DNA from: Acidobacteriota bacterium
GTDB lineage: Bacteria > Acidobacteriota > UBA6911 > RPQK01 > JAJDTT01
Reading direction: 5' to 3'
Assembly (NCBI GenBank): GCA_965263035.1
Contig: OZ253580.1
Coordinates: 2,464,001-2,528,000 of the forward strand
Length of the DNA: 64,000 nt
The notes under the pieces were generated by a model. That model did not search any database. It was not told the origin of the DNA and saw nothing but the letters and a program-made list of their open reading frames with translations. The translations under genes were made by a program, and so were the position numbers. Every line of letters starts with the position of its first letter. Positions within the stretch are counted from its first letter, which is position 1. Shown one piece after another: positions 1 to 64,000 of this stretch.

Positions 1-3000
1 TCTCCTCGGGCGTGAGCTGGGTCTCTCCCTTGGGAGTCACCTTCCCGACCATGATGTCGCCGGGCCGGATCTTGGCTCCGATACGGACGATCCCGCTCTC
101 GTCCAAGTCCGCCAGGATCGACTCGCTCACGTTGGGAATGTCCCGAGTGATGTCCTCAGGACCCAATTTGGTGTCCCGGGACTCGATATCCAGCTCTTCG
201 ATGTGGACGGAGGTGTAGATGTCCTCCTTGACCAGCCTCTCGCTGACCAGAATGGCGTCTTCGAAGTTGTAGCCCCGCCAGGGCATGAACGCCGCCAGGA
301 CGTTTCGTCCCAGCGCCAGCTCCCCCTGGTCGGTGCAGGGTCCGTCCACCAGGATCTGACCCTTCCGGACCCGCTGTCCGATACGAACCAACGGCTTCTG
401 GTTGATGCAGGTGTTCTGGTTGGACCGGGCGAACTTGACCAGCTTGTAGATGTCGACACCAGCTCCCCGGCTCTCATCCACGTCCTGGCTGGTGACCCGC
501 ACGATGATTCGCTCGGCATCGACGCCGTCCACGATTCCGTCGCGCCGGCACAGGATGACGGCCCCCGAATCGCGGGCGGCGATGCGCTCCATACCGGTGC
601 CCACGAGCGGCGCCTCGGCCCGAACCAAGGGGACCGCCTGCCGCTGCATGTTGGCGCCCATCAGGGCCCGGTTGGCATCGTCGTGCTCCAGAAAGGGGAC
701 CAGGCTGGCCGCCACGCTGACCAACTGCTTGGGGCTGACGTCCACGTACTGGACCTCTTCCTTGGGAACGAAAACGAAGTTCCCCTCGTGGCGGGCGCTC
801 ACCCGGTCCCGGATCAGCCGGCCCTGATCGTCCACCTCCACGTTGGCCTGCGCCGTGACGTGCTTGTCGCCTTGCCAGGCGGTGAGGTAGAAGGCGTACG
901 GCTCGTACCGGACCGGCCGTTTCGCGCGGCCGCTCAACACCTTGTTGGTCTGCAGCACGTCCTCGTCCGGGTAGGCTTCGCCGATCTTGAACTCGCTGTC
1001 CCCCGAATCGCTGATCCGGACGTAGTCCACGATCCGGCTGTCCACGACCTTCCGGTAGGGGGACTCGATGAAGCCGAACTGGTCGATACGGGCGTAGCAG
1101 CTCAAGGAGGAGATCAGCCCGATGTTGGGCCCCTCCGGTGTTTCCACCGGACAGATCCGGCCGTAGTGGGACGGGTGGACGTCGCGCACCTCGAACCCCG
1201 CCCGCTCACGGCTGAGGCCGCCGGGGCCGAGGGCGGAGAGCCGCCGCTTGTGCGTGATCTCCGAAAGGGGGTTGGTCTGATCCATGAACTGGGAGAGCTG
1301 GCTGCTGCCGAAAAACTCCCGGATGGAGGCCGTCACCGGCTTGGCATTGATCAGGTCATGGGGCATGGCCGTGGTCATCTCCTGATGCACGGACATCTTT
1401 TCCTTGATGGCCCGCTCCATGCGCACCAGACCGATGCGGAACTGATTCTCCAGGAGCTCGCCCACGGCTCTGACCCGGCGGTTGCCCAGATGATCGATGT
1501 CGTCGGCAACTCCCAGGTTGTTCAGCAGCCTCATCAGGTAGTCGATGATCTGGCAGAAGTCGCTGGTGGAGAGGGTCCGCTCCTCGAGGGATATGTCCTG
1601 ACCCAGCTTGATGTTCAGCTTGAGGCGTCCCACACGCGAGAAGTCGTACCTTCTGCGATCCTGGAACATCCCCTTGAAGAGGGCCGTCGCCGTGTCCAGA
1701 GTGGGAGGGTCGCCGGGCCGCTGTTTCCGGTAGATCTCGATGAGGGCGTCGTCCCGGGTCTTGACCGCATCCTTCATGAGGGTCCCGGTCAATACCATCC
1801 CCACGTCGTCCGACTCCGGGTAGAAGACCACCAACTCCTCGATGCCCGCCTCGATGGCCCCGTTCACCGTACTCTCGGCGACGAAATTGTTGGATTCCAG
1901 CAGGATCTCACCCGTGCTGAGATCGACGACCTCCGCCGCCGCCTGGGCTCCCTTCAGATCGTCGATGCCGATCTCCACCTCATCCACGCCGGCCCGGAGC
2001 ATTCGCGTATAACTGGTCTGGCTGATCTTGCGTCCTGCCCTGACCAGATTGCGGTCCGAATTGGACGGGTCCGGGACGCCGTGGTTGGACCGGGTCCCGA
2101 TCAGCTTCTCATCCAGCTTCCGGAACAACCTGCCGTCCGATCCGACCCGGATCGTGGAGACGTGGTAGAAGGTTCGCAGGATGTCCTCGTCGGTCTCCAC
2201 GCCCAGGGCCCGCAAAAAAACGGTAGCCGGAAACTTCCGCTTCCGGTCGATCCTGACGTGGAGCTGGTTCTTGCCGTCGATCTCGAACTCCACCCAGGAG
2301 CCGCGGTAGGGGATGATCTTGGCCAGACAATTTTTCTTGGCGGGATTGTTTTCGAAGAAGACCCCGGGAGAGCGGTGCAGCTGGCTGACGATGACCCGCT
2401 CGGTCCCGTTGATGATGAAGAGCCCGTTCTCGGTCATCAGGGGGATGTCCCCGAAAAAGACCTCCTGCTCCTTGATGTCCCGAATCGTCCGGTCGTCGGT
2501 ATTCGGGTCCTTGTCCCAGACCACCAGCCGGATGGTGACGCGGAGCGGAACTGAATAGGTCATCCCCCGCTCCTTGCACTCGTCCAGGTTGTACTTGATG
2601 TTGAGCTGAACCGGATCGCCGCAGTCCTCGCAACGCTCCACCTCGTTGGGATTTCTGACGCCGCAACTGCGGCAGGTGATGTCGTCGACGCTGTACGGGT
2701 TCACCACCAGGGTCTCGCCGCAGCCGACGCAGGAACTCCGCAGATGCTTGATCCCGCTGAGCCGCCCACACTTGCACTCCCAGTTCCCGATGGAGTAGTC
2801 CACGAAGTCAAGCGAGGAAATGCCTCTGAAGTCGGCGATGGGAAATACCGAGCTGAAAACCGCCTGAAGGCCTATGTCCTCCCGCTCCGAGGGAAGCAGA
2901 TCCATCTGGAGAAATCGCTGATACGACTGCTTCTGGACCTCGAGCAGGTTGGGAATCGGGAAAACGGTCCTGATCTTGGAAAAATCGACACGATCTCCAT

Positions 3001-3025
3001 TGACACTCTCAACGAGTTCAGACAT
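1..3025 (-). CDS. rpoB: RNA polymerase beta subunit, 5' part (runs off the window start)
   Basis: Manual translation from ATG 3025 (GGGAG RBS) gives [35 protein letters not shown], then [30 protein letters not shown] and [11 protein letters not shown]; follows rplL. Absent from the ORF track because its stop lies outside the window. Confidence 0.98.
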
Positions 3026-3227
3026 GCGCATAAACTCCCAGGTTGGTCCGACCGCGCCCAGTCAACGGGAAACTTCTCCCAATACCCAGTAGGCGCTACG
3101 AAAAATTCCGGGCAATGGAACATGCTCGCCCTGCCGGCGAGAGAGACGAGGGAATCGGGGCGCTTTTCCGGTCTCGGGGGAGACCCTTGACACGAGCCGT
3201 CGGTCCGCCCCCCCGACAGGCCCGCTT

Positions 3228-3605
3228 CTACTTGAGCTCGACGGTCGCGCCGGCGTCCTCGAAGAGCTTCTTGATCTTCTCGGCTTCTTCCTTCTCCACG
3301 GCTTCGCGAACCGCCTTGGGGGCACTCTCCACCAGGTCCTTGGCTTCCTTCAGTCCCAAAGTTGTGACCTGGCGGACCACCTTGATGACATTGATCTTCT
3401 TGGCTCCGTAGGAGGTGAGGACCACGTCGAATTCGGTCTGCTCCTCGACGGCCTCGGCTGCGGCCCCCGGGCCGGCCGCGGCGACGGGAGCCGCCATGGC
3501 GGCGCTGATCCCGAATTTCTCCTCCATGTCCTTGACGAGCTGATTGATCTCGAGGATTGACGCGTTGCCAATCCACTCCAGAATTTGTTCACTGGTAATG
3601 GACAT
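3228..3605 (-). CDS. rplL: 50S ribosomal protein L7/L12
   Basis: [31 protein letters not shown] motifs; synteny. Confidence 0.98.
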
Positions 3606-3646
3606 TTCTCTTTACCTCCGATGAGGGACCTGACGGTCCTTTCCAA

Positions 3647-4168
3647 TTACGCTTCCTCTTTCTGCCCGACCACCTGTTTCAGCAGAAATCCCAACTCGGC
3701 AAGTGGGGACTGCAGGGTGCTGGCGAGGCGAGTCAGCGGAGCATTGAACAAAAAGGCAACCTTGGCCAGGAGCTCTTCCCGCGAGGGCATGTCGGCCAGT
3801 TCCGCCACCTGGTCGGCCAGCACGGTCTGCCCTGCAACCACTCCCGACTTGAATTTCATGCCCGGATGGGTATTGCCGAATTCCTTGAGGATCTTGGCCA
3901 GGGCGGTGGGATCCGAATCCGAAAAGGCCACCGCCGTGGGTCCTTGGAAGTCGTCGTTCAACTGGCTGACGGGGGTTTCTTCGGCGGCCCGGATGGCCAG
4001 GGTGTTCTTGACCACCGTGTAACCGTTGCCCGCTTCCCTGATCTGCCTCCGCAACACGGTCAGATCCGGAACGTTGACTTCCGAGAACGTCAACAGCAGA
4101 ACGGTCTGGTTCTGCCGGAAGGTTTGCCTGAGTGCCTCGATGATCTGTCTTTTTTCGTCCCGTGTCAC
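3647..4168 (-). CDS. rplJ: 50S ribosomal protein L10
   Basis: VVKNTLA, GPTAVAF, MPSREELLAK; between rplA and rplL. Confidence 0.97.
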   Translation of the reverse strand: MTRDEKRQIIEALRQTFRQNQTVLLLTFSEVNVPDLTVLRRQIREAGNGYTVVKNTLAIRAAEETPVSQLNDDFQGPTAVAFSDSDPTALAKILKEFGNTHPGMKFKSGVVAGQTVLADQVAELADMPSREELLAKVAFLFNAPLTRLASTLQSPLAELGFLLKQVVGQKEEA

Positions 4169-4271
4169 TACGATCTGCCTCTTCTCTTCAGGCGGGGTCC
4201 CGCGGGGTCCGATCCGGGCCGCCGGTGCCGCCGGACAACCCGGTCCGGCGCCCGCAGCCTGGGGTTCGCCC

Positions 4272-4961
4272 CTACGTCACCTCCACACGGTTGGCGTCCA
4301 CCTTCACCCCGGGACTCATGGTGGACGATAGGTAGATGGTCCTGAGGTACCGTCCCTTGGCCGACGCCGGCCTGGCCCGAACCACCGCCGTGATCAGACT
4401 GTCGGCGTTGTTGACCAAGTGGTCGGCGGAGAATGAAATCTGCCCCAGGGGGGCATGGATGACGCCGTTCCGGTCCACCCGGAACTCCACCTTTCCGGCC
4501 TTGATCTCCCGCACGGCATGGCCCACGTCGAAAGTGACGGTGCCCGCCTTGGGATTGGGCATCATCCCGCGGGGACCCAGGATCCTTCCCAGTCTCCCCA
4601 CCAGCTTCATCATGTCGGGGGTCGCCACCATGGCATCGAAGCCGAGCCAACCCTTCTGGATGCGCTCCACGATCTCGTCGCCGCCCACATGATCGGCGCC
4701 CGCTTCCTCCGCCTCCCTCACCCTCTCTCCCGAGGCGACCACGCAGACGGTGAGGGCTTTGCCCAGACCGTGAGGCAACACGACCGTGCCCCGGACCATC
4801 TGGTCCGCGTGCCGGGGATCGACGCCGAGACGGAGTGCGATCTCCAAGGTCTCGTCGAAACTGGTGAACTTGATCCGCTGCAGGAGTTGAATCGCATCCT
4901 CCAGCGAGTATTCCCGGGGTTCGACCTTCTTCTTCGCTTCCAGGTATTTCTTTCCAGCCAT
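4272..4961 (-). CDS. rplA: 50S ribosomal protein L1
   Basis: [39 protein letters not shown]. Confidence 0.98.
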
Positions 4962-4977
4962 CCGGCAATGCTCCTGA

Positions 4978-5415
4978 CTACTGACTGACCTCTACTCCCA
5001 TGCTCCGGGCCGTTCCCAGGATGATCCGCTTGGCCGCCTCCATGTCGCCGGCGTTCAGATCGGGCATCTTGAGCTGGGCAATCTCTTCCACCTGCCCCAT
5101 GGTCACCTCGGCGACCTTGCTCTTGTTGGGCTCGGGCGAACCCTTGGCGATTCCGGCGGCGCGTTTCAACAGGACCGCGGCCGGCGGCGTCTTGGTGATG
5201 AAGCTGTAGCTCCGATCGTGGTACACCGTGATGACCACGGGAATGATCAACCCTTCGTCGGAGCTGGTCTTGGCGTTGAAGGCCTTGCAGAAATCCATGA
5301 TGTTGACGCCCTGCTGACCCAGGGCCGGCCCCACCGGGGGAGCCGGAGTCGCCTTGCCGGCCGGGATCTGGAGCTTGACCATTCCCATAACCCGCTTGCC
5401 TCTGACTTTGGCCAT
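4978..5415 (-). CDS. rplK: 50S ribosomal protein L11
   Basis: [29 protein letters not shown]. Confidence 0.98.
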
Positions 5416-5436
5416 TTTTTTCTCCTATTTTCTCAG

Positions 5437-5586
5437 GGAGCCCGGCGGTTGGAAACCGCCGCTCCCGGGCGGCGACAAGAAAGCCGCCGCTCCCATTCGG
5501 CGGCAAGAAAGCCGCCGCTCCCATGGAGCCCGGCGGCTGGAAACCGCCGCTCCCGGGGAGTCCGGCGGTTGGAAACCGCCGCTCCT
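5437..5586. repeat. REP cluster (five hairpins) between nusG and rplK
   Basis: GGCGG(T/C)TGGAAACCGCCGCTCC three times and GGCG(A/G)CAAGAAAGCCGCCGCTCCC twice. Confidence 0.9.
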
Positions 5587-5591
5587 GCTCC

Positions 5592-6146
5592 TCACAGCTT
5601 CTCCACCTGTATGAACTCCAACTCCACCGGCGTCGGCCGCCCGAAGATGGTCACCATGACCTTCAATGTGCTTCGATCCACATTCACGTCGTCGACCTCG
5701 CCCGTGAAATTGGAGAACGGGCCATCGATGATCTTGACCAGGTCGTCCTTTTCGAACATGAACTTGGGCTTGGGCTTCTCGGCGGCCGTCGACACCCTCT
5801 GAACCACCTGGTTGACCTCTTCCTCGGTCAGGGGTGTGGGCTTGTTTCCCTGGCTGACGAAGCCGCTCACCTTGGGCGTGTTGCGGACCAGGTGCCAAGT
5901 TTCGTCGGTCAGTTCCATCTCCACCAGGATGTATCCGGGAAAAAAGAGTTTGGAAGTGACGACCTTCTTGCCGCCGCGCATCTCCACCACGTCCTCGGTG
6001 GGAATCAGGATCTGACCGATCATTTCCTGCAGACCGTAGGCCTGCACCCGGTTCATGAGCCCTTCGGCCACCTTCCGCTCGAAGCCGGAATAGGTGTGGA
6101 TGATGTACCACTTCTTACTGAGTACGGATTCGCCCGAGTCACCCAT
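5592..6146 (-). CDS. nusG: Transcription termination/antitermination factor NusG
   Basis: WYIIHTYSGFE, FFPGYILVEM, IFGRPTPVEL; ATG 6146 with GGAGG RBS. Confidence 0.97.
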   Translation of the reverse strand: MGDSGESVLSKKWYIIHTYSGFERKVAEGLMNRVQAYGLQEMIGQILIPTEDVVEMRGGKKVVTSKLFFPGYILVEMELTDETWHLVRNTPKVSGFVSQGNKPTPLTEEEVNQVVQRVSTAAEKPKPKFMFEKDDLVKIIDGPFSNFTGEVDDVNVDRSTLKVMVTIFGRPTPVELEFIQVEKL

Positions 6147-6244
6147 GGCATCCTCCAACGGCGAACCCTCCTTCCCTCTGGTTGCGGAGACGGTCGTCCC
6201 GCTCCGCGGCATCCCCGACCTGACGCCGGGGAAAGCGATTCCAT

Positions 6245-6460
6245 TTACCGGAAAAACTCGAACACCCTGTCCACGAGATTGCTCAGAATCATGTCCACGA
6301 GGAAGAGATAGAACCCGAAGAAGAAGACACTGATCAACACCACGGTCGTGGTCCCGTAGACCTCGTTGCGGCCGGGCCAAGTGACCCTTCGCAACTCCTT
6401 CTTAACGTCATAGTAAAAGGTTTTCAACCTCGCCGGGGCAGTCGTGAGTTTTTCCAACAT
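6245..6460 (-). CDS. secE: Preprotein translocase subunit SecE
   Basis: ELRRVTWP motif plus one TM segment; between tRNA-Trp and nusG. Confidence 0.95.
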   Translation of the reverse strand: MLEKLTTAPARLKTFYYDVKKELRRVTWPGRNEVYGTTTVVLISVFFFGFYLFLVDMILSNLVDRVFEFFR

Positions 6461-6496
6461 GACGGTTCCGGACCACAGCCACGCAGGGTCCCAAAT

Positions 6497-6574
6497 TGGC
6501 AGGCCAGGAGGGAATCGAACCCCCAACATCCGGTTTTGGAGACCGGCGCTCTACCAACTTTGAGCTACTGGCCT
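6497..6574 (-). tRNA. tRNA-Trp(CCA)
   Basis: AGGCCAG/CTGGCCT acceptor stem, anticodon CCA, GTTCGA T-loop, encoded CCA end. Confidence 0.96.
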
Positions 6575-6586
6575 ATTGAATATCAT

Positions 6587-6736
6587 TTATCGCGCCTCGC
6601 GGTGTGCCACGTGGCGACGACACCAACTGCAATATTTTCTCAGCTCGAGCCGCACGCGCTGAGTCTTCCTGTTCTTGGTCGTACTATAGTTCTTCCTGTG
6701 GCAAGCGGTGCATCGGAGGGTGATGATATCGCGCAT
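6587..6736 (-). CDS. rpmG: 50S ribosomal protein L33 (Zn-binding C+ form)
   Basis: Manual translation MRDIITLRCTACHRKNYSTTKNRKTQRVRLELRKYCSWCRRHVAHREAR; 49 aa, below the ORF-track cutoff. Confidence 0.96.
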   Translation of the reverse strand: MRDIITLRCTACHRKNYSTTKNRKTQRVRLELRKYCSWCRRHVAHREAR

Positions 6737-6740
6737 CGGC

Positions 6741-7928
<1,188 letters not shown>

Positions 7929-7967
7929 GATGGAACTCCTGAATCAGCCTTGCCTGGTCAGTTGGAA

Positions 7968-8039
<72 letters not shown>

Positions 8040-8079
8040 ACATACCCGTCTCCCCGGTTTCTGTCCACGTGGCCACTGT

Positions 8080-8155
8080 TGGAGCGGGAGACGGGACTCG
8101 AACCCGCGACCGATAGCTTGGAAGGCTATTACTCTACCAACTGAGTTACTCCCGC
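8080..8155 (-). tRNA. tRNA-Gly(TCC)
   Basis: GCGGGAG acceptor stem, anticodon loop CTTCCAA, encoded CCA. Confidence 0.96.
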
Positions 8156-8218
8156 CCTCGACCGTATGCGAAAAATCGAGTCCGTTCTCTCTAGATCCCG
8201 GAAGGGCGGCTTCTGGTC

Positions 8219-8303
8219 TGGAGGGGGCAGGATTCGAACCTGCGTAGCCCCGAAGGGCGACGGGTTTACAGCCCGTTGCCTTTATCCACTCGACCACCCC
8301 TCC
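8219..8303 (-). tRNA. tRNA-Tyr(GTA)
   Basis: GGAGGGG/CCCCTCC acceptor stem, loop CTGTAAA, long variable arm. Confidence 0.95.
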
Positions 8304-8512
8304 TCATTGCATTCGGGGAATTCCTGATCCCCATCCGCCCCGTGGTGTCGCTCCTGCCAGTGCACCCCACCTTCCTGCAAAGCAGTCCCATTGCCAGGGA
8401 GGATACGGGAAGTGCCAAATTATACGCACTTCGGGGACCATATTCAAACTGAAAAATGGACGAACTGAGGCCGCCATTCCCGGCACCCGAGGGTAACCTT
8501 GCTGCGAGGGCG

Positions 8513-8584
8513 AGCTGGCGAAGGGAATCGAACCCCCAACCTACTGATTACAAATCAGTTGCTCTACCCTTGAGCTACGCCAGC
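8513..8584 (-). tRNA. tRNA-Thr(TGT)
   Basis: GCTGGCG/CGCCAGC acceptor stem, loop TTTGTAA. Confidence 0.95.
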
Positions 8585-8707
8585 TCACTGTAGAAGTGAC
8601 TAGCGGAGCACCCTATCAGCCCCTGGCATGCGGTGCAACCGAGTCGCTTTCGCTCGCCGAGGAAATGAGGAAAGAGGAAATAGGAAAGAGTGGAGAGCGT
8701 GCATTTG

Positions 8708-9820
8708 TCACTTGGGTGGAGATCTCCACACTTCTCTTTCCTCTTTTCTCCTTTCTCTTTTCTCTCTTTTCTCGTCTTCGACGTCGCCGAAGGCCAGGCG
8801 GAAGGCGGAGATGCGGAAGCGGAACAGGTGGCGGCAGAATTCCAGGTCCCCGATCTTGCGGGCGGACCGGATCCGGCGGCGTTTGCGCAACATCCGGCCC
8901 GCTCCGGCCAGGGCGTCCCGGTAGGCCCGAACCTGGACCCGGAGCAGGAGCCACAAGGAGCCTCCCCGGCGGAAGTTGCCGGCGGGCCCCCGGCGGAGCA
9001 GAGCGGCACAGAAATTCCAGGCCAGACGATAGATGGAGAAGAAGGGGTTCAGGAGCAGCAGGGGGAGGGGGAAGTTCTTGAGCACCAGCCAGAGCCGGTT
9101 CCGCTCCACCCAGTAGATCTTCCGGGGAGAGTAGGGGCCCAGGGTCGAGGAGTGATGGTGGTGCACCACCGCCCCGGGCACATAGAGGCAACGCCAACCC
9201 AGCCAGCGGGCCCGAAGCCCCAGGTCGGCGTCCTCCGCGTAGGCGAAGAAGCTCTCGTCGAAGCCGCCGACCTCTTCCAGAACCTGCTTGCGGTACAGAG
9301 CGGCGCACCCGTCGGCCGCGAGGACCTCTTGAGTCGCGTCGTACTGGCCCCGGTCGCGTTCGCCGGTTCCCCGGCCCCGGTTCTGGCCGTCCGGAAAAAT
9401 GAGGTGCCCCGCCTTGTCAATGACGTCGGACCCGTGAAAGAGGATCTTGGAGGCGCACATGCCGACCTCCGCTGAGGCGCCGATCCCGGACAGCAGTCGT
9501 TCGACCCATTTTGGAGACGCCACGGCGTCGTTATTAAGCAGAGCCACCAGTTCGCCCCGGGCCTGGCGGACTCCCAGGTTGACGGCGGCGGCGAAACCTC
9601 GATTCTCAGGGAGAGACAGAAGACGCACCCCGCGGCCGGCAAAGGAGGCGACGACGTCCGTGCTGTGGTCCTGGGACCCGTTGTCGACCACGAGGATCTC
9701 CAGACGAGGCCAGGTCTGGTCCAGGAGGGATTGCAGGCAGGCGCGGAGCAACTCGGCTCGGCCGTAATTCACCACGACGACGGAAACAAGTTTCCTATTG
9801 CGGTCCGGAGAATCGGCCAA
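8708..9820 (-). CDS. Glycosyltransferase family 2
   Basis: VSVVVVNY, VVDNGSQD, LLNNDA, GFDESFFAYAEDADL. Confidence 0.93.
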   Translation of the reverse strand: MADSPDRNRKLVSVVVVNYGRAELLRACLQSLLDQTWPRLEILVVDNGSQDHSTDVVASFAGRGVRLLSLPENRGFAAAVNLGVRQARGELVALLNNDAVASPKWVERLLSGIGASAEVGMCASKILFHGSDVIDKAGHLIFPDGQNRGRGTGERDRGQYDATQEVLAADGCAALYRKQVLEEVGGFDESFFAYAEDADLGLRARWLGWRCLYVPGAVVHHHHSSTLGPYSPRKIYWVERNRLWLVLKNFPLPLLLLNPFFSIYRLAWNFCAALLRRGPAGNFRRGGSLWLLLRVQVRAYRDALAGAGRMLRKRRRIRSARKIGDLEFCRHLFRFRISAFRLAFGDVEDEKREKRERRKEEREVWRSPPK

Positions 9821-9848
9821 CTGTCATCGACCCAGAATGCTAGCGGGC

Positions 9849-10292
9849 TCAGACAACCTTGCGTCCTTTTCCCACGAAGTGCTCGCGGAGCACGTCGACG
9901 TTGCCTTCGACCCGAGCGATGCGGTCGCCGAGCGATGCTTCGACCTTGGCGATGCGTTCCGTAAGGGATACTTCGACCTGAGCGATGCGTTCCCTAAGGG
10001 ACACCTCGACCTGAGCGATGCGTTCCGTAAGGGATACCTCGGCCTGAGCGATGCGCTCCCTAAGGGACACCTCGACCTGCCCAATTCGTTCCGTGAGCGA
10101 GACTTCGACCCGGACAATGCGGTCACGGTTTTTGCCGATTTCACGGGTGGCGTCACGCAGGTCCGAGCGAATGCCCGCCAATTGTACGTTGAGATCCCGG
10201 CGGCTGGCCCGGAATTGGGTGAGGATGAGGCCGGTGGCGGTCAGGATGAGGCCACCGAGCGAAACGATGATGATCGTGATTTCGAACGTCAT
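9849..10292 (-). CDS. Small single-TM coiled-coil protein with 11-aa tandem repeats
   Basis: Hydrophobic N-terminus, (VEVSLxERIAQ)n encoded by 33-bp repeats, RVEG C-terminal motif. Confidence 0.8.
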   Translation of the reverse strand: MTFEITIIIVSLGGLILTATGLILTQFRASRRDLNVQLAGIRSDLRDATREIGKNRDRIVRVEVSLTERIGQVEVSLRERIAQAEVSLTERIAQVEVSLRERIAQVEVSLTERIAKVEASLGDRIARVEGNVDVLREHFVGKGRKVV

Positions 10293-10398
10293 TGAAACAC
10301 TCCCTGCAAGTCTACTCTCCCGGAGCCGAATTGGACAATTCCCGTTTTCGGTCAGTGCAATCCGCGTGCCAGGGGAAATGGGAGGTGGTCCCGACGTC

Positions 10399-11373
10399 CT
10401 ATTCGGCAGTCGCGAAGATCGTCACCGTGGCGCCCCGTCCCAGGGCCGCCTCCATTGCGGCCAGCGGCTGGGCCAGGATCAGCAGTCCGAAATAGACGGC
10501 CTCCTTCACCGAGAACCCAAGGGTCCGCGCCTTCTTCTTCTCCCGCAACAGGCGCACCTTCTGGGACATGGGGTCGAGGGCCGGAAAGAGGCTGGAGACC
10601 AGGCCGGCGGCGTTGTCGCGCAGGGAGAAGTGGCGGACCCGGCGAACCCGAAAGCCGGCGCGGCCGAGCAGTTCCACCAGTGCCCGCGCCGTGAAGTTGT
10701 GAATATGGCGGGGACAGTCCAGCCCGTACCACCGGGAGCCCAGGAGCGCCGCCTGGATGCTGTGGCTGTTGGGAACCTGGACCACCAGCCCGCCACCTTC
10801 GGTCAGGAGCCCACGAATTCGCCGCAGGTAGTGCAAGGGCCGGGGCAGATGCTCCAGGACGTGAAATAGCGTCAGTACGTGGAAGGTGGCGCCGCTTCGG
10901 ATCAGATCCCGCTCGTCTCCCACCACCACCCGGCCCGGCAGGATCTTCTCGGCCGCCTTTCCCGCTTCCGGGGAAGCCTCCAGTCCCTTCACCTGATACC
11001 CGGCCTCCTGAGCCAGCTTCAGGAAGCTGCCGCTACCGCAGCCGATGTCCAGGAGGCGGCGTCCGTTCCCCGGCGGGGCCACCGAGAGGACGAAGCGCAA
11101 ATGGTCGTGCCGGAGGACCCACTCCCGGTAAAGACCCTCCACGCCCCGGGGATCCCCTTCCGGGTCCCACCAGTAGCCGGGCGGGTAGAAGCCGGGGATC
11201 CGGTCCTCAACCTCAGCCGCCCGCTGGAAGCGGAGGCCGCAGCCGGGACAGTGGTAGAGGGGAAACGCCTCGCGGGCGACCTGGAAGAACCGGTCCTCCA
11301 GGCGGCGCCAGAATCGGCAACGGGGATACCGGCAGACGGGACAGGGCAGAAAGGCGTCCGGATCCACGCTCAT
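10399..11373 (-). CDS. Class I SAM-dependent methyltransferase with N-terminal Cys motifs
   Basis: CPVC and CPGC, LLDIGCGSG, FHVLEHL, VQVPN; ATG 11373 overlaps the upstream stop. Confidence 0.9.
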   Translation of the reverse strand: MSVDPDAFLPCPVCRYPRCRFWRRLEDRFFQVAREAFPLYHCPGCGLRFQRAAEVEDRIPGFYPPGYWWDPEGDPRGVEGLYREWVLRHDHLRFVLSVAPPGNGRRLLDIGCGSGSFLKLAQEAGYQVKGLEASPEAGKAAEKILPGRVVVGDERDLIRSGATFHVLTLFHVLEHLPRPLHYLRRIRGLLTEGGGLVVQVPNSHSIQAALLGSRWYGLDCPRHIHNFTARALVELLGRAGFRVRRVRHFSLRDNAAGLVSSLFPALDPMSQKVRLLREKKKARTLGFSVKEAVYFGLLILAQPLAAMEAALGRGATVTIFATAE

Positions 11374-12044
11374 CCCCCGAGCCGTTTCCTGAAGAGGAAG
11401 ACCAGATTGCTCCAACCGTCTCTCCAGGGTCGGAGCTTCTTCTCTCCGGCACGGTTCGAGTAGTTGATGGGGATCTCCTTGAACCCGATCCGGGAGTGGC
11501 GCATGGCTTCGATCTTGATCTCCTCGGAGAAGGCCATCCCATCGCTGACGAGGTTCATGTTCTCCAACGCCTCCCGATAGAAGATCCACATCCCCGACTG
11601 GGAGTCCCGGACCCGGCGCAGGAACAGGACCGAGAGCGCCAGGCTCAGGCACTTGTTTCCGATGAAGCTCTTCCAGGACATGGCCTCGCGGTTCTGCATC
11701 GGAAACCGGGAGGCCGAGACGAAGCCCACGCCGGATCCGATGAGCGCTTCGATCAGATAGGAGAGGGAGTCGGCCGGGTAGGAGTGGTCCCCGTCCAGGG
11801 TCACGATGATGTCCCCCTGGGCGTGGAGCAGACCCGTCTTGTAGGCGCGGCCATACCCGCGCACGTCCTCCCGAATCACGCGGGCGCCCAAACGCGCGGC
11901 GATTTGCGCCGTGTCGTCGGTGGACCCGTTGTCCACCACGATGACCTCGTCCACGAACCGGGGGATCCGCTCCAGGACCATGCGGATCCCCTCCTCCTCA
12001 TTGAGGCAGGGGATGACGACGGTGATCTTGTGATCTCGATACAT
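11370..12044 (-). CDS. GT2 glycosyltransferase, DPM1-like
   Basis: VVIPCLNEE, VDNGSTD, GYGRA, LDGDHSY, DSQSG. Confidence 0.9.
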   Translation of the reverse strand: MYRDHKITVVIPCLNEEEGIRMVLERIPRFVDEVIVVDNGSTDDTAQIAARLGARVIREDVRGYGRAYKTGLLHAQGDIIVTLDGDHSYPADSLSYLIEALIGSGVGFVSASRFPMQNREAMSWKSFIGNKCLSLALSVLFLRRVRDSQSGMWIFYREALENMNLVSDGMAFSEEIKIEAMRHSRIGFKEIPINYSNRAGEKKLRPWRDGWSNLVFLFRKRLGG

Positions 12045-14256
12045 GGTCTTGAATGAGGTCCAGCAGGATCTTGATTCTGGGAACCAGGTTCGCCGGGGGT
12101 GACAACTCCAGGGCGCGCTTCAGGTGCTTCTCCGCTTCCGCCAGCTCTCCCCGGCGGCGGTGGAGAACTCCCAGATTGTAATGGGTCTCGGCGGCGGAAC
12201 GCAGGCCAATCGATTTCCGGTAGAGGCGGACGGCGCGGCCGCCGTCGCCCTGCTTGTCGTAACCTCGCGCCAACAGGTTCAGACTCTCCGGGTCGGCTTG
12301 GATCCGGACGGCCCGCTCCAGATACGGAATGGCCTCATCGTATTGCTCCAGATGGACGTAGCTGAGGCCCAGGTTGAGTAGTCCCGGCCGGCTGCCGGGA
12401 TAGGCCTCCACGAACTTCTCCAGCTGGACGACCGCCTGCCGGTAGAGGTCCTGGGCCCGCTCATCCAGCTCTCGCTTCCGCGCGAAACGGCCTTCCTTGA
12501 ACGCTTCGGCCCCTTGACCCTGGAGGTGGCGAGCCTGGTCCAGGAAGAGTCCACCGATCGACAGCCAGACCATGCGGACGGCCGGATTCTGGTTCCGGAG
12601 CTTGAGAGCCGCCCGAAACCAGCCCAACGCCTCTTGGCGCAGCGGCAGGACCTGCTCGAATTCACCCGTCTCGACGGCGACCTCGGCGGCCGTTTCATAG
12701 CAGTTCCCCAGGTTGGCCAGAGTCATGAAATTCGAGTCGTCTCTCTTCAGAGCCTCCTCCATCGCCTCGCGACACTTGTCCAGCAGCTTCGACGCCAGAT
12801 CGTATTGCTTCCGGGCTCGCGCCCGCTCGGCCAGCTGGACGTACAGGGCGCCCAGATTACTCCACTCCAGGGCCCGGCTGGAGTCGAGCTCCAAGGCTCT
12901 CCGAACGTGTTTCAGGGCCAAGTCCGGCTTCTTCCCCATGTAGGTGACCGCGAGATTGCTGTGGGCCCGGTAGGACCGGGGCGCCTGTTCCGCGGTCGCC
13001 CGCCACAGGGTCTCCACGTCGGCCCAGTCCCGATTGCGCCCCACGGTGCGCACCGAGAAGACGACCAGGACGATGGCCAGCACCCCGAGAGCCAGTTCCC
13101 GAAACCCTCTCTCCCGGGAGACGTGATCCACCGCCACCCCTCCCACAAGGCACGCCCCGATCAGAGGGACGTAGAGAAAGTGGTCGGCCGCCAACTCGTG
13201 AAAGGGCAGGATCTGGAGCACCGGCACCAATGCCGTCAGGAACCAGCCCATCCCCAGGGAGACCAGGGGCCGGGACGGGTAGATCCGGACGGCCACGGCG
13301 GCGAAGGCCGCCAGCAGAAGCACCGACAGCAGGGTCGACGCATCGGCGAACCCGGGAGAGAGGGCGAAGACGTCTCCCGTGTAGTCCGCAATCAACGGAT
13401 GGGGGAACAGCGCCAGGCGCAGGTAGTGTGAGAAGAGCTTGAAGCAGGTGCCGGCGTGGGCCGCGAGGCTCCCTCCCCAGAGCCCCTCCATGCGGCTGGC
13501 CGGACTCAGAAAGAGCGCATAGTAGAACGAGGCCGCAGCCAAGACGAAACCCAGGGCGTAGGCGAGCCGGGAGCGCAGGAGAGTCCGGAGGACGCGGACC
13601 GTCACCGGCTCCCGTCCCGGATCTCGGGAGCGGTCCGTCCGGCACAGGTCCAGAATCAGGAGCAGCACCGGAAGCACGATGACCAGTTCCTTGGCCAGGA
13701 CCCCCACCACCAGGCAGGCGAGGCAGAGCAGGAGATACCGGCGCCGGCCCGTGTCCCGATAGGAGAGGAACGACAGGCACCCCGCAAGAATGAAGAAGGC
13801 GGCCAGCAGGTCTTTCCGTCCCGAAACGTAGGCCACGGCGGCGGTCTGAACCGGGTGGGCGGCAAAAAGGAGGGCTCCCGCCATCGCCAGGGTCCGGCGG
13901 CCGGTGACGGCCCGGAAGAGCCAGTAGACCAGGAGCGAATTGAGGGCGTGCAAAAGCAGGTTGAAGAGGTGGTACCCCGTGGGGTCCAGACCGCCCACCC
14001 AGTAGTTCAGCGCGTAGGTGAGCGTGCGGACCGGCCGGTAGACCCGGTGGCTCAGGATCTCTCCCCAGCGCAGCTCCGTCACCGTCCGATTCTGCTGGAT
14101 CAGGGTGAGGTCGTCGTGGACGAACTCGTGGCCCAGCGTATTCCAGTAGAGCCCCAGGACGACGGCCACGAGGAGGCACGGGTAGAGCAGGTCCGGCCGC
14201 CAGAGACGGGATCCGAACCCCGGGGGCGATCTCCTGTCTTTCCTTCTCGCCGCCAC
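11998..14256 (-). CDS. TMTC-like membrane glycosyltransferase (GT-C) with C-terminal TPRs
   Basis: FVHDD, YRP, YHLFNLLLHALN, LFAAHPV, GRKDLL, LAKE, ADHFLYVP, then TPRs (HSNLA, LLNLGL, HYNLG); start uncertain. Confidence 0.85.
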   Translation of the reverse strand: MAARRKDRRSPPGFGSRLWRPDLLYPCLLVAVVLGLYWNTLGHEFVHDDLTLIQQNRTVTELRWGEILSHRVYRPVRTLTYALNYWVGGLDPTGYHLFNLLLHALNSLLVYWLFRAVTGRRTLAMAGALLFAAHPVQTAAVAYVSGRKDLLAAFFILAGCLSFLSYRDTGRRRYLLLCLACLVVGVLAKELVIVLPVLLLILDLCRTDRSRDPGREPVTVRVLRTLLRSRLAYALGFVLAAASFYYALFLSPASRMEGLWGGSLAAHAGTCFKLFSHYLRLALFPHPLIADYTGDVFALSPGFADASTLLSVLLLAAFAAVAVRIYPSRPLVSLGMGWFLTALVPVLQILPFHELAADHFLYVPLIGACLVGGVAVDHVSRERGFRELALGVLAIVLVVFSVRTVGRNRDWADVETLWRATAEQAPRSYRAHSNLAVTYMGKKPDLALKHVRRALELDSSRALEWSNLGALYVQLAERARARKQYDLASKLLDKCREAMEEALKRDDSNFMTLANLGNCYETAAEVAVETGEFEQVLPLRQEALGWFRAALKLRNQNPAVRMVWLSIGGLFLDQARHLQGQGAEAFKEGRFARKRELDERAQDLYRQAVVQLEKFVEAYPGSRPGLLNLGLSYVHLEQYDEAIPYLERAVRIQADPESLNLLARGYDKQGDGGRAVRLYRKSIGLRSAAETHYNLGVLHRRRGELAEAEKHLKRALELSPPANLVPRIKILLDLIQDHVSRSQDHRRHPLPQ

Positions 14257-14258
14257 GA

Positions 14259-15401
14259 TCAGACTTCCCCTGCTTCCTTCGCTCCCAGCGACCGGGCCAT
14301 CTCCAGAATCCGGCCGGCCACCCGATCCCAACCCAGCTTCCGGTTGAATTCCAGGATGTGAGGCTGGAACCGTGGTCGCAAATCCCGGCGAAAGTAATCG
14401 ATCAGGAGACTCGCCAGCCGTCGGGAATCTCCGGGTGGAAAGAGGAGCCCGGTCTTGCCGTCCAGCACCACCTCCGAGAGTCCACCCACGTCGCTGGCGA
14501 TGACCGGGACGCCGAACTGGTAGGCCAGGGGGACGATCCCGCTCTGGGTCGCGCTCCGGTAGGGAAGCGCCACCACGTGGGCGCGGCGGAAGAGGGCGGG
14601 CACCTCCCGGTTGGGCACATAGGCGCCGGTCCAGAAGACCTCGCCGTCGAGGCCGAGAGCCCGGACCCGTTCCTTCAGGGGACGGGGATCGGAATAGAAC
14701 TCCCCCGCCACCACCAGTTCCGCCTCCAGCTCCCGGCGAACCCGGGCGAAGGCTTCGATGAGGACGTCGAGCCCCTTGTAGGCCCGGATGTTTCCGAAAA
14801 AGAGGATGCAGGGCTTCTCACCCGGCCCGGGCGATTCGGAGTCCCAGCGCCGGTAGAAGGAGTAGGCCGGATGGCGGACCTTACGTACCGGAGCGTTCGG
14901 ACGGAGCTCCCGCACCTGCCGCGCCAGGTCCTCCGACTGGACCAGGAACCCGTCCACGCGGCGAAAGGCCATCCTCACCAGCATCGTCTCCAGAAGACGG
15001 CTCCCCATCCGCTCGTGGGGGAAGACGTTGTGGCACAGAAACAGGATCACCGGAGCCGCCCGCTTCCGGACGCGCCGGATCAGGTCGGCGTAGGCCGGAC
15101 TGAAGAAGGGGTGCCACCATTGGAAGACCAGCAGTTCGGGTCCCCAGGCGGCGACTCTCCGGGCCGTGGCGGCCCAGCTCCCGGGAGCGAGAGGGCGGAG
15201 GAGCCTCTCGGATGGCACCCGCCAGGCGCTGGTGCTCCGGTCCAATTCCGAGCTTCCGGGAAACAGCAGCCGGGGATAGAGCTTCCGGAAGGAATAGATG
15301 CGCACCTGGTGCCGCCGCTCCAGCTCGCCGTACAGGGATGCGTTGTACTGGGCGATTCCGCCGCGGAAGGGATGGGCGGGACCCAGGAGGGCGATCCTCA
15401 T
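14259..15401 (-). CDS. Glycosyltransferase family 4
   Basis: MRIALLGPAHPFRGGIAQY, FFGNIRAYKGL, LPYRSATQSG. Confidence 0.92.
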   Translation of the reverse strand: MRIALLGPAHPFRGGIAQYNASLYGELERRHQVRIYSFRKLYPRLLFPGSSELDRSTSAWRVPSERLLRPLAPGSWAATARRVAAWGPELLVFQWWHPFFSPAYADLIRRVRKRAAPVILFLCHNVFPHERMGSRLLETMLVRMAFRRVDGFLVQSEDLARQVRELRPNAPVRKVRHPAYSFYRRWDSESPGPGEKPCILFFGNIRAYKGLDVLIEAFARVRRELEAELVVAGEFYSDPRPLKERVRALGLDGEVFWTGAYVPNREVPALFRRAHVVALPYRSATQSGIVPLAYQFGVPVIASDVGGLSEVVLDGKTGLLFPPGDSRRLASLLIDYFRRDLRPRFQPHILEFNRKLGWDRVAGRILEMARSLGAKEAGEV

Positions 15402-16372
15402 CCGGGCAGAGAGACCAGGGACTTGGAGCTGGCCTCCTCCGGTTCCACCACCCGGACTTCGCGCACCGAGTAGTCCCCTTCTCTGCGGGAGGAGTAGGCG
15501 ATCATCTCGGCCAGGAGCCCGAAGAAGATGAACTGGACGCCCATGATTAGGAACAGGATTCCCAGCATGAACAGGGGCCGGTCCTCGATCCAGCGACCCA
15601 GAAACCAGCCCACGGTGAGATATGCCTGGATGGAAAAGCCGGCCAGGAGCAGGACGACTCCCAGAATCCCGAAGACGTGCAGCGGCTTGCTGTTGTAGCG
15701 GGTCAACATGATCACCGTCAGGAGATCGAAGAATCCGCCCAGGAAGCGGCCGGCGCCGTACTTGCTGCGCCCGTGCGCGCGGGGAGCATGGTCCACCGGA
15801 ACCTCCCCGATCCGATAGCCGCGGTAGCTGGCCAGGACCGGAATGAACCGGTGCATCTCGCCGTAGACCTTCACCTCCCGGATCACCTCCCGGCGGTAGG
15901 CTTTGAGCCCGCAGTTGAGGTCGTGGAGCGGAACTCCCGTCAGGAGGGCGGTGACGAAGTTGAAGATTCGCGACGCGACGCGCTTGCGCCACGGGTCTTG
16001 GCGCTCGACCTTCCAGCCGGAGACCAGGTCGAACCCCTGCTCCAGTTGGGCCAACAGCTTGCCCACCTCCTGGGGAAGATCCTGAAGGTCCGCATCCATG
16101 GTGACGATGACCTCTCCCCGGGCATGCCGAAAACCGGCCGAAAGCGCCGCCGACTTGCCGAAGTTGCGGCGAAACCGAATGATCCGGATCCGGGAGTCCT
16201 GTTTCTGAAGGCGCTTCAGCGTGGAAAAGGAGCCGTCGGTGCTGCCGTCGTCGACGAAGATGATCTCCAAGCCGCCGGAATGCGAACTCAACTCCCGGAC
16301 GATGCCTTGGTAGAGTTCAGGGAGAGATTCCTCCTCGTTGAGGAGGGGAATCACCATGGAGATCAGTCTCAT
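15398..16372 (-). CDS. GT2 polyprenyl-phosphate glycosyltransferase (ArnC/GtrB-like)
   Basis: VDDGSTD, RRNFGKSAAL, MDADLQD, GEMHRFIP, two C-terminal TM segments. Confidence 0.92.
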   Translation of the reverse strand: MRLISMVIPLLNEEESLPELYQGIVRELSSHSGGLEIIFVDDGSTDGSFSTLKRLQKQDSRIRIIRFRRNFGKSAALSAGFRHARGEVIVTMDADLQDLPQEVGKLLAQLEQGFDLVSGWKVERQDPWRKRVASRIFNFVTALLTGVPLHDLNCGLKAYRREVIREVKVYGEMHRFIPVLASYRGYRIGEVPVDHAPRAHGRSKYGAGRFLGGFFDLLTVIMLTRYNSKPLHVFGILGVVLLLAGFSIQAYLTVGWFLGRWIEDRPLFMLGILFLIMGVQFIFFGLLAEMIAYSSRREGDYSVREVRVVEPEEASSKSLVSLPG

Positions 16373-16408
16373 GGGCGGATATTCGGGGCCGATTCTAACA
16401 CACCGATT

Positions 16409-16519
16409 GGGAACGGCGGCTTTCTTGCCGCCGATTGGGGGGGGTTAGGGGGGACGGTTAGTCCCCCCTCCTCTTCGTCTTCTTCAATCCGGAGGGGGCG
16501 ACAAGAAAGTCGCCCCTCC
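16409..16519. repeat. Composite REP doublet (REPIN-like), copy 1
   Basis: REP, G-run/GGACGGTTAGTCCC hairpin, pyrimidine tract, inverted REP; recurs at about 18000, 21057, 30191 and 35755. Confidence 0.85.
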
Positions 16520-16575
16520 TAAAAGGGGACTTGATGCTTGTCATATGTAGTGTGTAGTATACAGTACACACTCGA

Positions 16576-16959
16576 ATGAAGGACGATTCAAGTCGTCCCA
16601 GGGTCGACATGGCGTTTGGAGATTACATTCGAGAAGTTCGGGAGCGGCGACGGCGTGAGGACCGGACTTTCTCGTTAAGGCAAGTCGCAGGCCGCGTCGG
16701 AATCGAGCCGGCCTACCTGAGCAAGATCGAGCGGGGACAGACGCCGCCTCCTTCGGAGCGGACCATCCGCCGGCTCGCGAAGGAGCTGGACGAAGATGCG
16801 GACGTCCTGTTGGCGATGGGGGGGAAGGTTTCCAAGGACCTTCAGGAGATCGTGATGCTCCGTCCCAAGCTCTTCGCCGATCTGCTGCGTCAACTCCGGG
16901 AGGCACCAGATCACGCGGTGCTGCGGGTCGCGCGGGAGATCCGGGACGGGGATTGGTGA
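16576..16959 (+). CDS. XRE-family HTH transcriptional regulator
   Basis: FGDYIR, SLRQVAGRVGIEPAYLSKIERG, PPSE. Confidence 0.88.
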   Translation: MKDDSSRPRVDMAFGDYIREVRERRRREDRTFSLRQVAGRVGIEPAYLSKIERGQTPPPSERTIRRLAKELDEDADVLLAMGGKVSKDLQEIVMLRPKLFADLLRQLREAPDHAVLRVAREIRDGDW

Positions 16960-17004
16960 AGGACAGTGTTGTGGGAACCTGAGGGAACAGGAGAGGAGGA
17001 AAAA

Positions 17005-18000
17005 ATGATTGAACTTCGGCACGATAGGTTGACTTTCAGCTTTCCGGAGGTCCATGAGGAGGCGGGGTGCTCGATTTCGTTTTCGAGGACCCTGCGCATT
17101 CCGGACGACGACCTTGAGTATCCCCTGCCCCCGGGCATGGGGGAGTTTCCGTTGCACCATGTGGATGACTATGGCGGCCGCCTGCCGAAGCTCTGGAGCG
17201 ATCACGGCGGCGTCTTCATGCCCATGTACCAGGCGGAGGCGCTCTGGATTTCCTTCGATGGCGCGTACCCCATGGCCGTCAAGGTGGCCGCCGGGAAGGT
17301 CGACGCCGTTACGGGACAACCTTTTGGGAATGGGCTGAACCGGCGGCCTCAGGACTACGTCGTGATCCCGGACCAGCCCTGGCTCGACGGCTTCTGCGTG
17401 CGGAAGGGCCTGATCCGTCAGTTCGTCGCCATGCCCCTCGGGCAGGGCTATACGGCCGAGGAGCAGTTGACCGGCGCCGCGGAGCACGGCGGCCTGCAGA
17501 TCGTCGTCTATCCGATGAAGGCGTCGCGGTACGAGAGACTGAGGGCCGCGCGGCGCGAACCCTACGAAGCTGGTGTCGTCTGTTGTCACATGGCGGATCC
17601 CTGCCAAATGAGTCTGGCGCCCGGCGGGATGATGCGCCAGGAGGTCTATTCCGACGACTACGGATTCTCCGCCTGGGAGCGGGACGTCCGCTCGCGATGC
17701 TTCGTCCACCTGCTCAACAGCGGGCAATACCGCACGGTGACCGGATTCGCGCCGCCGTATGAGCCGCCCACCGCCGCCGACTACACCGAGGCCGGGCTCC
17801 CCTGGTTCGAGTATTTCGACGCCGACCTCGAGGCGCTGGAGGGGGCGACTCGGCTTGACCGCCTCGACAGCGTGGGGGCCCGCAGAGTGAAGGAGAGGAC
17901 ACCGCCGCTGGACGGGGGCGAGAACGTGGAACCCACACCGGCACAGATCAAGCGGCTGCGCAAAAGCCAAGTGGTCCGGGACGGAAGCGCCGCCTGGTAG
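17005..18000 (+). CDS. Hypothetical protein
   Basis: Long ORF with strong GAGGAGG RBS; motifs RTLRIPDD, PLPPG, PMYQAEALW, QPWLDG, RQFVAMPLG; function not recognised. Confidence 0.8.
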   Translation: MIELRHDRLTFSFPEVHEEAGCSISFSRTLRIPDDDLEYPLPPGMGEFPLHHVDDYGGRLPKLWSDHGGVFMPMYQAEALWISFDGAYPMAVKVAAGKVDAVTGQPFGNGLNRRPQDYVVIPDQPWLDGFCVRKGLIRQFVAMPLGQGYTAEEQLTGAAEHGGLQIVVYPMKASRYERLRAARREPYEAGVVCCHMADPCQMSLAPGGMMRQEVYSDDYGFSAWERDVRSRCFVHLLNSGQYRTVTGFAPPYEPPTAADYTEAGLPWFEYFDADLEALEGATRLDRLDSVGARRVKERTPPLDGGENVEPTPAQIKRLRKSQVVRDGSAAW

Positions 18001-18158
18001 GAGCGGCGGTTTTCTTGCCGCCGATTGGGGGGGGTAGGGGGGACGATTAGTCCCCCCTCCTCTTCGTCTTCTTCCTTCTCAATCCGGAGTGGGCGACAAG
18101 AAAGTCGCCCCTCCCAGCGGGCGGCAAGAAAGCCGCCCGTCCTAGCGGGCGACAAGAA
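18000..18158. repeat. Composite REP doublet copy 2 plus extra REPs (last one split by the intron)
   Basis: Near-identical to 21057-21175. Confidence 0.85.
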
Positions 18159-18801
18159 GTCGCGGTAGGGACACCGGTTGCCCAGCGCCCCCCGCGCAGA
18201 TCCGTGCGTGCCCGTTAAGGCACACGGCTCCTACCTCAGGTAGTGACGGCAGGTCGCGACGCCCGCCGTATCCGACCCCCGCCTGTGTCACGGTCATCCG
18301 GCTCTGGGTCCGGTCCGTACTTTGGTGAGCCGAATTCCCCTTGGCTCCATCCCTTCGCTCCACGGACTCCGCAGAAAGTTCCCCCTCTTTGTTCGCCCGC
18401 TTCATCACTACTATGGATGTATCCGATTGCTTGCTCTTTCCCCTCATGGGTTACGGCTTTCTCCTTTCCCACGAGGCCCCGGCTCTCGCCGGGGAGAGAC
18501 CAAGCCCTCCCAGGTCCCGACACCAGATGTACGTACGTGCATGGGTTCTTTGACACCGCGGAGCCCGGCCGTCCCTCACCTTGGCGGTCCAGCCGGTGTT
18601 GCCTTCGACCGCGACTACAGCCTCGGCACTTCCGATCAAGGAGCTTTCGATGCTCAATAGCCTGCCCATACGCACCGCTACCGACGCTTCGCCGACGCCC
18701 TCACGGACGCCCACGCACGGCTCGCGGAGAAACGTGGATGGTTAGTCCTTTCGTTTCAGCGGACTTTCACCGCCTATCTTGTGCCAGTTAGCCTGGCGCA
18801 C
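18159..18801 (-). mobile_element. ORF-less group II intron (IIB-like), 643 nt
   Basis: 5' GTGCG at 18801; domain V GAGCCGTGTGCCTTAACGGGCACGCACGGATC; 3' end CCCTACCGCGAC; no RT ORF. Confidence 0.9.
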
Positions 18802-18812
18802 AGTTGCCCCTC

Positions 18813-19487
18813 CTATTCCTTCTCGAAAAGGAGAAACTCCCTTTCTCTCAATCCGGCTCTCCTTGGATTCTCGCGGATATATTCCAGGCACTTCAAAAAG
18901 TGCAGAGGGTGCCGGATCAACCGATCCCAATAGTCTTTCTGCCAGATCTTGGCGTATTTTCCGGTCTTCTGGTTGATCACATGAGCCGTAAATCCCTTCC
19001 AGGATCTGACGATGTCTCTGAGATGATGAGAGCCAAGAGGGCGAAACAGCACATGGACATGGTTGGGCATCACGACGAAGGCGGCCAGTTCGTAACGCCG
19101 GCCGTCGAAATGCCGCAGTGAGTCAGCCACGACTCGGGCCAAGGCCGGATCCTTCAGGAGGCAGAACCCGTTCCCTTGATCCAGCCAGTCCTCGATTCGT
19201 CGAGAGAATTGATTGACGTAGCGTTTCGCCGTCCGCGCATCCCAGGGTCTTGGATGGTGTTTCAACCAGAATCTTCGTTCTTCCCGCCACTGATCCAGTT
19301 TGGCGTGTGGAAGCGAATCTCCCAGCCGCCAAGTCACGAAGACGAAGTGTTCACGCTTGTGCCAATGGGGCAGGCGGTTGTACCAAACGTCAATGGTTCC
19401 AGACTGATCAAAAGAGGAGCCGAAGCTTTCCAGCCACCAATTCTTCGAATCGCATGCCACAAATTTCCTAACGATCCCCTCACCCAA
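18813..19487 (-). CDS. REP-associated tyrosine transposase (RAYT, HUH Y1 family)
   Basis: LPHW, FVTWRLGDSLP, VVMPNHVH (HUH), WQKDYWDRLIR, YIRENP; REPs on both sides; start uncertain. Confidence 0.88.
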   Translation of the reverse strand: MGEGIVRKFVACDSKNWWLESFGSSFDQSGTIDVWYNRLPHWHKREHFVFVTWRLGDSLPHAKLDQWREERRFWLKHHPRPWDARTAKRYVNQFSRRIEDWLDQGNGFCLLKDPALARVVADSLRHFDGRRYELAAFVVMPNHVHVLFRPLGSHHLRDIVRSWKGFTAHVINQKTGKYAKIWQKDYWDRLIRHPLHFLKCLEYIRENPRRAGLREREFLLFEKE

Positions 19488-19927
19488 TCGACGATAGATT
19501 GGGAGTATCCATGTTGCAAGTGGTGGGTGCTAATCGGTGTTTCCATCCCGTGTCGTTAGTACGTGATCTGTCCGGTCCAAAGGGCACAGGGTTAGGAGGA
19601 GCGTTCTTCCGCCGGAGGTGAGGCGGAGATCGAGCTGGATCCAGCGGGCGCCGTGCAGGGGGCGATGAGTGGACCGATAACTGGATCGAGGGACCTGAGA
19701 TCGTCGACGTCAGTCCTCCGGGAGGTCCGGATACGCCCTGGGGAGCGTCGGGTCAAGCCTCCGGCTCCTCCGCTTCGCTGCGGCCCTTCGGGTGACCCGG
19801 CGCTCCCCAGGGCGTGAAGAGCTTTCATGGCCGTAAGCAAGCTTCCGGCCAGACTTGACCGGAAGTTCGACAGACGGCCATCAGGGGGTCCACACGCTCC
19901 CTTTCCTCACGGGGTCTCTCCGTGGCC

Positions 19928-20875
19928 TCAGAAGGTCGCTCGGGGCGCTACGGGCAACCAGGTGCGGTCCTGCCGGACGAGGGTGTTGGCCAGGACGATA
20001 AGCTTGCGCATGACGGCGACGAGGGCCACCTTGCCGGGCTTGCCGCGCTCGCTCAGCCTCCGGTACACCTCGGCCAAGTCGGGGTTCCAGCGCAGGGCGG
20101 CCACCGCCGGCATGTACAGGAGCCGTCGCGCCCGCGCCCGTCCGCCCCGGATGAAGGCCCGGCCCTGCCAAGCCCCCGACTCGCGCGGAACGGCGGCCAG
20201 CCCGGCCAGACTGGCGGCGGCCTTGCCGCTGAGGGCGCCCAGCTCGGGCATCTCGGCCAGCAGACCGGCGGCGGTGGTGGCCGCGATCCCGGGAATGGAG
20301 GTGAGGATCTCCAACTTGCGGGCCCGCGCCTCGTCGGCCGCAATCAGCGTCTGCAATTTGCGGTCGATGGCGCGCAGGTGGCGCTCGAACATGTTGATCT
20401 GGATCTGGTTCTGCTGTTTGAGCAGGGGTTCGCGGAGCTGTCGGCGGCGGTTGAGCGCGGCCGTGCGCTGGCGCATCAGCGCGTCCCGGGACGTCTGCAG
20501 ATCCTGGAGCCGGCGTTGCGTTTTGGACGGCACCTGGGTCCGGCGCGGCTCCAGCGTGGCGGCCAGCTGGGCCAGTTTCCGAGCGTCTACGGCGTCGGTC
20601 TTGGCGCGGCTCCCGGTCGCCTCGGCGAAGCGCCGCGCCTGCCAGGGGTTCACCTTCGCCAGCGGCAGCTTCGCTTTGGACAGCGCTTCCTCGAGGTCCC
20701 GGTGGTAGGGACCGGTGGCCTCGTACGCGATGCACTCGACCGGAGTTCCGATCCAATCAATCAGCGCCCGGAAGCCGGCCGGGTCATTGTCGAACTGGGC
20801 GGAATGGCCGTCGGCCAGCCGGTGCGCGTCCAGGTGCGCTTTCGAGATGTCGATGCCTACGGTATGCTGTTTCAT
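19928..20875 (-). CDS. IS110 DEDD recombinase/transposase
   Basis: GIDISK, YEATG, AKTDAVDA, SIPGI, RESG, VAVMRKL. Confidence 0.95.
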   Translation of the reverse strand: MKQHTVGIDISKAHLDAHRLADGHSAQFDNDPAGFRALIDWIGTPVECIAYEATGPYHRDLEEALSKAKLPLAKVNPWQARRFAEATGSRAKTDAVDARKLAQLAATLEPRRTQVPSKTQRRLQDLQTSRDALMRQRTAALNRRRQLREPLLKQQNQIQINMFERHLRAIDRKLQTLIAADEARARKLEILTSIPGIAATTAAGLLAEMPELGALSGKAAASLAGLAAVPRESGAWQGRAFIRGGRARARRLLYMPAVAALRWNPDLAEVYRRLSERGKPGKVALVAVMRKLIVLANTLVRQDRTWLPVAPRATF

Positions 20876-21055
20876 CTTTCCTGTCTCCTGTGCTTGTCAT
20901 TCGGGCCTTGATGCCCTCGTATCCATTCAGGACATCGGGAAAGACGGTGGCCGACCTCACTCCCATACGGTTCGTAACAGTCCGCGGCGGTACGGTCCAG
21001 CCACCGCCGTCCGGGTCGCTCATGAGCGACCCGGACGGCCCCATTTAAACAGACA
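20876..21055 (-). ncRNA. Putative IS110 bridge RNA (copy 1)
   Basis: 5' hairpin, then a loop with ACCGCCGC/TGGGAG (matches target flanks) and a loop with ATGGATAC/GACAAG (matches element ends). Confidence 0.75.
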
Positions 21056-21056
21056 A

Positions 21057-21175
21057 GCGGCGGTTTTCTTGCCGCCGATTCGGGGGGTAGGGGGGACGAT
21101 TAGTCCCCCCCTCCTCTTCGTCTTCTTCCTTCTCGATCCGGAGTGGGCGACAAGAAAGTCGCCCCTCCCAGCGGG
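21057..21175. repeat. Composite REP doublet copy 3 (first REP cut by IS110)
   Basis: Matches 18001-18120. Confidence 0.85.
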
Positions 21176-21273
21176 CGGATTCTGTCCACCCCGTCCATTG
21201 GCCGGGTCGGGGTGAGTGGTGATCTGGCTCGGACATCTTGACATCACATAGGGGAGTCATCATGATGACTCCC

Positions 21274-21534
21274 ATGCGGACGACGTTAACTATCGAACCG
21301 GATGTCGCCCAGGTCCTACGGCGAGAGATTCGGCGTTCCGACCGGAGTATGAAAGCCGTGGTGAACGATGCCTTGCGAATCGGTCTCGGGGCGCAGGGCA
21401 AAGCCCCGCGGACGTCTCGATACGAGGTGAATCCCCATGCCTTCGGCTTCAAGCCGGGTATTGACATCTATCGGCTCAATCAACTGGTCGACGAGTTGGA
21501 AGCGGAGGAACTGGGTCGAAATAGTCAACTGTGA
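21274..21534 (+). CDS. VapB-type antitoxin
   Basis: MRTTLTIEPDV, VVNDALRIGL; overlaps the PIN gene. Confidence 0.85.
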   Translation: MRTTLTIEPDVAQVLRREIRRSDRSMKAVVNDALRIGLGAQGKAPRTSRYEVNPHAFGFKPGIDIYRLNQLVDELEAEELGRNSQL

Positions 21535-21959
21535 TCATTCCCGACGTCAACCTGCTGCTGCACGCCCACAATTCGGACTTTCCGCGACACCGGGAAGCGC
21601 GAGAATGGTGGGAATCCCTGATGAATGGGACCGTCAGCGTCGGACTCCCGTGGGCGTCTATCCTTGGTTTTATCCGCATCGCCACTCAACCGAGAATCCT
21701 CGAGAATCCCCTCGACGTGAGGGGCGCCCGCACTCGCGTCCGGTCTTGGCTCGATCGACCGCAGACAGTGATCATCCATCCGGGAAATCGCCATTCGGAT
21801 ATTCTATTCGATCTCCTCGAGGGGTCTGGTGGCGGCGGCAATTTGACGACCGATGCCCATCTCGCTGCCTTGGCAATCGAGCACCAAGCGGAACTCCACT
21901 CGAACGATGCCGACATGGCTCGATTTCCGGGTCTGCGATGGGTGAACCCACTCGCCTGA
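21531..21959 (+). CDS. vapC: VapC PIN-domain toxin
   Basis: IIPDVNLLLHA, GNLTTDAHLAALAIE, SNDADMARFPGL. Confidence 0.92.
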   Translation: MIIPDVNLLLHAHNSDFPRHREAREWWESLMNGTVSVGLPWASILGFIRIATQPRILENPLDVRGARTRVRSWLDRPQTVIIHPGNRHSDILFDLLEGSGGGGNLTTDAHLAALAIEHQAELHSNDADMARFPGLRWVNPLA

Positions 21960-22140
21960 CGTAACCGCCCGATCTGCCTGGCGCGGCGGTGTTCCAATCG
22001 CCGGACTCCCGTTGGCGTATTGGAAAGAAAGAATGGGGGACAGAAATGTCTGCACGCCCATGGGAGACAAGAATGTCCCCCCTCCCGGGGGTGAACTATA
22101 ATGGGCCGGGACCCTGCCGGGGGCAGGATCCGCCGGGATC

Positions 22141-22926
22141 ATGTTGAGTTCGCTTCTTCGCCACAGGCACCTGATTCGTGAACTGGTGTCCCGGGACATC
22201 CGGAGCCGCTACGTGGGCTCCGTCGCCGGCCTGTTCTGGTCCATTCTGAATCCGGCTCTGCAACTGGCGCTCTACACGCTGGTCTTCTCACTCTTCCTGG
22301 GGCATCGGTTCGGCAGCGAGGGCTCCACCGGAGTCTTCGCGCTGAATCTCTTCGCCGCCCTGCTCCCCTGGATGGCCATTCAGGAAGGCGTCGTCCGCTC
22401 GGCCCGGACCTTCATCGAGAACGCCAACATCATCAAGAAGCAGCGATTCCCGCTGGAGGCGCTTCCCTTCAGCGTCCTGATCTCGGCCGTCGTGCACCAG
22501 TTGCTGGGGACGGCCGTCTTCCTGGTGGTGCTGGCGGTCACCCAACTGACCGACTTCCGGTTCCTGGTCCTGATCTTCCCCCTCTTCGCGATCCAGATCC
22601 TCATGACCTACGGGCTGGCCGCCATGGCTGCCTCCCTGAATGTCTTCTTCCGCGACGTGGCCCAGCTCCTGGGCGTTCTCTTCATGCTCTTCTTCTGGGT
22701 CACCCCCATCGTCTACCCCCGGAGCCGAGCCCCGGAACCCTACCAGTTCCTCCTCTTCCTGAACCCTCTGACCCACCTGGTGGAGGCCTACCGGTTCGCC
22801 TTCCTGGGAGCGCCGGAACCCTCTCCATGGGGGCTGCTCTACTGGGCAGCCGTGTCCGTCGGATTCTATCGACTGGGGCGTTACGTCCTGGACCGGACCC
22901 GGAACCAGTTGGTGGACCTGTTGTGA
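22141..22926 (+). CDS. wzm: Polysaccharide ABC exporter permease (Wzm)
   Basis: RDIRSRYVGS, GLFWSILNP, FFRDV, TPIVYP, NPL. Confidence 0.92.
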   Translation: MLSSLLRHRHLIRELVSRDIRSRYVGSVAGLFWSILNPALQLALYTLVFSLFLGHRFGSEGSTGVFALNLFAALLPWMAIQEGVVRSARTFIENANIIKKQRFPLEALPFSVLISAVVHQLLGTAVFLVVLAVTQLTDFRFLVLIFPLFAIQILMTYGLAAMAASLNVFFRDVAQLLGVLFMLFFWVTPIVYPRSRAPEPYQFLLFLNPLTHLVEAYRFAFLGAPEPSPWGLLYWAAVSVGFYRLGRYVLDRTRNQLVDLL

Positions 22927-24110
22927 GACCCGCCGTCCGGGCCGTCTCCCTCTCCAAGTTCTACGGGATGCACTGGAGCCCCCGGGGCCTTCTCCGGCAG
23001 GTTATCACCGGAAAGGAGACGGCCCACCGGATCCGGGCCCTGGAGGGGGTCAGCTTCCGGGTCGAGGCGGGCCAGGCCCTGGGAGTGGTCGGCCGGAACG
23101 GTTCGGGAAAGACGACCCTGCTGAAGATGGTGTCGGGCGCCGCCCATCCCAGTTCGGGGCGAGTCGAGGTGGACGGACGGATCGGCGCCCTGCTGGACCT
23201 GGGAGCCGGTTTTCATCCCGAGTTCAGCGGCCGCGAGAACATCCGGTTCAGCGGAGCGCTCATGGGTCTGGAGCCGGACCGGGTCCGGAAAGCGGAGGAC
23301 CGGATCGTGGCCTTCAGCGAGCTGAGGGAATTCATCGACCAACCGATGAGGACCTATTCCGCCGGCATGTACGTCCGCTTGGGCTTCGCCGTCTCCACCG
23401 GATTCCATCCTTCCGTGCTGGTCATCGACGAGGCGCTGGCGGTGGGAGACCAGCCCTTCCAGAAAAAGTGCACGGACCGGATCCTGTCCATCAAGAAGAG
23501 GGGGGCCGCCATCGTGATCTGCTCCCACAACCTCTACCAGATCAAGACCCTTTGCGAGGAGGCGATCTGGCTCCGTGGGGGCCGGCCCCAATCCCAGGGA
23601 GATGCCGTCACGGTGGTGGAGGACTACGGCCGATATCTGGGGCAGGCGTCGTCTCCCCGCGACGGGGGCGCCGACGATGCCGGTTCCGATCCCTCTCTGA
23701 ACTGTAGAATCGAAAGCCTCCGGCTACAGAACGGTTCGGGGTCCGGATGCCAGAGCTTCAGGACCGGCGAGACCTTGCGACTGGAGATCGCCGCCGAGTT
23801 CGCGTCCGACTTCCGGGGACGGCCCAGCCTTCGGGTGGCGATCCGGAGAGACGACGGCCTCACCCTCCACGAAACCCGGACCCGCAGCATTGAAGAGCTG
23901 CAGTTTGTGGGCGGCGGCCGTTACCGGGGGCGGCTCACGTTGCGGGAGATTCCGCTCCTGGCGGGTGGGTATCGGGTTCTGGTTGCCGCGTGCTCTCATT
24001 CGGAGGAGCCGGAGCCGAGGAGCTGGAGGTCTGTTCCGTTCAGCGTGCGCTCCCGGGGACGGGAGTTGGGGGCGGTCCGGATGGAGCATCGTTGGAGCGG
24101 CGGTTTCTGA
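22923..24110 (+). CDS. wzt: Polysaccharide ABC exporter ATPase with Wzt C-terminal domain
   Basis: GRNGSGKTT, YSAGMYVRLGFA, IDEALAVGD; last codons lie in a REP. Confidence 0.92.
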   Translation: MRPAVRAVSLSKFYGMHWSPRGLLRQVITGKETAHRIRALEGVSFRVEAGQALGVVGRNGSGKTTLLKMVSGAAHPSSGRVEVDGRIGALLDLGAGFHPEFSGRENIRFSGALMGLEPDRVRKAEDRIVAFSELREFIDQPMRTYSAGMYVRLGFAVSTGFHPSVLVIDEALAVGDQPFQKKCTDRILSIKKRGAAIVICSHNLYQIKTLCEEAIWLRGGRPQSQGDAVTVVEDYGRYLGQASSPRDGGADDAGSDPSLNCRIESLRLQNGSGSGCQSFRTGETLRLEIAAEFASDFRGRPSLRVAIRRDDGLTLHETRTRSIEELQFVGGGRYRGRLTLREIPLLAGGYRVLVAACSHSEEPEPRSWRSVPFSVRSRGRELGAVRMEHRWSGGF

Positions 24111-24373
24111 CCGCCGGACTCCCCGGAGGGGCGGTTTCCAACCGCCCATTCTTCCGTTCCTCCGGGGAATGGGGGACAAGACTGTCCCCTCCTATGCCCC
24201 TTCCTGTGAAGATTTCCGATGACCGATCGCACTTTTTCCGCAGTCGTCATAGTAGGTAACGAGCGTTGACAATCGATGACGGGCAACGGAAGAATGCTTC
24301 CTATGGCACGAAACCCCTTGATGGCAAGATGTAGGCGAATCCCGTCTCTCGCCATTAGGTGGAGACCAAGACC

Positions 24374-24703
24374 GTGAATGTTGATCTGATCAGGGTCTTG
24401 GTGGCAGTGGCGGCAGTGGGCGTCGGTCTTGGCGGACTGACGTTGGCCGGCGTGCGAGGGCTGGGTCGCGAAATGCGGGGCCTGCGGCAGGAGACGCGGG
24501 ACGAAATCCAAGGCTTGCGGCAGGAGATGCGGAAGGAAATCCAAGGCCTGCGGCGGGAGACGCGGCACGATATACGGGACATGCGCGGCCACATGGGACG
24601 AATCGATTCCCATATCGGCGAACTCCGGGAACGCATGGGGCACGTGGAAGGACTGTTGAAGGGGTTGCGCGACGCTTTCGTCCAGGGGATCACCCCCAGC
24701 TAG
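24374..24703 (+). CDS. Small single-TM coiled-coil protein (33-bp repeats)
   Basis: MNVDLIRVLVAVAAVGVGLGGL, repeated IQGLRQE, HMGRIDSHIGELRERMGHVEGLLKGLR; paralog of 30323-30577. Confidence 0.8.
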   Translation: MNVDLIRVLVAVAAVGVGLGGLTLAGVRGLGREMRGLRQETRDEIQGLRQEMRKEIQGLRRETRHDIRDMRGHMGRIDSHIGELRERMGHVEGLLKGLRDAFVQGITPS

Positions 24704-24807
24704 GAGCCTGCGCCGCAGAAATTGATCTACTGCGAAAGCGGTAGAATCGGTCCATATTTCCTCGATTCCCCACTTTCTCGCTACGATCATTTCTACCGCG
24801 CAGACTC
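24704..24807. mobile_element. MITE copy 1 (55-bp internal deletion)
   Basis: Imperfect TIRs GAGCCTGCGCCGCAGAAATTGATC / GATCATTTCTACCGCGCAGACTC. Confidence 0.8.
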
Positions 24808-24949
24808 CCAGCTCGTAGTGGCGAGGAGGGGCGATTTCCAGTCGCCCATCCTTCCGCTCCCCCGTGGGCTCCTTCCCCCATGCTCTTCTGCTCTATTGAT
24901 ATTTGGGAGTGCGGCGACAAGAAAGCCGCCGTTCCCATCGGCGGCAAGA

Positions 24950-25581
24950 ATCGGGTCGAGTACAGGGGATTGCGCCCCCGCACCCTCCCACACCACCGGA
25001 CGTACCGTTTTCAGTATCCGGCGGTTGGAGTCACCCGAGGCTCTTTCGAGCCTCGTACAGGGCCTTTCTTTCCGGTTTCCGCCGCCGCTGAGACTTGATC
25101 TCCGCCCTTCCGGCTTGCCGGCCTCCACCCGTGGGCCTTCCATGCCGGGTCCGAGGAGGGTTCCCCTCGCCCCGCTGTCGGAGGTGGTTGCGATCCCGCT
25201 GACGAGTCCACCATAGGGCCAGTCCGACTCCTTCGGTCCTTCGCTCCACCGGCATTACCCGGCTTCTTCGCTACTACGACCTCTGCTGACTTCTCAAGGG
25301 CTCTCACCCTTGAGATCTCCCCGAGTAAGGTGCTGCATCTTTCCCCCCGGGCCGCCCGGCTCTACCTGATGCGTCTGGATGGGGTTCGGGTTTCGCTGTT
25401 GCTCGCCAGCTCACCGCCCGCACCCGGCCTCACTGCCGGTTCGTGTTCCTGCGATCGTGGGTTTGCCTTCCGCTTCCTTCAGCTTCGCCTCGCGGCTTCG
25501 CCTTGCGGTTCGGCTAGGGTTGATCCCATCACCTCCCTTGGGATCTTTCATCCCTTAGATACAGCCCATGTCCGGGCGTAC
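24950..25581 (-). mobile_element. ORF-less group IIC intron, 632 nt
   Basis: 5' GTACGCCCGGACATGGG; short domain V AACCGCCGGATACTGAAAACGGTACGTCCGGTGGT; 3' end CTCGACCCGAT; no RT ORF. Confidence 0.88.
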
Positions 25582-25783
25582 GAGCGGCGACTTTCTTATC
25601 GTCGATTAGGTGGAGGTGGAGGTGGAGTCCCACCTCTACACTTTCCGGCTAGAAGAGGAGGCGGCAAGAAAACCGCCTCTCCCAGCCGGCGACAAGAAAG
25701 TCGCCGCTCCCAGCCGGCGGCAAGAAAGCGGCTGCTCCTGTCGTGGAATCGGTCTTGGGGCCGTGATATCGTGCTGGCCAGTC

Positions 25784-27835
25784 ATGGGAGCCGGGAGGGG
25801 AAGTTCGGACGATTCTTCCGGCCTCCGGCGACACCGCGACCTCTACGATCACGACTATTTCCACGGCAAGACCAGCGGGTATCCTTCCGAGGGTTACGCT
25901 CGCGCGCATCCGGAATGGGGCCCCTGGTTGGAGCTGCTGGATGCGCTTCAGCCCAAGGGCCTGCTGCTGGAGTTGGGTTGCGCTTACGGGTATCTGACGG
26001 AGGCGGTCCGAGGCTCCGGCCGGCGGGCGGTGGGCCTGGACCTGAGCGACTACGCCCTCTCCCAGCACGTTCCGGCGCGCCCCTTCCTGGTGCAGGGTGA
26101 CGCCCAGGAACTGCCCTTCGCCAGCGGCTGCGCGCACGTCGTCACCCTGTTCGACCTGCTGGAGCACCTTCCGGACCCGCGCGCCTGCCTCCGGGAGGCG
26201 GTCCGGATCTTGCACCCGGACGGACTCATGGCAGGCGCCACTCCGGACCCTCTCCATTTCCGGCGGCCGGAGCCGACCCACTGCTTCGAGCGCCCCCCCT
26301 CCTTCTGGATCTCGGCCCTGGAGGAGCTGGACCTGGCCGTGACCTACCGCTTCTCCGTGACCCCCTACAACTTCCAGTTCCTGGCGGCGTTCAAGGGGTC
26401 CCCCACGGCGGCGCGGGCGGCGGCGTGGCGCCACGACTACTACGGCCCGGAACGGGATTTCGTCTCCGTCGACGGTCCCCTGGAGGCCCTGCCCCGCTGG
26501 GGCTGGTCGGCATTGGAGTCCGGCTCCCGGGGAATGCAGGGAAACTCCTCGGCCCTCTACCTCCTGAACCGGCTGGCCGGACCGGTCCGTTTCACGACCC
26601 GCTTCTCCGTCTCCTCCTCACCCGACTTCACCACCCTGCGGGTCCGGGCCGGCAGCTCCACGTTGGCCGAGATCCACCTCGACTCGGAGCGAAAGACCAC
26701 CCAGGTGGTGCTCCCCCCCGTCAGCGTGGCCAGCGGCGGGCACCATCTGATCTTCGAACCCTCCCCACTGGGTCCGCGGCTCCACATCCACGACGTGGAG
26801 ATCGACGCCGAGCCCTGTTCCCAGGAGGACCTGGTCCTGGGCCTTCCCTTCGACCTCTACCAGCGCTACCGCCTCGCGGCGCAGGTGGGTTCCGGACTGA
26901 CCCGGGGTCCCATCCTGGACGTGGGCGGCCTGCTGGGGGACCAGGACGGACACCTGGCCACCACGGCGGACTTTTTCTCCGAACTGGAAATGGACGCGCC
27001 CGTACAGGTCCGAACCACCGACCTGAGGCATTGCGACCATCCGGACCACGCTCCGGCCCCGGCCTGGGAGCAGCCCTTCGAAGACGCCTCCTTCGACCTG
27101 GTGCTGGCTCTGGACGTGCTGGAGCATCTGGAACCGGAGCGGCGGCCCGACCTGCTCTCGGAACTGGACCGAGTCGCCCGTTCCTTCATCCTGATCGGCG
27201 CCCCCTTCTCCACCCCGGCCGTGGAGCGGACCGAGGAGGAGCTGGCTCAGGGACTGCTGGACACCCGCCGTTTCCTGGAGGAGCACCGGACCCTGGGGCT
27301 GCCGTCTCTCGACCTGGTGGAGAGTCACTTCGGGGACCGGCCCGAGTATGAGGTCCACCGGTTCCCCAGCGGCTACCTGCCTCGCTGGCGGGCCATGCAG
27401 GTGCTGACGCAGCACTACTTCCAGTTGAACGACACCACCTCCATGACCGCCCTGAACCGTCTCTACAACCAGACCTGTTATGTTCCGGACTTGGCCGAAC
27501 CGTCCTACCGGACCCTTTTCCTGATCTCCAAGACACCCCTCTCTGAAGGCCAACGAAAGGCGTTGGCGGCGCTGCTCCCGGGGCCGGACTCGGATCCCGA
27601 GTCCCCCTGCGGCCTCTCGGAGATTGCCCGGCACTCCCAGTTCCCGAGTCTGCACCAGCGGCTCAGGGAGCTGCTGCAGGAACGGGACGAGGCTTGGCTG
27701 AACACGCGATTCCTCATCAACGAGCGGCAGAAGCTGATCCGGCTGCTGCGCCGCGAGATCCGGCGCCTGCGCACCGAGGTCCCCCTCTGGAAACTGGCGG
27801 TTCTCCGCCTCCGGGACAAACTGAGACGCCGCTGA
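25784..27835 (+). CDS. Two-domain SAM methyltransferase with C-terminal coiled coil
   Basis: LELGCAYG with FDLLEHL, and LDVGG with LDVLEHL; directly after wzt. Confidence 0.85.
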   Translation: MGAGRGSSDDSSGLRRHRDLYDHDYFHGKTSGYPSEGYARAHPEWGPWLELLDALQPKGLLLELGCAYGYLTEAVRGSGRRAVGLDLSDYALSQHVPARPFLVQGDAQELPFASGCAHVVTLFDLLEHLPDPRACLREAVRILHPDGLMAGATPDPLHFRRPEPTHCFERPPSFWISALEELDLAVTYRFSVTPYNFQFLAAFKGSPTAARAAAWRHDYYGPERDFVSVDGPLEALPRWGWSALESGSRGMQGNSSALYLLNRLAGPVRFTTRFSVSSSPDFTTLRVRAGSSTLAEIHLDSERKTTQVVLPPVSVASGGHHLIFEPSPLGPRLHIHDVEIDAEPCSQEDLVLGLPFDLYQRYRLAAQVGSGLTRGPILDVGGLLGDQDGHLATTADFFSELEMDAPVQVRTTDLRHCDHPDHAPAPAWEQPFEDASFDLVLALDVLEHLEPERRPDLLSELDRVARSFILIGAPFSTPAVERTEEELAQGLLDTRRFLEEHRTLGLPSLDLVESHFGDRPEYEVHRFPSGYLPRWRAMQVLTQHYFQLNDTTSMTALNRLYNQTCYVPDLAEPSYRTLFLISKTPLSEGQRKALAALLPGPDSDPESPCGLSEIARHSQFPSLHQRLRELLQERDEAWLNTRFLINERQKLIRLLRREIRRLRTEVPLWKLAVLRLRDKLRRR

Positions 27836-28851
27836 TGGGACCGCATCTACCGTCCGAATCGATACCGTCCCGGGGAGAGGCCGGGCCGGACGAAACCGGC
27901 TCACCCATCCCCGCTTCCGTCGTCATCATCAACTACAACGGCCGCCCCTACCTGGAGGAACTGCTCGGTTCCCTGGAACTTCAGACCCGCCGGCCCCTGG
28001 AGACCCTGCTGGTGGACAACGCCTCCCGGGATGACAGTGTCGCCTACGTGCGGAGGGAGTTCCCCTGGGTCCGGATGCTCCCGCAGGAGCGGAACCTGGG
28101 CTTCTCCCGGGCCGCCAACCTGGCTGCCGACGCGGCCCGCGGGACCTGGCTGGCCCTGCTCAACACGGACCTCCGTCTGGAGCCGGAATGGCTGGCGGAG
28201 CTGGTGGCCGCCGCCGGGACGGACCCCTCCATCGCCGCCGTCTCCTCCAAGCTGAGGCTTTACGATCAGCCTCACCGGCTCAACGGGGTGGGGGGCTGCA
28301 TGAACCGGCTGGGCTACACCTGGGACCGGGGGATGGGGGAGGAGGACCGGGGCCAATACGACCAGAGCCGGGAAGTGCTGTTCGCCTGCGCCGGCGCCGC
28401 CCTGTTCCACCGGTCCCGCTTCCGGGAGGCGGGCGGATTCGATTCGCGCTTTTTCATGTACCACGAGGACGTGGACCTCTGTTGGCGGCTCTGGCTGCGG
28501 GGATTCCGGGTGGTCACGGCGCCCAGGGCGGTCGCCTACCATCACCTGAGCGCCTCCACCCGGGAGGACCGGGGCCTGCTCTGGCGGGAGATCCTGGGCG
28601 AGCGCCACAACCTGCGCACCCTGCTCAAGAACTACGAGTGCGCCAACCTGGCGCGAGCCCTCTGGGGACTCCTGACGCTGCGGCAGCCGGCGCGCCGCAA
28701 ATGGGCGCAGTTGGGAAACCTGGCGTGGAACCTGCGGCGGCTTCCCGAGACGCTGCGGCTGAGGCGCCGCATTCAGCGGGAGCGGCGGGTGCCGGACGCA
28801 CAACTGAAACGCCTTGTCGTACAATCGCGCCATGTCCCCATCCCCCGGTGA
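27835..28851 (+). CDS. Glycosyltransferase family 2
   Basis: SVVIINYNG, VDNASRD, LLNTD, FFMYHEDVDL. Confidence 0.92.
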   Translation: MGPHLPSESIPSRGEAGPDETGSPIPASVVIINYNGRPYLEELLGSLELQTRRPLETLLVDNASRDDSVAYVRREFPWVRMLPQERNLGFSRAANLAADAARGTWLALLNTDLRLEPEWLAELVAAAGTDPSIAAVSSKLRLYDQPHRLNGVGGCMNRLGYTWDRGMGEEDRGQYDQSREVLFACAGAALFHRSRFREAGGFDSRFFMYHEDVDLCWRLWLRGFRVVTAPRAVAYHHLSASTREDRGLLWREILGERHNLRTLLKNYECANLARALWGLLTLRQPARRKWAQLGNLAWNLRRLPETLRLRRRIQRERRVPDAQLKRLVVQSRHVPIPR

Positions 28852-30154
28852 CGTCTCGGTCGTCACCGTCAACTGGAACGGGAAATCCCACCTGTCCACC
28901 CTGCTTCCGCCCCTGCTGGCGCTGGGTCCGGGAGAGGTCATCGTGGTGGACAACGGGAGCACCGACGGCTCCCAGGGGTTCCTCAGGAAGCGCTATCCCC
29001 AGGTCCGGCTCTTGGAGAACGGAGTCAACCGCGGCTTCGCTCAACCCTGCAACCTGGGCGTCGAAACGGCCCGGGGGGCGCATGTCGCCTTCATCAACAA
29101 CGACATGCGCCCCGAACCGGACTGGCTGACCGCCGCCCTGGGGAAGTTGGACGCCCAGACCCCCTGCGTCGCCTCCCGGATCCTGGACTGGGAGGGGCGG
29201 CGGATCGACTACAACGGATCGTCCCTCCACTACCTGGGCTACGGGTTGCAGGAGGATCTGGGCTTGCCCGTCGAGGAGGCGCCGCGCCGGGACCAGGTCC
29301 TGTTTCCGTGCGGCGGAGCCATGCTGGTGGACCGGACGGTCTTCCTGGAAGTGGGAGGGTTCGACGCCGATTTCTTCGCCCTTTTCGAGGACGTGGACCT
29401 GGGTTGGCGGCTCTGGCTGGCCGGTCATCGGGTGGTCATGGCCCCGGATTCGGTGGTGCGCCACCGGGGTCATGCCACCTTGGAGACCCAAGCGCCGGAG
29501 AAGACCCGGTATCTGATGCACCGGAACGCCCTGCTGACCATCTTCAAGAACTACGACGAGGAGAACTTCCGCAAGATCGTGCCCTTGGCCCTCGTCCTCT
29601 CGGTGAAGCGGGCGGTGCACTTCTCGGGAGTCCGCAAGGAGAGCTTCTACCTCTGGTCCGAGACCCGTCACAAGCTGGACGAAGGAGACGAGACCGCACG
29701 GTCGCAGTTGCTGGACTCGTTGAACCACCTGGTGGCCGTGGACGACGTGCTCCAGGCTCTGCCCCGGTTGGTGGAGAAACGCCGCCGGGTGCAGGCGCTT
29801 CGCCGGCGGAGCGACCGGGAGATCATGGAACTGTTCGGAGACCCCCTGCGCCGGATCGTGGAGGACCCGGTCTACGTCAAGGAGGAACTGGAGCTGCTGG
29901 AAGCGCTGGATCTGGGGTCGTTGCTGGATCCAGGCCCCAGCGCGACGTCCCTGGATTCCCTGCCGGGGGCCCTGCGGGAAAAGATCCGGTCATTGGAGAA
30001 GGAGTTGAATGCACTCCGGTGGTTGGGGTCTCAAGCCACTCTCCACCCGCCCGACCCGCCGGGGCTGGCCTCACGGTTCTTCCGCACTGCCCGCCGGGAG
30101 GGCCTGAAAGTCGCGTGTCTCCGGGCGTTCGACTACGTCAATCGAGCGGTGTGA
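28832..30154 (+). CDS. Glycosyltransferase family 2
   Basis: VTVNWNG, VDNGSTD, FINND, FFALFEDVDLGWR. Confidence 0.92.
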   Translation: MSPSPGDVSVVTVNWNGKSHLSTLLPPLLALGPGEVIVVDNGSTDGSQGFLRKRYPQVRLLENGVNRGFAQPCNLGVETARGAHVAFINNDMRPEPDWLTAALGKLDAQTPCVASRILDWEGRRIDYNGSSLHYLGYGLQEDLGLPVEEAPRRDQVLFPCGGAMLVDRTVFLEVGGFDADFFALFEDVDLGWRLWLAGHRVVMAPDSVVRHRGHATLETQAPEKTRYLMHRNALLTIFKNYDEENFRKIVPLALVLSVKRAVHFSGVRKESFYLWSETRHKLDEGDETARSQLLDSLNHLVAVDDVLQALPRLVEKRRRVQALRRRSDREIMELFGDPLRRIVEDPVYVKEELELLEALDLGSLLDPGPSATSLDSLPGALREKIRSLEKELNALRWLGSQATLHPPDPPGLASRFFRTARREGLKVACLRAFDYVNRAV

Positions 30155-30190
30155 AGGGTAGGAGAAGCGGCGGCATCGTTGCCGCCGGAT

Positions 30191-30324
30191 AGGAGCGGCG
30201 GCTTTCTTGCCGCCGATTAGGGGGGGTTAGGGGGGACGGTTAGTCCCCCCTCCTCTTCGTCTGTCCGGAGCAGGCGACAAGAAAGTCGCCTGTCCCAGTG
30301 GGCGACAAGAAAGTCGCCCCTCCT
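30191..30324. repeat. Composite REP doublet copy 4
   Basis: Same layout as 16409-16519. Confidence 0.8.
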
Positions 30325-30577
30325 AGTCGGACACGGTCGGCCGGACGAAGACTTCTCGCAATCCCTTCAGCAATCCTTCGACGTGCCCCATGCGTTCCCG
30401 GAGTTCGCCGATATGGGAGTCGATCCGCCCCATGTGGTTGCGCATGTCCCGTATTTCCTGGCGCATGTCCCGCATTTCGTGCCGAACCCCTCGCCAACTG
30501 GCTAACATCAGACCGGCCAAGCCGACTCCCACCGCCACCACGGCTATCAAGACGCTGATCAGGTCAACATTCATCAT
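30323..30577 (-). CDS. Small single-TM coiled-coil protein
   Basis: MMNVDLISVLIAVVAVGVGLAGL, HMGRIDSHIGELRERMGHVEGLLKGLR. Confidence 0.8.
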   Translation of the reverse strand: MMNVDLISVLIAVVAVGVGLAGLMLASWRGVRHEMRDMRQEIRDMRNHMGRIDSHIGELRERMGHVEGLLKGLREVFVRPTVSD

Positions 30578-31121
30578 CTGATCTCCGTTGAAGTCCCGAA
30601 TGGGGCGCCTCCGGATCCCGGCGAACAGGAACAGCCTACGTTTTGCGATGAATCCGGTCTATACGAAGCATTCTTCCGTTGGCCGGCGGCGATTGTCAAC
30701 GTTCAATACATATAACGACGGCCGCGAAGAATAGATGATCGATCCTTGAAAAACGTGTCCATCAAACTCGAGAGTATCCATGTTGCAAGTGGTGGGTGCT
30801 AATCGGTGTTTCCATCCCGTGTCGTTAGTACGTGATCTGGCCGGTCCAAAGGGCACAGGGTTAGGAGGAGCGTTCTTCCGCCGGAGGTGAGGCGGAGATC
30901 GAGCTGGATCCAGCGGGCGCCGTGCAGGGGGCGATGAGTGGACGGATCAACTGGATCGAGGGACCTGAGATCGTCGACGTCAGTCCTCCGGGAGGTCCGG
31001 ATACGCCCTGAAGAGCTTTCATGGCCGTAAGCAAGCTTCCGGCCAGACCTGACCGGAAGTTCGACAGACGGCCATCAGGGGGTCCACACGCTCCCTTTCC
31101 TCACGGGGTCTCTCCGTGGCC

Positions 31122-32069
31122 TCAGAAGGTCGCTCGGGGCGCTACGGGCAACCAGGTGCGGTCCTGCCGGACGAGGGTGTTGGCCAGGACGATGAGCTTG
31201 CGCATGACGGCGACGAGGGCCACCTTGCCGGGCTTGCCGCGCTCGCTCAGCCTCCGGTACACCTCGGCCAAGTCGGGGTTCCAGCGCAGGGCGGCCACCG
31301 CCGGCATGTACAGGAGCCGTCGCCCCCGCGCCCGTCCGCTCCGGATGAAGGCCCGGCCCTGCCAAGCCCCCGACTCGCGCGGAACGGCCGCCAGCCCGGC
31401 CAGACTGGCGGCGGCCTTGCCGCTGAGGGCGCCCAGCTCGGGCATCTCGGCCAGCAGACCGGCGGCGGTGGTGGCCGCGATCCCGGGAATGGAGGTGAGG
31501 ATCTCCAGCTTGCGGGCCCGCGCCTCGTCGGCCGCAATCAGCTGCTGCATTTTGCGGTCGATGGCGCGCAGGTGGCGCTCGAACACGTTGATCTGGGTCT
31601 GGTTCTGCTGTTTGAGCAAGGGTTCGCGGAGCTGTTGGCGGCGGTTGAGCAGGGCCGTGCGCTGGCGGATCAGCGCGTCCCGGGCCGTCTGCAGTTCCTG
31701 GAGCCGGCGTTGCGTTTTGGACGGGGCCGGGGTCCGGCGCGGATCCAGGCTGGCGGCCATCTGGGCCAGTTTCCGAGCGTCTACGGCGTCGATCTTGGCA
31801 CGGCTCCCGGTCGCCCGGGCGAAACACCGGGCCTGCCAGGGGTTCACCTTGGCCAACGGCAGCTTCGCTTTGGACAGCGCTTCCTCGAGGTCCCGGTGGT
31901 AGGGGCCGGTGGCCTCGTACGCGACGCACTCGTCCGGAGTTCCGATCCAATCGATCAGCGCCCGGAAGCCGGCCGGGTCATTGTCGAACTGGGCGGAATG
32001 GCCGTCGGCCAGCCGGTGCGCGTCCAGGTGCGCTTTCGAGATGTCGATGCCTACGGTATGCTGTTTCAT
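31122..32069 (-). CDS. IS110 DEDD recombinase/transposase
   Basis: 315-aa paralog of 19928-20875. Confidence 0.95.
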   Translation of the reverse strand: MKQHTVGIDISKAHLDAHRLADGHSAQFDNDPAGFRALIDWIGTPDECVAYEATGPYHRDLEEALSKAKLPLAKVNPWQARCFARATGSRAKIDAVDARKLAQMAASLDPRRTPAPSKTQRRLQELQTARDALIRQRTALLNRRQQLREPLLKQQNQTQINVFERHLRAIDRKMQQLIAADEARARKLEILTSIPGIAATTAAGLLAEMPELGALSGKAAASLAGLAAVPRESGAWQGRAFIRSGRARGRRLLYMPAVAALRWNPDLAEVYRRLSERGKPGKVALVAVMRKLIVLANTLVRQDRTWLPVAPRATF

Positions 32070-32249
32070 CTTTCCGGTCTCCTGTGCTTGTCATTCGGGC
32101 CTTGATGCCCTTGTATCCATTCAGGACATCGGGAAAGACGGTGGCCGACCTGACTGCTTTTCGGTTCGCAAAAGTCCGCGGCGGTACGGTCCAGCCACCG
32201 CCGTCCGGGTCGCTCATGAGCGACCCGGACGGGCCTATTTAAACAGACA
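32070..32249 (-). ncRNA. Putative IS110 bridge RNA (copy 2, altered right target guide)
   Basis: Same scaffold as copy 1; plus-strand CTGCTT replaces CTCCCA. Confidence 0.7.
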
Positions 32250-32469
32250 AGCGGCGGTTTTCTTGCCGCCGATCAGGGGGGAACGGCGGTTTCCAACCGC
32301 CGAACTCCTGAGTGACAGTTTGGCGTCTAAGAATGAGCGATTGGAAATCGCCTCTCCGTTCGTCTAAGAATGGGCGATTGGAAATCGCCCCTCCGTTCGT
32401 CTTTTTGCAGCCTCTGTTCATGGCTTGCGGAGCAGGTCCCGGCGCCATATGCCACAAGGAGAACCCGAA

Positions 32470-32661
32470 ATGAGCCCGGAACTTATTGGAATCATCGTTG
32501 CCTCTATCGCGTTGGGAGGGTTGATGATCTCCCTGTTTGCCCGGCTGCGATCCGACATCAGCCGGCTCCAGGATGGATTCGCTCAGATCCGGCAACCCGT
32601 GGCACACATTGAGGGCCTCCTGAAAGGCCTGCGTGACTCCATTGCCGCACGGACAGATTGA
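32470..32661 (+). CDS. Small single-TM coiled-coil protein
   Basis: MSPELIGIIVASIALGGL, VAHIEGLLKGLRD; AGGAG RBS. Confidence 0.75.
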   Translation: MSPELIGIIVASIALGGLMISLFARLRSDISRLQDGFAQIRQPVAHIEGLLKGLRDSIAARTD

Positions 32662-32838
32662 GCGATCACGAGTAAGAGGCCACGACTTACCAGACCTGAT
32701 CCTCAATAAGCGTGTCCATGGCACTCTGGAGCTGCCGGTTGTAGGTTCCGAACTCCTTATCCTCCGTCGGGGAGTTTAAGAATGGGCGATTGGAAATCGC
32801 CCCTCCTATTCCTTCCTCTCCGGTAGACTTGTCTATCC

Positions 32839-33789
32839 ATGCGCGTCAGTGTCGTGATTCCGACCTACAACCGGTCCCGGATCCTGGGGCGGACGTTGGA
32901 GGCGCTGGGCCGGCAGTCGCTGGCGAAGCGTTTCGTGGACGACTCGGGGGTCGGCGTTCCCTACGAGGTGATCGTGGTGGACGACGGGTCCTCGGACGAC
33001 ACGGCCGATCGGGTTCGGGGGATGGCGGGGGGGTATCCGGTCCCGTTGATCTACCTCCACCAGGAGAACCGCAGGCAGGGGGCGGCGCGGAACCTGGGCG
33101 TGCGGCGGGCCCGTGGGGACTGGTTGGTCTTTCTGGGGGACGACACGGTTCCCGAGGCCGATTTCCTGGTGGAGCATCTGCGGGCCCGCGGCGGCGGGGA
33201 AGAGGGAGCGGACCGGGTAGTGGCGATCGGGTACACGCCCTGGGCCCGAGAGTATTGCCCGACCCGGTTCATGAAGTACGTGGGGGAGGAGGGGTGGCAG
33301 TTCGGGTTCTCGCTGATCGAGGACAAATCGTCCGTCCCCTTCAATTTCTTCTACACCAGCAACCTCTCCATCTCCCGGGAGTTCTTCCGGGAGTCGGGTG
33401 GGTTCGACGAGGACTTCGGCGAGTACGGGTGGGAGGACATCGAACTGGGGTGGCGGCTCCACCGGATGGGGATGCGGCTGGTCTACCATCCCCGGGCGGT
33501 GGCCTACCATCACCACCCGACCTCGGTGCGGGCCTTCGTCCGCCGCCAGCGGCGGGTCGGCGCCTCGGCCTGGAACTTCTACCGGAAGCATCCCGAGATG
33601 GCGGACTTTCTCAACGTCGGCCGCCTGCCCCGTTACCGGCTCCGGGACCGGATCCGCATGGAGCTTCTGACCTGGATCTGCGCCTGGACCGAGAGGAGGC
33701 TTTGGCCAGACCTGAGTTCTTTCTATCCCGACCTCATGAGCTACCACTACAATTTGGGGTTGCTTCAAGGCCGGCGGGAGGAACGGTAG
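32839..33789 (+). CDS. Glycosyltransferase family 2
   Basis: VSVVIPTYNR, VDDGSSD, FLGDD, YGWEDIELG. Confidence 0.92.
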   Translation: MRVSVVIPTYNRSRILGRTLEALGRQSLAKRFVDDSGVGVPYEVIVVDDGSSDDTADRVRGMAGGYPVPLIYLHQENRRQGAARNLGVRRARGDWLVFLGDDTVPEADFLVEHLRARGGGEEGADRVVAIGYTPWAREYCPTRFMKYVGEEGWQFGFSLIEDKSSVPFNFFYTSNLSISREFFRESGGFDEDFGEYGWEDIELGWRLHRMGMRLVYHPRAVAYHHHPTSVRAFVRRQRRVGASAWNFYRKHPEMADFLNVGRLPRYRLRDRIRMELLTWICAWTERRLWPDLSSFYPDLMSYHYNLGLLQGRREER

Positions 33790-33791
33790 AC

Positions 33792-34862
33792 ATGCCCAGC
33801 ACCCACGATCCCAGGCTGACGGTGATCATCCCCACGTGGAACCGGGCGCGGCTGCTGGAGAGATGCCTCTCGTCGCTGGCCCGGCAACGGGTGAGATGCC
33901 CCGTCCTGGTGGTGGACAACGGCTCCACCGACTCGACCCGGGAGATGCTGGAGACCCGGTTTTCCGGGGTGGAGGTGCTGGCGCTGGAGGAGAACCAGGG
34001 GTTCGCCCGGGCGGTGAATCGGGGCATCCTCCATTGCAGCTCCGATTTCGTGGCGCTCCTGAACAACGACACGGAGGTGGACCCGGGCTGGGTGGAGGCG
34101 GGACTGGCGGCGTTCGACCGGAACCCCTCCTACTGGTTCCTGGCTTCCCGAATGATGGACTACCGGCAGAGGAACCGGATCGACAGCGCCGGAGACGGCT
34201 ACGACCGGACGGGGATGCCCTTCAAGCGGGGCCGGGGCGATCCGTGCGAGCTCCACAGCCGCAGCCGGCCGGTGCTGGGGGCCAGCGCGGGGGCCGCTTT
34301 CTACCGCCGCGACCTGTTCCGGCGCATCGGCCTTTTCGACGAGAAATACTACATGTACCTGGAGGACGTGGAGCTGAGCCTGAGGGCCCAGCTCACCGGA
34401 CATCCCTGCCTCTACGTCCCGGAGGCCGTCGTCTACCATATCGAGGCCGCGTCCGATCCCTCCAGGGAGGACCTGGTAGCAGACCTCCTAGCGCCGGAAG
34501 AGGAGGAACGCCGAATCGTCCGTCCGGTGAAGACGGACGCTGGACTCGGGCCGGTCCAACCCGAGCCGGACATACCTCCGCTACCCGTCTGCTATTCGCC
34601 ATCCCGGGTCTACTGGATCACCCGGAACCGGTGGCAGTTGATGGTGAGCTATCAACTGGGCCGGAACCTGTTCCAGTTGGCCTACGGCTGGGCCCGCAGC
34701 ACGGCGTTCCATGCCGTCAAGGCAGGCTATCTGGGATCGTTCCTGCGAGGCCTCGCGGCGGGGATGGCCCGGACTCCTCACGCTCTAGTCAAACGCTTTC
34801 GAGTGCGGCGGGACCGGGTTCTCAGCGGACGGGAAATATGCCGACTGATGAACGGGTGCTAG
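33792..34862 (+). CDS. Glycosyltransferase family 2
   Basis: VIIPTWN, VDNGSTD, LLNNDT, YMYLEDVEL. Confidence 0.9.
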   Translation: MPSTHDPRLTVIIPTWNRARLLERCLSSLARQRVRCPVLVVDNGSTDSTREMLETRFSGVEVLALEENQGFARAVNRGILHCSSDFVALLNNDTEVDPGWVEAGLAAFDRNPSYWFLASRMMDYRQRNRIDSAGDGYDRTGMPFKRGRGDPCELHSRSRPVLGASAGAAFYRRDLFRRIGLFDEKYYMYLEDVELSLRAQLTGHPCLYVPEAVVYHIEAASDPSREDLVADLLAPEEEERRIVRPVKTDAGLGPVQPEPDIPPLPVCYSPSRVYWITRNRWQLMVSYQLGRNLFQLAYGWARSTAFHAVKAGYLGSFLRGLAAGMARTPHALVKRFRVRRDRVLSGREICRLMNGC

Positions 34863-35749
34863 CGATCGTCGTCAACTGGAACGGCCGCGAGGTCCTCCCG
34901 GAGACGTTGGACGCGCTGCGCTCGATCCTGCACCAACCCCTCGAGATAGTCGTCGTGGACAACGGATCCACCGACGGTTCCGCCTCTTTGGTACAGGAAC
35001 CGGTGGGTCTGGTGACGCTGGACGATAACCGGGGATACGCCGGTGCCCTCAACGCGGTCCTCCGGCCGGTACTGGAAGGGGATAAAGGCGCCGGCGAGGG
35101 GCCGCCCGACTACTTCCTGCTGCTGAACAACGACATCCTGGCGGAGCCGGCGACGGTTTCCCGGTTGCTGGAACGGGCCCGGGAGAAGGGACCCGGGGTC
35201 TACGGCCCCAAGGTCCTGCTCCAGAACCGTCCCGACCGGCTGGACGCCGCTTGGGGACGAATCACCTGGAGTCACGTCCTTTCCTCCTTCCGGGGCAAGG
35301 GAGCCCGGAACCGGGCGCGGTTCGACCGGGTCCGGCGGGTGCAACTGCTGCTGGGATGCGCGCTGCTGGTCCACCGGCAAGTGTTCCAGGACGTGGGCCT
35401 CTTCGACGAGCGGTTCTTCATGTATCACGAGGAGGTGGACTTCCTCTTCCGGGTGGAACGGCGGGGGTACCCGTCCTATTACTGTCCTGCGGCGCGTGTC
35501 CATCACCGCCGCGCCCACTCCACGCGGGACAAGCCGTTGCAGCGGGTGTTCTGGGTTCGGCGGAACACGGTGCTGTTCTTGCGAAAACACAAAGTCGGCG
35601 CTTGGGGGTGGGGCATTTGGGGCAAGACGCTGGTGTTGAGTCTCGTCTGGAACGTCCTGTTGTTTCGGTGGCAGCGGGTGACGGCGATTTGGCGAGGCGT
35701 CATCGCGGGGATGCGGCAAGAAAGAGGAACCGGAGGGGGGACCTCCTAG
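34838..35749 (+). CDS. Glycosyltransferase family 2
   Basis: IVVNWNG, VDNGSTD, LLNND, FFMYHEEVD. Confidence 0.9.
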   Translation: MPTDERVLAIVVNWNGREVLPETLDALRSILHQPLEIVVVDNGSTDGSASLVQEPVGLVTLDDNRGYAGALNAVLRPVLEGDKGAGEGPPDYFLLLNNDILAEPATVSRLLERAREKGPGVYGPKVLLQNRPDRLDAAWGRITWSHVLSSFRGKGARNRARFDRVRRVQLLLGCALLVHRQVFQDVGLFDERFFMYHEEVDFLFRVERRGYPSYYCPAARVHHRRAHSTRDKPLQRVFWVRRNTVLFLRKHKVGAWGWGIWGKTLVLSLVWNVLLFRWQRVTAIWRGVIAGMRQERGTGGGTS

Positions 35750-35754
35750 TCGCC

Positions 35755-35867
35755 CAGGAGGGACAACTTTCTTGTCGCCTGGTCCGTGCTGCAGAAGAAG
35801 AAGAGGAGGGGGGACTAATCGTCCCCCCTAACCCCCCCTAATCGGCGGCAAGAAAGCCGCCGCTCCC
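35755..35867. repeat. Composite REP doublet copy 5 (inverted)
   Basis: Reverse complement of the 16409/18000 unit. Confidence 0.8.
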
Positions 35868-35909
35868 AAAAAAGAAAAAAGGGGCAACCGCGTGTGCGGT
35901 TGCCCCTTT
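35868..35909 (-). terminator. Intrinsic terminator of the large surface-protein gene
   Basis: GGGGCAACCGC/GCGGTTGCCCC hairpin followed by a T-run on the minus strand. Confidence 0.8.
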
Positions 35910-35933
35910 CGGGTTTGGCTCCGCTGAGGACCG

Positions 35934-38900
35934 TTACTGGACCGGGACCACCGGGAGGGTGGTGAAGATCCGGTTGTTGAAATCCATCTCCAGGGCTACG
36001 CCGGTGAACATGGACCCCGCCGGCGCGGTGCAGTGGACCGAGCCTTCGAAGTCGTCCGTGTTGGCACTCGGGAAGAGCTCGTTGATGAACTCGGAGTTCT
36101 GACCGTTGCCAGGCAGCTCGATCGGGTTCTCGCCCATCGGGTTGCCGCCCTTCATCAACCTGCAGGTCACCGTCGTCATTTCCGCCATAAGGTTGCGGAT
36201 CGCGGCGCCGGTGTTGATGCCGTCCGCCATGCGGCGGGCCGGGAAGATGGCGGCGTTGACGGCTTCGCTGGCTCCCACTCCGGCGACCCCGATGTTGGGG
36301 ATGTCGAAGCGGAGGACTCCGCCGATGGGTCCGTCGGAGACGACTCGCACCGAGCCGATCATGCCGTCGCCCATACCACTGGTGGAGATCGTCATTTCAC
36401 CCATGGGCGGGATCCCGTCCATGACCATCAAGGCCCCGTCGCTGTCGACCTCGACTCCGTCCATCATCGCGTCCACAACCATCGAGGCATCGATCATGTT
36501 GCCCATCTGGTCATAGAAGTAGATGGCCGGTGAGACAGCCGAGCTGGCCACGTTGACGAAGACCAGGTCGGAACTGGTTGCCGTTCCTCCGAAATCGCCG
36601 TTGGCGAAGTGCGCAAAGTTCAGCATCGACTCACCACTATCGGAGCCAGTGTTCAGCGGCACCACCGGGAGGGTCGTGAAGATCCCGTTGGGGGCATCCA
36701 ATTCCAGTGCAACTCCGGCGAACATCCCGCCGTCGGCGGCCGTGCAGCGCACTGATCCCACGAAGTCGGTGGTATTGGAACCCGGGAACATCTCGTGGAT
36801 GAACTCGGAGCTATGGCCGTCTCCAGCCAGCCTGACCATCTTGGTATCCATCACATCGCCGCCCTGCATCAGCATGCAGGTCACCGTCATAGGCTCGGAG
36901 CTGAGATTGCGGATCGCCGCGCCGGTGTTGACTCCACCCGCCATGCGGCGAGCCGGGAAGATGGCGTCGTTGACGGGCTCGCTGGCACCCACGCCGGCCA
37001 CACCGACGAAGGGGATGTCGAAGCGCAGCACGCCGCCCAAGCGGCCGCTGCCGAATACTCTCACCGAGCCGATCACCAGGGCACCTTCGCCGTTGGTCGA
37101 AATTGTCATTTCGCCTCTGCCTGCGATCCCCATGGGAACAGCCAACGAACCGTCGCCGGCCATCTCCAGGCCACCCATCAGATCCACCACCGAATCGGCG
37201 GGAATCATCTCGCCCATCTGGTTGTAGAAGTAGATGGCCGGGGTCACCGTGGAAGTCTCCACGTTCACCAACACGATGTCGGAGGTGATGGTCACCCCAG
37301 TCGATTGGCCGTTGGCAAAGTGGGCGAAGTCGATGCCCTCCATGGGCGTCGCCTCAACCGAGGCGGAGGCGCCAGTACCGATGGCGTTCACCGCTCTCAC
37401 CTCGATTTCATGGCCGATCCCGTTGGTCAGGCCCGTCATGGTGTAGCTGGTGGCACTCGCGCCGCCGGCCACGGCCATCCAGTTGCTCCACTGTCCACCG
37501 TTCATCCGATAGCGCACCTGGTAGCCGGTAATCGCGGACCCGCCATTATCGGCCGGCATCCCCCACATTACCGTGATGGTCTCGCTTTCGACTCTCGCCG
37601 TCAGGCCGGTCGGGGCGCTCGGATCTCGACCAGGCGTCGCGGTGGCTGCGGCCTCCAGACCTTCACTGATGCTGTTCACAGCTCGGACCTGGAATCCATA
37701 TTCCGTGCCGTTGGTAAGGCCGGTGACCGTGAGGCTCGTGGCATTGGGGCCGCCACTGACCGTCGCCCAGGCGCCGTAGGATTCACCGACCGCGCCGTAG
37801 CGGTATTCGTACCGGAGAATCTGCGAGCCGCCGTCATCCGGAGCACCCCAGCTCAGAGCGACTTGCTCATCACCGCCGGTGGCCGTCAGATTCGCCGGCG
37901 CACCCGGAGCGGATTCCGCCAACGTGGCGCTGGCCGTGGTCCCCTCGCCTCCGCCGACGGCGTTCACTGCCCGCACCTCGAAGGTGTAGGAGGTCCCGTT
38001 TTCCAGACCGGTCACCGTGTAACTGGTGGCGCTGGCCCCGCCGGGAATGGTCGTCCATGCAGTGAAACCGCTACCGCTCTCCTGAGAACGGTATTCGTAG
38101 CGGGCGATGGGCGATCCACCGTCGTTCGCCGGCGTGCTCCAACTCAAAGTCACTTGCTGGTTTCCGGCAGTAGCCGTCAGCCTACCAGGCGCATCCGGGG
38201 TGCCCTCCACAGGAATGGTCACGGTCACCGGCGCGGGCTCTACACCCGCGTAGTCCGCGCCGCTCACCGAATGCGTCAGTGTGACCGATTGTACTTCCTC
38301 GCTGCCGGCCTCTTTATCCACCTTCACCGTCACGGTCTGTTCCGAATTCCAGTTCGCCGTCGTGAAGGTCAACGGCGAACCGCTCACCGTCACATCGTCT
38401 CTCGGGCTATTGACCCTGATCGTTACGGCATCCGTTGGCTGGGTATTCAGCCGGAGGCGGTAGGTTCCCGTCCCGCCCGCCCCGATGGTGAGCGATGTCG
38501 GAGCGACTGTCACACCAATCGTGTCGTTATCGCTGAGCGTCACCAGCACGGGCGAAATCGTCAGGGACTGCACCCCGTCCGTATTCGAGTCTATATCTTC
38601 GTATTCGTCGGCGCCGCTCACCTTGTGGGTCAGCGTCACTGGCACGTCTTGGACCGCGTCATCGTCCTCCGACACACTCACCGTCACCGATTGCTCACGG
38701 TTCCAGTTGGTGGTCGAGAACGACACCCGCGACCTGCTCACACTCACGTCGCCGGATGCGCCGGAAATGTCCACATACACCGACGCTGTCGGCGCCTTGG
38801 TCAGCACCATCGAGTAGGAATCATTACCGCCTTCAGTGATCGACAAAGAGGTCGGGTTCACGGCAACATCTGGATTCTCGGCACTCAGGACCTCCACCAT

Positions 38901-41692
38901 GACGGTCTCGTTTTGGCCGGCACCGTAGTCCTGACCCGAGCTGGACACAGAGTTCGTCACATTTGCCGACCCCGATGCGCTGGAAGTCGCATTCACCCTG
39001 ACGGTCCGGGCCGTGAACCAATTGCTGGGGGTGAAGGTCAGCGAACTGGGGCTCACGGTGGTACCTGTGGGCCCGCCGCTAATCGTCACTGTCACATCGT
39101 CGTCCGGTTTCGTATTGAGCACCAAGGTATACGTCCGGCTCGTACCCTGTGGGATCTCCATTTTCGCCGGCTTCACCGTCAGACCCGCCGTGTCGTTATC
39201 GTCAATGGTTACCATCACCCCGCTTGCCGGTACATTGTCATAGCCGCCGCCATTCAGTGCGTGCATTAGGGTTACAGACCCGTCCGTTCCGTTCTCATCC
39301 TCTGCCGCGCGCACCGTCACGTCCTGCGGAATGTTCCAGTTGCGTTGAGTAAAGGTCAGCGTGGTCGGACTGACCACCAGAGACTCGTCTCTTGCGGCAG
39401 CCAAGCCACCCAAGCTCACCGTTACCGAACCCGTGGGCTCGGTCGTCAGCACGACGGTGTAGGACCTCGCTGCCGATCCCTCCATGACCGTCAGTCGGCT
39501 GGGAGTTACGATCACCCTCTTGGGGTCGTTGTCGGTGATTGTGACCGTCACCGTGCCCCCGGTCACGCCGTTGTAGCCACCGCCGCTTGCAGCGTGGTCC
39601 AGTATTACCGCCTCGTCCGGTTCTCCGTCGGCGTCTTGGCCAGCCTTTACCTCCACCGACTGCGGTTCATTCCAGTTGCTGGTGGTGAAAACCAGACGGG
39701 ATGGCTTCACGGTCACATCGCCGGTCGCGCCGCGCACCATGACCGTCACGGTCCCCGTCGGTTGTGCTTCGAGGCTGACCATGTATTCGCCAGTCTTACC
39801 CTCGGTAAGCGGTAAAGAATCGGGAGTTGCGAGGATACCTCGGTTTTCGTCCTCCCGGATCGTGACCGTGACGCTGTCCACTCTCTGGCGGTCGTAGTCG
39901 CCGCCGCGCACCGTGTGGCTCAACGTCACAGGGCTGTCCGGCTCCCCGTCCGGATCTGGGGCGGCACTGACCACCACTGGCTTTTCCTGGTTCCAATCGG
40001 TGGCAGTGAATCTCAACTGTGACGGGCTCACGGTGACGTCGCCCGACGCGCCACTGATCGTCACCGTCACATTGCCATCACGATCGCCAACAGGCTGGGA
40101 CTTCAGCGAGATAGTGTAGGTTGCGTCTGCGCCTTCCTCGACTTCAAGCGACGTCGAGGAAACATTGACGCCCCGCGGATCGTTATCGCTGACCGTCACC
40201 CGCAACATGCCGTTGGCCAGGATCAATCCGGTATCCGTGGTTTGCCTATGCGTCAACATCGCGGTTTCCGAGACGGCATCATTGTCCTCGTCCACGGACA
40301 CCGTCACTGGCTGCGCGTCGTTCCAGTCATCCGTCGTAAAGGCCAAAGTTTCTGGTTTGACTGTCACGTCCGCATTCGAGGAGGCCATCGCCACCGTCAG
40401 AGGATCCGTTGGATCACCAGCCAGTCTCACGGTGTACGTCCTGGTCGCGCCCTCGTTGATGCTCAACGAACTTGGACTGAGCCTGACACCAGTCGGGGCA
40501 CTTGAGACAGAAACGTTGACTGACTGAATAGTCACACCGTCGTAGGCCTGGTCCCTGCTGCTGGACGAATCGTCCACTGTATGGGTCACATCTACAGACC
40601 CCGACGCATCCGATTGCGTACGAACCGTCACCGTCCGCGGGTCGTCCCAGTTGCTCGTCGAGAAACTCAGGCGGGTCGGGCTCACCGTCACGCCTTCAAG
40701 ATCCGTATCTTCGGCCACTGTAATGGCCACCGTGCGGGTCGGCCGAGTATCGAGCATTACCGTGTATGTGGCGTTTGCGCCCGCCGCAATACTCAGCAAC
40801 CTGGTACTCACGGAAACTCCCCAGGTGTCGTTGTCGGTGACCGTCACCGACACTGTGCCAGGTGTGGGGCTCACAGCCACTCCGGTGTAGTCGCCACCTC
40901 GGACCGTGTGCGTCAGGATCGCTTCGTCGGTCTCCGCGTCGAAATCCTCGCCCGCAAACACGGTCACCGGCTGCTCCATCTCGTAGTTTTCCGCGGTGAA
41001 GAACAACCGGGACGGACTCACCGTGATCTCGCCTGAAGCGCCACCGATGTCCACGGTCACCGTTCCCGTTGGTTCCGTCCCCAGCACCACCATGTAGGAA
41101 CCAGTCTCCTCGGCTTCCCTGAAGGTCAAGGAAGTCTCACTCAAGGTTACGCTTCGGGTGTCATCATCCTTGACCGTCACCCTCACTGACACGTTGCTTA
41201 CGGCCACGGCATCATCATCGTCGCCATGGTCGCCGTGTGCGTGAGCGTCATTGTCTCCGAGACTGCGTCAGCATCCTCCTCCGTACTCACTGTCACCGTC
41301 CGCGAGTCGTCCCAGTTGCCATCGTCTTGATCTGGCGCCGAGTCTGCCGTGAAGGTGAATACGAGCGTCCCGTCCGTTGTATCAGCACCTGGGGAATCGG
41401 AGTCCACCGTAACGTCCGCGGCGGCGGTAGGCGCTCCCACCACCGTAATTTTCACATCCTCGGACGGTTCTGTGTTCAACTCAATCGTGTAGTTGCCATT
41501 TTCGCCTTCGTCGATTTCCAGCGTCCTGGGATCCACGGTCACGGCCAGGCTGCCCTGGGCGAAGGCCAGTTGCGGCGCCGCCAGAAACATCACGGCCAAG
41601 AGGGGGAGAAATCCCCTGCCCAGGTGGTAGAAGTAACGTTTCCTGGAACCGTCACAGAACGATATGGATTGACCAGCATCACGTCTCAGCAT
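35934..41692 (-). CDS. Large secreted adhesin-like protein: Thr/Val-rich beta-sandwich repeats, three Fn3 domains, duplicated C-terminal domain; split by a 1-nt frameshift near 41226
   Basis: Signal peptide ending LAFAQ; repeated EG..Y...L...P...V.V....L.FT..NW...Q.V.V motif; DGGSPI/LTNG Fn3 motifs; FAHFANG domain twice; ORFs 41198-41776 and 35934-41207 join if one base is added. Confidence 0.85.
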
Positions 41693-41887
41693 GGGTTTCC
41701 TCCCAATTCGGCGAACTGGCTGCGAATTCTGGAAATAGCACAGCAGATGCTCTTGGCACAATTCGGGCAGCTTCACTGATCAAAAATAGAACAACGCCTC
41801 TGACACGACACTCTCCAGTCGATAAGCTGCGTGTGCCTGAGAGTTTTCCGCACATTATAAATACAGTCTTGCAGACCTTACCTCCAA

Positions 41888-43342
41888 CTACGGGATTCCG
41901 ATTCGAGCGACCAGTACATCTCCCAAGATGACTCGCGGTTCCATGGGCGACCGGCGGATCTTGCGCCGGTTGTAGACCACGGCGACCTCGTTCTCGCCGG
42001 AGCGGACCAATCGGGGGTATAGATGCTCGAAACCCTTTTTTGGCGCACTAATTTTCATCAACTCCGAGAAGCCGGACTCCAACTCCCCGCTCCAGGCCAG
42101 ATAAATCTCGGGCGATGCTCCGATCGCTCCTTTGGAATAGGCGACCAGGCATCCCCCTCGCCAAGGTAGAAGGTCGAATCCGTAATAGAACCTGCCGGGT
42201 CCATGGTCCCCCGCCAGAGAGTCTCTCTCCCCTTCCGCGGACCTCCATCCCTTTGCGGCCGAAAAAAGACGATAGGAGAGTCGGCGATGGGTCTGGCCCC
42301 AATCTTCTCGTGACTCGAACCAGCCGGCGAGGAGCCCGTCGTTGACGGGTTGGAGGGAGGACCGGACCGACAACGCCCTCCGGTCGAAAATAACCTGATC
42401 CTCGTTCCAGGTGGCGCCGCCGTCCGGCGAATGGTCGAAGTAGAGTGTCGTCCGATCGCCCTTCACGACGTGCCAAGCGACGTAAATCGAATCTTCACTC
42501 ACCGCCAACCTGGGCCCCTGACAGCTCATGGAAGGATCGTCGTTGACACGGACGGGTACGGACCAGGAGAAATCTCCTTTGGATCTGCTGAAGACGACCG
42601 CTCGCCGTCCGGCCGTCCGGTCAATCCAAACCAGGCATGCCCCGCCGCCCGGTCCAACGGCCACCTGGGGTGATGCCGTTCCCCCTCGCTTCCGGGCCTC
42701 CGGGAAATTGACGTCCACCGGGCGCCATTCCTCTCCGCCGTCGTTGCTCTGAAACAGATGGATGCGTTCCCGTTCTTCGGGGTAGCCATTGGAAACGGCC
42801 AGATTCAAGTTGCCCCGTCCGTCGCCCATCAACTGGGGGCGCCGGGCCAGGACCGTCCCCACCGCGAATTGGCGCGGCGGCGTCCAGGAAGTTCCTCCAT
42901 CCTCCGATCGCCGATATCCGACCCGGAGCTCGCTTCTCTGCTTTCTCTGCTTCCTGCGTTCATTTCCGACCCAAGAGAAGTGAATCACGCCAGATCGGCC
43001 GTGGACCCACACCGCCGGGGATCGCTCGAGGGCGGGACTCTCCGCAATGGCAGCGGGTGAACCCCAGCGATCCTCCGAGCGAACGTAGCGGGAAACGTAG
43101 ACATCCGTATCCTTGTTTGGATTCGCATCGCGAACGGCGGTAAATCCGAGAAACAGGTCTCCGCCTGGAACAGCTTTCAACTGATTGTAGGAAAAGACGG
43201 TCTCGACGAATGCCTGGATTCCCGGCGGGTTGACCTGGAGCCGCGACAACTGCCGCCACTCGGCCGGGGCCGCACCCATACTCTGCACAGGCGCCGCAAC
43301 GACAGCCAAGAGAACAGCGGCACCGGAAAATATCCCTCCCAA
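41888..43342 (-). CDS. Secreted BNR/Asp-box (sialidase-like) beta-propeller protein
   Basis: SEDGGTSW, SNDGGEEW, SPDGGATW; start uncertain. Confidence 0.8.
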   Translation of the reverse strand: MGGIFSGAAVLLAVVAAPVQSMGAAPAEWRQLSRLQVNPPGIQAFVETVFSYNQLKAVPGGDLFLGFTAVRDANPNKDTDVYVSRYVRSEDRWGSPAAIAESPALERSPAVWVHGRSGVIHFSWVGNERRKQRKQRSELRVGYRRSEDGGTSWTPPRQFAVGTVLARRPQLMGDGRGNLNLAVSNGYPEERERIHLFQSNDGGEEWRPVDVNFPEARKRGGTASPQVAVGPGGGACLVWIDRTAGRRAVVFSRSKGDFSWSVPVRVNDDPSMSCQGPRLAVSEDSIYVAWHVVKGDRTTLYFDHSPDGGATWNEDQVIFDRRALSVRSSLQPVNDGLLAGWFESREDWGQTHRRLSYRLFSAAKGWRSAEGERDSLAGDHGPGRFYYGFDLLPWRGGCLVAYSKGAIGASPEIYLAWSGELESGFSELMKISAPKKGFEHLYPRLVRSGENEVAVVYNRRKIRRSPMEPRVILGDVLVARIGIP

Positions 43343-43501
43343 CTGTCCGTTCAGCGTAAACAATTCACAGAACTCCTGATTGAAGGTTGAAAACGACCGC
43401 CCTGCCGGCGACGACGTTTCCCATGCTCCGCTCGGAGTTCGGCGGTTGGAAACCGCCGCTCCCAGCCGATGATCTGTCTCCGGGCTGCGGCCATTCAGGA
43501 T

Positions 43502-43527
43502 AGATGCCACACTTTGGGAAGGGTTGC
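43502..43527 (-). promoter_or_regulatory. Putative ECF sigma promoter
   Basis: GCAAC-N15-GCATCT upstream of the BNR gene. Confidence 0.55.
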
Positions 43528-43561
43528 AATTCGACAGGAGTGGGGGACGCTGGATTGGACC

Positions 43562-43598
43562 AAAAGAGAAAGGGGGGAGCCCGGCATGGGCTCCCCCC
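43562..43598 (-). terminator. Intrinsic terminator of 43667-45349
   Basis: GGGGGGAGCCC/GGGCTCCCCCC hairpin plus T-rich tail on the minus strand. Confidence 0.7.
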
Positions 43599-43666
43599 TG
43601 GTTTGTCTCGAACCGCCGGTCTCACCTCGTTCAGGGAGAGACGATCCTTGCTAGATGCAACTCAAC

Positions 43667-45349
43667 CTAGTTGTCGGTGTCATCCGGAGACGGAGGCGAC
43701 TTCAGCGTCCAGGAGGCCGCGAAACTCGACGTCGGGTTGACGAACTTCAAAATGGCCCGTCCCGTGGTGACGAATGTCCGGCTTGAGTCTGCCTCCTCCA
43801 CGATCAGCGTGCCGCCCGTGTAGGTCCGATCGTCCACAGAGGGAATGCCATCCGGTTGCTCGAAGGCTTCAAGATTCCCGGGATCTCCGTCTCCATAACT
43901 CTCTTCGCACTCCAAGCTGCCGCGCGCGAATTTTATCCACCCCGGCGAGCCGTTCATCATGGGTTCCATGCCGCCGTCATCCAGACCCGTAAAGTCGCCA
44001 TAGCCTGCGGTCGCCTCGGGAACGAGGCTCGTCAGATTGCTCAGCTTCCAAGGCCCTTCCATCGGGGTTCCATCACAATCGCTGGCATTGGTCATGACAT
44101 TGATGCCGTTGACGATGATCTTGGTGCTCACCATATCCTCGTCGGGATCTTCAGTGCCACCGCCGACAATACCGGAATCGGCTTCGCTAGACATCATCTC
44201 CAATTGGTTACCCATGGCGTCCATGAGCGTGACATCGATCGCCGTCATGGCGGGAATCAAACTGTACTCGCCTGGTCCCCCCATCTCATCCGCCACGGAC
44301 AGAAACTGCACGATCTGTGTGGATTCACCACTTACACCGCTAAGAGATGGCAACACCATGGCCCCGCTGGCCGCCATGATGGTTCTGTAGGTGCGATCGC
44401 CAGTTTCGATCAGGCCATCGCCAGCCTCATTGTCGGTGCCTACTTGATAGCCAGTTGGAGCAGCGACCGCCTCTCCCGTTAGATTCACCCCCATACCAGC
44501 GGCGTCCTTTTCGGCCAAGTAGGCCGCCATCGGGTCACCGTCCAGAACCTGGTAGTCCACGTTGACCATCTCAACGTTGTCCCTGTTGTTGACCACAGGC
44601 CGGACTACCGGCGTGCCGCCCCAGGACAAGGTCTGGTCGGGTCCGCCCACGTCGGTGCCAGACAGAGCCTCGGTGAAATGACCGGTCAGGTGGTTGAATG
44701 AGATGACCTCAGCTTCGCTGACGCCCCAATCCGCGACGTTGGCGGAAGTTACGTCTTCATCGCTACACGCCTCGATTTCACCGTCTTCGTCGGGATTGAT
44801 GAGCATGAGGTTGTTGTCGGCGTTGTCGCCGTCTTCCGTAGCGGAGCCCGCAGAAGTCTTAAGGACACCGCAAGCGTCGATGTTGCTCATCCCATGCATA
44901 TCCTCAGCCAGGGACTCCGGGAAAAGGGCGTTCGCCGTCTCGCCGGTGTTGGGGTTGTCGTCAACCATCACCTGTGCAGCGACCGCGGTGACGGCAATCA
45001 CAAAATGGCCGTTACCCATTTTCCCGCTTCCCATGATTTCGTCACCTGTGTTCATCATGGTTCCCGGAATCATGTGGTCAAACGGGTCGACCAGAACGCT
45101 GGATGCGCCGGGGACCACTCTCAGGTAATAGAGAGCCAACTCCATATCGTTGTTGTAGTACTGAATCAACAACGTGACCGCGTTACCATCAGGTTGCGCG
45201 TTCACAACAGAGATGTAGTTCGTATGGGCCATGCTGCTCTGAAAGATCAACTGCGAGCCCTTGTCGGCGGCGAAGGCCGGATCCGCGACCATAGTGACCG
45301 CGAGAATCGGGATCGCGCCCAGAACCAATAGTTTCAACCATCCCTTCAT
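43667..45349 (-). CDS. Secreted acidic Asp/Met-rich protein (S-layer-like candidate)
   Basis: Signal peptide ending PAFA, strong AAGGAGGA RBS, own terminator, no recognised enzyme motif. Confidence 0.8.
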   Translation of the reverse strand: MKGWLKLLVLGAIPILAVTMVADPAFAADKGSQLIFQSSMAHTNYISVVNAQPDGNAVTLLIQYYNNDMELALYYLRVVPGASSVLVDPFDHMIPGTMMNTGDEIMGSGKMGNGHFVIAVTAVAAQVMVDDNPNTGETANALFPESLAEDMHGMSNIDACGVLKTSAGSATEDGDNADNNLMLINPDEDGEIEACSDEDVTSANVADWGVSEAEVISFNHLTGHFTEALSGTDVGGPDQTLSWGGTPVVRPVVNNRDNVEMVNVDYQVLDGDPMAAYLAEKDAAGMGVNLTGEAVAAPTGYQVGTDNEAGDGLIETGDRTYRTIMAASGAMVLPSLSGVSGESTQIVQFLSVADEMGGPGEYSLIPAMTAIDVTLMDAMGNQLEMMSSEADSGIVGGGTEDPDEDMVSTKIIVNGINVMTNASDCDGTPMEGPWKLSNLTSLVPEATAGYGDFTGLDDGGMEPMMNGSPGWIKFARGSLECEESYGDGDPGNLEAFEQPDGIPSVDDRTYTGGTLIVEEADSSRTFVTTGRAILKFVNPTSSFAASWTLKSPPSPDDTDN

Positions 45350-45501
45350 TGGAAAGTCCTCCTTCGAATAAGTTTACAAATCCCCTGAAAACAGAAAATA
45401 CCCGGAGCGGAGAATGTCCCGAGACTCCAACTCCGGGAAGGACGGAACCAAACTGCTGGTTCCCTCTTGACACACAAAACAAATTACGCTCACCAAACCC
45501 T

Positions 45502-45692
45502 CTCTCCGACAGTGCCGATTAGGAAAGATGCCGACCTCTTCGAAAAGTTGCGCTTTACTCCCGAGCGGCATGGTGATGGTTTGAAACGTTTCCTCAACTT
45601 CTCCACGAGTACAATCCCAACGAAAGGCGCCGGACAGGCACCTTTCCGACAGTGACGATTTGAAAAGATGCTGTCCCCTTCGAAAAGTTGCG
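45502..45692 (-). promoter_or_regulatory. Tandem putative ECF promoters (about 50-bp direct repeat, 140 bp apart)
   Basis: GCAAC-N15-GCATCT at 45526-45551 and 45666-45691. Confidence 0.6.
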
Positions 45693-45802
45693 TCCCGGGC
45701 GTGTGAAGAAAGGCCTTGGGGGCCCTCCGCCACACCGTCACGTATTAGTGACGGCGGAATTTGAGGCAATCCCGGGGCAATGTCAAGAGGAGGAATGAAA
45801 GT

Positions 45803-46210
45803 TGTTTCGTTAGTACGTGATCTGTCCAGTCCCTTCAAGGCGAGGCCAGGATGAGCCTTTTCCCCACCGAGAGGAGGCGGGTATGGAGCCGTATCCGCCG
45901 CGCGCCGCGGAGCGGGCGATGAAGGTGCAGGAAGTCGTCCTTCGAGCGATGAGTGGACAGTTCAACGGGATCCAGGCGGCCGAGATCATTGGCATGAGTC
46001 CCCCGCAGCATGCGGCGGCGGCGCTATGAGGAGTACGGCTACGACGGACTATACGATCGACGGCGGAAGCGCCCCTCGCCGAAGCGAGTCCCCGTGGCCA
46101 CGGTCGAGAAGTTGCTGCGGCTGAACCGGGAGAAGCATCGGGACTTCAAAGTGACGCATTTGGCGGAGAAGCTGCATTCGGAGGAAGGGATCGAACTGAG
46201 TCGCAATTGG
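45803..46210 (+). pseudogene. Truncated, frameshifted ISNCY (IS1202-like)/IS481-type transposase with terminal repeat
   Basis: MKVQEVVLRAM..QAAEIIGMS, frameshift in a C-run near 46000, RYEEYGYDGLYDRRR..PSPKRVP; end motif TTAGTACGTGATCTGTCC. Confidence 0.75.
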
Positions 46211-46284
46211 ACGATCTCCCACTTTCTAGCGGGTGGTGTCTATTATTAGTGACCGCCCGAATGCGGGGTGAAGGGGCAAGACGA

Positions 46285-46506
46285 ATGGAGACAGTCACGG
46301 AAGAAACCAAAGAGGCGATCCCCAGCGTCGACTTCGAGCAGATGGCGAGCACCCCCCAACCCAGCCTGGTCCGGGAGCTGTGGGACTTCCTGCGCTACAA
46401 CAAGAAGTGGTGGCTCACGCCCATTATTCTGGTCCTGCTGCTGGCGGGCTTGCTGGTTCTGCTGAGTCAATCGGCCGCGGCGCCCTTTGTCTACACGCTC
46501 TTTTAG
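46285..46506 (+). CDS. DUF5989 (SxtK-like) small membrane protein
   Basis: LWDFLRYNKKWWLTPII and AAPFVYTLF signature. Confidence 0.85.
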   Translation: METVTEETKEAIPSVDFEQMASTPQPSLVRELWDFLRYNKKWWLTPIILVLLLAGLLVLLSQSAAAPFVYTLF

Positions 46507-46673
46507 GCCGGACCGTTGCGGATTCTGCCGGGAATTCCCCCACCGGCTTCGGTCCCGCATAGTCCCGGCAGAAAAGGGGGGCGTGTGGGAGCGAGGGGTT
46601 GCAACTCTCGATGTCGGGGACGGGGATGTCGGGGACGGGGATGAAGAGGGGGGGGACAAGAAAGTCCCCCCTC

Positions 46674-47798
46674 CTATCCGGACTCGAGGATTCGCCGAAC
46701 CGTCTCGGCCAGGCGGCGGGCTATCAGTTCATTGCCCCGATCCCCCGGGTGAACATTGTCCAGGAAGACATCCTCCTTCACCTCATCGAAAACCGGGGTC
46801 AGGTCGAGGAACGAAAAACCCTCCTCGCGCAGGCTCCCCATCCGGTCTCGAATCTCTTGCGACGCGTGTTGGAAGTAGGCTTGACTCTGCCGGTTCAGAC
46901 GAGCCGATTCGCGGGGACTCAACTCTTTTCCGGTGGTGTAGAGCGAGGGTTGAAGGACAAAGAGATAGCGAGAGTCCCTCATGCGCAGGGCCACCGTGGC
47001 CAGTTGAACATTCTTCGCCAGGCGTGCAGCCACCACGGGAGGGTCCACGGGTCGATCTCCGGTCTTCTGCACGTCGACGAGGCCCCCGCGGCCCAAGAGA
47101 CGAAGTGCGGAATCGTTCAGCGACCAGAAAAAATGATCGTGGTAGGTCCTGAACCACATCACATCTCGTCCCATCTGTCCCCAGTGCACGTCGTTGAGAC
47201 CGGAGAAAGAGATCACCAGGTCCGGCTGCCATTCGGAGAGACGGTTTTCGATGAGGATTCTCTCGTGGGTGGAAGCCCAGGCGGGATTGGCCAGGGTATG
47301 GACCCGAAACCGTGGCTCCACCACACCGCGGTTGAGTTCCGCCTCGAGATACCCCCCGATGGTCCGATCTTGGGAAGGGGCTCCCGACCCGAAGGCCACA
47401 GAGCCTCCCGTGATGAAGATGCGCGCTACACCGGCTTGCTTCCGGGCAGGCAGCTCCCGGGTGGACCGAAACTGGCGGCGATTGATGGTGGCGTTGCCAC
47501 TGGTTCCCGGCCGGGGACCGGTCCCCACGAAGGGAGTGGGGACGTTCGGGACGGCCCAGGTGAAGCCCTCCATTGCCTCCAGGGCAGCCTCCGGTTCGTG
47601 GTAGGCCCGGGCCAGGTCCGGCCATTCTCCCGGGGGTATGAAACCACCCATGAGCTCCCTCCGCCAAGCCTCGCTCGCGGATCCCCGCAGGGATCGGAGT
47701 TCCAGGTAGGATCCGATCAGGATTCCTGTTCCCAGCAGGACTGCCGTCAAGAGGGTCGCAGCCAGCGCCAGCACCAATTTTATTCGGGAATCGTTCAC
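46674..47798 (-). CDS. SGNH/GDSL hydrolase-family protein
   Basis: RIFITGGSVAFG, PDLVISFSGLND, FLDNVHP..GN; N-terminal TM segment. Confidence 0.85.
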   Translation of the reverse strand: MNDSRIKLVLALAATLLTAVLLGTGILIGSYLELRSLRGSASEAWRRELMGGFIPPGEWPDLARAYHEPEAALEAMEGFTWAVPNVPTPFVGTGPRPGTSGNATINRRQFRSTRELPARKQAGVARIFITGGSVAFGSGAPSQDRTIGGYLEAELNRGVVEPRFRVHTLANPAWASTHERILIENRLSEWQPDLVISFSGLNDVHWGQMGRDVMWFRTYHDHFFWSLNDSALRLLGRGGLVDVQKTGDRPVDPPVVAARLAKNVQLATVALRMRDSRYLFVLQPSLYTTGKELSPRESARLNRQSQAYFQHASQEIRDRMGSLREEGFSFLDLTPVFDEVKEDVFLDNVHPGDRGNELIARRLAETVRRILESG

Positions 47799-48364
47799 AG
47801 AGCGGAATTATGCAGCGAACCTGAGGCCGGTCACAAGGAGGGCGGGTTCGGTCGTGGACCAGTGCCAGGACCTGCGGGAGTCTACCAATGGCAAGCTTTT
47901 CAGTCCGGGGAGATCCTCACACTTCTCAGGAAGGACTTGTCCCCGCTGGTCAGCTCCAGCTGCATCTCGTTGCGCCTCTTGATCGAGGCCTTGGAGATTC
48001 TGCTCCGGTCCGGAAAAGCATGGGCCGTGTCCGCCAGCACGCCGAATTCCCATCCGCCGAACTCCGGTGGAGCCGGAGGAGGAGCAGGAAGGGAGGGACA
48101 AGACTGTCCCCCCTCCCAGCGTGAACGCGCCACGCTTCGCTATGGCAGGAAAGGTTCCCTGATATCCGGTCGCGCGGACGGCGTATATCTGCCGTCTTGC
48201 AGCTCCACAGCAAATCGTACCGATTAAGTCGGCCGAGACTTTCGGGTGAGGTCTGTGTCGACGACGCGTACAACCCCGCAAATTGCATGATCCACTGGGA
48301 ATAAATATTCGACCTTCCGTTTGAGGGTGGATTGCTCTGAAAAAGTTTAGGTGCACACGCCTCC

Positions 48365-48984
48365 ATGAAGAAATTATGGGTTCCATTGTTCGTTGTGCTG
48401 CTGTTGCCTGCCTCGTATTCGGTGCAGAGATCTGCCGAGCGGCTGGAGAACGCTCAACGCCCGCACGAGGATTCGATCCAGAGCCAGACTGAGGAGCCGG
48501 CAGAGACGATCCTCTACTTCCCCGACGACGTGGACGGGGGCGGATGGTCCGTGCAGTTGGCGCTCAGCAACGTCGAGGCAGACACGGGCGCCGAGGTCGT
48601 GGTTGAAGTCTACGACGCGGACAGCGGGCCGATCCTGGATCTGTTCGATTCCGAATCGGCGTTCGAGACCCCGTCGCTGGGCAGCCGGGTCCTGAGGAAC
48701 GCGGGCGCGGGGGGCAATCCGGCGCGGCTGGATCAAGTTCGAGTCCGATCCGGCGCCGGTCAGTGGGCTGTTGACCTGCCGGCAGGCTGAGACGGGAGTC
48801 GAGGTCAGCGTGAAACCGGTGGAGTTGGGAAGCCAGTTCGCCCTGTTCGTGGAGTAATCTTCGGTGGTCGGCGCCGGAGTGGCCATCTTCAAGCCGGACT
48901 CTTCCCCGAACTTCGAGCTCCGTATCCGCGACGAGGACGGGAACGACCCGTTGAACGGGGTGTTCATCCCCCGGGGAGAATTCC
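48365..48984 (+). pseudogene. Degraded secreted-protein gene (TILYFPD..DGGGWSVQL domain)
   Basis: Signal peptide, frameshift near 48715, stop near 48855, truncated by an intron fragment; N-terminus paralogous to 50769. Confidence 0.65.
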
Positions 48985-49305
48985 ACTGTCTCTCTCTTGT
49001 CCACATGCCACCGCCACTAACCCGGCGGAACCGGCCGGTGCTCACGTTGCTCGCGTCCCGACCGCTGGCAGCCATCGTGCGTTTCTCAGGCGGGTCGGCT
49101 TCCGCATTACCCGTTTCGAGGCCTGATCAGCATTCACATGTTGCAGCATGCGGACTCGCTGAGTCGCCCAAGGCGACCCTTTGACATCGGAGTGCTTCAG
49201 TCCATATCGTTGCCTCCATGAACCGCTCCGACTGCTACCGGCTGGAGCGACAGTTGCCGGGTGGGATTCGCACCCACTGAGAAACAGCGCCTTTGCACGG
49301 CGCAC
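48985..49305 (-). mobile_element. 5' fragment (domain I) of a third group II intron
   Basis: GTGCGCCGTGCAAAGGCGC..GGGTGCGAATCCC start; TGAGA loop (49084-49088) complementary to the 5' exon TCTCA; no domain V or VI. Confidence 0.7.
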
Positions 49306-49337
49306 TGAGATATCCCGGCTAGATAGGCCGTAGTAGG

Positions 49338-49754
49338 ATGACACCCGTAGCAGTGAAGGGCCTGAAGCGAGTCCTGGTCGGCATCGCTAGCGCCGGAACC
49401 ATTTTCTGGGCCGCGATTCCCAGCCCCGATTCGACGGAGGACCGGCAGAAAGAATGTTTTCGACAGCGGATTGCTCGCCTTTCGTATACCTCTGTTGAGC
49501 CGGACATGACGACGATTGAAGTCAGGCCGCCGGAATGGGTCGATATCACATTCAAGGGCGAGACGGCCCGCATTCTCTACCTCAACAAAGAGAGCGCCCA
49601 CCGCGCCGCCTCCGTCGGGCTTCGCATGTGGCGCGACTGTGCCTATCTGACGCGCTATAAGCCGATCATTCGTGGCATGAAGCTCTACAACGATCGCGGT
49701 GACATACTCACCAGCTTTTACACTGGCTCGCAGGGCCAGCTCAACAGCCGGTGA
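49338..49754 (+). CDS. Hypothetical exported protein
   Basis: 138-aa ORF with N-terminal hydrophobic stretch. Confidence 0.5.
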   Translation: MTPVAVKGLKRVLVGIASAGTIFWAAIPSPDSTEDRQKECFRQRIARLSYTSVEPDMTTIEVRPPEWVDITFKGETARILYLNKESAHRAASVGLRMWRDCAYLTRYKPIIRGMKLYNDRGDILTSFYTGSQGQLNSR

Positions 49755-50094
49755 CCCTCCTACGGAAGAAAGACCCCTCACACAGCTGAACGGCGTCCGG
49801 TGGGGTGTGGAATGTGAGTTCCCGGAACGGCTGCAAGAAAGCCGTCGCCGCCTTTACCGTCGACGACAATGCGGCCGAGGTTCTCATTCATGCCGTCACA
49901 TATGCCGGGGCCGATTGGGTGGCACGGATGCCTGGAAGGCAAGATGACGAGTGAGAGAAGGGGGGCGGGGCGTCTTTTGGGGATTAAGAGTCCGGCGGTT
50001 GGAAACCGCCGCTCCACTCCGGAGTCGGCGGTTGGAAACCGCCGCTCCGCTACGGTCGCCAATTTGTGTGATTTGAGGTGTAGAGAACAACACA

Positions 50095-50295
50095 ATGGCA
50101 ACGAACTTTGGAATAGATCCTGATCTGCTCGACCAGGCCTTGGCGATCAGCGGAGAGAAGACCAAGAAGGCCACCGTCAACCGCGCGTTGCGGGAGTTCA
50201 TCGCGCGGCGGGGCCGGAAACGGTTGGTCGATCTGTTCGGAAGACTGGATTGGGATGGCGATTACGACTACAAGATCGAGCGCTCCCGCCGGTGA
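50095..50295 (+). CDS. VapB-family antitoxin
   Basis: MATNFGIDPDLLDQAL..KTKKATVNRALREFI. Confidence 0.85.
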   Translation: MATNFGIDPDLLDQALAISGEKTKKATVNRALREFIARRGRKRLVDLFGRLDWDGDYDYKIERSRR

Positions 50296-50372
50296 ACCGG
50301 TTCGTGGATACCGGTGTCTGGTCTCTGGCACTCAGACGGGATTCGCCGCCGGAGCGTTCCGAGGGGCGGCGT
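50292..50372 (+). pseudogene. 5' stub of a VapC/PIN toxin truncated at a REP
   Basis: GTG overlapping the antitoxin stop; MNRFVDTGVWSLALRRD, then REP sequence. Confidence 0.65.
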
Positions 50373-50768
50373 GGGAGCGGGGGTTTGCAACCCCCGATTT
50401 CGGGTCGGTGTTGAAGAGGGGGACAAGGATGTCCCCCCTCCTGGTGTTGAAGAGATGGTTTTGCTATGGATAGAAAAAATGGCGCCATTTTTTCTATCCA
50501 TAGCAAATAATTCCCATTTCCGCATCGATCGAGCCAAGATCATTCGCCGATTCGCGCAGGAACGGGAGCGTAAGGAACAAGGGGTCGGCTGATCGGAAAA
50601 TCCCCGCTGCTGCTTTCTTGCGATCTTGGATCTCTCCTTTTGTTCCTTGTGTGTTTTGTCTGGACGATGGGTGAACTCCCGTAAATCGAATGATCGGCCA
50701 ACCCAAAGTTCTCCTCATGGCTTCGGGGGCGTTGGTTCCCGCGTGAACGATTGGATGCCTTGATTGCC

Positions 50769-52719
50769 ATGAAGAGAATATGGGTACCGTTTCTCGTTCT
50801 ATTGCTCTTGCCCGCCTCGTATTCGGTGCAGAGACTCGCCGGGCGGCCGGAGACTACTCACCCCACACACGAGGACTCGATCCGGAGTCAGACTCAGGAG
50901 CCGGGGGAGACAATTCTGTACTTCCCCGACTATGTGGACGGGGGCGATCCCGGCGGAATTGGGGTCGCTCGCCGCCCTGACTCTCCTGAATCTTGGCAAC
51001 AATGGTCTGAACGGCTCGATTCCGCCCGCATTGGGCGGACTCGCCAACCTGGAGAGCTTGTGGCTCGAAGGCAACGCCCTGGCGGGCTCCGTCCCACCGG
51101 AACTGGGCGGACTGACCAACCTCAAGGACCTGCGGCTCCAGGACAATGAGCTGAAGGGCACGCTCCCACCGGAATTCGGCGGGTTGGAGAATCTGACCAG
51201 CGTGGTGTTGGCGAGGAACGGCGGGATGGCCGGGGCATTGCCCGCCCGCCTGACGGATCTTGGCCGCTTGGAGCAATTTCTGGCCGCCGACACCAACCTG
51301 TGCGCGCCTTCGGACGCCGGTTTCTGGACTGGCTTTCCGGCGTCCCGAAACGCCGGGTCGGCAGCTGCGGCGCCGAATCGCCTCCGGCGGCGTACCTGAC
51401 TCAGGCCGTGCAGTCGCGAGACCATCCGGTCCCGCTGGTGGCGGGCGACGAAGCCCTGCTCCGAGTGTTCGTGGAGTCCAGCCGAGAGAGCGGGGCGAAT
51501 TTCCCTCCGGTGCGCGCCACCTTCTATCGGAATGGGGCGAGGACGCACGTGGTGGACATTCCAGGGAAGCCGGTCCCGATACCACGGGAGATCAGGGAGG
51601 GTGATCTGAACGCCTCGGCAAACACGCAGATTCCCGGCCGGGTGGTGCAACCGGGGCTGGAGATGGTGATCGACGTCGACCCGGAGGGAACGCTGGGTCC
51701 CGATCCGGGCGTGATGAAGCGAATCCCGGAGAGCGGACGATTGGCGGTGGACGTCCGGACGATGCCTGTGTTCGAACTGACCATGATTCCGTTTCTTTGG
51801 ACTCCGAGTCCGGATTCGTCGATCGTGGAAGTGATCACGAGCATGGCCCAGGATCCCGGGGGCCACCCTCTGCTCAGCGAGACACGCGATCTGCTGCCCA
51901 TCAACGAGCTCGACGTCAAGGCCCATGCACCCGTGAGGAGCTCGACCAATAATGCCTTCGCGCTGCTCGGTCAGACCGAAATGATCCGTGTCATGGAAGG
52001 CGCCGGTGGCCACTTCATGGGCATGATGGAAGGGCAGGTCGCCGGTGGTGTCAACGGAGTGGCCAGGCTCCCCGGCTGGGCCACTTTCTCGAGGGTCAGA
52101 CCGTTAACCATGGCGCACGAGCTTGGCCACAATTTGAACCTGTACCATGCGCCGTGCGGCAATCCTGGATTCGTGGAGCCGTCATTTCCCGGGAACCACG
52201 GTCGAATCGGCGCCTGGGGATACGACTTCAGAGAGCCGGGCCGGCTGTTGCCGCCGGTTTGGCCCGATCTGATGTCCTACTGCCGCAGCCGGCCCCGATG
52301 GATGGGCGAGTATAACTTCACCAACGCGCTCCGTTACCGATTGCACACTGCCGGGGGCGGTGAGGTGTCTTCCCTGGTTGCGGTCCCGGCGAAGAGTCTG
52401 CTGCTGTGGGGCGGAGTCGGGTCCGATGGGACTCCGTTTCTGGAACCGGCGTTTGTCGTGGATGCGCCGGCGACGCTGCCGCGTTCCGGCGGTGAGTTCG
52501 AGATCACTGGGCGGGATGTTGATGGGGAGGAGTTGTTCTGGTTTAGCTTTGCGATGCCGGAGGTGGGCGACGGGGACGGGGGAGATCCGGGGGATTTTGC
52601 GGGGTCGGGGGGCCGGGACCGGGAGCGGGGATGACGCGGTGTCGGCGTTGGCGTTGGAGCCGGAGTTGGAGGTGTTGACGAGCCGTGGGATTCCGGGTCC
52701 GGAGGAGTGGAGTCGATAG
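50769..52719 (+). pseudogene. Secreted LRR plus zinc metallopeptidase gene with internal deletions and frameshifts
   Basis: Signal peptide frame joins LRRs (IPAELGSL..L.L..N.L.G) near 50945, shifts to the HELGHNLNLYHAPCG / DLMSYC frame near 51330, and shifts again near 52580. Confidence 0.75.
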
Positions 52720-52732
52720 GGAGGGCACATTT

Positions 52733-53056
52733 GGGAGGGGCGATTTTCTTGTCGCCCATTCCTGACTGGCGATTTGTGTATCCCGGAGGTCGGAGCTCGG
52801 AGGTCGGCGGCACGAAAGCTGCGGCTCCCGCTCGGGCGGCAAGAAAACCGCCCGTCCCATTCGGCGACAAGAAAGTCGCCGCTCCCAATCGGCGGCAAGG
52901 AAGACGTTGCTCCCATCCGGCGATAAGAAAGTCGTTGCTCCCATTCGGCGGCACGAAAGCTGCGGCTCCTGCTCGGGCGGCAAGAAAGCCGCCGCTCCCA
53001 TTCGACGATAAGGAAGTCGTCGCTCCCATTCGGCGGCAGGAAAGTCGCCGCTCCCG
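52733..53056. repeat. Large REP mosaic (about 10 hairpin units)
   Basis: Tandem CGGCGRCAAGAAAGYCGCCGCTCCCA and CGGCACGAAAGCTGCGGCTCC units. Confidence 0.9.
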
Positions 53057-53080
53057 GGTCGCTATTTGGGGGGGGCGAGA

Positions 53081-53467
53081 TCAGGCGGCGGTGCCGCGTC
53101 CGTTGCGGACGAAGAATTCCCGGAGCACGTCGAGCGTACCCTCGAGGCGAGCCATGCGTTCTTCGAGCCGGCCCATGCGGTTGCGGAGATCCCCGAGCCC
53201 GGTATCCATGTGGTTGCGGAGATCCCCGAGCCCGGTATCCATGTGGCTGCGGAGATTCCCGAACCCGGTATCCATGCGGTCGCGCAGATTCCCGTTCTCG
53301 GTATCCATGTGGGCGCGCAAATTCCCGTTCTCGGTATCCACGTGGACTCGGAGATCCGAGATGTCGCCGCGCAGCTCCTTGATGTCCTGGCGCGTGACGC
53401 GGTGCAGGTAGAGCATGAGGCCAACGATGACGGCAGGGGAAATCCACTGGAAGAGTTCAGGTGACAT
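53081..53467 (-). CDS. Small single-TM coiled-coil protein with 11-aa tandem repeats
   Basis: MSPELFQWISPAVIVGLML, (HMDTGxGxLRx)n from 33-bp repeats, MARLEGTLDVLREFFV. Confidence 0.82.
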   Translation of the reverse strand: MSPELFQWISPAVIVGLMLYLHRVTRQDIKELRGDISDLRVHVDTENGNLRAHMDTENGNLRDRMDTGFGNLRSHMDTGLGDLRNHMDTGLGDLRNRMGRLEERMARLEGTLDVLREFFVRNGRGTAA

Positions 53468-53499
53468 TCGTTTCTCCTGGAGAGAGCATTCGATTTACT

Positions 53500-53749
53500 C
53501 CGACTCCCGGCGGGGAACCTCGTCTGAACGGTAGAGACCGGACACTCTTGTTTACGAAGAAGTTCGCTGGCGGGAACGTTCGAGCTTGTCGTCGTAGTCG
53601 TCCCAATCCAGTCTTCCGAACAGATCGACCAACCGTTTCCGGCCCCGCCGCGCGATGAATTCGCGCAACGCGCGGTTGACGGTGGCCATGGCCTTATCGA
53701 GAAGGTCCGAAATTGCCCCCACGTCTGCTGCCATTGTGTTGAACTCCAC
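53500..53749 (-). pseudogene. Degraded second copy of the 50095 vapB/vapC-stub pair
   Basis: Shares ATVNRALREFIARRGRKRLVDLFGRLDWD, with an internal deletion. Confidence 0.65.
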
Positions 53750-53901
53750 TCATTCTATAACGAAGGAGTGGAGTTAGGAATGAAGGGAAAAGAAGGCGGA
53801 GGATGGGGAGTTGGGGGGCTGGAATTGACCGTAGGCGCCCCGGTTGATGGTTAATTGGGAGTTCGGCGGTTGGAATCCGCCGCTCCTGCTAGGATTTCCC
53901 A

Positions 53902-54849
53902 ATGCCGAGGTCCCCTTCCGTCAGCGTCATCATTCCCTGCTATCGGCACGCTGCGGTTCTGCCTCGACTGTTGGAGGCTTTGGAGGTTCAGGAGACTCCT
54001 CTGGATTTCGAGGTCCTGGTGGTGGAGTCGGGGGGAGATGAGGCGGCCAGGTTGGTCGGCGAGCGGTTTCCCGAGGTCGGGGTACTTTCTCATGGCCACC
54101 GATTGTTTCCCGGGGCGGCCCGGAACCGGGGGGCGGAGGCGGCGCGGGGCAATTACTTGGCCTTCGTCGATGCGGATGCAGTCCCTGAGCGGCGGTGGCT
54201 GGAGACGCTCCACGGCCGGCTGGCTTCTTCAGATCGGATCATCATGGTTTCGGGGACGGTGGCGCTGCCGGCGGGGGCGGGCGCGGCGGCTCAGGTGCTC
54301 CACTGGATCGAGTTCTCCTCGTTCCTGCCCGGGCTGGCGTCCGGATATCGGGACGCCCTCTCCAGTTGCAATCTCCTGGTCCGGAAGGAGGAGTTCATGG
54401 AGTGCGGGGGTTTCGACGAGAGCCTGGAGATGGCCGAGGACCTGATGCTCTGCCGGAGGATCACCCGGCGGGTGGGAACACTACTATATATAGGGGCGTC
54501 TACCGGAGTCTGTCACTCAAACGATGTGACCTGGGAAAAGGCTTGGGGCCATCTGCGCCGTCTGGGCTACTGGAGCGGCCGGTTCCGAACTCTGGAGGAG
54601 GTCCCCGGGTCGTGGTTGCGCCATCTCCCGCTTCTCAGCCTGGCGCTTCCCCTGTGGCGGCTCCCCCGGATCATTGGGCGTGTATTTCGCAGTAGTACCA
54701 AGGAGGGGCTGAGGTGCCTGATCCGGCTCCCGTGGCTGGTTTGGGGCCTGTCGACCTGGGCGCTGGGTTTCCGTCACGGGCTGAAGGCGGGGAAAGAGGA
54801 TAGGAGCGGCGACTTTCCCAGTGGGCGGCAAGAAAGCCGCCCCTCCTAG
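53902..54849 (+). CDS. Glycosyltransferase family 2
   Basis: VSVIIPCY, PGAARNRG, FVDAD, GFDE..AED; C-terminus encoded by a REP. Confidence 0.88.
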   Translation: MPRSPSVSVIIPCYRHAAVLPRLLEALEVQETPLDFEVLVVESGGDEAARLVGERFPEVGVLSHGHRLFPGAARNRGAEAARGNYLAFVDADAVPERRWLETLHGRLASSDRIIMVSGTVALPAGAGAAAQVLHWIEFSSFLPGLASGYRDALSSCNLLVRKEEFMECGGFDESLEMAEDLMLCRRITRRVGTLLYIGASTGVCHSNDVTWEKAWGHLRRLGYWSGRFRTLEEVPGSWLRHLPLLSLALPLWRLPRIIGRVFRSSTKEGLRCLIRLPWLVWGLSTWALGFRHGLKAGKEDRSGDFPSGRQESRPS

Positions 54850-55700
54850 CGGCAGGCTTCCGGCTCTGACTTGACGTAGTAGCTCTTGTAGTTCGACGCC
54901 TTGGGATCCATACACCCGGCCAGTTTCAGCAGCTCGACCTTGCGGAACTCCACGGGGTGGCTCTCGCTCTGGAGCGAAATGTAACCGCTCTCAAGCAGCT
55001 CGCCGTCCCGCTTGAACGCCGGATCATGCCCCTCCACGGCGGCGCCGCCGACCTGCGGCATTTCGTATTCCAGCACGACCTCTCCTTCGGCGATGTGCCG
55101 GACCACGGAACTGCCCAGCACCATCACCTCCGCCCGGACCCACTGGTCCCCATGATAGGTCTTCGACTTGGAGTCCGTGCAGTGGTCTGTCACGAGCCTT
55201 CCGTTGAACACCACATGGGTCCCGGGTGTGCACAGGTTCATGGTGGTGCGCTCCCGTTCGCCGTCGCCGCCGAGGAGTTGGACTTCGATGCAGATGGGAA
55301 AGGTCTGATCGCGGCGCATGCTTTCGGGGGGCTGTGAATGCAGCATGATGCCGCTGTTGCGGAAGGCCCAGCTCGGACCGCCCTGGATCTGATCTCCAAT
55401 GAATCGATATTCCACCACGAGTCTGTAATGCGAGAAGGGACGCTCGTAGAAGATGTGGCCGAACCGCGCGTCGAACGGGCCTTCATACGCCTCGTAGCCG
55501 ACTTGCATGACTCCGTTCCGGACACGGAACGTATTCCCGAAGTTCTCTCCCGTCTCGTGGCCGCGAATCTTGGGAATCCAGCCGTCGAGGTTCTTGCCGT
55601 TGAACAGTTGGATCCAGTCCTCCTCGGCGTGCGGTTGTCCGTTGGCGCTCAGGGACGCCAGGAGGAGGAAGAGGAAAGAGATGTAGAGTCGCCGGGGCAT
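54846..55700 (-). CDS. DUF1080 (3-keto-disaccharide hydrolase-like) secreted protein
   Basis: WIQLFNGKNLDGW, RNSG, IEVQLLGG, SGYISLQSESHPVEFRKV. Confidence 0.9.
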   Translation of the reverse strand: MPRRLYISFLFLLLASLSANGQPHAEEDWIQLFNGKNLDGWIPKIRGHETGENFGNTFRVRNGVMQVGYEAYEGPFDARFGHIFYERPFSHYRLVVEYRFIGDQIQGGPSWAFRNSGIMLHSQPPESMRRDQTFPICIEVQLLGGDGERERTTMNLCTPGTHVVFNGRLVTDHCTDSKSKTYHGDQWVRAEVMVLGSSVVRHIAEGEVVLEYEMPQVGGAAVEGHDPAFKRDGELLESGYISLQSESHPVEFRKVELLKLAGCMDPKASNYKSYYVKSEPEACR

Positions 55701-55994
55701 TGGAGTGGAAAGTATAGCTGGCGGGCGATCCCTTCGTGGGGAGGTCGATGTGGGGAACGCGGGAGTCGGGGCAAGAGGGGGAGCGAGGAGGTTCCCCACG
55801 CGCCGCTGGGTGAGTTTACAATGCGAGCGACGTCCAGTTGTCCATTCTTCCGATCCTCCCATGCTGCCCCGGAGTTCGGCGGCTGGAAACCGCCGCTCCT
55901 GCACCGACGGTTGTTGCGTACAGGTGAAGTCGATCCGAGACGTGAGCGGTGACCTGTTCTTGCGCTACTCGGCGATTGTAGTCACATTGACTAC

Positions 55995-56252
55995 ATGGGT
56001 GAACCACTCGTCGTTGGGGCCCGGGAGTTCAAGACGCGGTTGGGGACTTATCTCCGGCGCGTTCGCGAAGGGCGCATTCTGACCATCACCGACCGCGGCC
56101 GGCCGGTGGCGGAGGTGATGCCGATCGAGTCCGCCGGCCGCTCTGTGGACGCACATCTGGCTCGTTTACGGAGGCAGGGCGTGGTGAGCGGCCAAGCGAA
56201 TCCGTTGGCGCCGATCGCCAAGCCGAGCATGGGAAGAGGCCGGGAGCGATAG
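55995..56252 (+). CDS. Phd/YefM-family antitoxin (no toxin downstream)
   Basis: VGAREFKTRLGTYLRRVREG..ITDRGRPVAE. Confidence 0.85.
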   Translation: MGEPLVVGAREFKTRLGTYLRRVREGRILTITDRGRPVAEVMPIESAGRSVDAHLARLRRQGVVSGQANPLAPIAKPSMGRGRER

Positions 56253-56348
56253 AAATGGAGCGGCGGTTTCCGGCCGCCGAACTCCGGACGGGGCATGGGG
56301 GAATGGGCGGAAGAGAAGAATGGGCGACTGGAGAGTCTCCCCTCCTGG

Positions 56349-56507
56349 GAGCCTGCGCGGCAGAAATTGATCTACTGCGAAAGCGGTAGAATCGGTCCGT
56401 ATTTCCCCGATTTCTCGGCGAATAGAACAACTATGCACCTCCAAATCGAGAAAATCTGGCCTCGATTCCCCGATTTCTCGCAACGATCATTTCTACCGCG
56501 CAGACTC
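56349..56507. mobile_element. MITE copy 2 (159 bp, CTGG target duplication)
   Basis: Same TIRs as copy 1; CTGG on both sides. Confidence 0.85.
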
Positions 56508-56553
56508 CTGGCCCCCGGGAGAAGGCGCTACACGATATCTCGAAGGTCAGATT

Positions 56554-56820
56554 TCATTCCGGTCGCCGCCGGTATTCATCCCGGCGGTGGGCGACGCGGA
56601 CGACCAGCACGACGAGTACATCTTCGCGCACTTCGTAAACCACGCGGTAATCGCCCACGCGAAGCCGACGGAGGCCCCGCATATCGCCCTTGAGCGCATA
56701 ACAGAGGAATGGATTCTCTGCCAGGCGGTCGATAGCTGCGACAATCCGCGTTCGGTCCGGCTTGACGACTCGCTTCAGTTCCTTGGCCGCGGCGGCCTTA
56801 ATCCGTATCGAGAAGATCAC
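56554..56820 (-). CDS. RelE/ParE-family toxin
   Basis: AAKELK..IDRLAENP..RRLRVGDYRVVYEV..VAHR. Confidence 0.9.
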   Translation of the reverse strand: MIFSIRIKAAAAKELKRVVKPDRTRIVAAIDRLAENPFLCYALKGDMRGLRRLRVGDYRVVYEVREDVLVVLVVRVAHRRDEYRRRPE

Positions 56821-57052
56821 GCCTGACCTGGTCCCAATCCAGCACCGGATCGCTCGGGTCCCGGAGCCGGTCGACGGCTACGGAGAGATCGTCGAAGTCT
56901 TCAAGGTAACGCTCGACCGCCCGGCGGACGATCTCCGCCCGGCTGCACCTGAGACGGCGTGCAGTTGCATCCAGTGCGCTGACGACCGCATTCGGCAGGC
57001 GCGCGGTAATTTGGGTCTTGGCCTCTGCGATGTCAATTGATTGCATTTGCAT
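56798..57052 (-). CDS. CopG/RHH antitoxin
   Basis: QITARLP..LDA..SRAEIVRRAVERYLEDFDDL; overlaps the toxin; start uncertain. Confidence 0.82.
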   Translation of the reverse strand: MQMQSIDIAEAKTQITARLPNAVVSALDATARRLRCSRAEIVRRAVERYLEDFDDLSVAVDRLRDPSDPVLDWDQVRRDLLDTD

Positions 57053-57227
57053 CACATTACTTGTGAACGATGCCGAGTCCAATTCCATTATCGACGCAGG
57101 AACCGGTGCAGGAATTGTCATCGATAACGGATTTGTCCTGAAGTAACACTATTGATAACGGTATGGCGTAGGGGGAAAACGAGGGAGGGAGAGAAGAATG
57201 GGCGATTGGGAATCGCCTCTCCTGGCG

Positions 57228-58112
57228 TCACTCCTCTTCCGGCTTGAATTCTGGCTCTACGGCAGGGGGGAGGCTGGGGAGGGGAGGCGGTGAAGCCGGG
57301 CTGGGAAGGACGGGCTTTACGGTTTCGCCGCGCCTGAGTTGGTCGAGCTTTTTCTGGTTGAGGCCCAGCAGGGCCCTGGCGCCGGGACTCACGTAGTTGT
57401 AGAGGACGGGGACGGTGAAGAGTTCCTCCTTGGATTCATCTCCGCCTCCCCGCTTCAGGATGACGCGGAACTCGCTCGTCAAGGATTTCTTGGATTCGTT
57501 CCCGATGTAACGGAAGACCAAGCGGAGGTCCTGGCCCGCGGCGACGGAGTCGCCGCTCTCCAGCAGCTCGAAACGGGTCTTGTCGTAGTCGAAACGGGAA
57601 ACGTGGACGGTTTCGGAGAGGCCGTTCCGGATCCGGACCGCACCTCGCTGGCTTCGGTCCAGAAAGTGGATCTTGACTTGCTTGGGAAGCACGTGCAGGG
57701 CACCGGGTTTCGGCCCGCGCGGTCTCGGCGCGGTGCCGCCGGCAAGGGCCCTTTTGAGCTGCTCCGGATTCGGGGCGCGAATCCGAACCCGCCATCCGTC
57801 CTGTTGGCGGACCCAGACCTCGCGTAAGGGCACGGGATAGTAGACCCCCGCCGGAAACAGCATCTGCTCCGCCTTCACCGTTACCAGCGCTTCGTCCCGG
57901 GATCGGGGCTCGATCTTGTCCAACTCCCAGGAGCGAAAGGGATTGGTGCGGCGGTTGAGGAACAGATTCTGACCCTCCCGAATCACGTATCGGAGGGCTC
58001 CCGCCTTGTCCCCCTTCTGAAGCAGGTCCCAATAGGTTTGGACCGCTTTCTCCAACTCCGGGTCCACGGCGGGGCCCGAGAAGAGGCTCAGATAGAGGGG
58101 AAGCCAAATCAT
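57228..58112 (-). CDS. Hypothetical exported protein with Pro-rich tail
   Basis: ATG 58112 with AGGAG RBS; GC-biased coding frame. Confidence 0.7.
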   Translation of the reverse strand: MIWLPLYLSLFSGPAVDPELEKAVQTYWDLLQKGDKAGALRYVIREGQNLFLNRRTNPFRSWELDKIEPRSRDEALVTVKAEQMLFPAGVYYPVPLREVWVRQQDGWRVRIRAPNPEQLKRALAGGTAPRPRGPKPGALHVLPKQVKIHFLDRSQRGAVRIRNGLSETVHVSRFDYDKTRFELLESGDSVAAGQDLRLVFRYIGNESKKSLTSEFRVILKRGGGDESKEELFTVPVLYNYVSPGARALLGLNQKKLDQLRRGETVKPVLPSPASPPPLPSLPPAVEPEFKPEEE

Positions 58113-58390
58113 GTCAAGGGTCTCCTGAGAAGATCCGAACCCAAAATGGCCGCTCTGGAGAGCGGCCAAGGTGAGAAAAAATCGTATCGAACGATCAGAA
58201 GAATAGAAAAGGTCGGGGGCTGCACCGTGACTCCGGCGCAACCCCCGACTTCAGCTTCCGTTGCTCCCGTCCCGGAATTGCCCGATTCGGATGATCCGGT
58301 CCGGGAGCGGGAGTCCCTGCCGAAAATTTCTCATGCAGGGAACGTCACCGTCACCATTCGACGATGGCGGTGTTCAGGTCTGAAGTATCC

Positions 58391-58972
58391 CTATTCCATC
58401 ATCATGTCCATCATCATGGGCTTGATCCCTGCGCCCTGATGAGAGACGGGCGGCGTCATGTCGCCGTGCTGATTCAAAAACGCACCGATGATGGTCCGGG
58501 TTCCAGCAACGCCGTCGAAGTTGGCCACGACCCAGCCGTACCCCACAAACGGGGTTTCACCAACAATCTCGCTCAACAGCACAGTATAGGTCATTCCCGG
58601 ACCGAGCGTGCCATCCTCCATCAGACCGCGTTCGGCCGGCGACTCCATCGAGGTCGTATGCATCATCATGGTGCCGTCCCGGTTGTAGAGGTAGATCTCC
58701 AGGGTGCCCATCATGTCGGAGCCCTCATAGGCCCCTCCCCCGACATTGATGCCGGCGGGAGCCATGAGGACGTTGCTCACCGAAATGGCGGTGTCGAAGG
58801 CATACATCGGATCTTCATTGGGGATGCTGACCAGGTAGCTGGCGAAGACGGCAGATTGCTCTGACGTGTGCCCCGCCGCCATGAAGGAAACTGAGGTGCC
58901 GGCCATTGCCGTTCCACCAAAGGCAACGGTCACCAGGACTGCCGAAAAAAGCATCGTTCTCGATTTGTTCAT
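58391..58972 (-). CDS. Secreted Met-rich protein
   Basis: Signal peptide ending TAMA; FDTAISVSN, FVGYGWVVANF; many Met including a MMMDMMME tail. Confidence 0.8.
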   Translation of the reverse strand: MNKSRTMLFSAVLVTVAFGGTAMAGTSVSFMAAGHTSEQSAVFASYLVSIPNEDPMYAFDTAISVSNVLMAPAGINVGGGAYEGSDMMGTLEIYLYNRDGTMMMHTTSMESPAERGLMEDGTLGPGMTYTVLLSEIVGETPFVGYGWVVANFDGVAGTRTIIGAFLNQHGDMTPPVSHQGAGIKPMMMDMMME

Positions 58973-59084
58973 GCCCTTATACTCCTCTACGAAATGACGT
59001 TGGAAACAAATACCCAGACCGCAACGAAATGCAGCCGTTCGAACACAAAAACTCCGTTACTCTATTCACGGAACTGACTCTCCA

Positions 59085-59110
59085 AGATGCCGGAGCCTTT
59101 CAAAAGTCGC
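59085..59110 (-). promoter_or_regulatory. Putative ECF sigma promoter
   Basis: GCGAC-N15-GCATCT. Confidence 0.6.
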
Positions 59111-59126
59111 AATTTTCGTAACCGGA

Positions 59127-60728
59127 TCACCACCAAATCACCATCTGGCGAGAGTTAAGCCTAAAGTAGTCTCCCACGATAATCAAGCCGGCATATTCCG
59201 GCGCCGGAAATGAAGCGTAGAGGACGTGGCCTTGCTCCGTCGTCTCGAATACTCCAAAGCTGACGATGTCCTCGTAGACCAACACTTCCCGGCCGTCCTC
59301 TCCGTCCGAGTTCTCCATTTCCAGAGTGTGGAGGGAGTGTCCGGGAAAATATAACCGTCGTGGCCGGCCGTCGTGAAAGAGGGTGGAATAATATATGGCC
59401 TGGGTCATGTCCCGATCCAGGATGTAGAGGCGCTTGTCGTGAGGCCTGATGTTGGAGGTCATGACGATCCCGGGCGTGAAGGTCATGGCCAGTTCCTTGA
59501 AGGGGACCAGTTGGCCGCCGTCTCGAGTGTAGATGGTCAGGCCGGGTCCCACGTCGGTCACCATGACGATCTCCACCTCTCCGTCGTCGCTGAAATCGAA
59601 GAGGGCCAGATTCAGGACCTGCCGCCGCAGAAGGTAGCCTTGGGCCTGGAGCTCGAACTGGCCGGAGCCGTCCCCTATCTCGGTCTCCAGCAGGGCCCCC
59701 AGGGGACCGTTCATGGCTTGGACCAGGTCCAGGTGGCCGTCTTGGTTGAGATCGACCACCACGACCATCTCGTCCTCATCGAAGACCCGGTACCCTTCCG
59801 GATTGGGTCCGATGGTGAAGGTGCGATCGTTTTCCAGGAAAAACTGATTCCGGGCGTCTCGGCGGCCCCGATAGACGCGCCGGGCACTCCCTCCCGCGCC
59901 GTAGTCGCCGACCACGACGAAGTCGAACCTGGGATCCGGGGCGATGAGGCCGCCTCCGGGACGGAACGGCGGCGGACGGGGAGCCGGGGGACCGGGGTCA
60001 GGCCCGCCGGGTGGAGCCGGCGGCGGCGTGGGAGGCGGATTCGGCATCTCCGGCGGGGGGGTTGTGCCGGTGGACGGATCGCCGGTGTCGCCGCCCCCGT
60101 CAGAGGGGTCGTCACCGACCACGTCATTGGGATCCGCCCGGTCCAGGAAGGCCCTCCGGAAGGGATTGCGCGCGTTCATATAGGGGTTGCCCCGGGAGAG
60201 GCCGGTGCCGAACTGGCTCCAGGCCGCCTGGTAGTCGCGCTCGAACTGCCGGAGTTCGGCCGCCCTGGCCATCATGTCGGCCGTGGAACGGGCACCTTCG
60301 GAGGTGACCAGTTCGCCCCCTGGACCCGGTTCCGCCGCGTCTCCCGGTCCGGTGCCGGAGATAGCGTCTCTCGCGGGGTTGCCGCCCGGAGTCCTTCTCG
60401 ACTGGCTGGTCCGGCGGCTCGCGGGCGGCGAGCGCCGGCTGGACGAGGAGGAACGGGAGGTTTGAAACGTCCCCGCACCGCGGCTTCGAGAGGAGGTCCC
60501 GTAAGAGCGGGGAAAAGGAAACGAATTCGGCGTCACCCCATCCGATCGGGCCCATCCGGCGGTTCCCCGAGAGGAACCCGGATCCGGCCGGTAGTGGGAT
60601 TCATCGCCCGACCCCGGGATGAACTGCCAGATCAGCGCCGAGAGCAACGACGCGGCCACCAGGGAGGCAAAGAAGCCGAAGCTCCCCAACTTTCTGCCGT
60701 ACCCGCCTTTCCGGCCATTTCGACTCAC
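59127..60728 (-). CDS. Membrane-anchored FG-GAP/VCBS-repeat protein with Ser/Pro-rich linker
   Basis: N-terminal TM segment, DLNQDGHLDLV, GDGSGQF, DFSDDGEVEIV. Confidence 0.75.
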   Translation of the reverse strand: MSRNGRKGGYGRKLGSFGFFASLVAASLLSALIWQFIPGSGDESHYRPDPGSSRGTAGWARSDGVTPNSFPFPRSYGTSSRSRGAGTFQTSRSSSSSRRSPPASRRTSQSRRTPGGNPARDAISGTGPGDAAEPGPGGELVTSEGARSTADMMARAAELRQFERDYQAAWSQFGTGLSRGNPYMNARNPFRRAFLDRADPNDVVGDDPSDGGGDTGDPSTGTTPPPEMPNPPPTPPPAPPGGPDPGPPAPRPPPFRPGGGLIAPDPRFDFVVVGDYGAGGSARRVYRGRRDARNQFFLENDRTFTIGPNPEGYRVFDEDEMVVVVDLNQDGHLDLVQAMNGPLGALLETEIGDGSGQFELQAQGYLLRRQVLNLALFDFSDDGEVEIVMVTDVGPGLTIYTRDGGQLVPFKELAMTFTPGIVMTSNIRPHDKRLYILDRDMTQAIYYSTLFHDGRPRRLYFPGHSLHTLEMENSDGEDGREVLVYEDIVSFGVFETTEQGHVLYASFPAPEYAGLIIVGDYFRLNSRQMVIWW

Positions 60729-60929
60729 TGCAGGATTAAACTCCGATTCGATTCACCGGGCCACCGACGGGCGTTCGAGCCGAGTCGCGAGACGGCTGCT
60801 GGGAACGAAGCCGCTCGCACTCGCGCCTGATCGTAACTGCTCATGTTACCAGGAAGATACGGAACGAGGAAACGGCGGCTGGAACCCGCCGCTCCGGTTC
60901 GGCGACCGGAAATCGCTGCTCCTTCGGTT

Positions 60930-60955
60930 GCGACTTTTTCCTTCCAGGATCATCT
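60930..60955 (+). promoter_or_regulatory. Putative autoregulatory ECF promoter
   Basis: GCGAC-N15-TCATCT about 90 bp upstream of the sigma ATG. Confidence 0.55.
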
Positions 60956-61047
60956 CCTAAATTGATTGGGAGAGAGGAGGGCTGGTAGCTTTGGCATGGT
61001 CGGAGAGGCGGTTTGGGGCGGCCTGAATTCCGTTTTAGTCCGTACGT

Positions 61048-61638
61048 ATGCCAGGTGAAATCAGTCCGGATGAGTTGGCGGCGATCGTCAAGCGAGCCCA
61101 AGAGGGTTCCGCCGCTGACTTTTATGCGCTCTACGAGTTGTTCGTCAAGCGCATATACAATTTTATCTTAAGGCTGATCGGCTCCAAGGAAGATGCCGAA
61201 GACCTCACACAGGAAACCTTCCTCAAGGTTCACCGGGAACTCAAGAGGCTCCGCAACCGGAAACAGTTTCGCTACTGGCTCTATCGTATCGCCAGGAACG
61301 AGGTCTACCAGAAGCTTCGCCGCACTAAGAAGGTCAGCGAGATCTCTCTGGAGGGAGAGGACGGTCCGCTGGACTGGCTTCTGGCCGATGAAGGCATGGA
61401 GTTGCATCCGGAGCGGGCGTTTCTTTCTCATGAGCTCAATCAGGTCATTCTCAGTGCCTTGCAGTCGCTCACGCCCAAATATCGCGACGTGTTCGTGCTG
61501 GCCGTCTTCCAGAAGATGAAGTACGAAGAAATTTCCAGGATCGTGGGCCGGTCGCTCCTCTCGGTGAAGACCGACATCTACCGAGCCAGGTTGGTGGTGA
61601 AGGACCACGTGAAGACCTACATGGGGAGGAAGCAATGA
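61048..61638 (+). CDS. ECF-family sigma-70 factor
   Basis: DAEDLTQETFLKV, FRYWLYRIARN, YEEIS..SVKTDIYRAR. Confidence 0.93.
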   Translation: MPGEISPDELAAIVKRAQEGSAADFYALYELFVKRIYNFILRLIGSKEDAEDLTQETFLKVHRELKRLRNRKQFRYWLYRIARNEVYQKLRRTKKVSEISLEGEDGPLDWLLADEGMELHPERAFLSHELNQVILSALQSLTPKYRDVFVLAVFQKMKYEEISRIVGRSLLSVKTDIYRARLVVKDHVKTYMGRKQ

Positions 61639-62135
61639 GCCGCTCCTGCCGAGGTTTTCTGCTTTCGATTTCGGCGCTGGCCGACGACAACCTGGATGCG
61701 GCATCGGCGCCGGCGGTGAGAGCACACTTGGCCGAATGCCCCGACTGCGCTCGCGTCTACCAAGAGCAGCGAGAGTTGTCGGACTGGCTCAGGGCGGGGT
61801 CGCCGGATCTGGAGCCGGCTCCCGAGATCTGGACTCGGATCGAGTCGAGGTTGGAGCTTCCCCGGCGTTCGCTTTGGCAGCAGTTGGGATCGGGATTGGC
61901 GGCGGTGCTCCGTTTTCCCGAGCTTCGGTACGTGGCGGCCAGCCTGCTCCTGCTGGCAATTCTCTCCGGCGGGTTCATGGGACGGGTCCAGGAGGCGCAG
62001 CCGGTGCCTCGAGTCTACGCCAAGGCGGAGAACCCCTTCCTGGTGGCATTGAAACAGGAGACCTTCCCTTCTTCCCTCGCCCGGCGGGCTGCGGAGGGGG
62101 AGAATCCTTTTGAAATGATCAGAGGTGAGCGATGA
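61635..62135 (+). CDS. Zinc-finger (HxxxCxxC) anti-sigma factor
   Basis: C..HLAECPDC plus a TM segment; overlaps the sigma stop. Confidence 0.88.
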   Translation: MSRSCRGFLLSISALADDNLDAASAPAVRAHLAECPDCARVYQEQRELSDWLRAGSPDLEPAPEIWTRIESRLELPRRSLWQQLGSGLAAVLRFPELRYVAASLLLLAILSGGFMGRVQEAQPVPRVYAKAENPFLVALKQETFPSSLARRAAEGENPFEMIRGER

Positions 62136-62578
62136 GGACTCCGGTCCGGTTTGCCGTATTTCTGGTGGTCGTTTGGTGGGCGCTGGTTTGGGGAGCGTTC
62201 GCGGCGGAGACGGACGCGGCGGAAAACGCCAAACTGGCGGCGGCCGCGACTCATTACGAGGTCGTCCAGCTCAAGATCGAGTCGGGCGAGTTCGACGCGG
62301 TCCTGCCCGAGATCCAGAAGATCCTGGACTTGGACTTCGGTGCGGCGAATGAAGGGGTCCTGACGCTTTCCGTGCTGAACCTGGGCGAGCAGTTGCTGAA
62401 TGCGGATCAGCATGAGCTGGCCCGGCAGGCGGTGGACGCGAGCTTGAAGGCCGTCGACCAGCCGCACAACCAGTTCATGCTGCTCATGTTCAAGGCCCGG
62501 GTCTTCAGAGACGAGGGTGAGACCGACGCCGCCCTCGAAACCTACCGCTCCGCCCAGCAACTGGTCCAGCAGTTCTAG
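62132..62578 (+). CDS. Secreted TPR-like helical protein
   Basis: Signal peptide ending GAFA, helical repeats; third gene of the sigma operon. Confidence 0.7.
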   Translation: MRTPVRFAVFLVVVWWALVWGAFAAETDAAENAKLAAAATHYEVVQLKIESGEFDAVLPEIQKILDLDFGAANEGVLTLSVLNLGEQLLNADQHELARQAVDASLKAVDQPHNQFMLLMFKARVFRDEGETDAALETYRSAQQLVQQF

Positions 62579-62737
62579 GAGCCTGCGCCGCAGAAATTGA
62601 GCTACTGCGAAAGCGGTAGAATCGGTCCATATTTCCCCGATTTCTCGGCGAATAGAACAACTATGCACCTCCAAATCGAGAAAATCCGGCCTCGATTCCC
62701 CACTTTCTCGCTACGATCATTTCTACCGCGCAGACTC
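62579..62737. mobile_element. MITE copy 3 (159 bp)
   Basis: Near-identical to 56349-56507. Confidence 0.85.
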
Positions 62738-62739
62738 CT

Positions 62740-62931
62740 ATGACCGCTGAACTGATCGTAACCATCGCTGTTGCGACAATTCTGTTCATCGTACAAATCG
62801 GACTGTGGCGCACGTTTCGATCCGAGATGGGTGAGTTGAGAGGAGAGGTCAAAGATCTGCGGTACCACGTTGCCCGCATTGAGAACGTATTGTTCGATGA
62901 CGCCGGTCCCGGCCCCAATCCTCGTGATTGA
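62740..62931 (+). CDS. Small single-TM coiled-coil protein
   Basis: MTAELIVTIAVATILFIVQIGLW..LRGEVKDLRYHVARIE. Confidence 0.7.
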   Translation: MTAELIVTIAVATILFIVQIGLWRTFRSEMGELRGEVKDLRYHVARIENVLFDDAGPGPNPRD

Positions 62932-63223
62932 GAGGGGACACGAATAAGACGGAACCAAGATTCACCGATTCCTGATGGCTAAGTCTTTGCCGCGACAGTC
63001 ATCAAATCGGACTTTCACCAAGACCCTGTGCGAGCCCGTGAGAAGCCCCGGGATCGATAGTCAGTAGGACTCACTTTTCAGGAGTACAAGCAGCCTTGGT
63101 TCGGAAGCGGCGAGCATTCCCTCCCGCGTACCCAGTTGCTTGGGAAATCTTGACCACCCGGTTGAAAAAGACTCAAGGTCAGCGGCCACCGAGTCCCAAC
63201 GAAGTGACCCCCTACATTCATAG

Positions 63224-63261
63224 GAGCCTGCGCCGCAGAAATTGATCCACCGCGCAGACTC
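63224..63261. mobile_element. MITE copy 4 (38 bp, ends only)
   Basis: GAGCCTGCGCCGCAGAAATTGATCCACCGCGCAGACTC. Confidence 0.75.
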
Positions 63262-63554
63262 CTAGATACGACTTCCCCGTCTAAATTGATCCAAGACACT
63301 ATACGACAGGCAGATACGCTGAGTCGCCAATGGCGTCGGAGTGCTTCAATCCAATCCGTTGCCTCCTTGAACCGCTCAGACTGCTTCCGACTGGAGCGGC
63401 AGTTGGCGGGTAAGTTTCGCAACCGCTGGGTGACAGTGCCTTTCCTCAGTTCGTGAGAAATTCCAGCCCAGCTTGGCCTGCTGACGCGTTCCCGGTCTCG
63501 GTAGCCCGCGGGACTTCCATCACGACCTGCAGCAATTCCTCCACTCAACTTCTA

Positions 63555-64000
63555 CTATTCCCCATGGGGCCTTGGCCAGATCTGAAAATGCCAATTCGCC
63601 GGGTCGCCGGGCTTGGGATAGTTGGACTCGGACACCCTTCCGTCCTGGGAGAGGATGAAGACCCGGATCTGCGAGTCTCCGGGCTCGGCGAAATCGCTCA
63701 GGGAGAATTCGAACAGGTAGCCGCTGTTGTCGATCTCCGAGCTGCCGTACGTCTTGACGACGTCGCTCCGGTATCGTCCGGTGCGCCCCGCGTACAGGAA
63801 TTCTCCGTCCCGAAACAACACGATGGCTCGAGGCAGGACGAGGTTCTCCACGTCGGCGCCCCAGCCGCCGATGAAGATCCGGCTCCGGTCCGGACTCAGA
63901 CGAGAGACGACCCATCCGGCGACCCCGCGGTCGCCGATGGGGACCTTCCTTCCCTCCGGCGTTACCAGAAGGGATTCCCCTCCGGCCGCATCCAGCCGGT
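63555..64000 (-). CDS. 3' end of a gene entering from outside the window; apparent frameshift near 63890
   Basis: Protein-like in one frame to GWVVSR, continuing in another as RIFIGGWGADVEN..RSDVVKTYG..NSGYLFEF. Confidence 0.5.
   Translation of the reverse strand, partial: RLDAAGGESLLVTPEGRKVPIGDRGVAGWVVSRLSPDRSRIFIGGWGADVENLVLPRAIVLFRDGEFLYAGRTGRYRSDVVKTYGSSEIDNSGYLFEFSLSDFAEPGDSQIRVFILSQDGRVSESNYPKPGDPANWHFQIWPRPHGE

Follow-up and report, generated by a model that had tools for sequence, protein, structure and literature searches.

Target-loop alleles among coexisting IS110-family copies in an Acidobacteriota chromosome, and a copy whose own guide misfits its site

The element and its bridge RNA region

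The window, by which we mean the whole 64,000-nt stretch of Acidobacteriota DNA that was analysed, contains two copies of an IS110-family element on its minus strand. Copy 2 occupies 30773..32251 and, as delimited by alignment of 13 genomic copies with their flanks, is 1479 nt long including the CT core at both ends; copy 1 lies at 19504..21057. The recombinase gene of copy 2 (31122..32069, minus strand) is an intact ORF of 315 amino acids, in which Pfam detected DEDD_Tnp_IS110 (PF01548, E 1.4e-21) and Transposase_20 (PF02371, E 1.8e-18). Comparison with PDB chains matched the protein to the IS621 transposase (8wt6, E 3.6e-31) and to ISCro4 (9t56, E 2.3e-34), with residues 3-299 aligned. The genome, a metagenome-derived single contig of 6.2 Mb, holds 12 full-length copies of the element and one shortened copy (K). 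The CT core was present at both junctions of all 12 full-length copies, and at the left end only of K, owing to its truncation.

The right end of copy 2 (30773..31121, minus strand) contains a -35-like TTGCAA at 30783-30788 which, from coordinates alone, would lie 17 nt from TTAAAT (32237-32242, in the left end) on a hypothetical circle junction. Right ends of the family elements measured 349-425 nt. That of copy 1 carries a 76-nt palindromic insert (window 19747-19822), found in 9 of the 12 full-length copies; copy 2, C and H lack it. An Rfam match of this insert to mir-939 was weak and below threshold.

On its left, copy 2 abuts a terminal repeat hairpin, CGGCGGCAAGAAAACCGCCG (32252..32275, minus strand), the 3' arm of which is the left target. 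The right flank (30700..30772, minus strand) reads CTCGAGTTTGATGG... and is the native upstream region of a small gene, collinear with locus L057 of a genome of the same genus (G007). The target is a GC-rich hairpin repeat (family D1) that is abundant in the window, and the element is an IS621-like member of the IS110 family whose target lies beside the 3' arm of this hairpin (...CCGCCG-CT-CC...). Arrays of the 28-nt repeat (GGCGGCAAGAAAGCCGCCGCTCCC-type) were located at 5425-5549, 18074-18170, 25642-25738, 30255-30351 and 52817-53054. The segment 30320-30752 forms an inverted paralogous pair with 24213-24706 (73-82% complementary), comprising a small gene and its upstream region followed by repeat units. 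Elsewhere in the window, domains of a group II intron RNA were recognised at 24950-25499 on the minus strand (RF02001, 80.6 bits; RF01998, 45.3 bits; and RF00029 at 38.9 bits, just below its gathering score), and 33-nt tandem repeats at 9905-10102 and 53140-53388 likely encode in-frame 11-residue protein repeats.

The left end of copy 2 (32070..32251, minus strand, 182 nt) carries the predicted bridge-RNA gene, a 5' stem-loop followed by two stem-closed loops whose guides correspond to flanking sequence and to the termini of the element. All of its parts are given here on the minus strand. The 5' stem-loop (32203..32230) is a perfect hairpin. The 66-nt target-binding loop (32137..32202) is closed by a 9-bp stem, GGCGGUGGC/GCCACCGUC. 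Folding predicted both the hairpin and this outer stem in all four of the alleles described below, and the target-loop stem with a variable interior was present in 19 copies from 3 genomes. Within the loop, the left target guide ACCGCCGCG (32177..32185) has the same sense as the left flank ACCGCCG-CT, and the right target guide of copy 2, AAAAGCAG (32154..32161), is of complementary sense to CT plus the right flank, for which it expects CT-GCTTTT. The dinucleotide UC beside the right guide (32152..32153; UG in copy 1) is a putative handshake dinucleotide, assigned from its position by analogy with IS621 (PMC11208158). In the donor-binding loop (32077..32127), the left donor guide ATGGATAC (32113-32120) equals the element's own right end, ...ATGGATA-CT, and the right donor guide GACAAG (32087-32092) is complementary to the left end, CT-TGTC; each is identical in 13/13 copies. 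The donor-loop stem was predicted in V2 and V4 only, and loop interiors varied between minimum-free-energy folds. A conserved inner hairpin in the target loop (loop pairs 4-16 and 6-14), sought by eye over seven alleles, is not claimed, as position 6 varies without compensation. An Rfam scan of the left end matched no family, and its weak miRNA-type hits were below threshold.

This guide arrangement is that of the IS621 scheme as described in PMC11208158 and PMC11208160. As in IS621 of E. coli, a DEDD/Tnp recombinase is combined with an RNA, predicted in the present element, that is specified by the left end ahead of the gene and in which a 5' stem-loop precedes the target and donor loops (PMC11208158, PMC11208160). 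The published IS621 descriptions also agree with the present element in that the left guides have the sense of the left flank and left end, the right guides have the complementary sense with respect to the right flank and right end, the core is CT, and insertion occurs into repeat palindromes. In addition, each right guide has on its 3' side a putative dinucleotide able to pair with the non-cognate DNA, the U that follows the right target guide pairing with donor A7 and the C that follows the right donor guide pairing with target G7. Unlike IS621, the present element resides in a host of the phylum Acidobacteriota, its bridge RNA is without an Rfam match, its right end is longer (349-425 nt across the family), the inner hairpin of its target loop is poorly defined, and several loop alleles coexist in one genome. 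Placement in the IS1111 group, which has a seekRNA downstream of the transposase gene and subterminal inverted repeats, was considered and is not supported by the left end, as all four guides sit in its 182 nt upstream of the gene.

Target-loop alleles within one genome

The alignment of copies 1 and 2 covers 1478 positions and shows 51 differences, 11 of which lie in the 182-nt left end. Seven of the differences fall within 21 nt of the target loop, at 32152, 32156, 32158, 32159, 32161, 32169 and 32172. When the 51 differences were placed at random, 7 differences in any 21-nt window were obtained in 26 of 20000 permutations, in agreement with the clustering that had been noticed in an earlier, sequence-only reading of this DNA. 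The plus-strand strings and coordinates given there, including CTGCTT at 32154-32159, were correct, as was its statement that the left target guide and both the left and right donor guides are the same in the two copies. Set against the IS621 scheme, four of the changes would lie in the right guide or its extension, opposite arm positions 1, 3, 4 and 6; one would alter the putative handshake dinucleotide at its second base, from UG to UC; and two would fall between the two target guides. We also considered the changes at 32169 and 32172 as additional bottom-strand guide bases; this was unsupported, the IS621 text numbering the bottom strand in reverse. Copies 1 and 2 differ, that is to say, in carrying separate alleles of the target-binding loop.

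Four loop alleles were found in the genome. V1, carried by copies D, E, F (copy 1), I, L and M, combines the left guide ACCGCCG with an expected right arm of CCCAT. V2 (copies B, C and H) has the left guide ACCGACG and expects CCCAA. V3 (copy A) and V4 (copies G, which is copy 2, J and K) have the ACCGCCG left guide and expect CCTTT and GCTTT, respectively. A single base of the guide core separates V4 (GCAG) from V3 (GGAG). Two genomes of the same genus contributed three further alleles, including one with the left guide GTCGCCG, giving seven alleles over three genomes; the right-guide core was GGAG in six of the seven, and GCAG in V4. The proposal that the right guide diversifies within the family was thus borne out by four alleles in this genome and seven across the three. 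The change is not peculiar to copy 2, a point that the earlier reading had missed, V4 being present also in J and K on a different backbone. Sequencing error had been named in the sequence-only reading as a possible refutation. The loop differences are not random sequencing error, since three assembled copies have the same allele and a fourth has one that departs from it by one base.

J (G000:C1 4765112-4766667) and K (5835261-5836385), both outside the window, have a common 1-nt insertion which shifts the recombinase reading frame to a stop at residue 30; the gene of copy 2 is intact. K also has a 42-nt deletion and is without a right end, and it has diverged much less in its 5' part than in its 3' part. 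An order-wide pattern search for the loop found it in 3 of 76 genomes (G000, G004 and G007), so the sample of homologs is small. Two metagenome scans, one with the V3/V4 loop and the other allowing any interior within the conserved stems, each returned 0 stretches. In the relatives, about 1.2 kb of foreign DNA interrupts one left end (L007 of G004, 126-208 and 1402-2650) within its target loop, and two elements of G007 (L003 and L004, from about 2838 onward) have a common right end that diverges from the family some 36 nt short of the usual terminus. As a comparator we used an alphaproteobacterial IS110 element (32 aligned copies from two genomes), in which no within-genome variation of the loop was seen. 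Loop polymorphism is therefore not universal, as judged from this single comparator.

Guides and flanking sequences

The left guide followed its flank closely. Among the 19 assessable copies of this genome and its relatives, 17 matched their own left flank at 7/7 positions and the other two at 6/7. Three left-guide alleles (ACCGCCG, ACCGACG and GTCGCCG) were present, and the left guide covaried with the left flank: the V2 guide ACCGACG matched the flanks in 3/3 copies, and the GTCGCCG alleles of the relatives matched perfectly in 3 of 4. This variation of the left guide, seen in copies B, C and H of the genome, had been left unmentioned by the earlier reading. The V2 copies (G000:C1 653129-654685, 1125870-1127345 and 3695500-3696978, outside the window) sit in a separate motif of ~60 nt, ~40 nt upstream of genes for IS5/IS1182-like DDE transposases (Pfam). 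Since they occupy this different motif, the one-base change in their left guide tracks a new target. On the right, the flank of B agrees with those of C and H at only 88%. The ~60-nt motif also occurs once without an element, at G000 4173831 (minus strand), ahead of an IS1595-type transposase.

The right guide was scored as the number of own-guide matches over five right-arm bases in the 12 full-length copies of G000. Copies D (site CCCAT) and E scored 5; F (copy 1), L (site CCCGT), A, B, C and H scored 4; and I, M (site CCTCT) and J scored 3. The right guide of copy 1, UAUGGGAG at 20960-20967, faces a right flank of CT-CCCAAT. Copy 2, with the arm CTCGA, scored 0, the lowest of the 12. Its right flank had been read earlier as CT-CTCG, and in the orientation of the element it is indeed CT-CTCGAG. 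The own-guide total of 43/60 positions was reached in 1990 of 100000 shuffles of the allele labels over all 12 copies. When the non-independent V2 trio was left out, leaving the nine repeat-targeting copies, 18973 of 100000 shuffles reached the observed total. Tabulation of right guide against right flank, which had been proposed as a check, thus gave no significant covariation among the repeat-targeting copies.

The right flank starts with CC in 16 of 17 assessable copies, and with CT in copy 2. These core-proximal bases fit a GGAG guide core in 15 of the 17; in J, it is the GCAG core of V4 that faces CC. Copies D, L and M have 0 substitutions between them, yet show 0, 1 and 2 right-arm mismatches, respectively. 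The occurrence of these identical copies at CCCAT, CCCGT and CCTCT indicates natural tolerance of mismatch at arm positions 3-4, so that right-side mismatch, which had been offered as one explanation for copy 2, is tolerated at the distal arm positions. CC-type guides match the arm of copy 2 at 2-3 of 5 positions. The genome has three CCGCCGCTGCTT sites, all unoccupied and all lacking the repeat hairpin, and the sites within one arm mismatch number 9 for V4 versus 59 for V1. No V4 copy in the genome sits at a V4-type site, copy 2 matching at 0/5 and J at 3/5 positions, and K being truncated. We considered as well a right guide lengthened to 11 nt, which would run on into the following repeat stem; its 8-10/13 matches were confounded by the repeat consensus.

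Origin of the copy 2 loop and its insertion site

The loop of copy 2 and the remainder of the element have different closest relatives. Over alignment columns 71-140, which contain the loop segment, copy 2 differs from J at 0 of 70 positions, and is identical to K as well, while it differs from B, C and H at 10-11 of 70. Over columns 391-670 the relation is reversed, with 25 of 280 differences from J and 4-8 of 280 from B, C and H. Copy 2 also agrees with B, C and H at left-end columns 16 and 19 and over most of the gene. Among 60 informative sites in copy 2, a run of 11 was J-like, and a run of this length was reached in 20 of 100000 shuffles. Copies I and K look mosaic too. The identity of the loop with J and K, combined with the B/C/H lineage of the remaining sequence, argues that the loop segment was exchanged between copies. 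Exchange is the simplest reading of the mosaic, and the alignment suggests that the V4 loop probably reached copy 2 via homologous recombination or gene conversion between copies. Copy 2 is separated from its nearest copies by 34-36 substitutions, which indicates a long history, and it shows further exchanges.

The insertion site itself could be compared with an orthologous locus. L057 of G007 has no element and reads ...CATCGAACTCG|GGAGCGGCGATTTCC... / ...GTGTCCATCGAACTCG|GGAGCGGCGATTTCCAATCGCCG..., with both sides collinear. In the orientation of the element, TCGCCG-CT-CCCGAG in L057 corresponds to ACCGCCG-CT-[element]-CT-CTCGAG in G000, such that one arm base differs (CCCGAG/CTCGAG). The suggestion that the right flank of copy 2 was later rearranged can be set aside on this evidence, as the empty orthologue has the same flank abutting the repeat hairpin. 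Reads spanning 30773 had been proposed as a further check, and over 30560-30801 the contigs from two public runs (X15 and X16) showed 0 differences. Contigs from these runs also connect 32305 and 30772 through two intervening letters, which suggests a co-occurring haplotype without the element and without the two repeat units that likewise reads CT-CTCGAG. Since this repeat-less haplotype has the same arm, the T at arm position 2 would appear to predate the insertion.

We somewhat favour the reading that V4 neither arose in copy 2 nor chose its site, the loop having been exchanged in, and that a CC-type right guide together with the left guide selected the site. The site would have been a native terminal repeat unit, ACCGCCG-CT-CTCGA, chosen by a perfect left-guide match beside the repeat hairpin. 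On the right side a CC-type guide would have acted, supplied either by an earlier loop of copy 2 or, in trans, by the RNA of another, presumably active copy. An earlier loop might have resembled the ACCGCCG/CCCAA loop that similar elements carry in the relative G007, where L003 and L004 have this CC-type loop on a left end like that of B, C and H. From either source, the CC-type guide would have paired imperfectly with the right arm. The V4 loop would have entered copy 2 by recombination, before or after insertion. Bridge RNA supplied in trans works for IS621 (PMC11208160), trans activity has been described for ISPpu10 in a preprint (10.64898/2026.03.19.712850), and integrated IS621 copies show weak bridge-RNA expression (PMC13626964).

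Against the favoured reading, copy 2 may have held V4 already at insertion. Its own RNA would then have used the left guide, the CT core and the hairpin, leaving the right arm unpaired. The left flank of copy 2 does match the left guide at 7/7, repeat hairpin included, and J, also V4, sits at a 3/5 right-arm match. A single half-site, including the left-target one, was reported to be enough for IS621 recombination in a cell-free setting (10.64898/2026.08.31.748434), and a 5' target stem-loop enhances ISPpu10 recombination (10.64898/2026.03.19.712850). However, copy 2 has no right-arm match even at the two core-proximal positions, the poorest fit of the 12 copies, and CC adjoins the core in 16 of 17 right flanks. 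The right guide is also stringent in ISPpu10 (10.64898/2026.03.19.712850), and the mosaic gives loop and backbone separate histories. We consider insertion under V4, the main rival, unlikely, though by no means negligible. Stringency of the ISPpu10 right guide at 4/5 positions, as described in the same preprint, makes any insertion at the copy 2 site unusual. Further points against the favoured reading are the long history of copy 2 with its other exchanges, the fit of CC-type guides at only 2-3 of 5 arm positions, the T in the arm that would predate insertion, and the lack of significant right-guide covariation among the nine repeat-targeting copies.

The mosaic could instead have been produced by assembly or polishing, with reads of J or K misplaced and V4 not truly at this locus. 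The element is a 1.5-kb repeat of 96-100% identity in a metagenome-derived single-contig genome, and the contigs of four public runs gave only V1 letters at 32152-32172, with no V4 letters in X15, X16 or X1 and zero depth in X2. The junction contigs of X15 and X16 extend 29 nt into the element, under the 31-nt threshold for bridging, and contigs lose minor variants. Their stated loss of rare variants means that the absence of V4 letters at copy 2 says little. The patch is short, moreover, and has letters specific to copy 2 or of B/C/H type on both sides (32233 and 32236; 32076), while other copies (K and I) are likewise mosaic. We regard such an artefact as quite improbable, and the V4 allele would in any case still exist in J and K. 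Hardly credible to us is replacement of the right flank after insertion, by deletion, inversion or recombination between copies, so that guide and flank once matched. In its favour, the right flank does not resemble a repeat spacer beyond its first base; but the G007 orthologue without the element has the same flank beside the same repeat array, the X15 and X16 contigs over 30560-30801 show 0 differences, and neither version of the arm (CCCGAG or CTCGAG) fits the GCTTT expected by V4.

Parts of this picture have precedents. Covariation of guide and target across orthologues has already been published (Durrant et al., PMC11208160), and for the related elements ISEc11 and ISXne4 a natural redirection has been described (Siddiquee et al., PMC11187229). 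As in ISEc11 and ISXne4, the target-detecting part of the guide RNA (seekRNA) is replaced and the stems are conserved. Those are two elements in different hosts with transposases 72% identical, in contrast to the 96-100% identical copies on one chromosome described here; also unlike that pair, one allele occurs here on two backbones. ISPpu10 and ISPpu9 of Pseudomonas putida resemble the present element in targeting a repeat palindrome, where a GC-rich stem-loop lies 5' of the core and shares sequence with the left target (10.64898/2026.03.19.712850), and in having multiple genomic copies. ISPpu10 is reported to insert at target sites that all have one identical sequence, under a stringent right guide, whereas right arms vary here and one copy matches its own guide at 0/5. 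A literature search turned up no account of gene conversion exchanging the loops of IS110 bridge RNAs; the supplementary guide and target tables of Durrant et al. could hold within-genome cases. What is added here is the presence of four loop alleles on 96-100% identical copies in one chromosome, together with evidence of movement of the loop between backbones and a copy whose own guide misfits its site.

The known mechanism is not overturned by these observations. Bridge RNAs are being engineered as programmable recombinases, and natural guide change and right-arm tolerance bear on their off-target behaviour. The genome is a compact natural experiment that is useful for designing mismatch and trans-guidance assays. 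A broader proposal, which we put forward tentatively and hold to be doubtful rather than probable, is that the co-resident copies constitute one pool, with identical donor ends and donor loops, in which target-loop cassettes would be shuffled by gene conversion and used in trans. If so, a copy's own guide need not explain its location, and transposase-dead copies, such as J and K with one frameshift at two loci, would still be propagated. Loop exchange would then be a natural route to new targets, for example variants of the repeat spacer, and a one-base change in the left guide would open the end region of another insertion sequence to the element.
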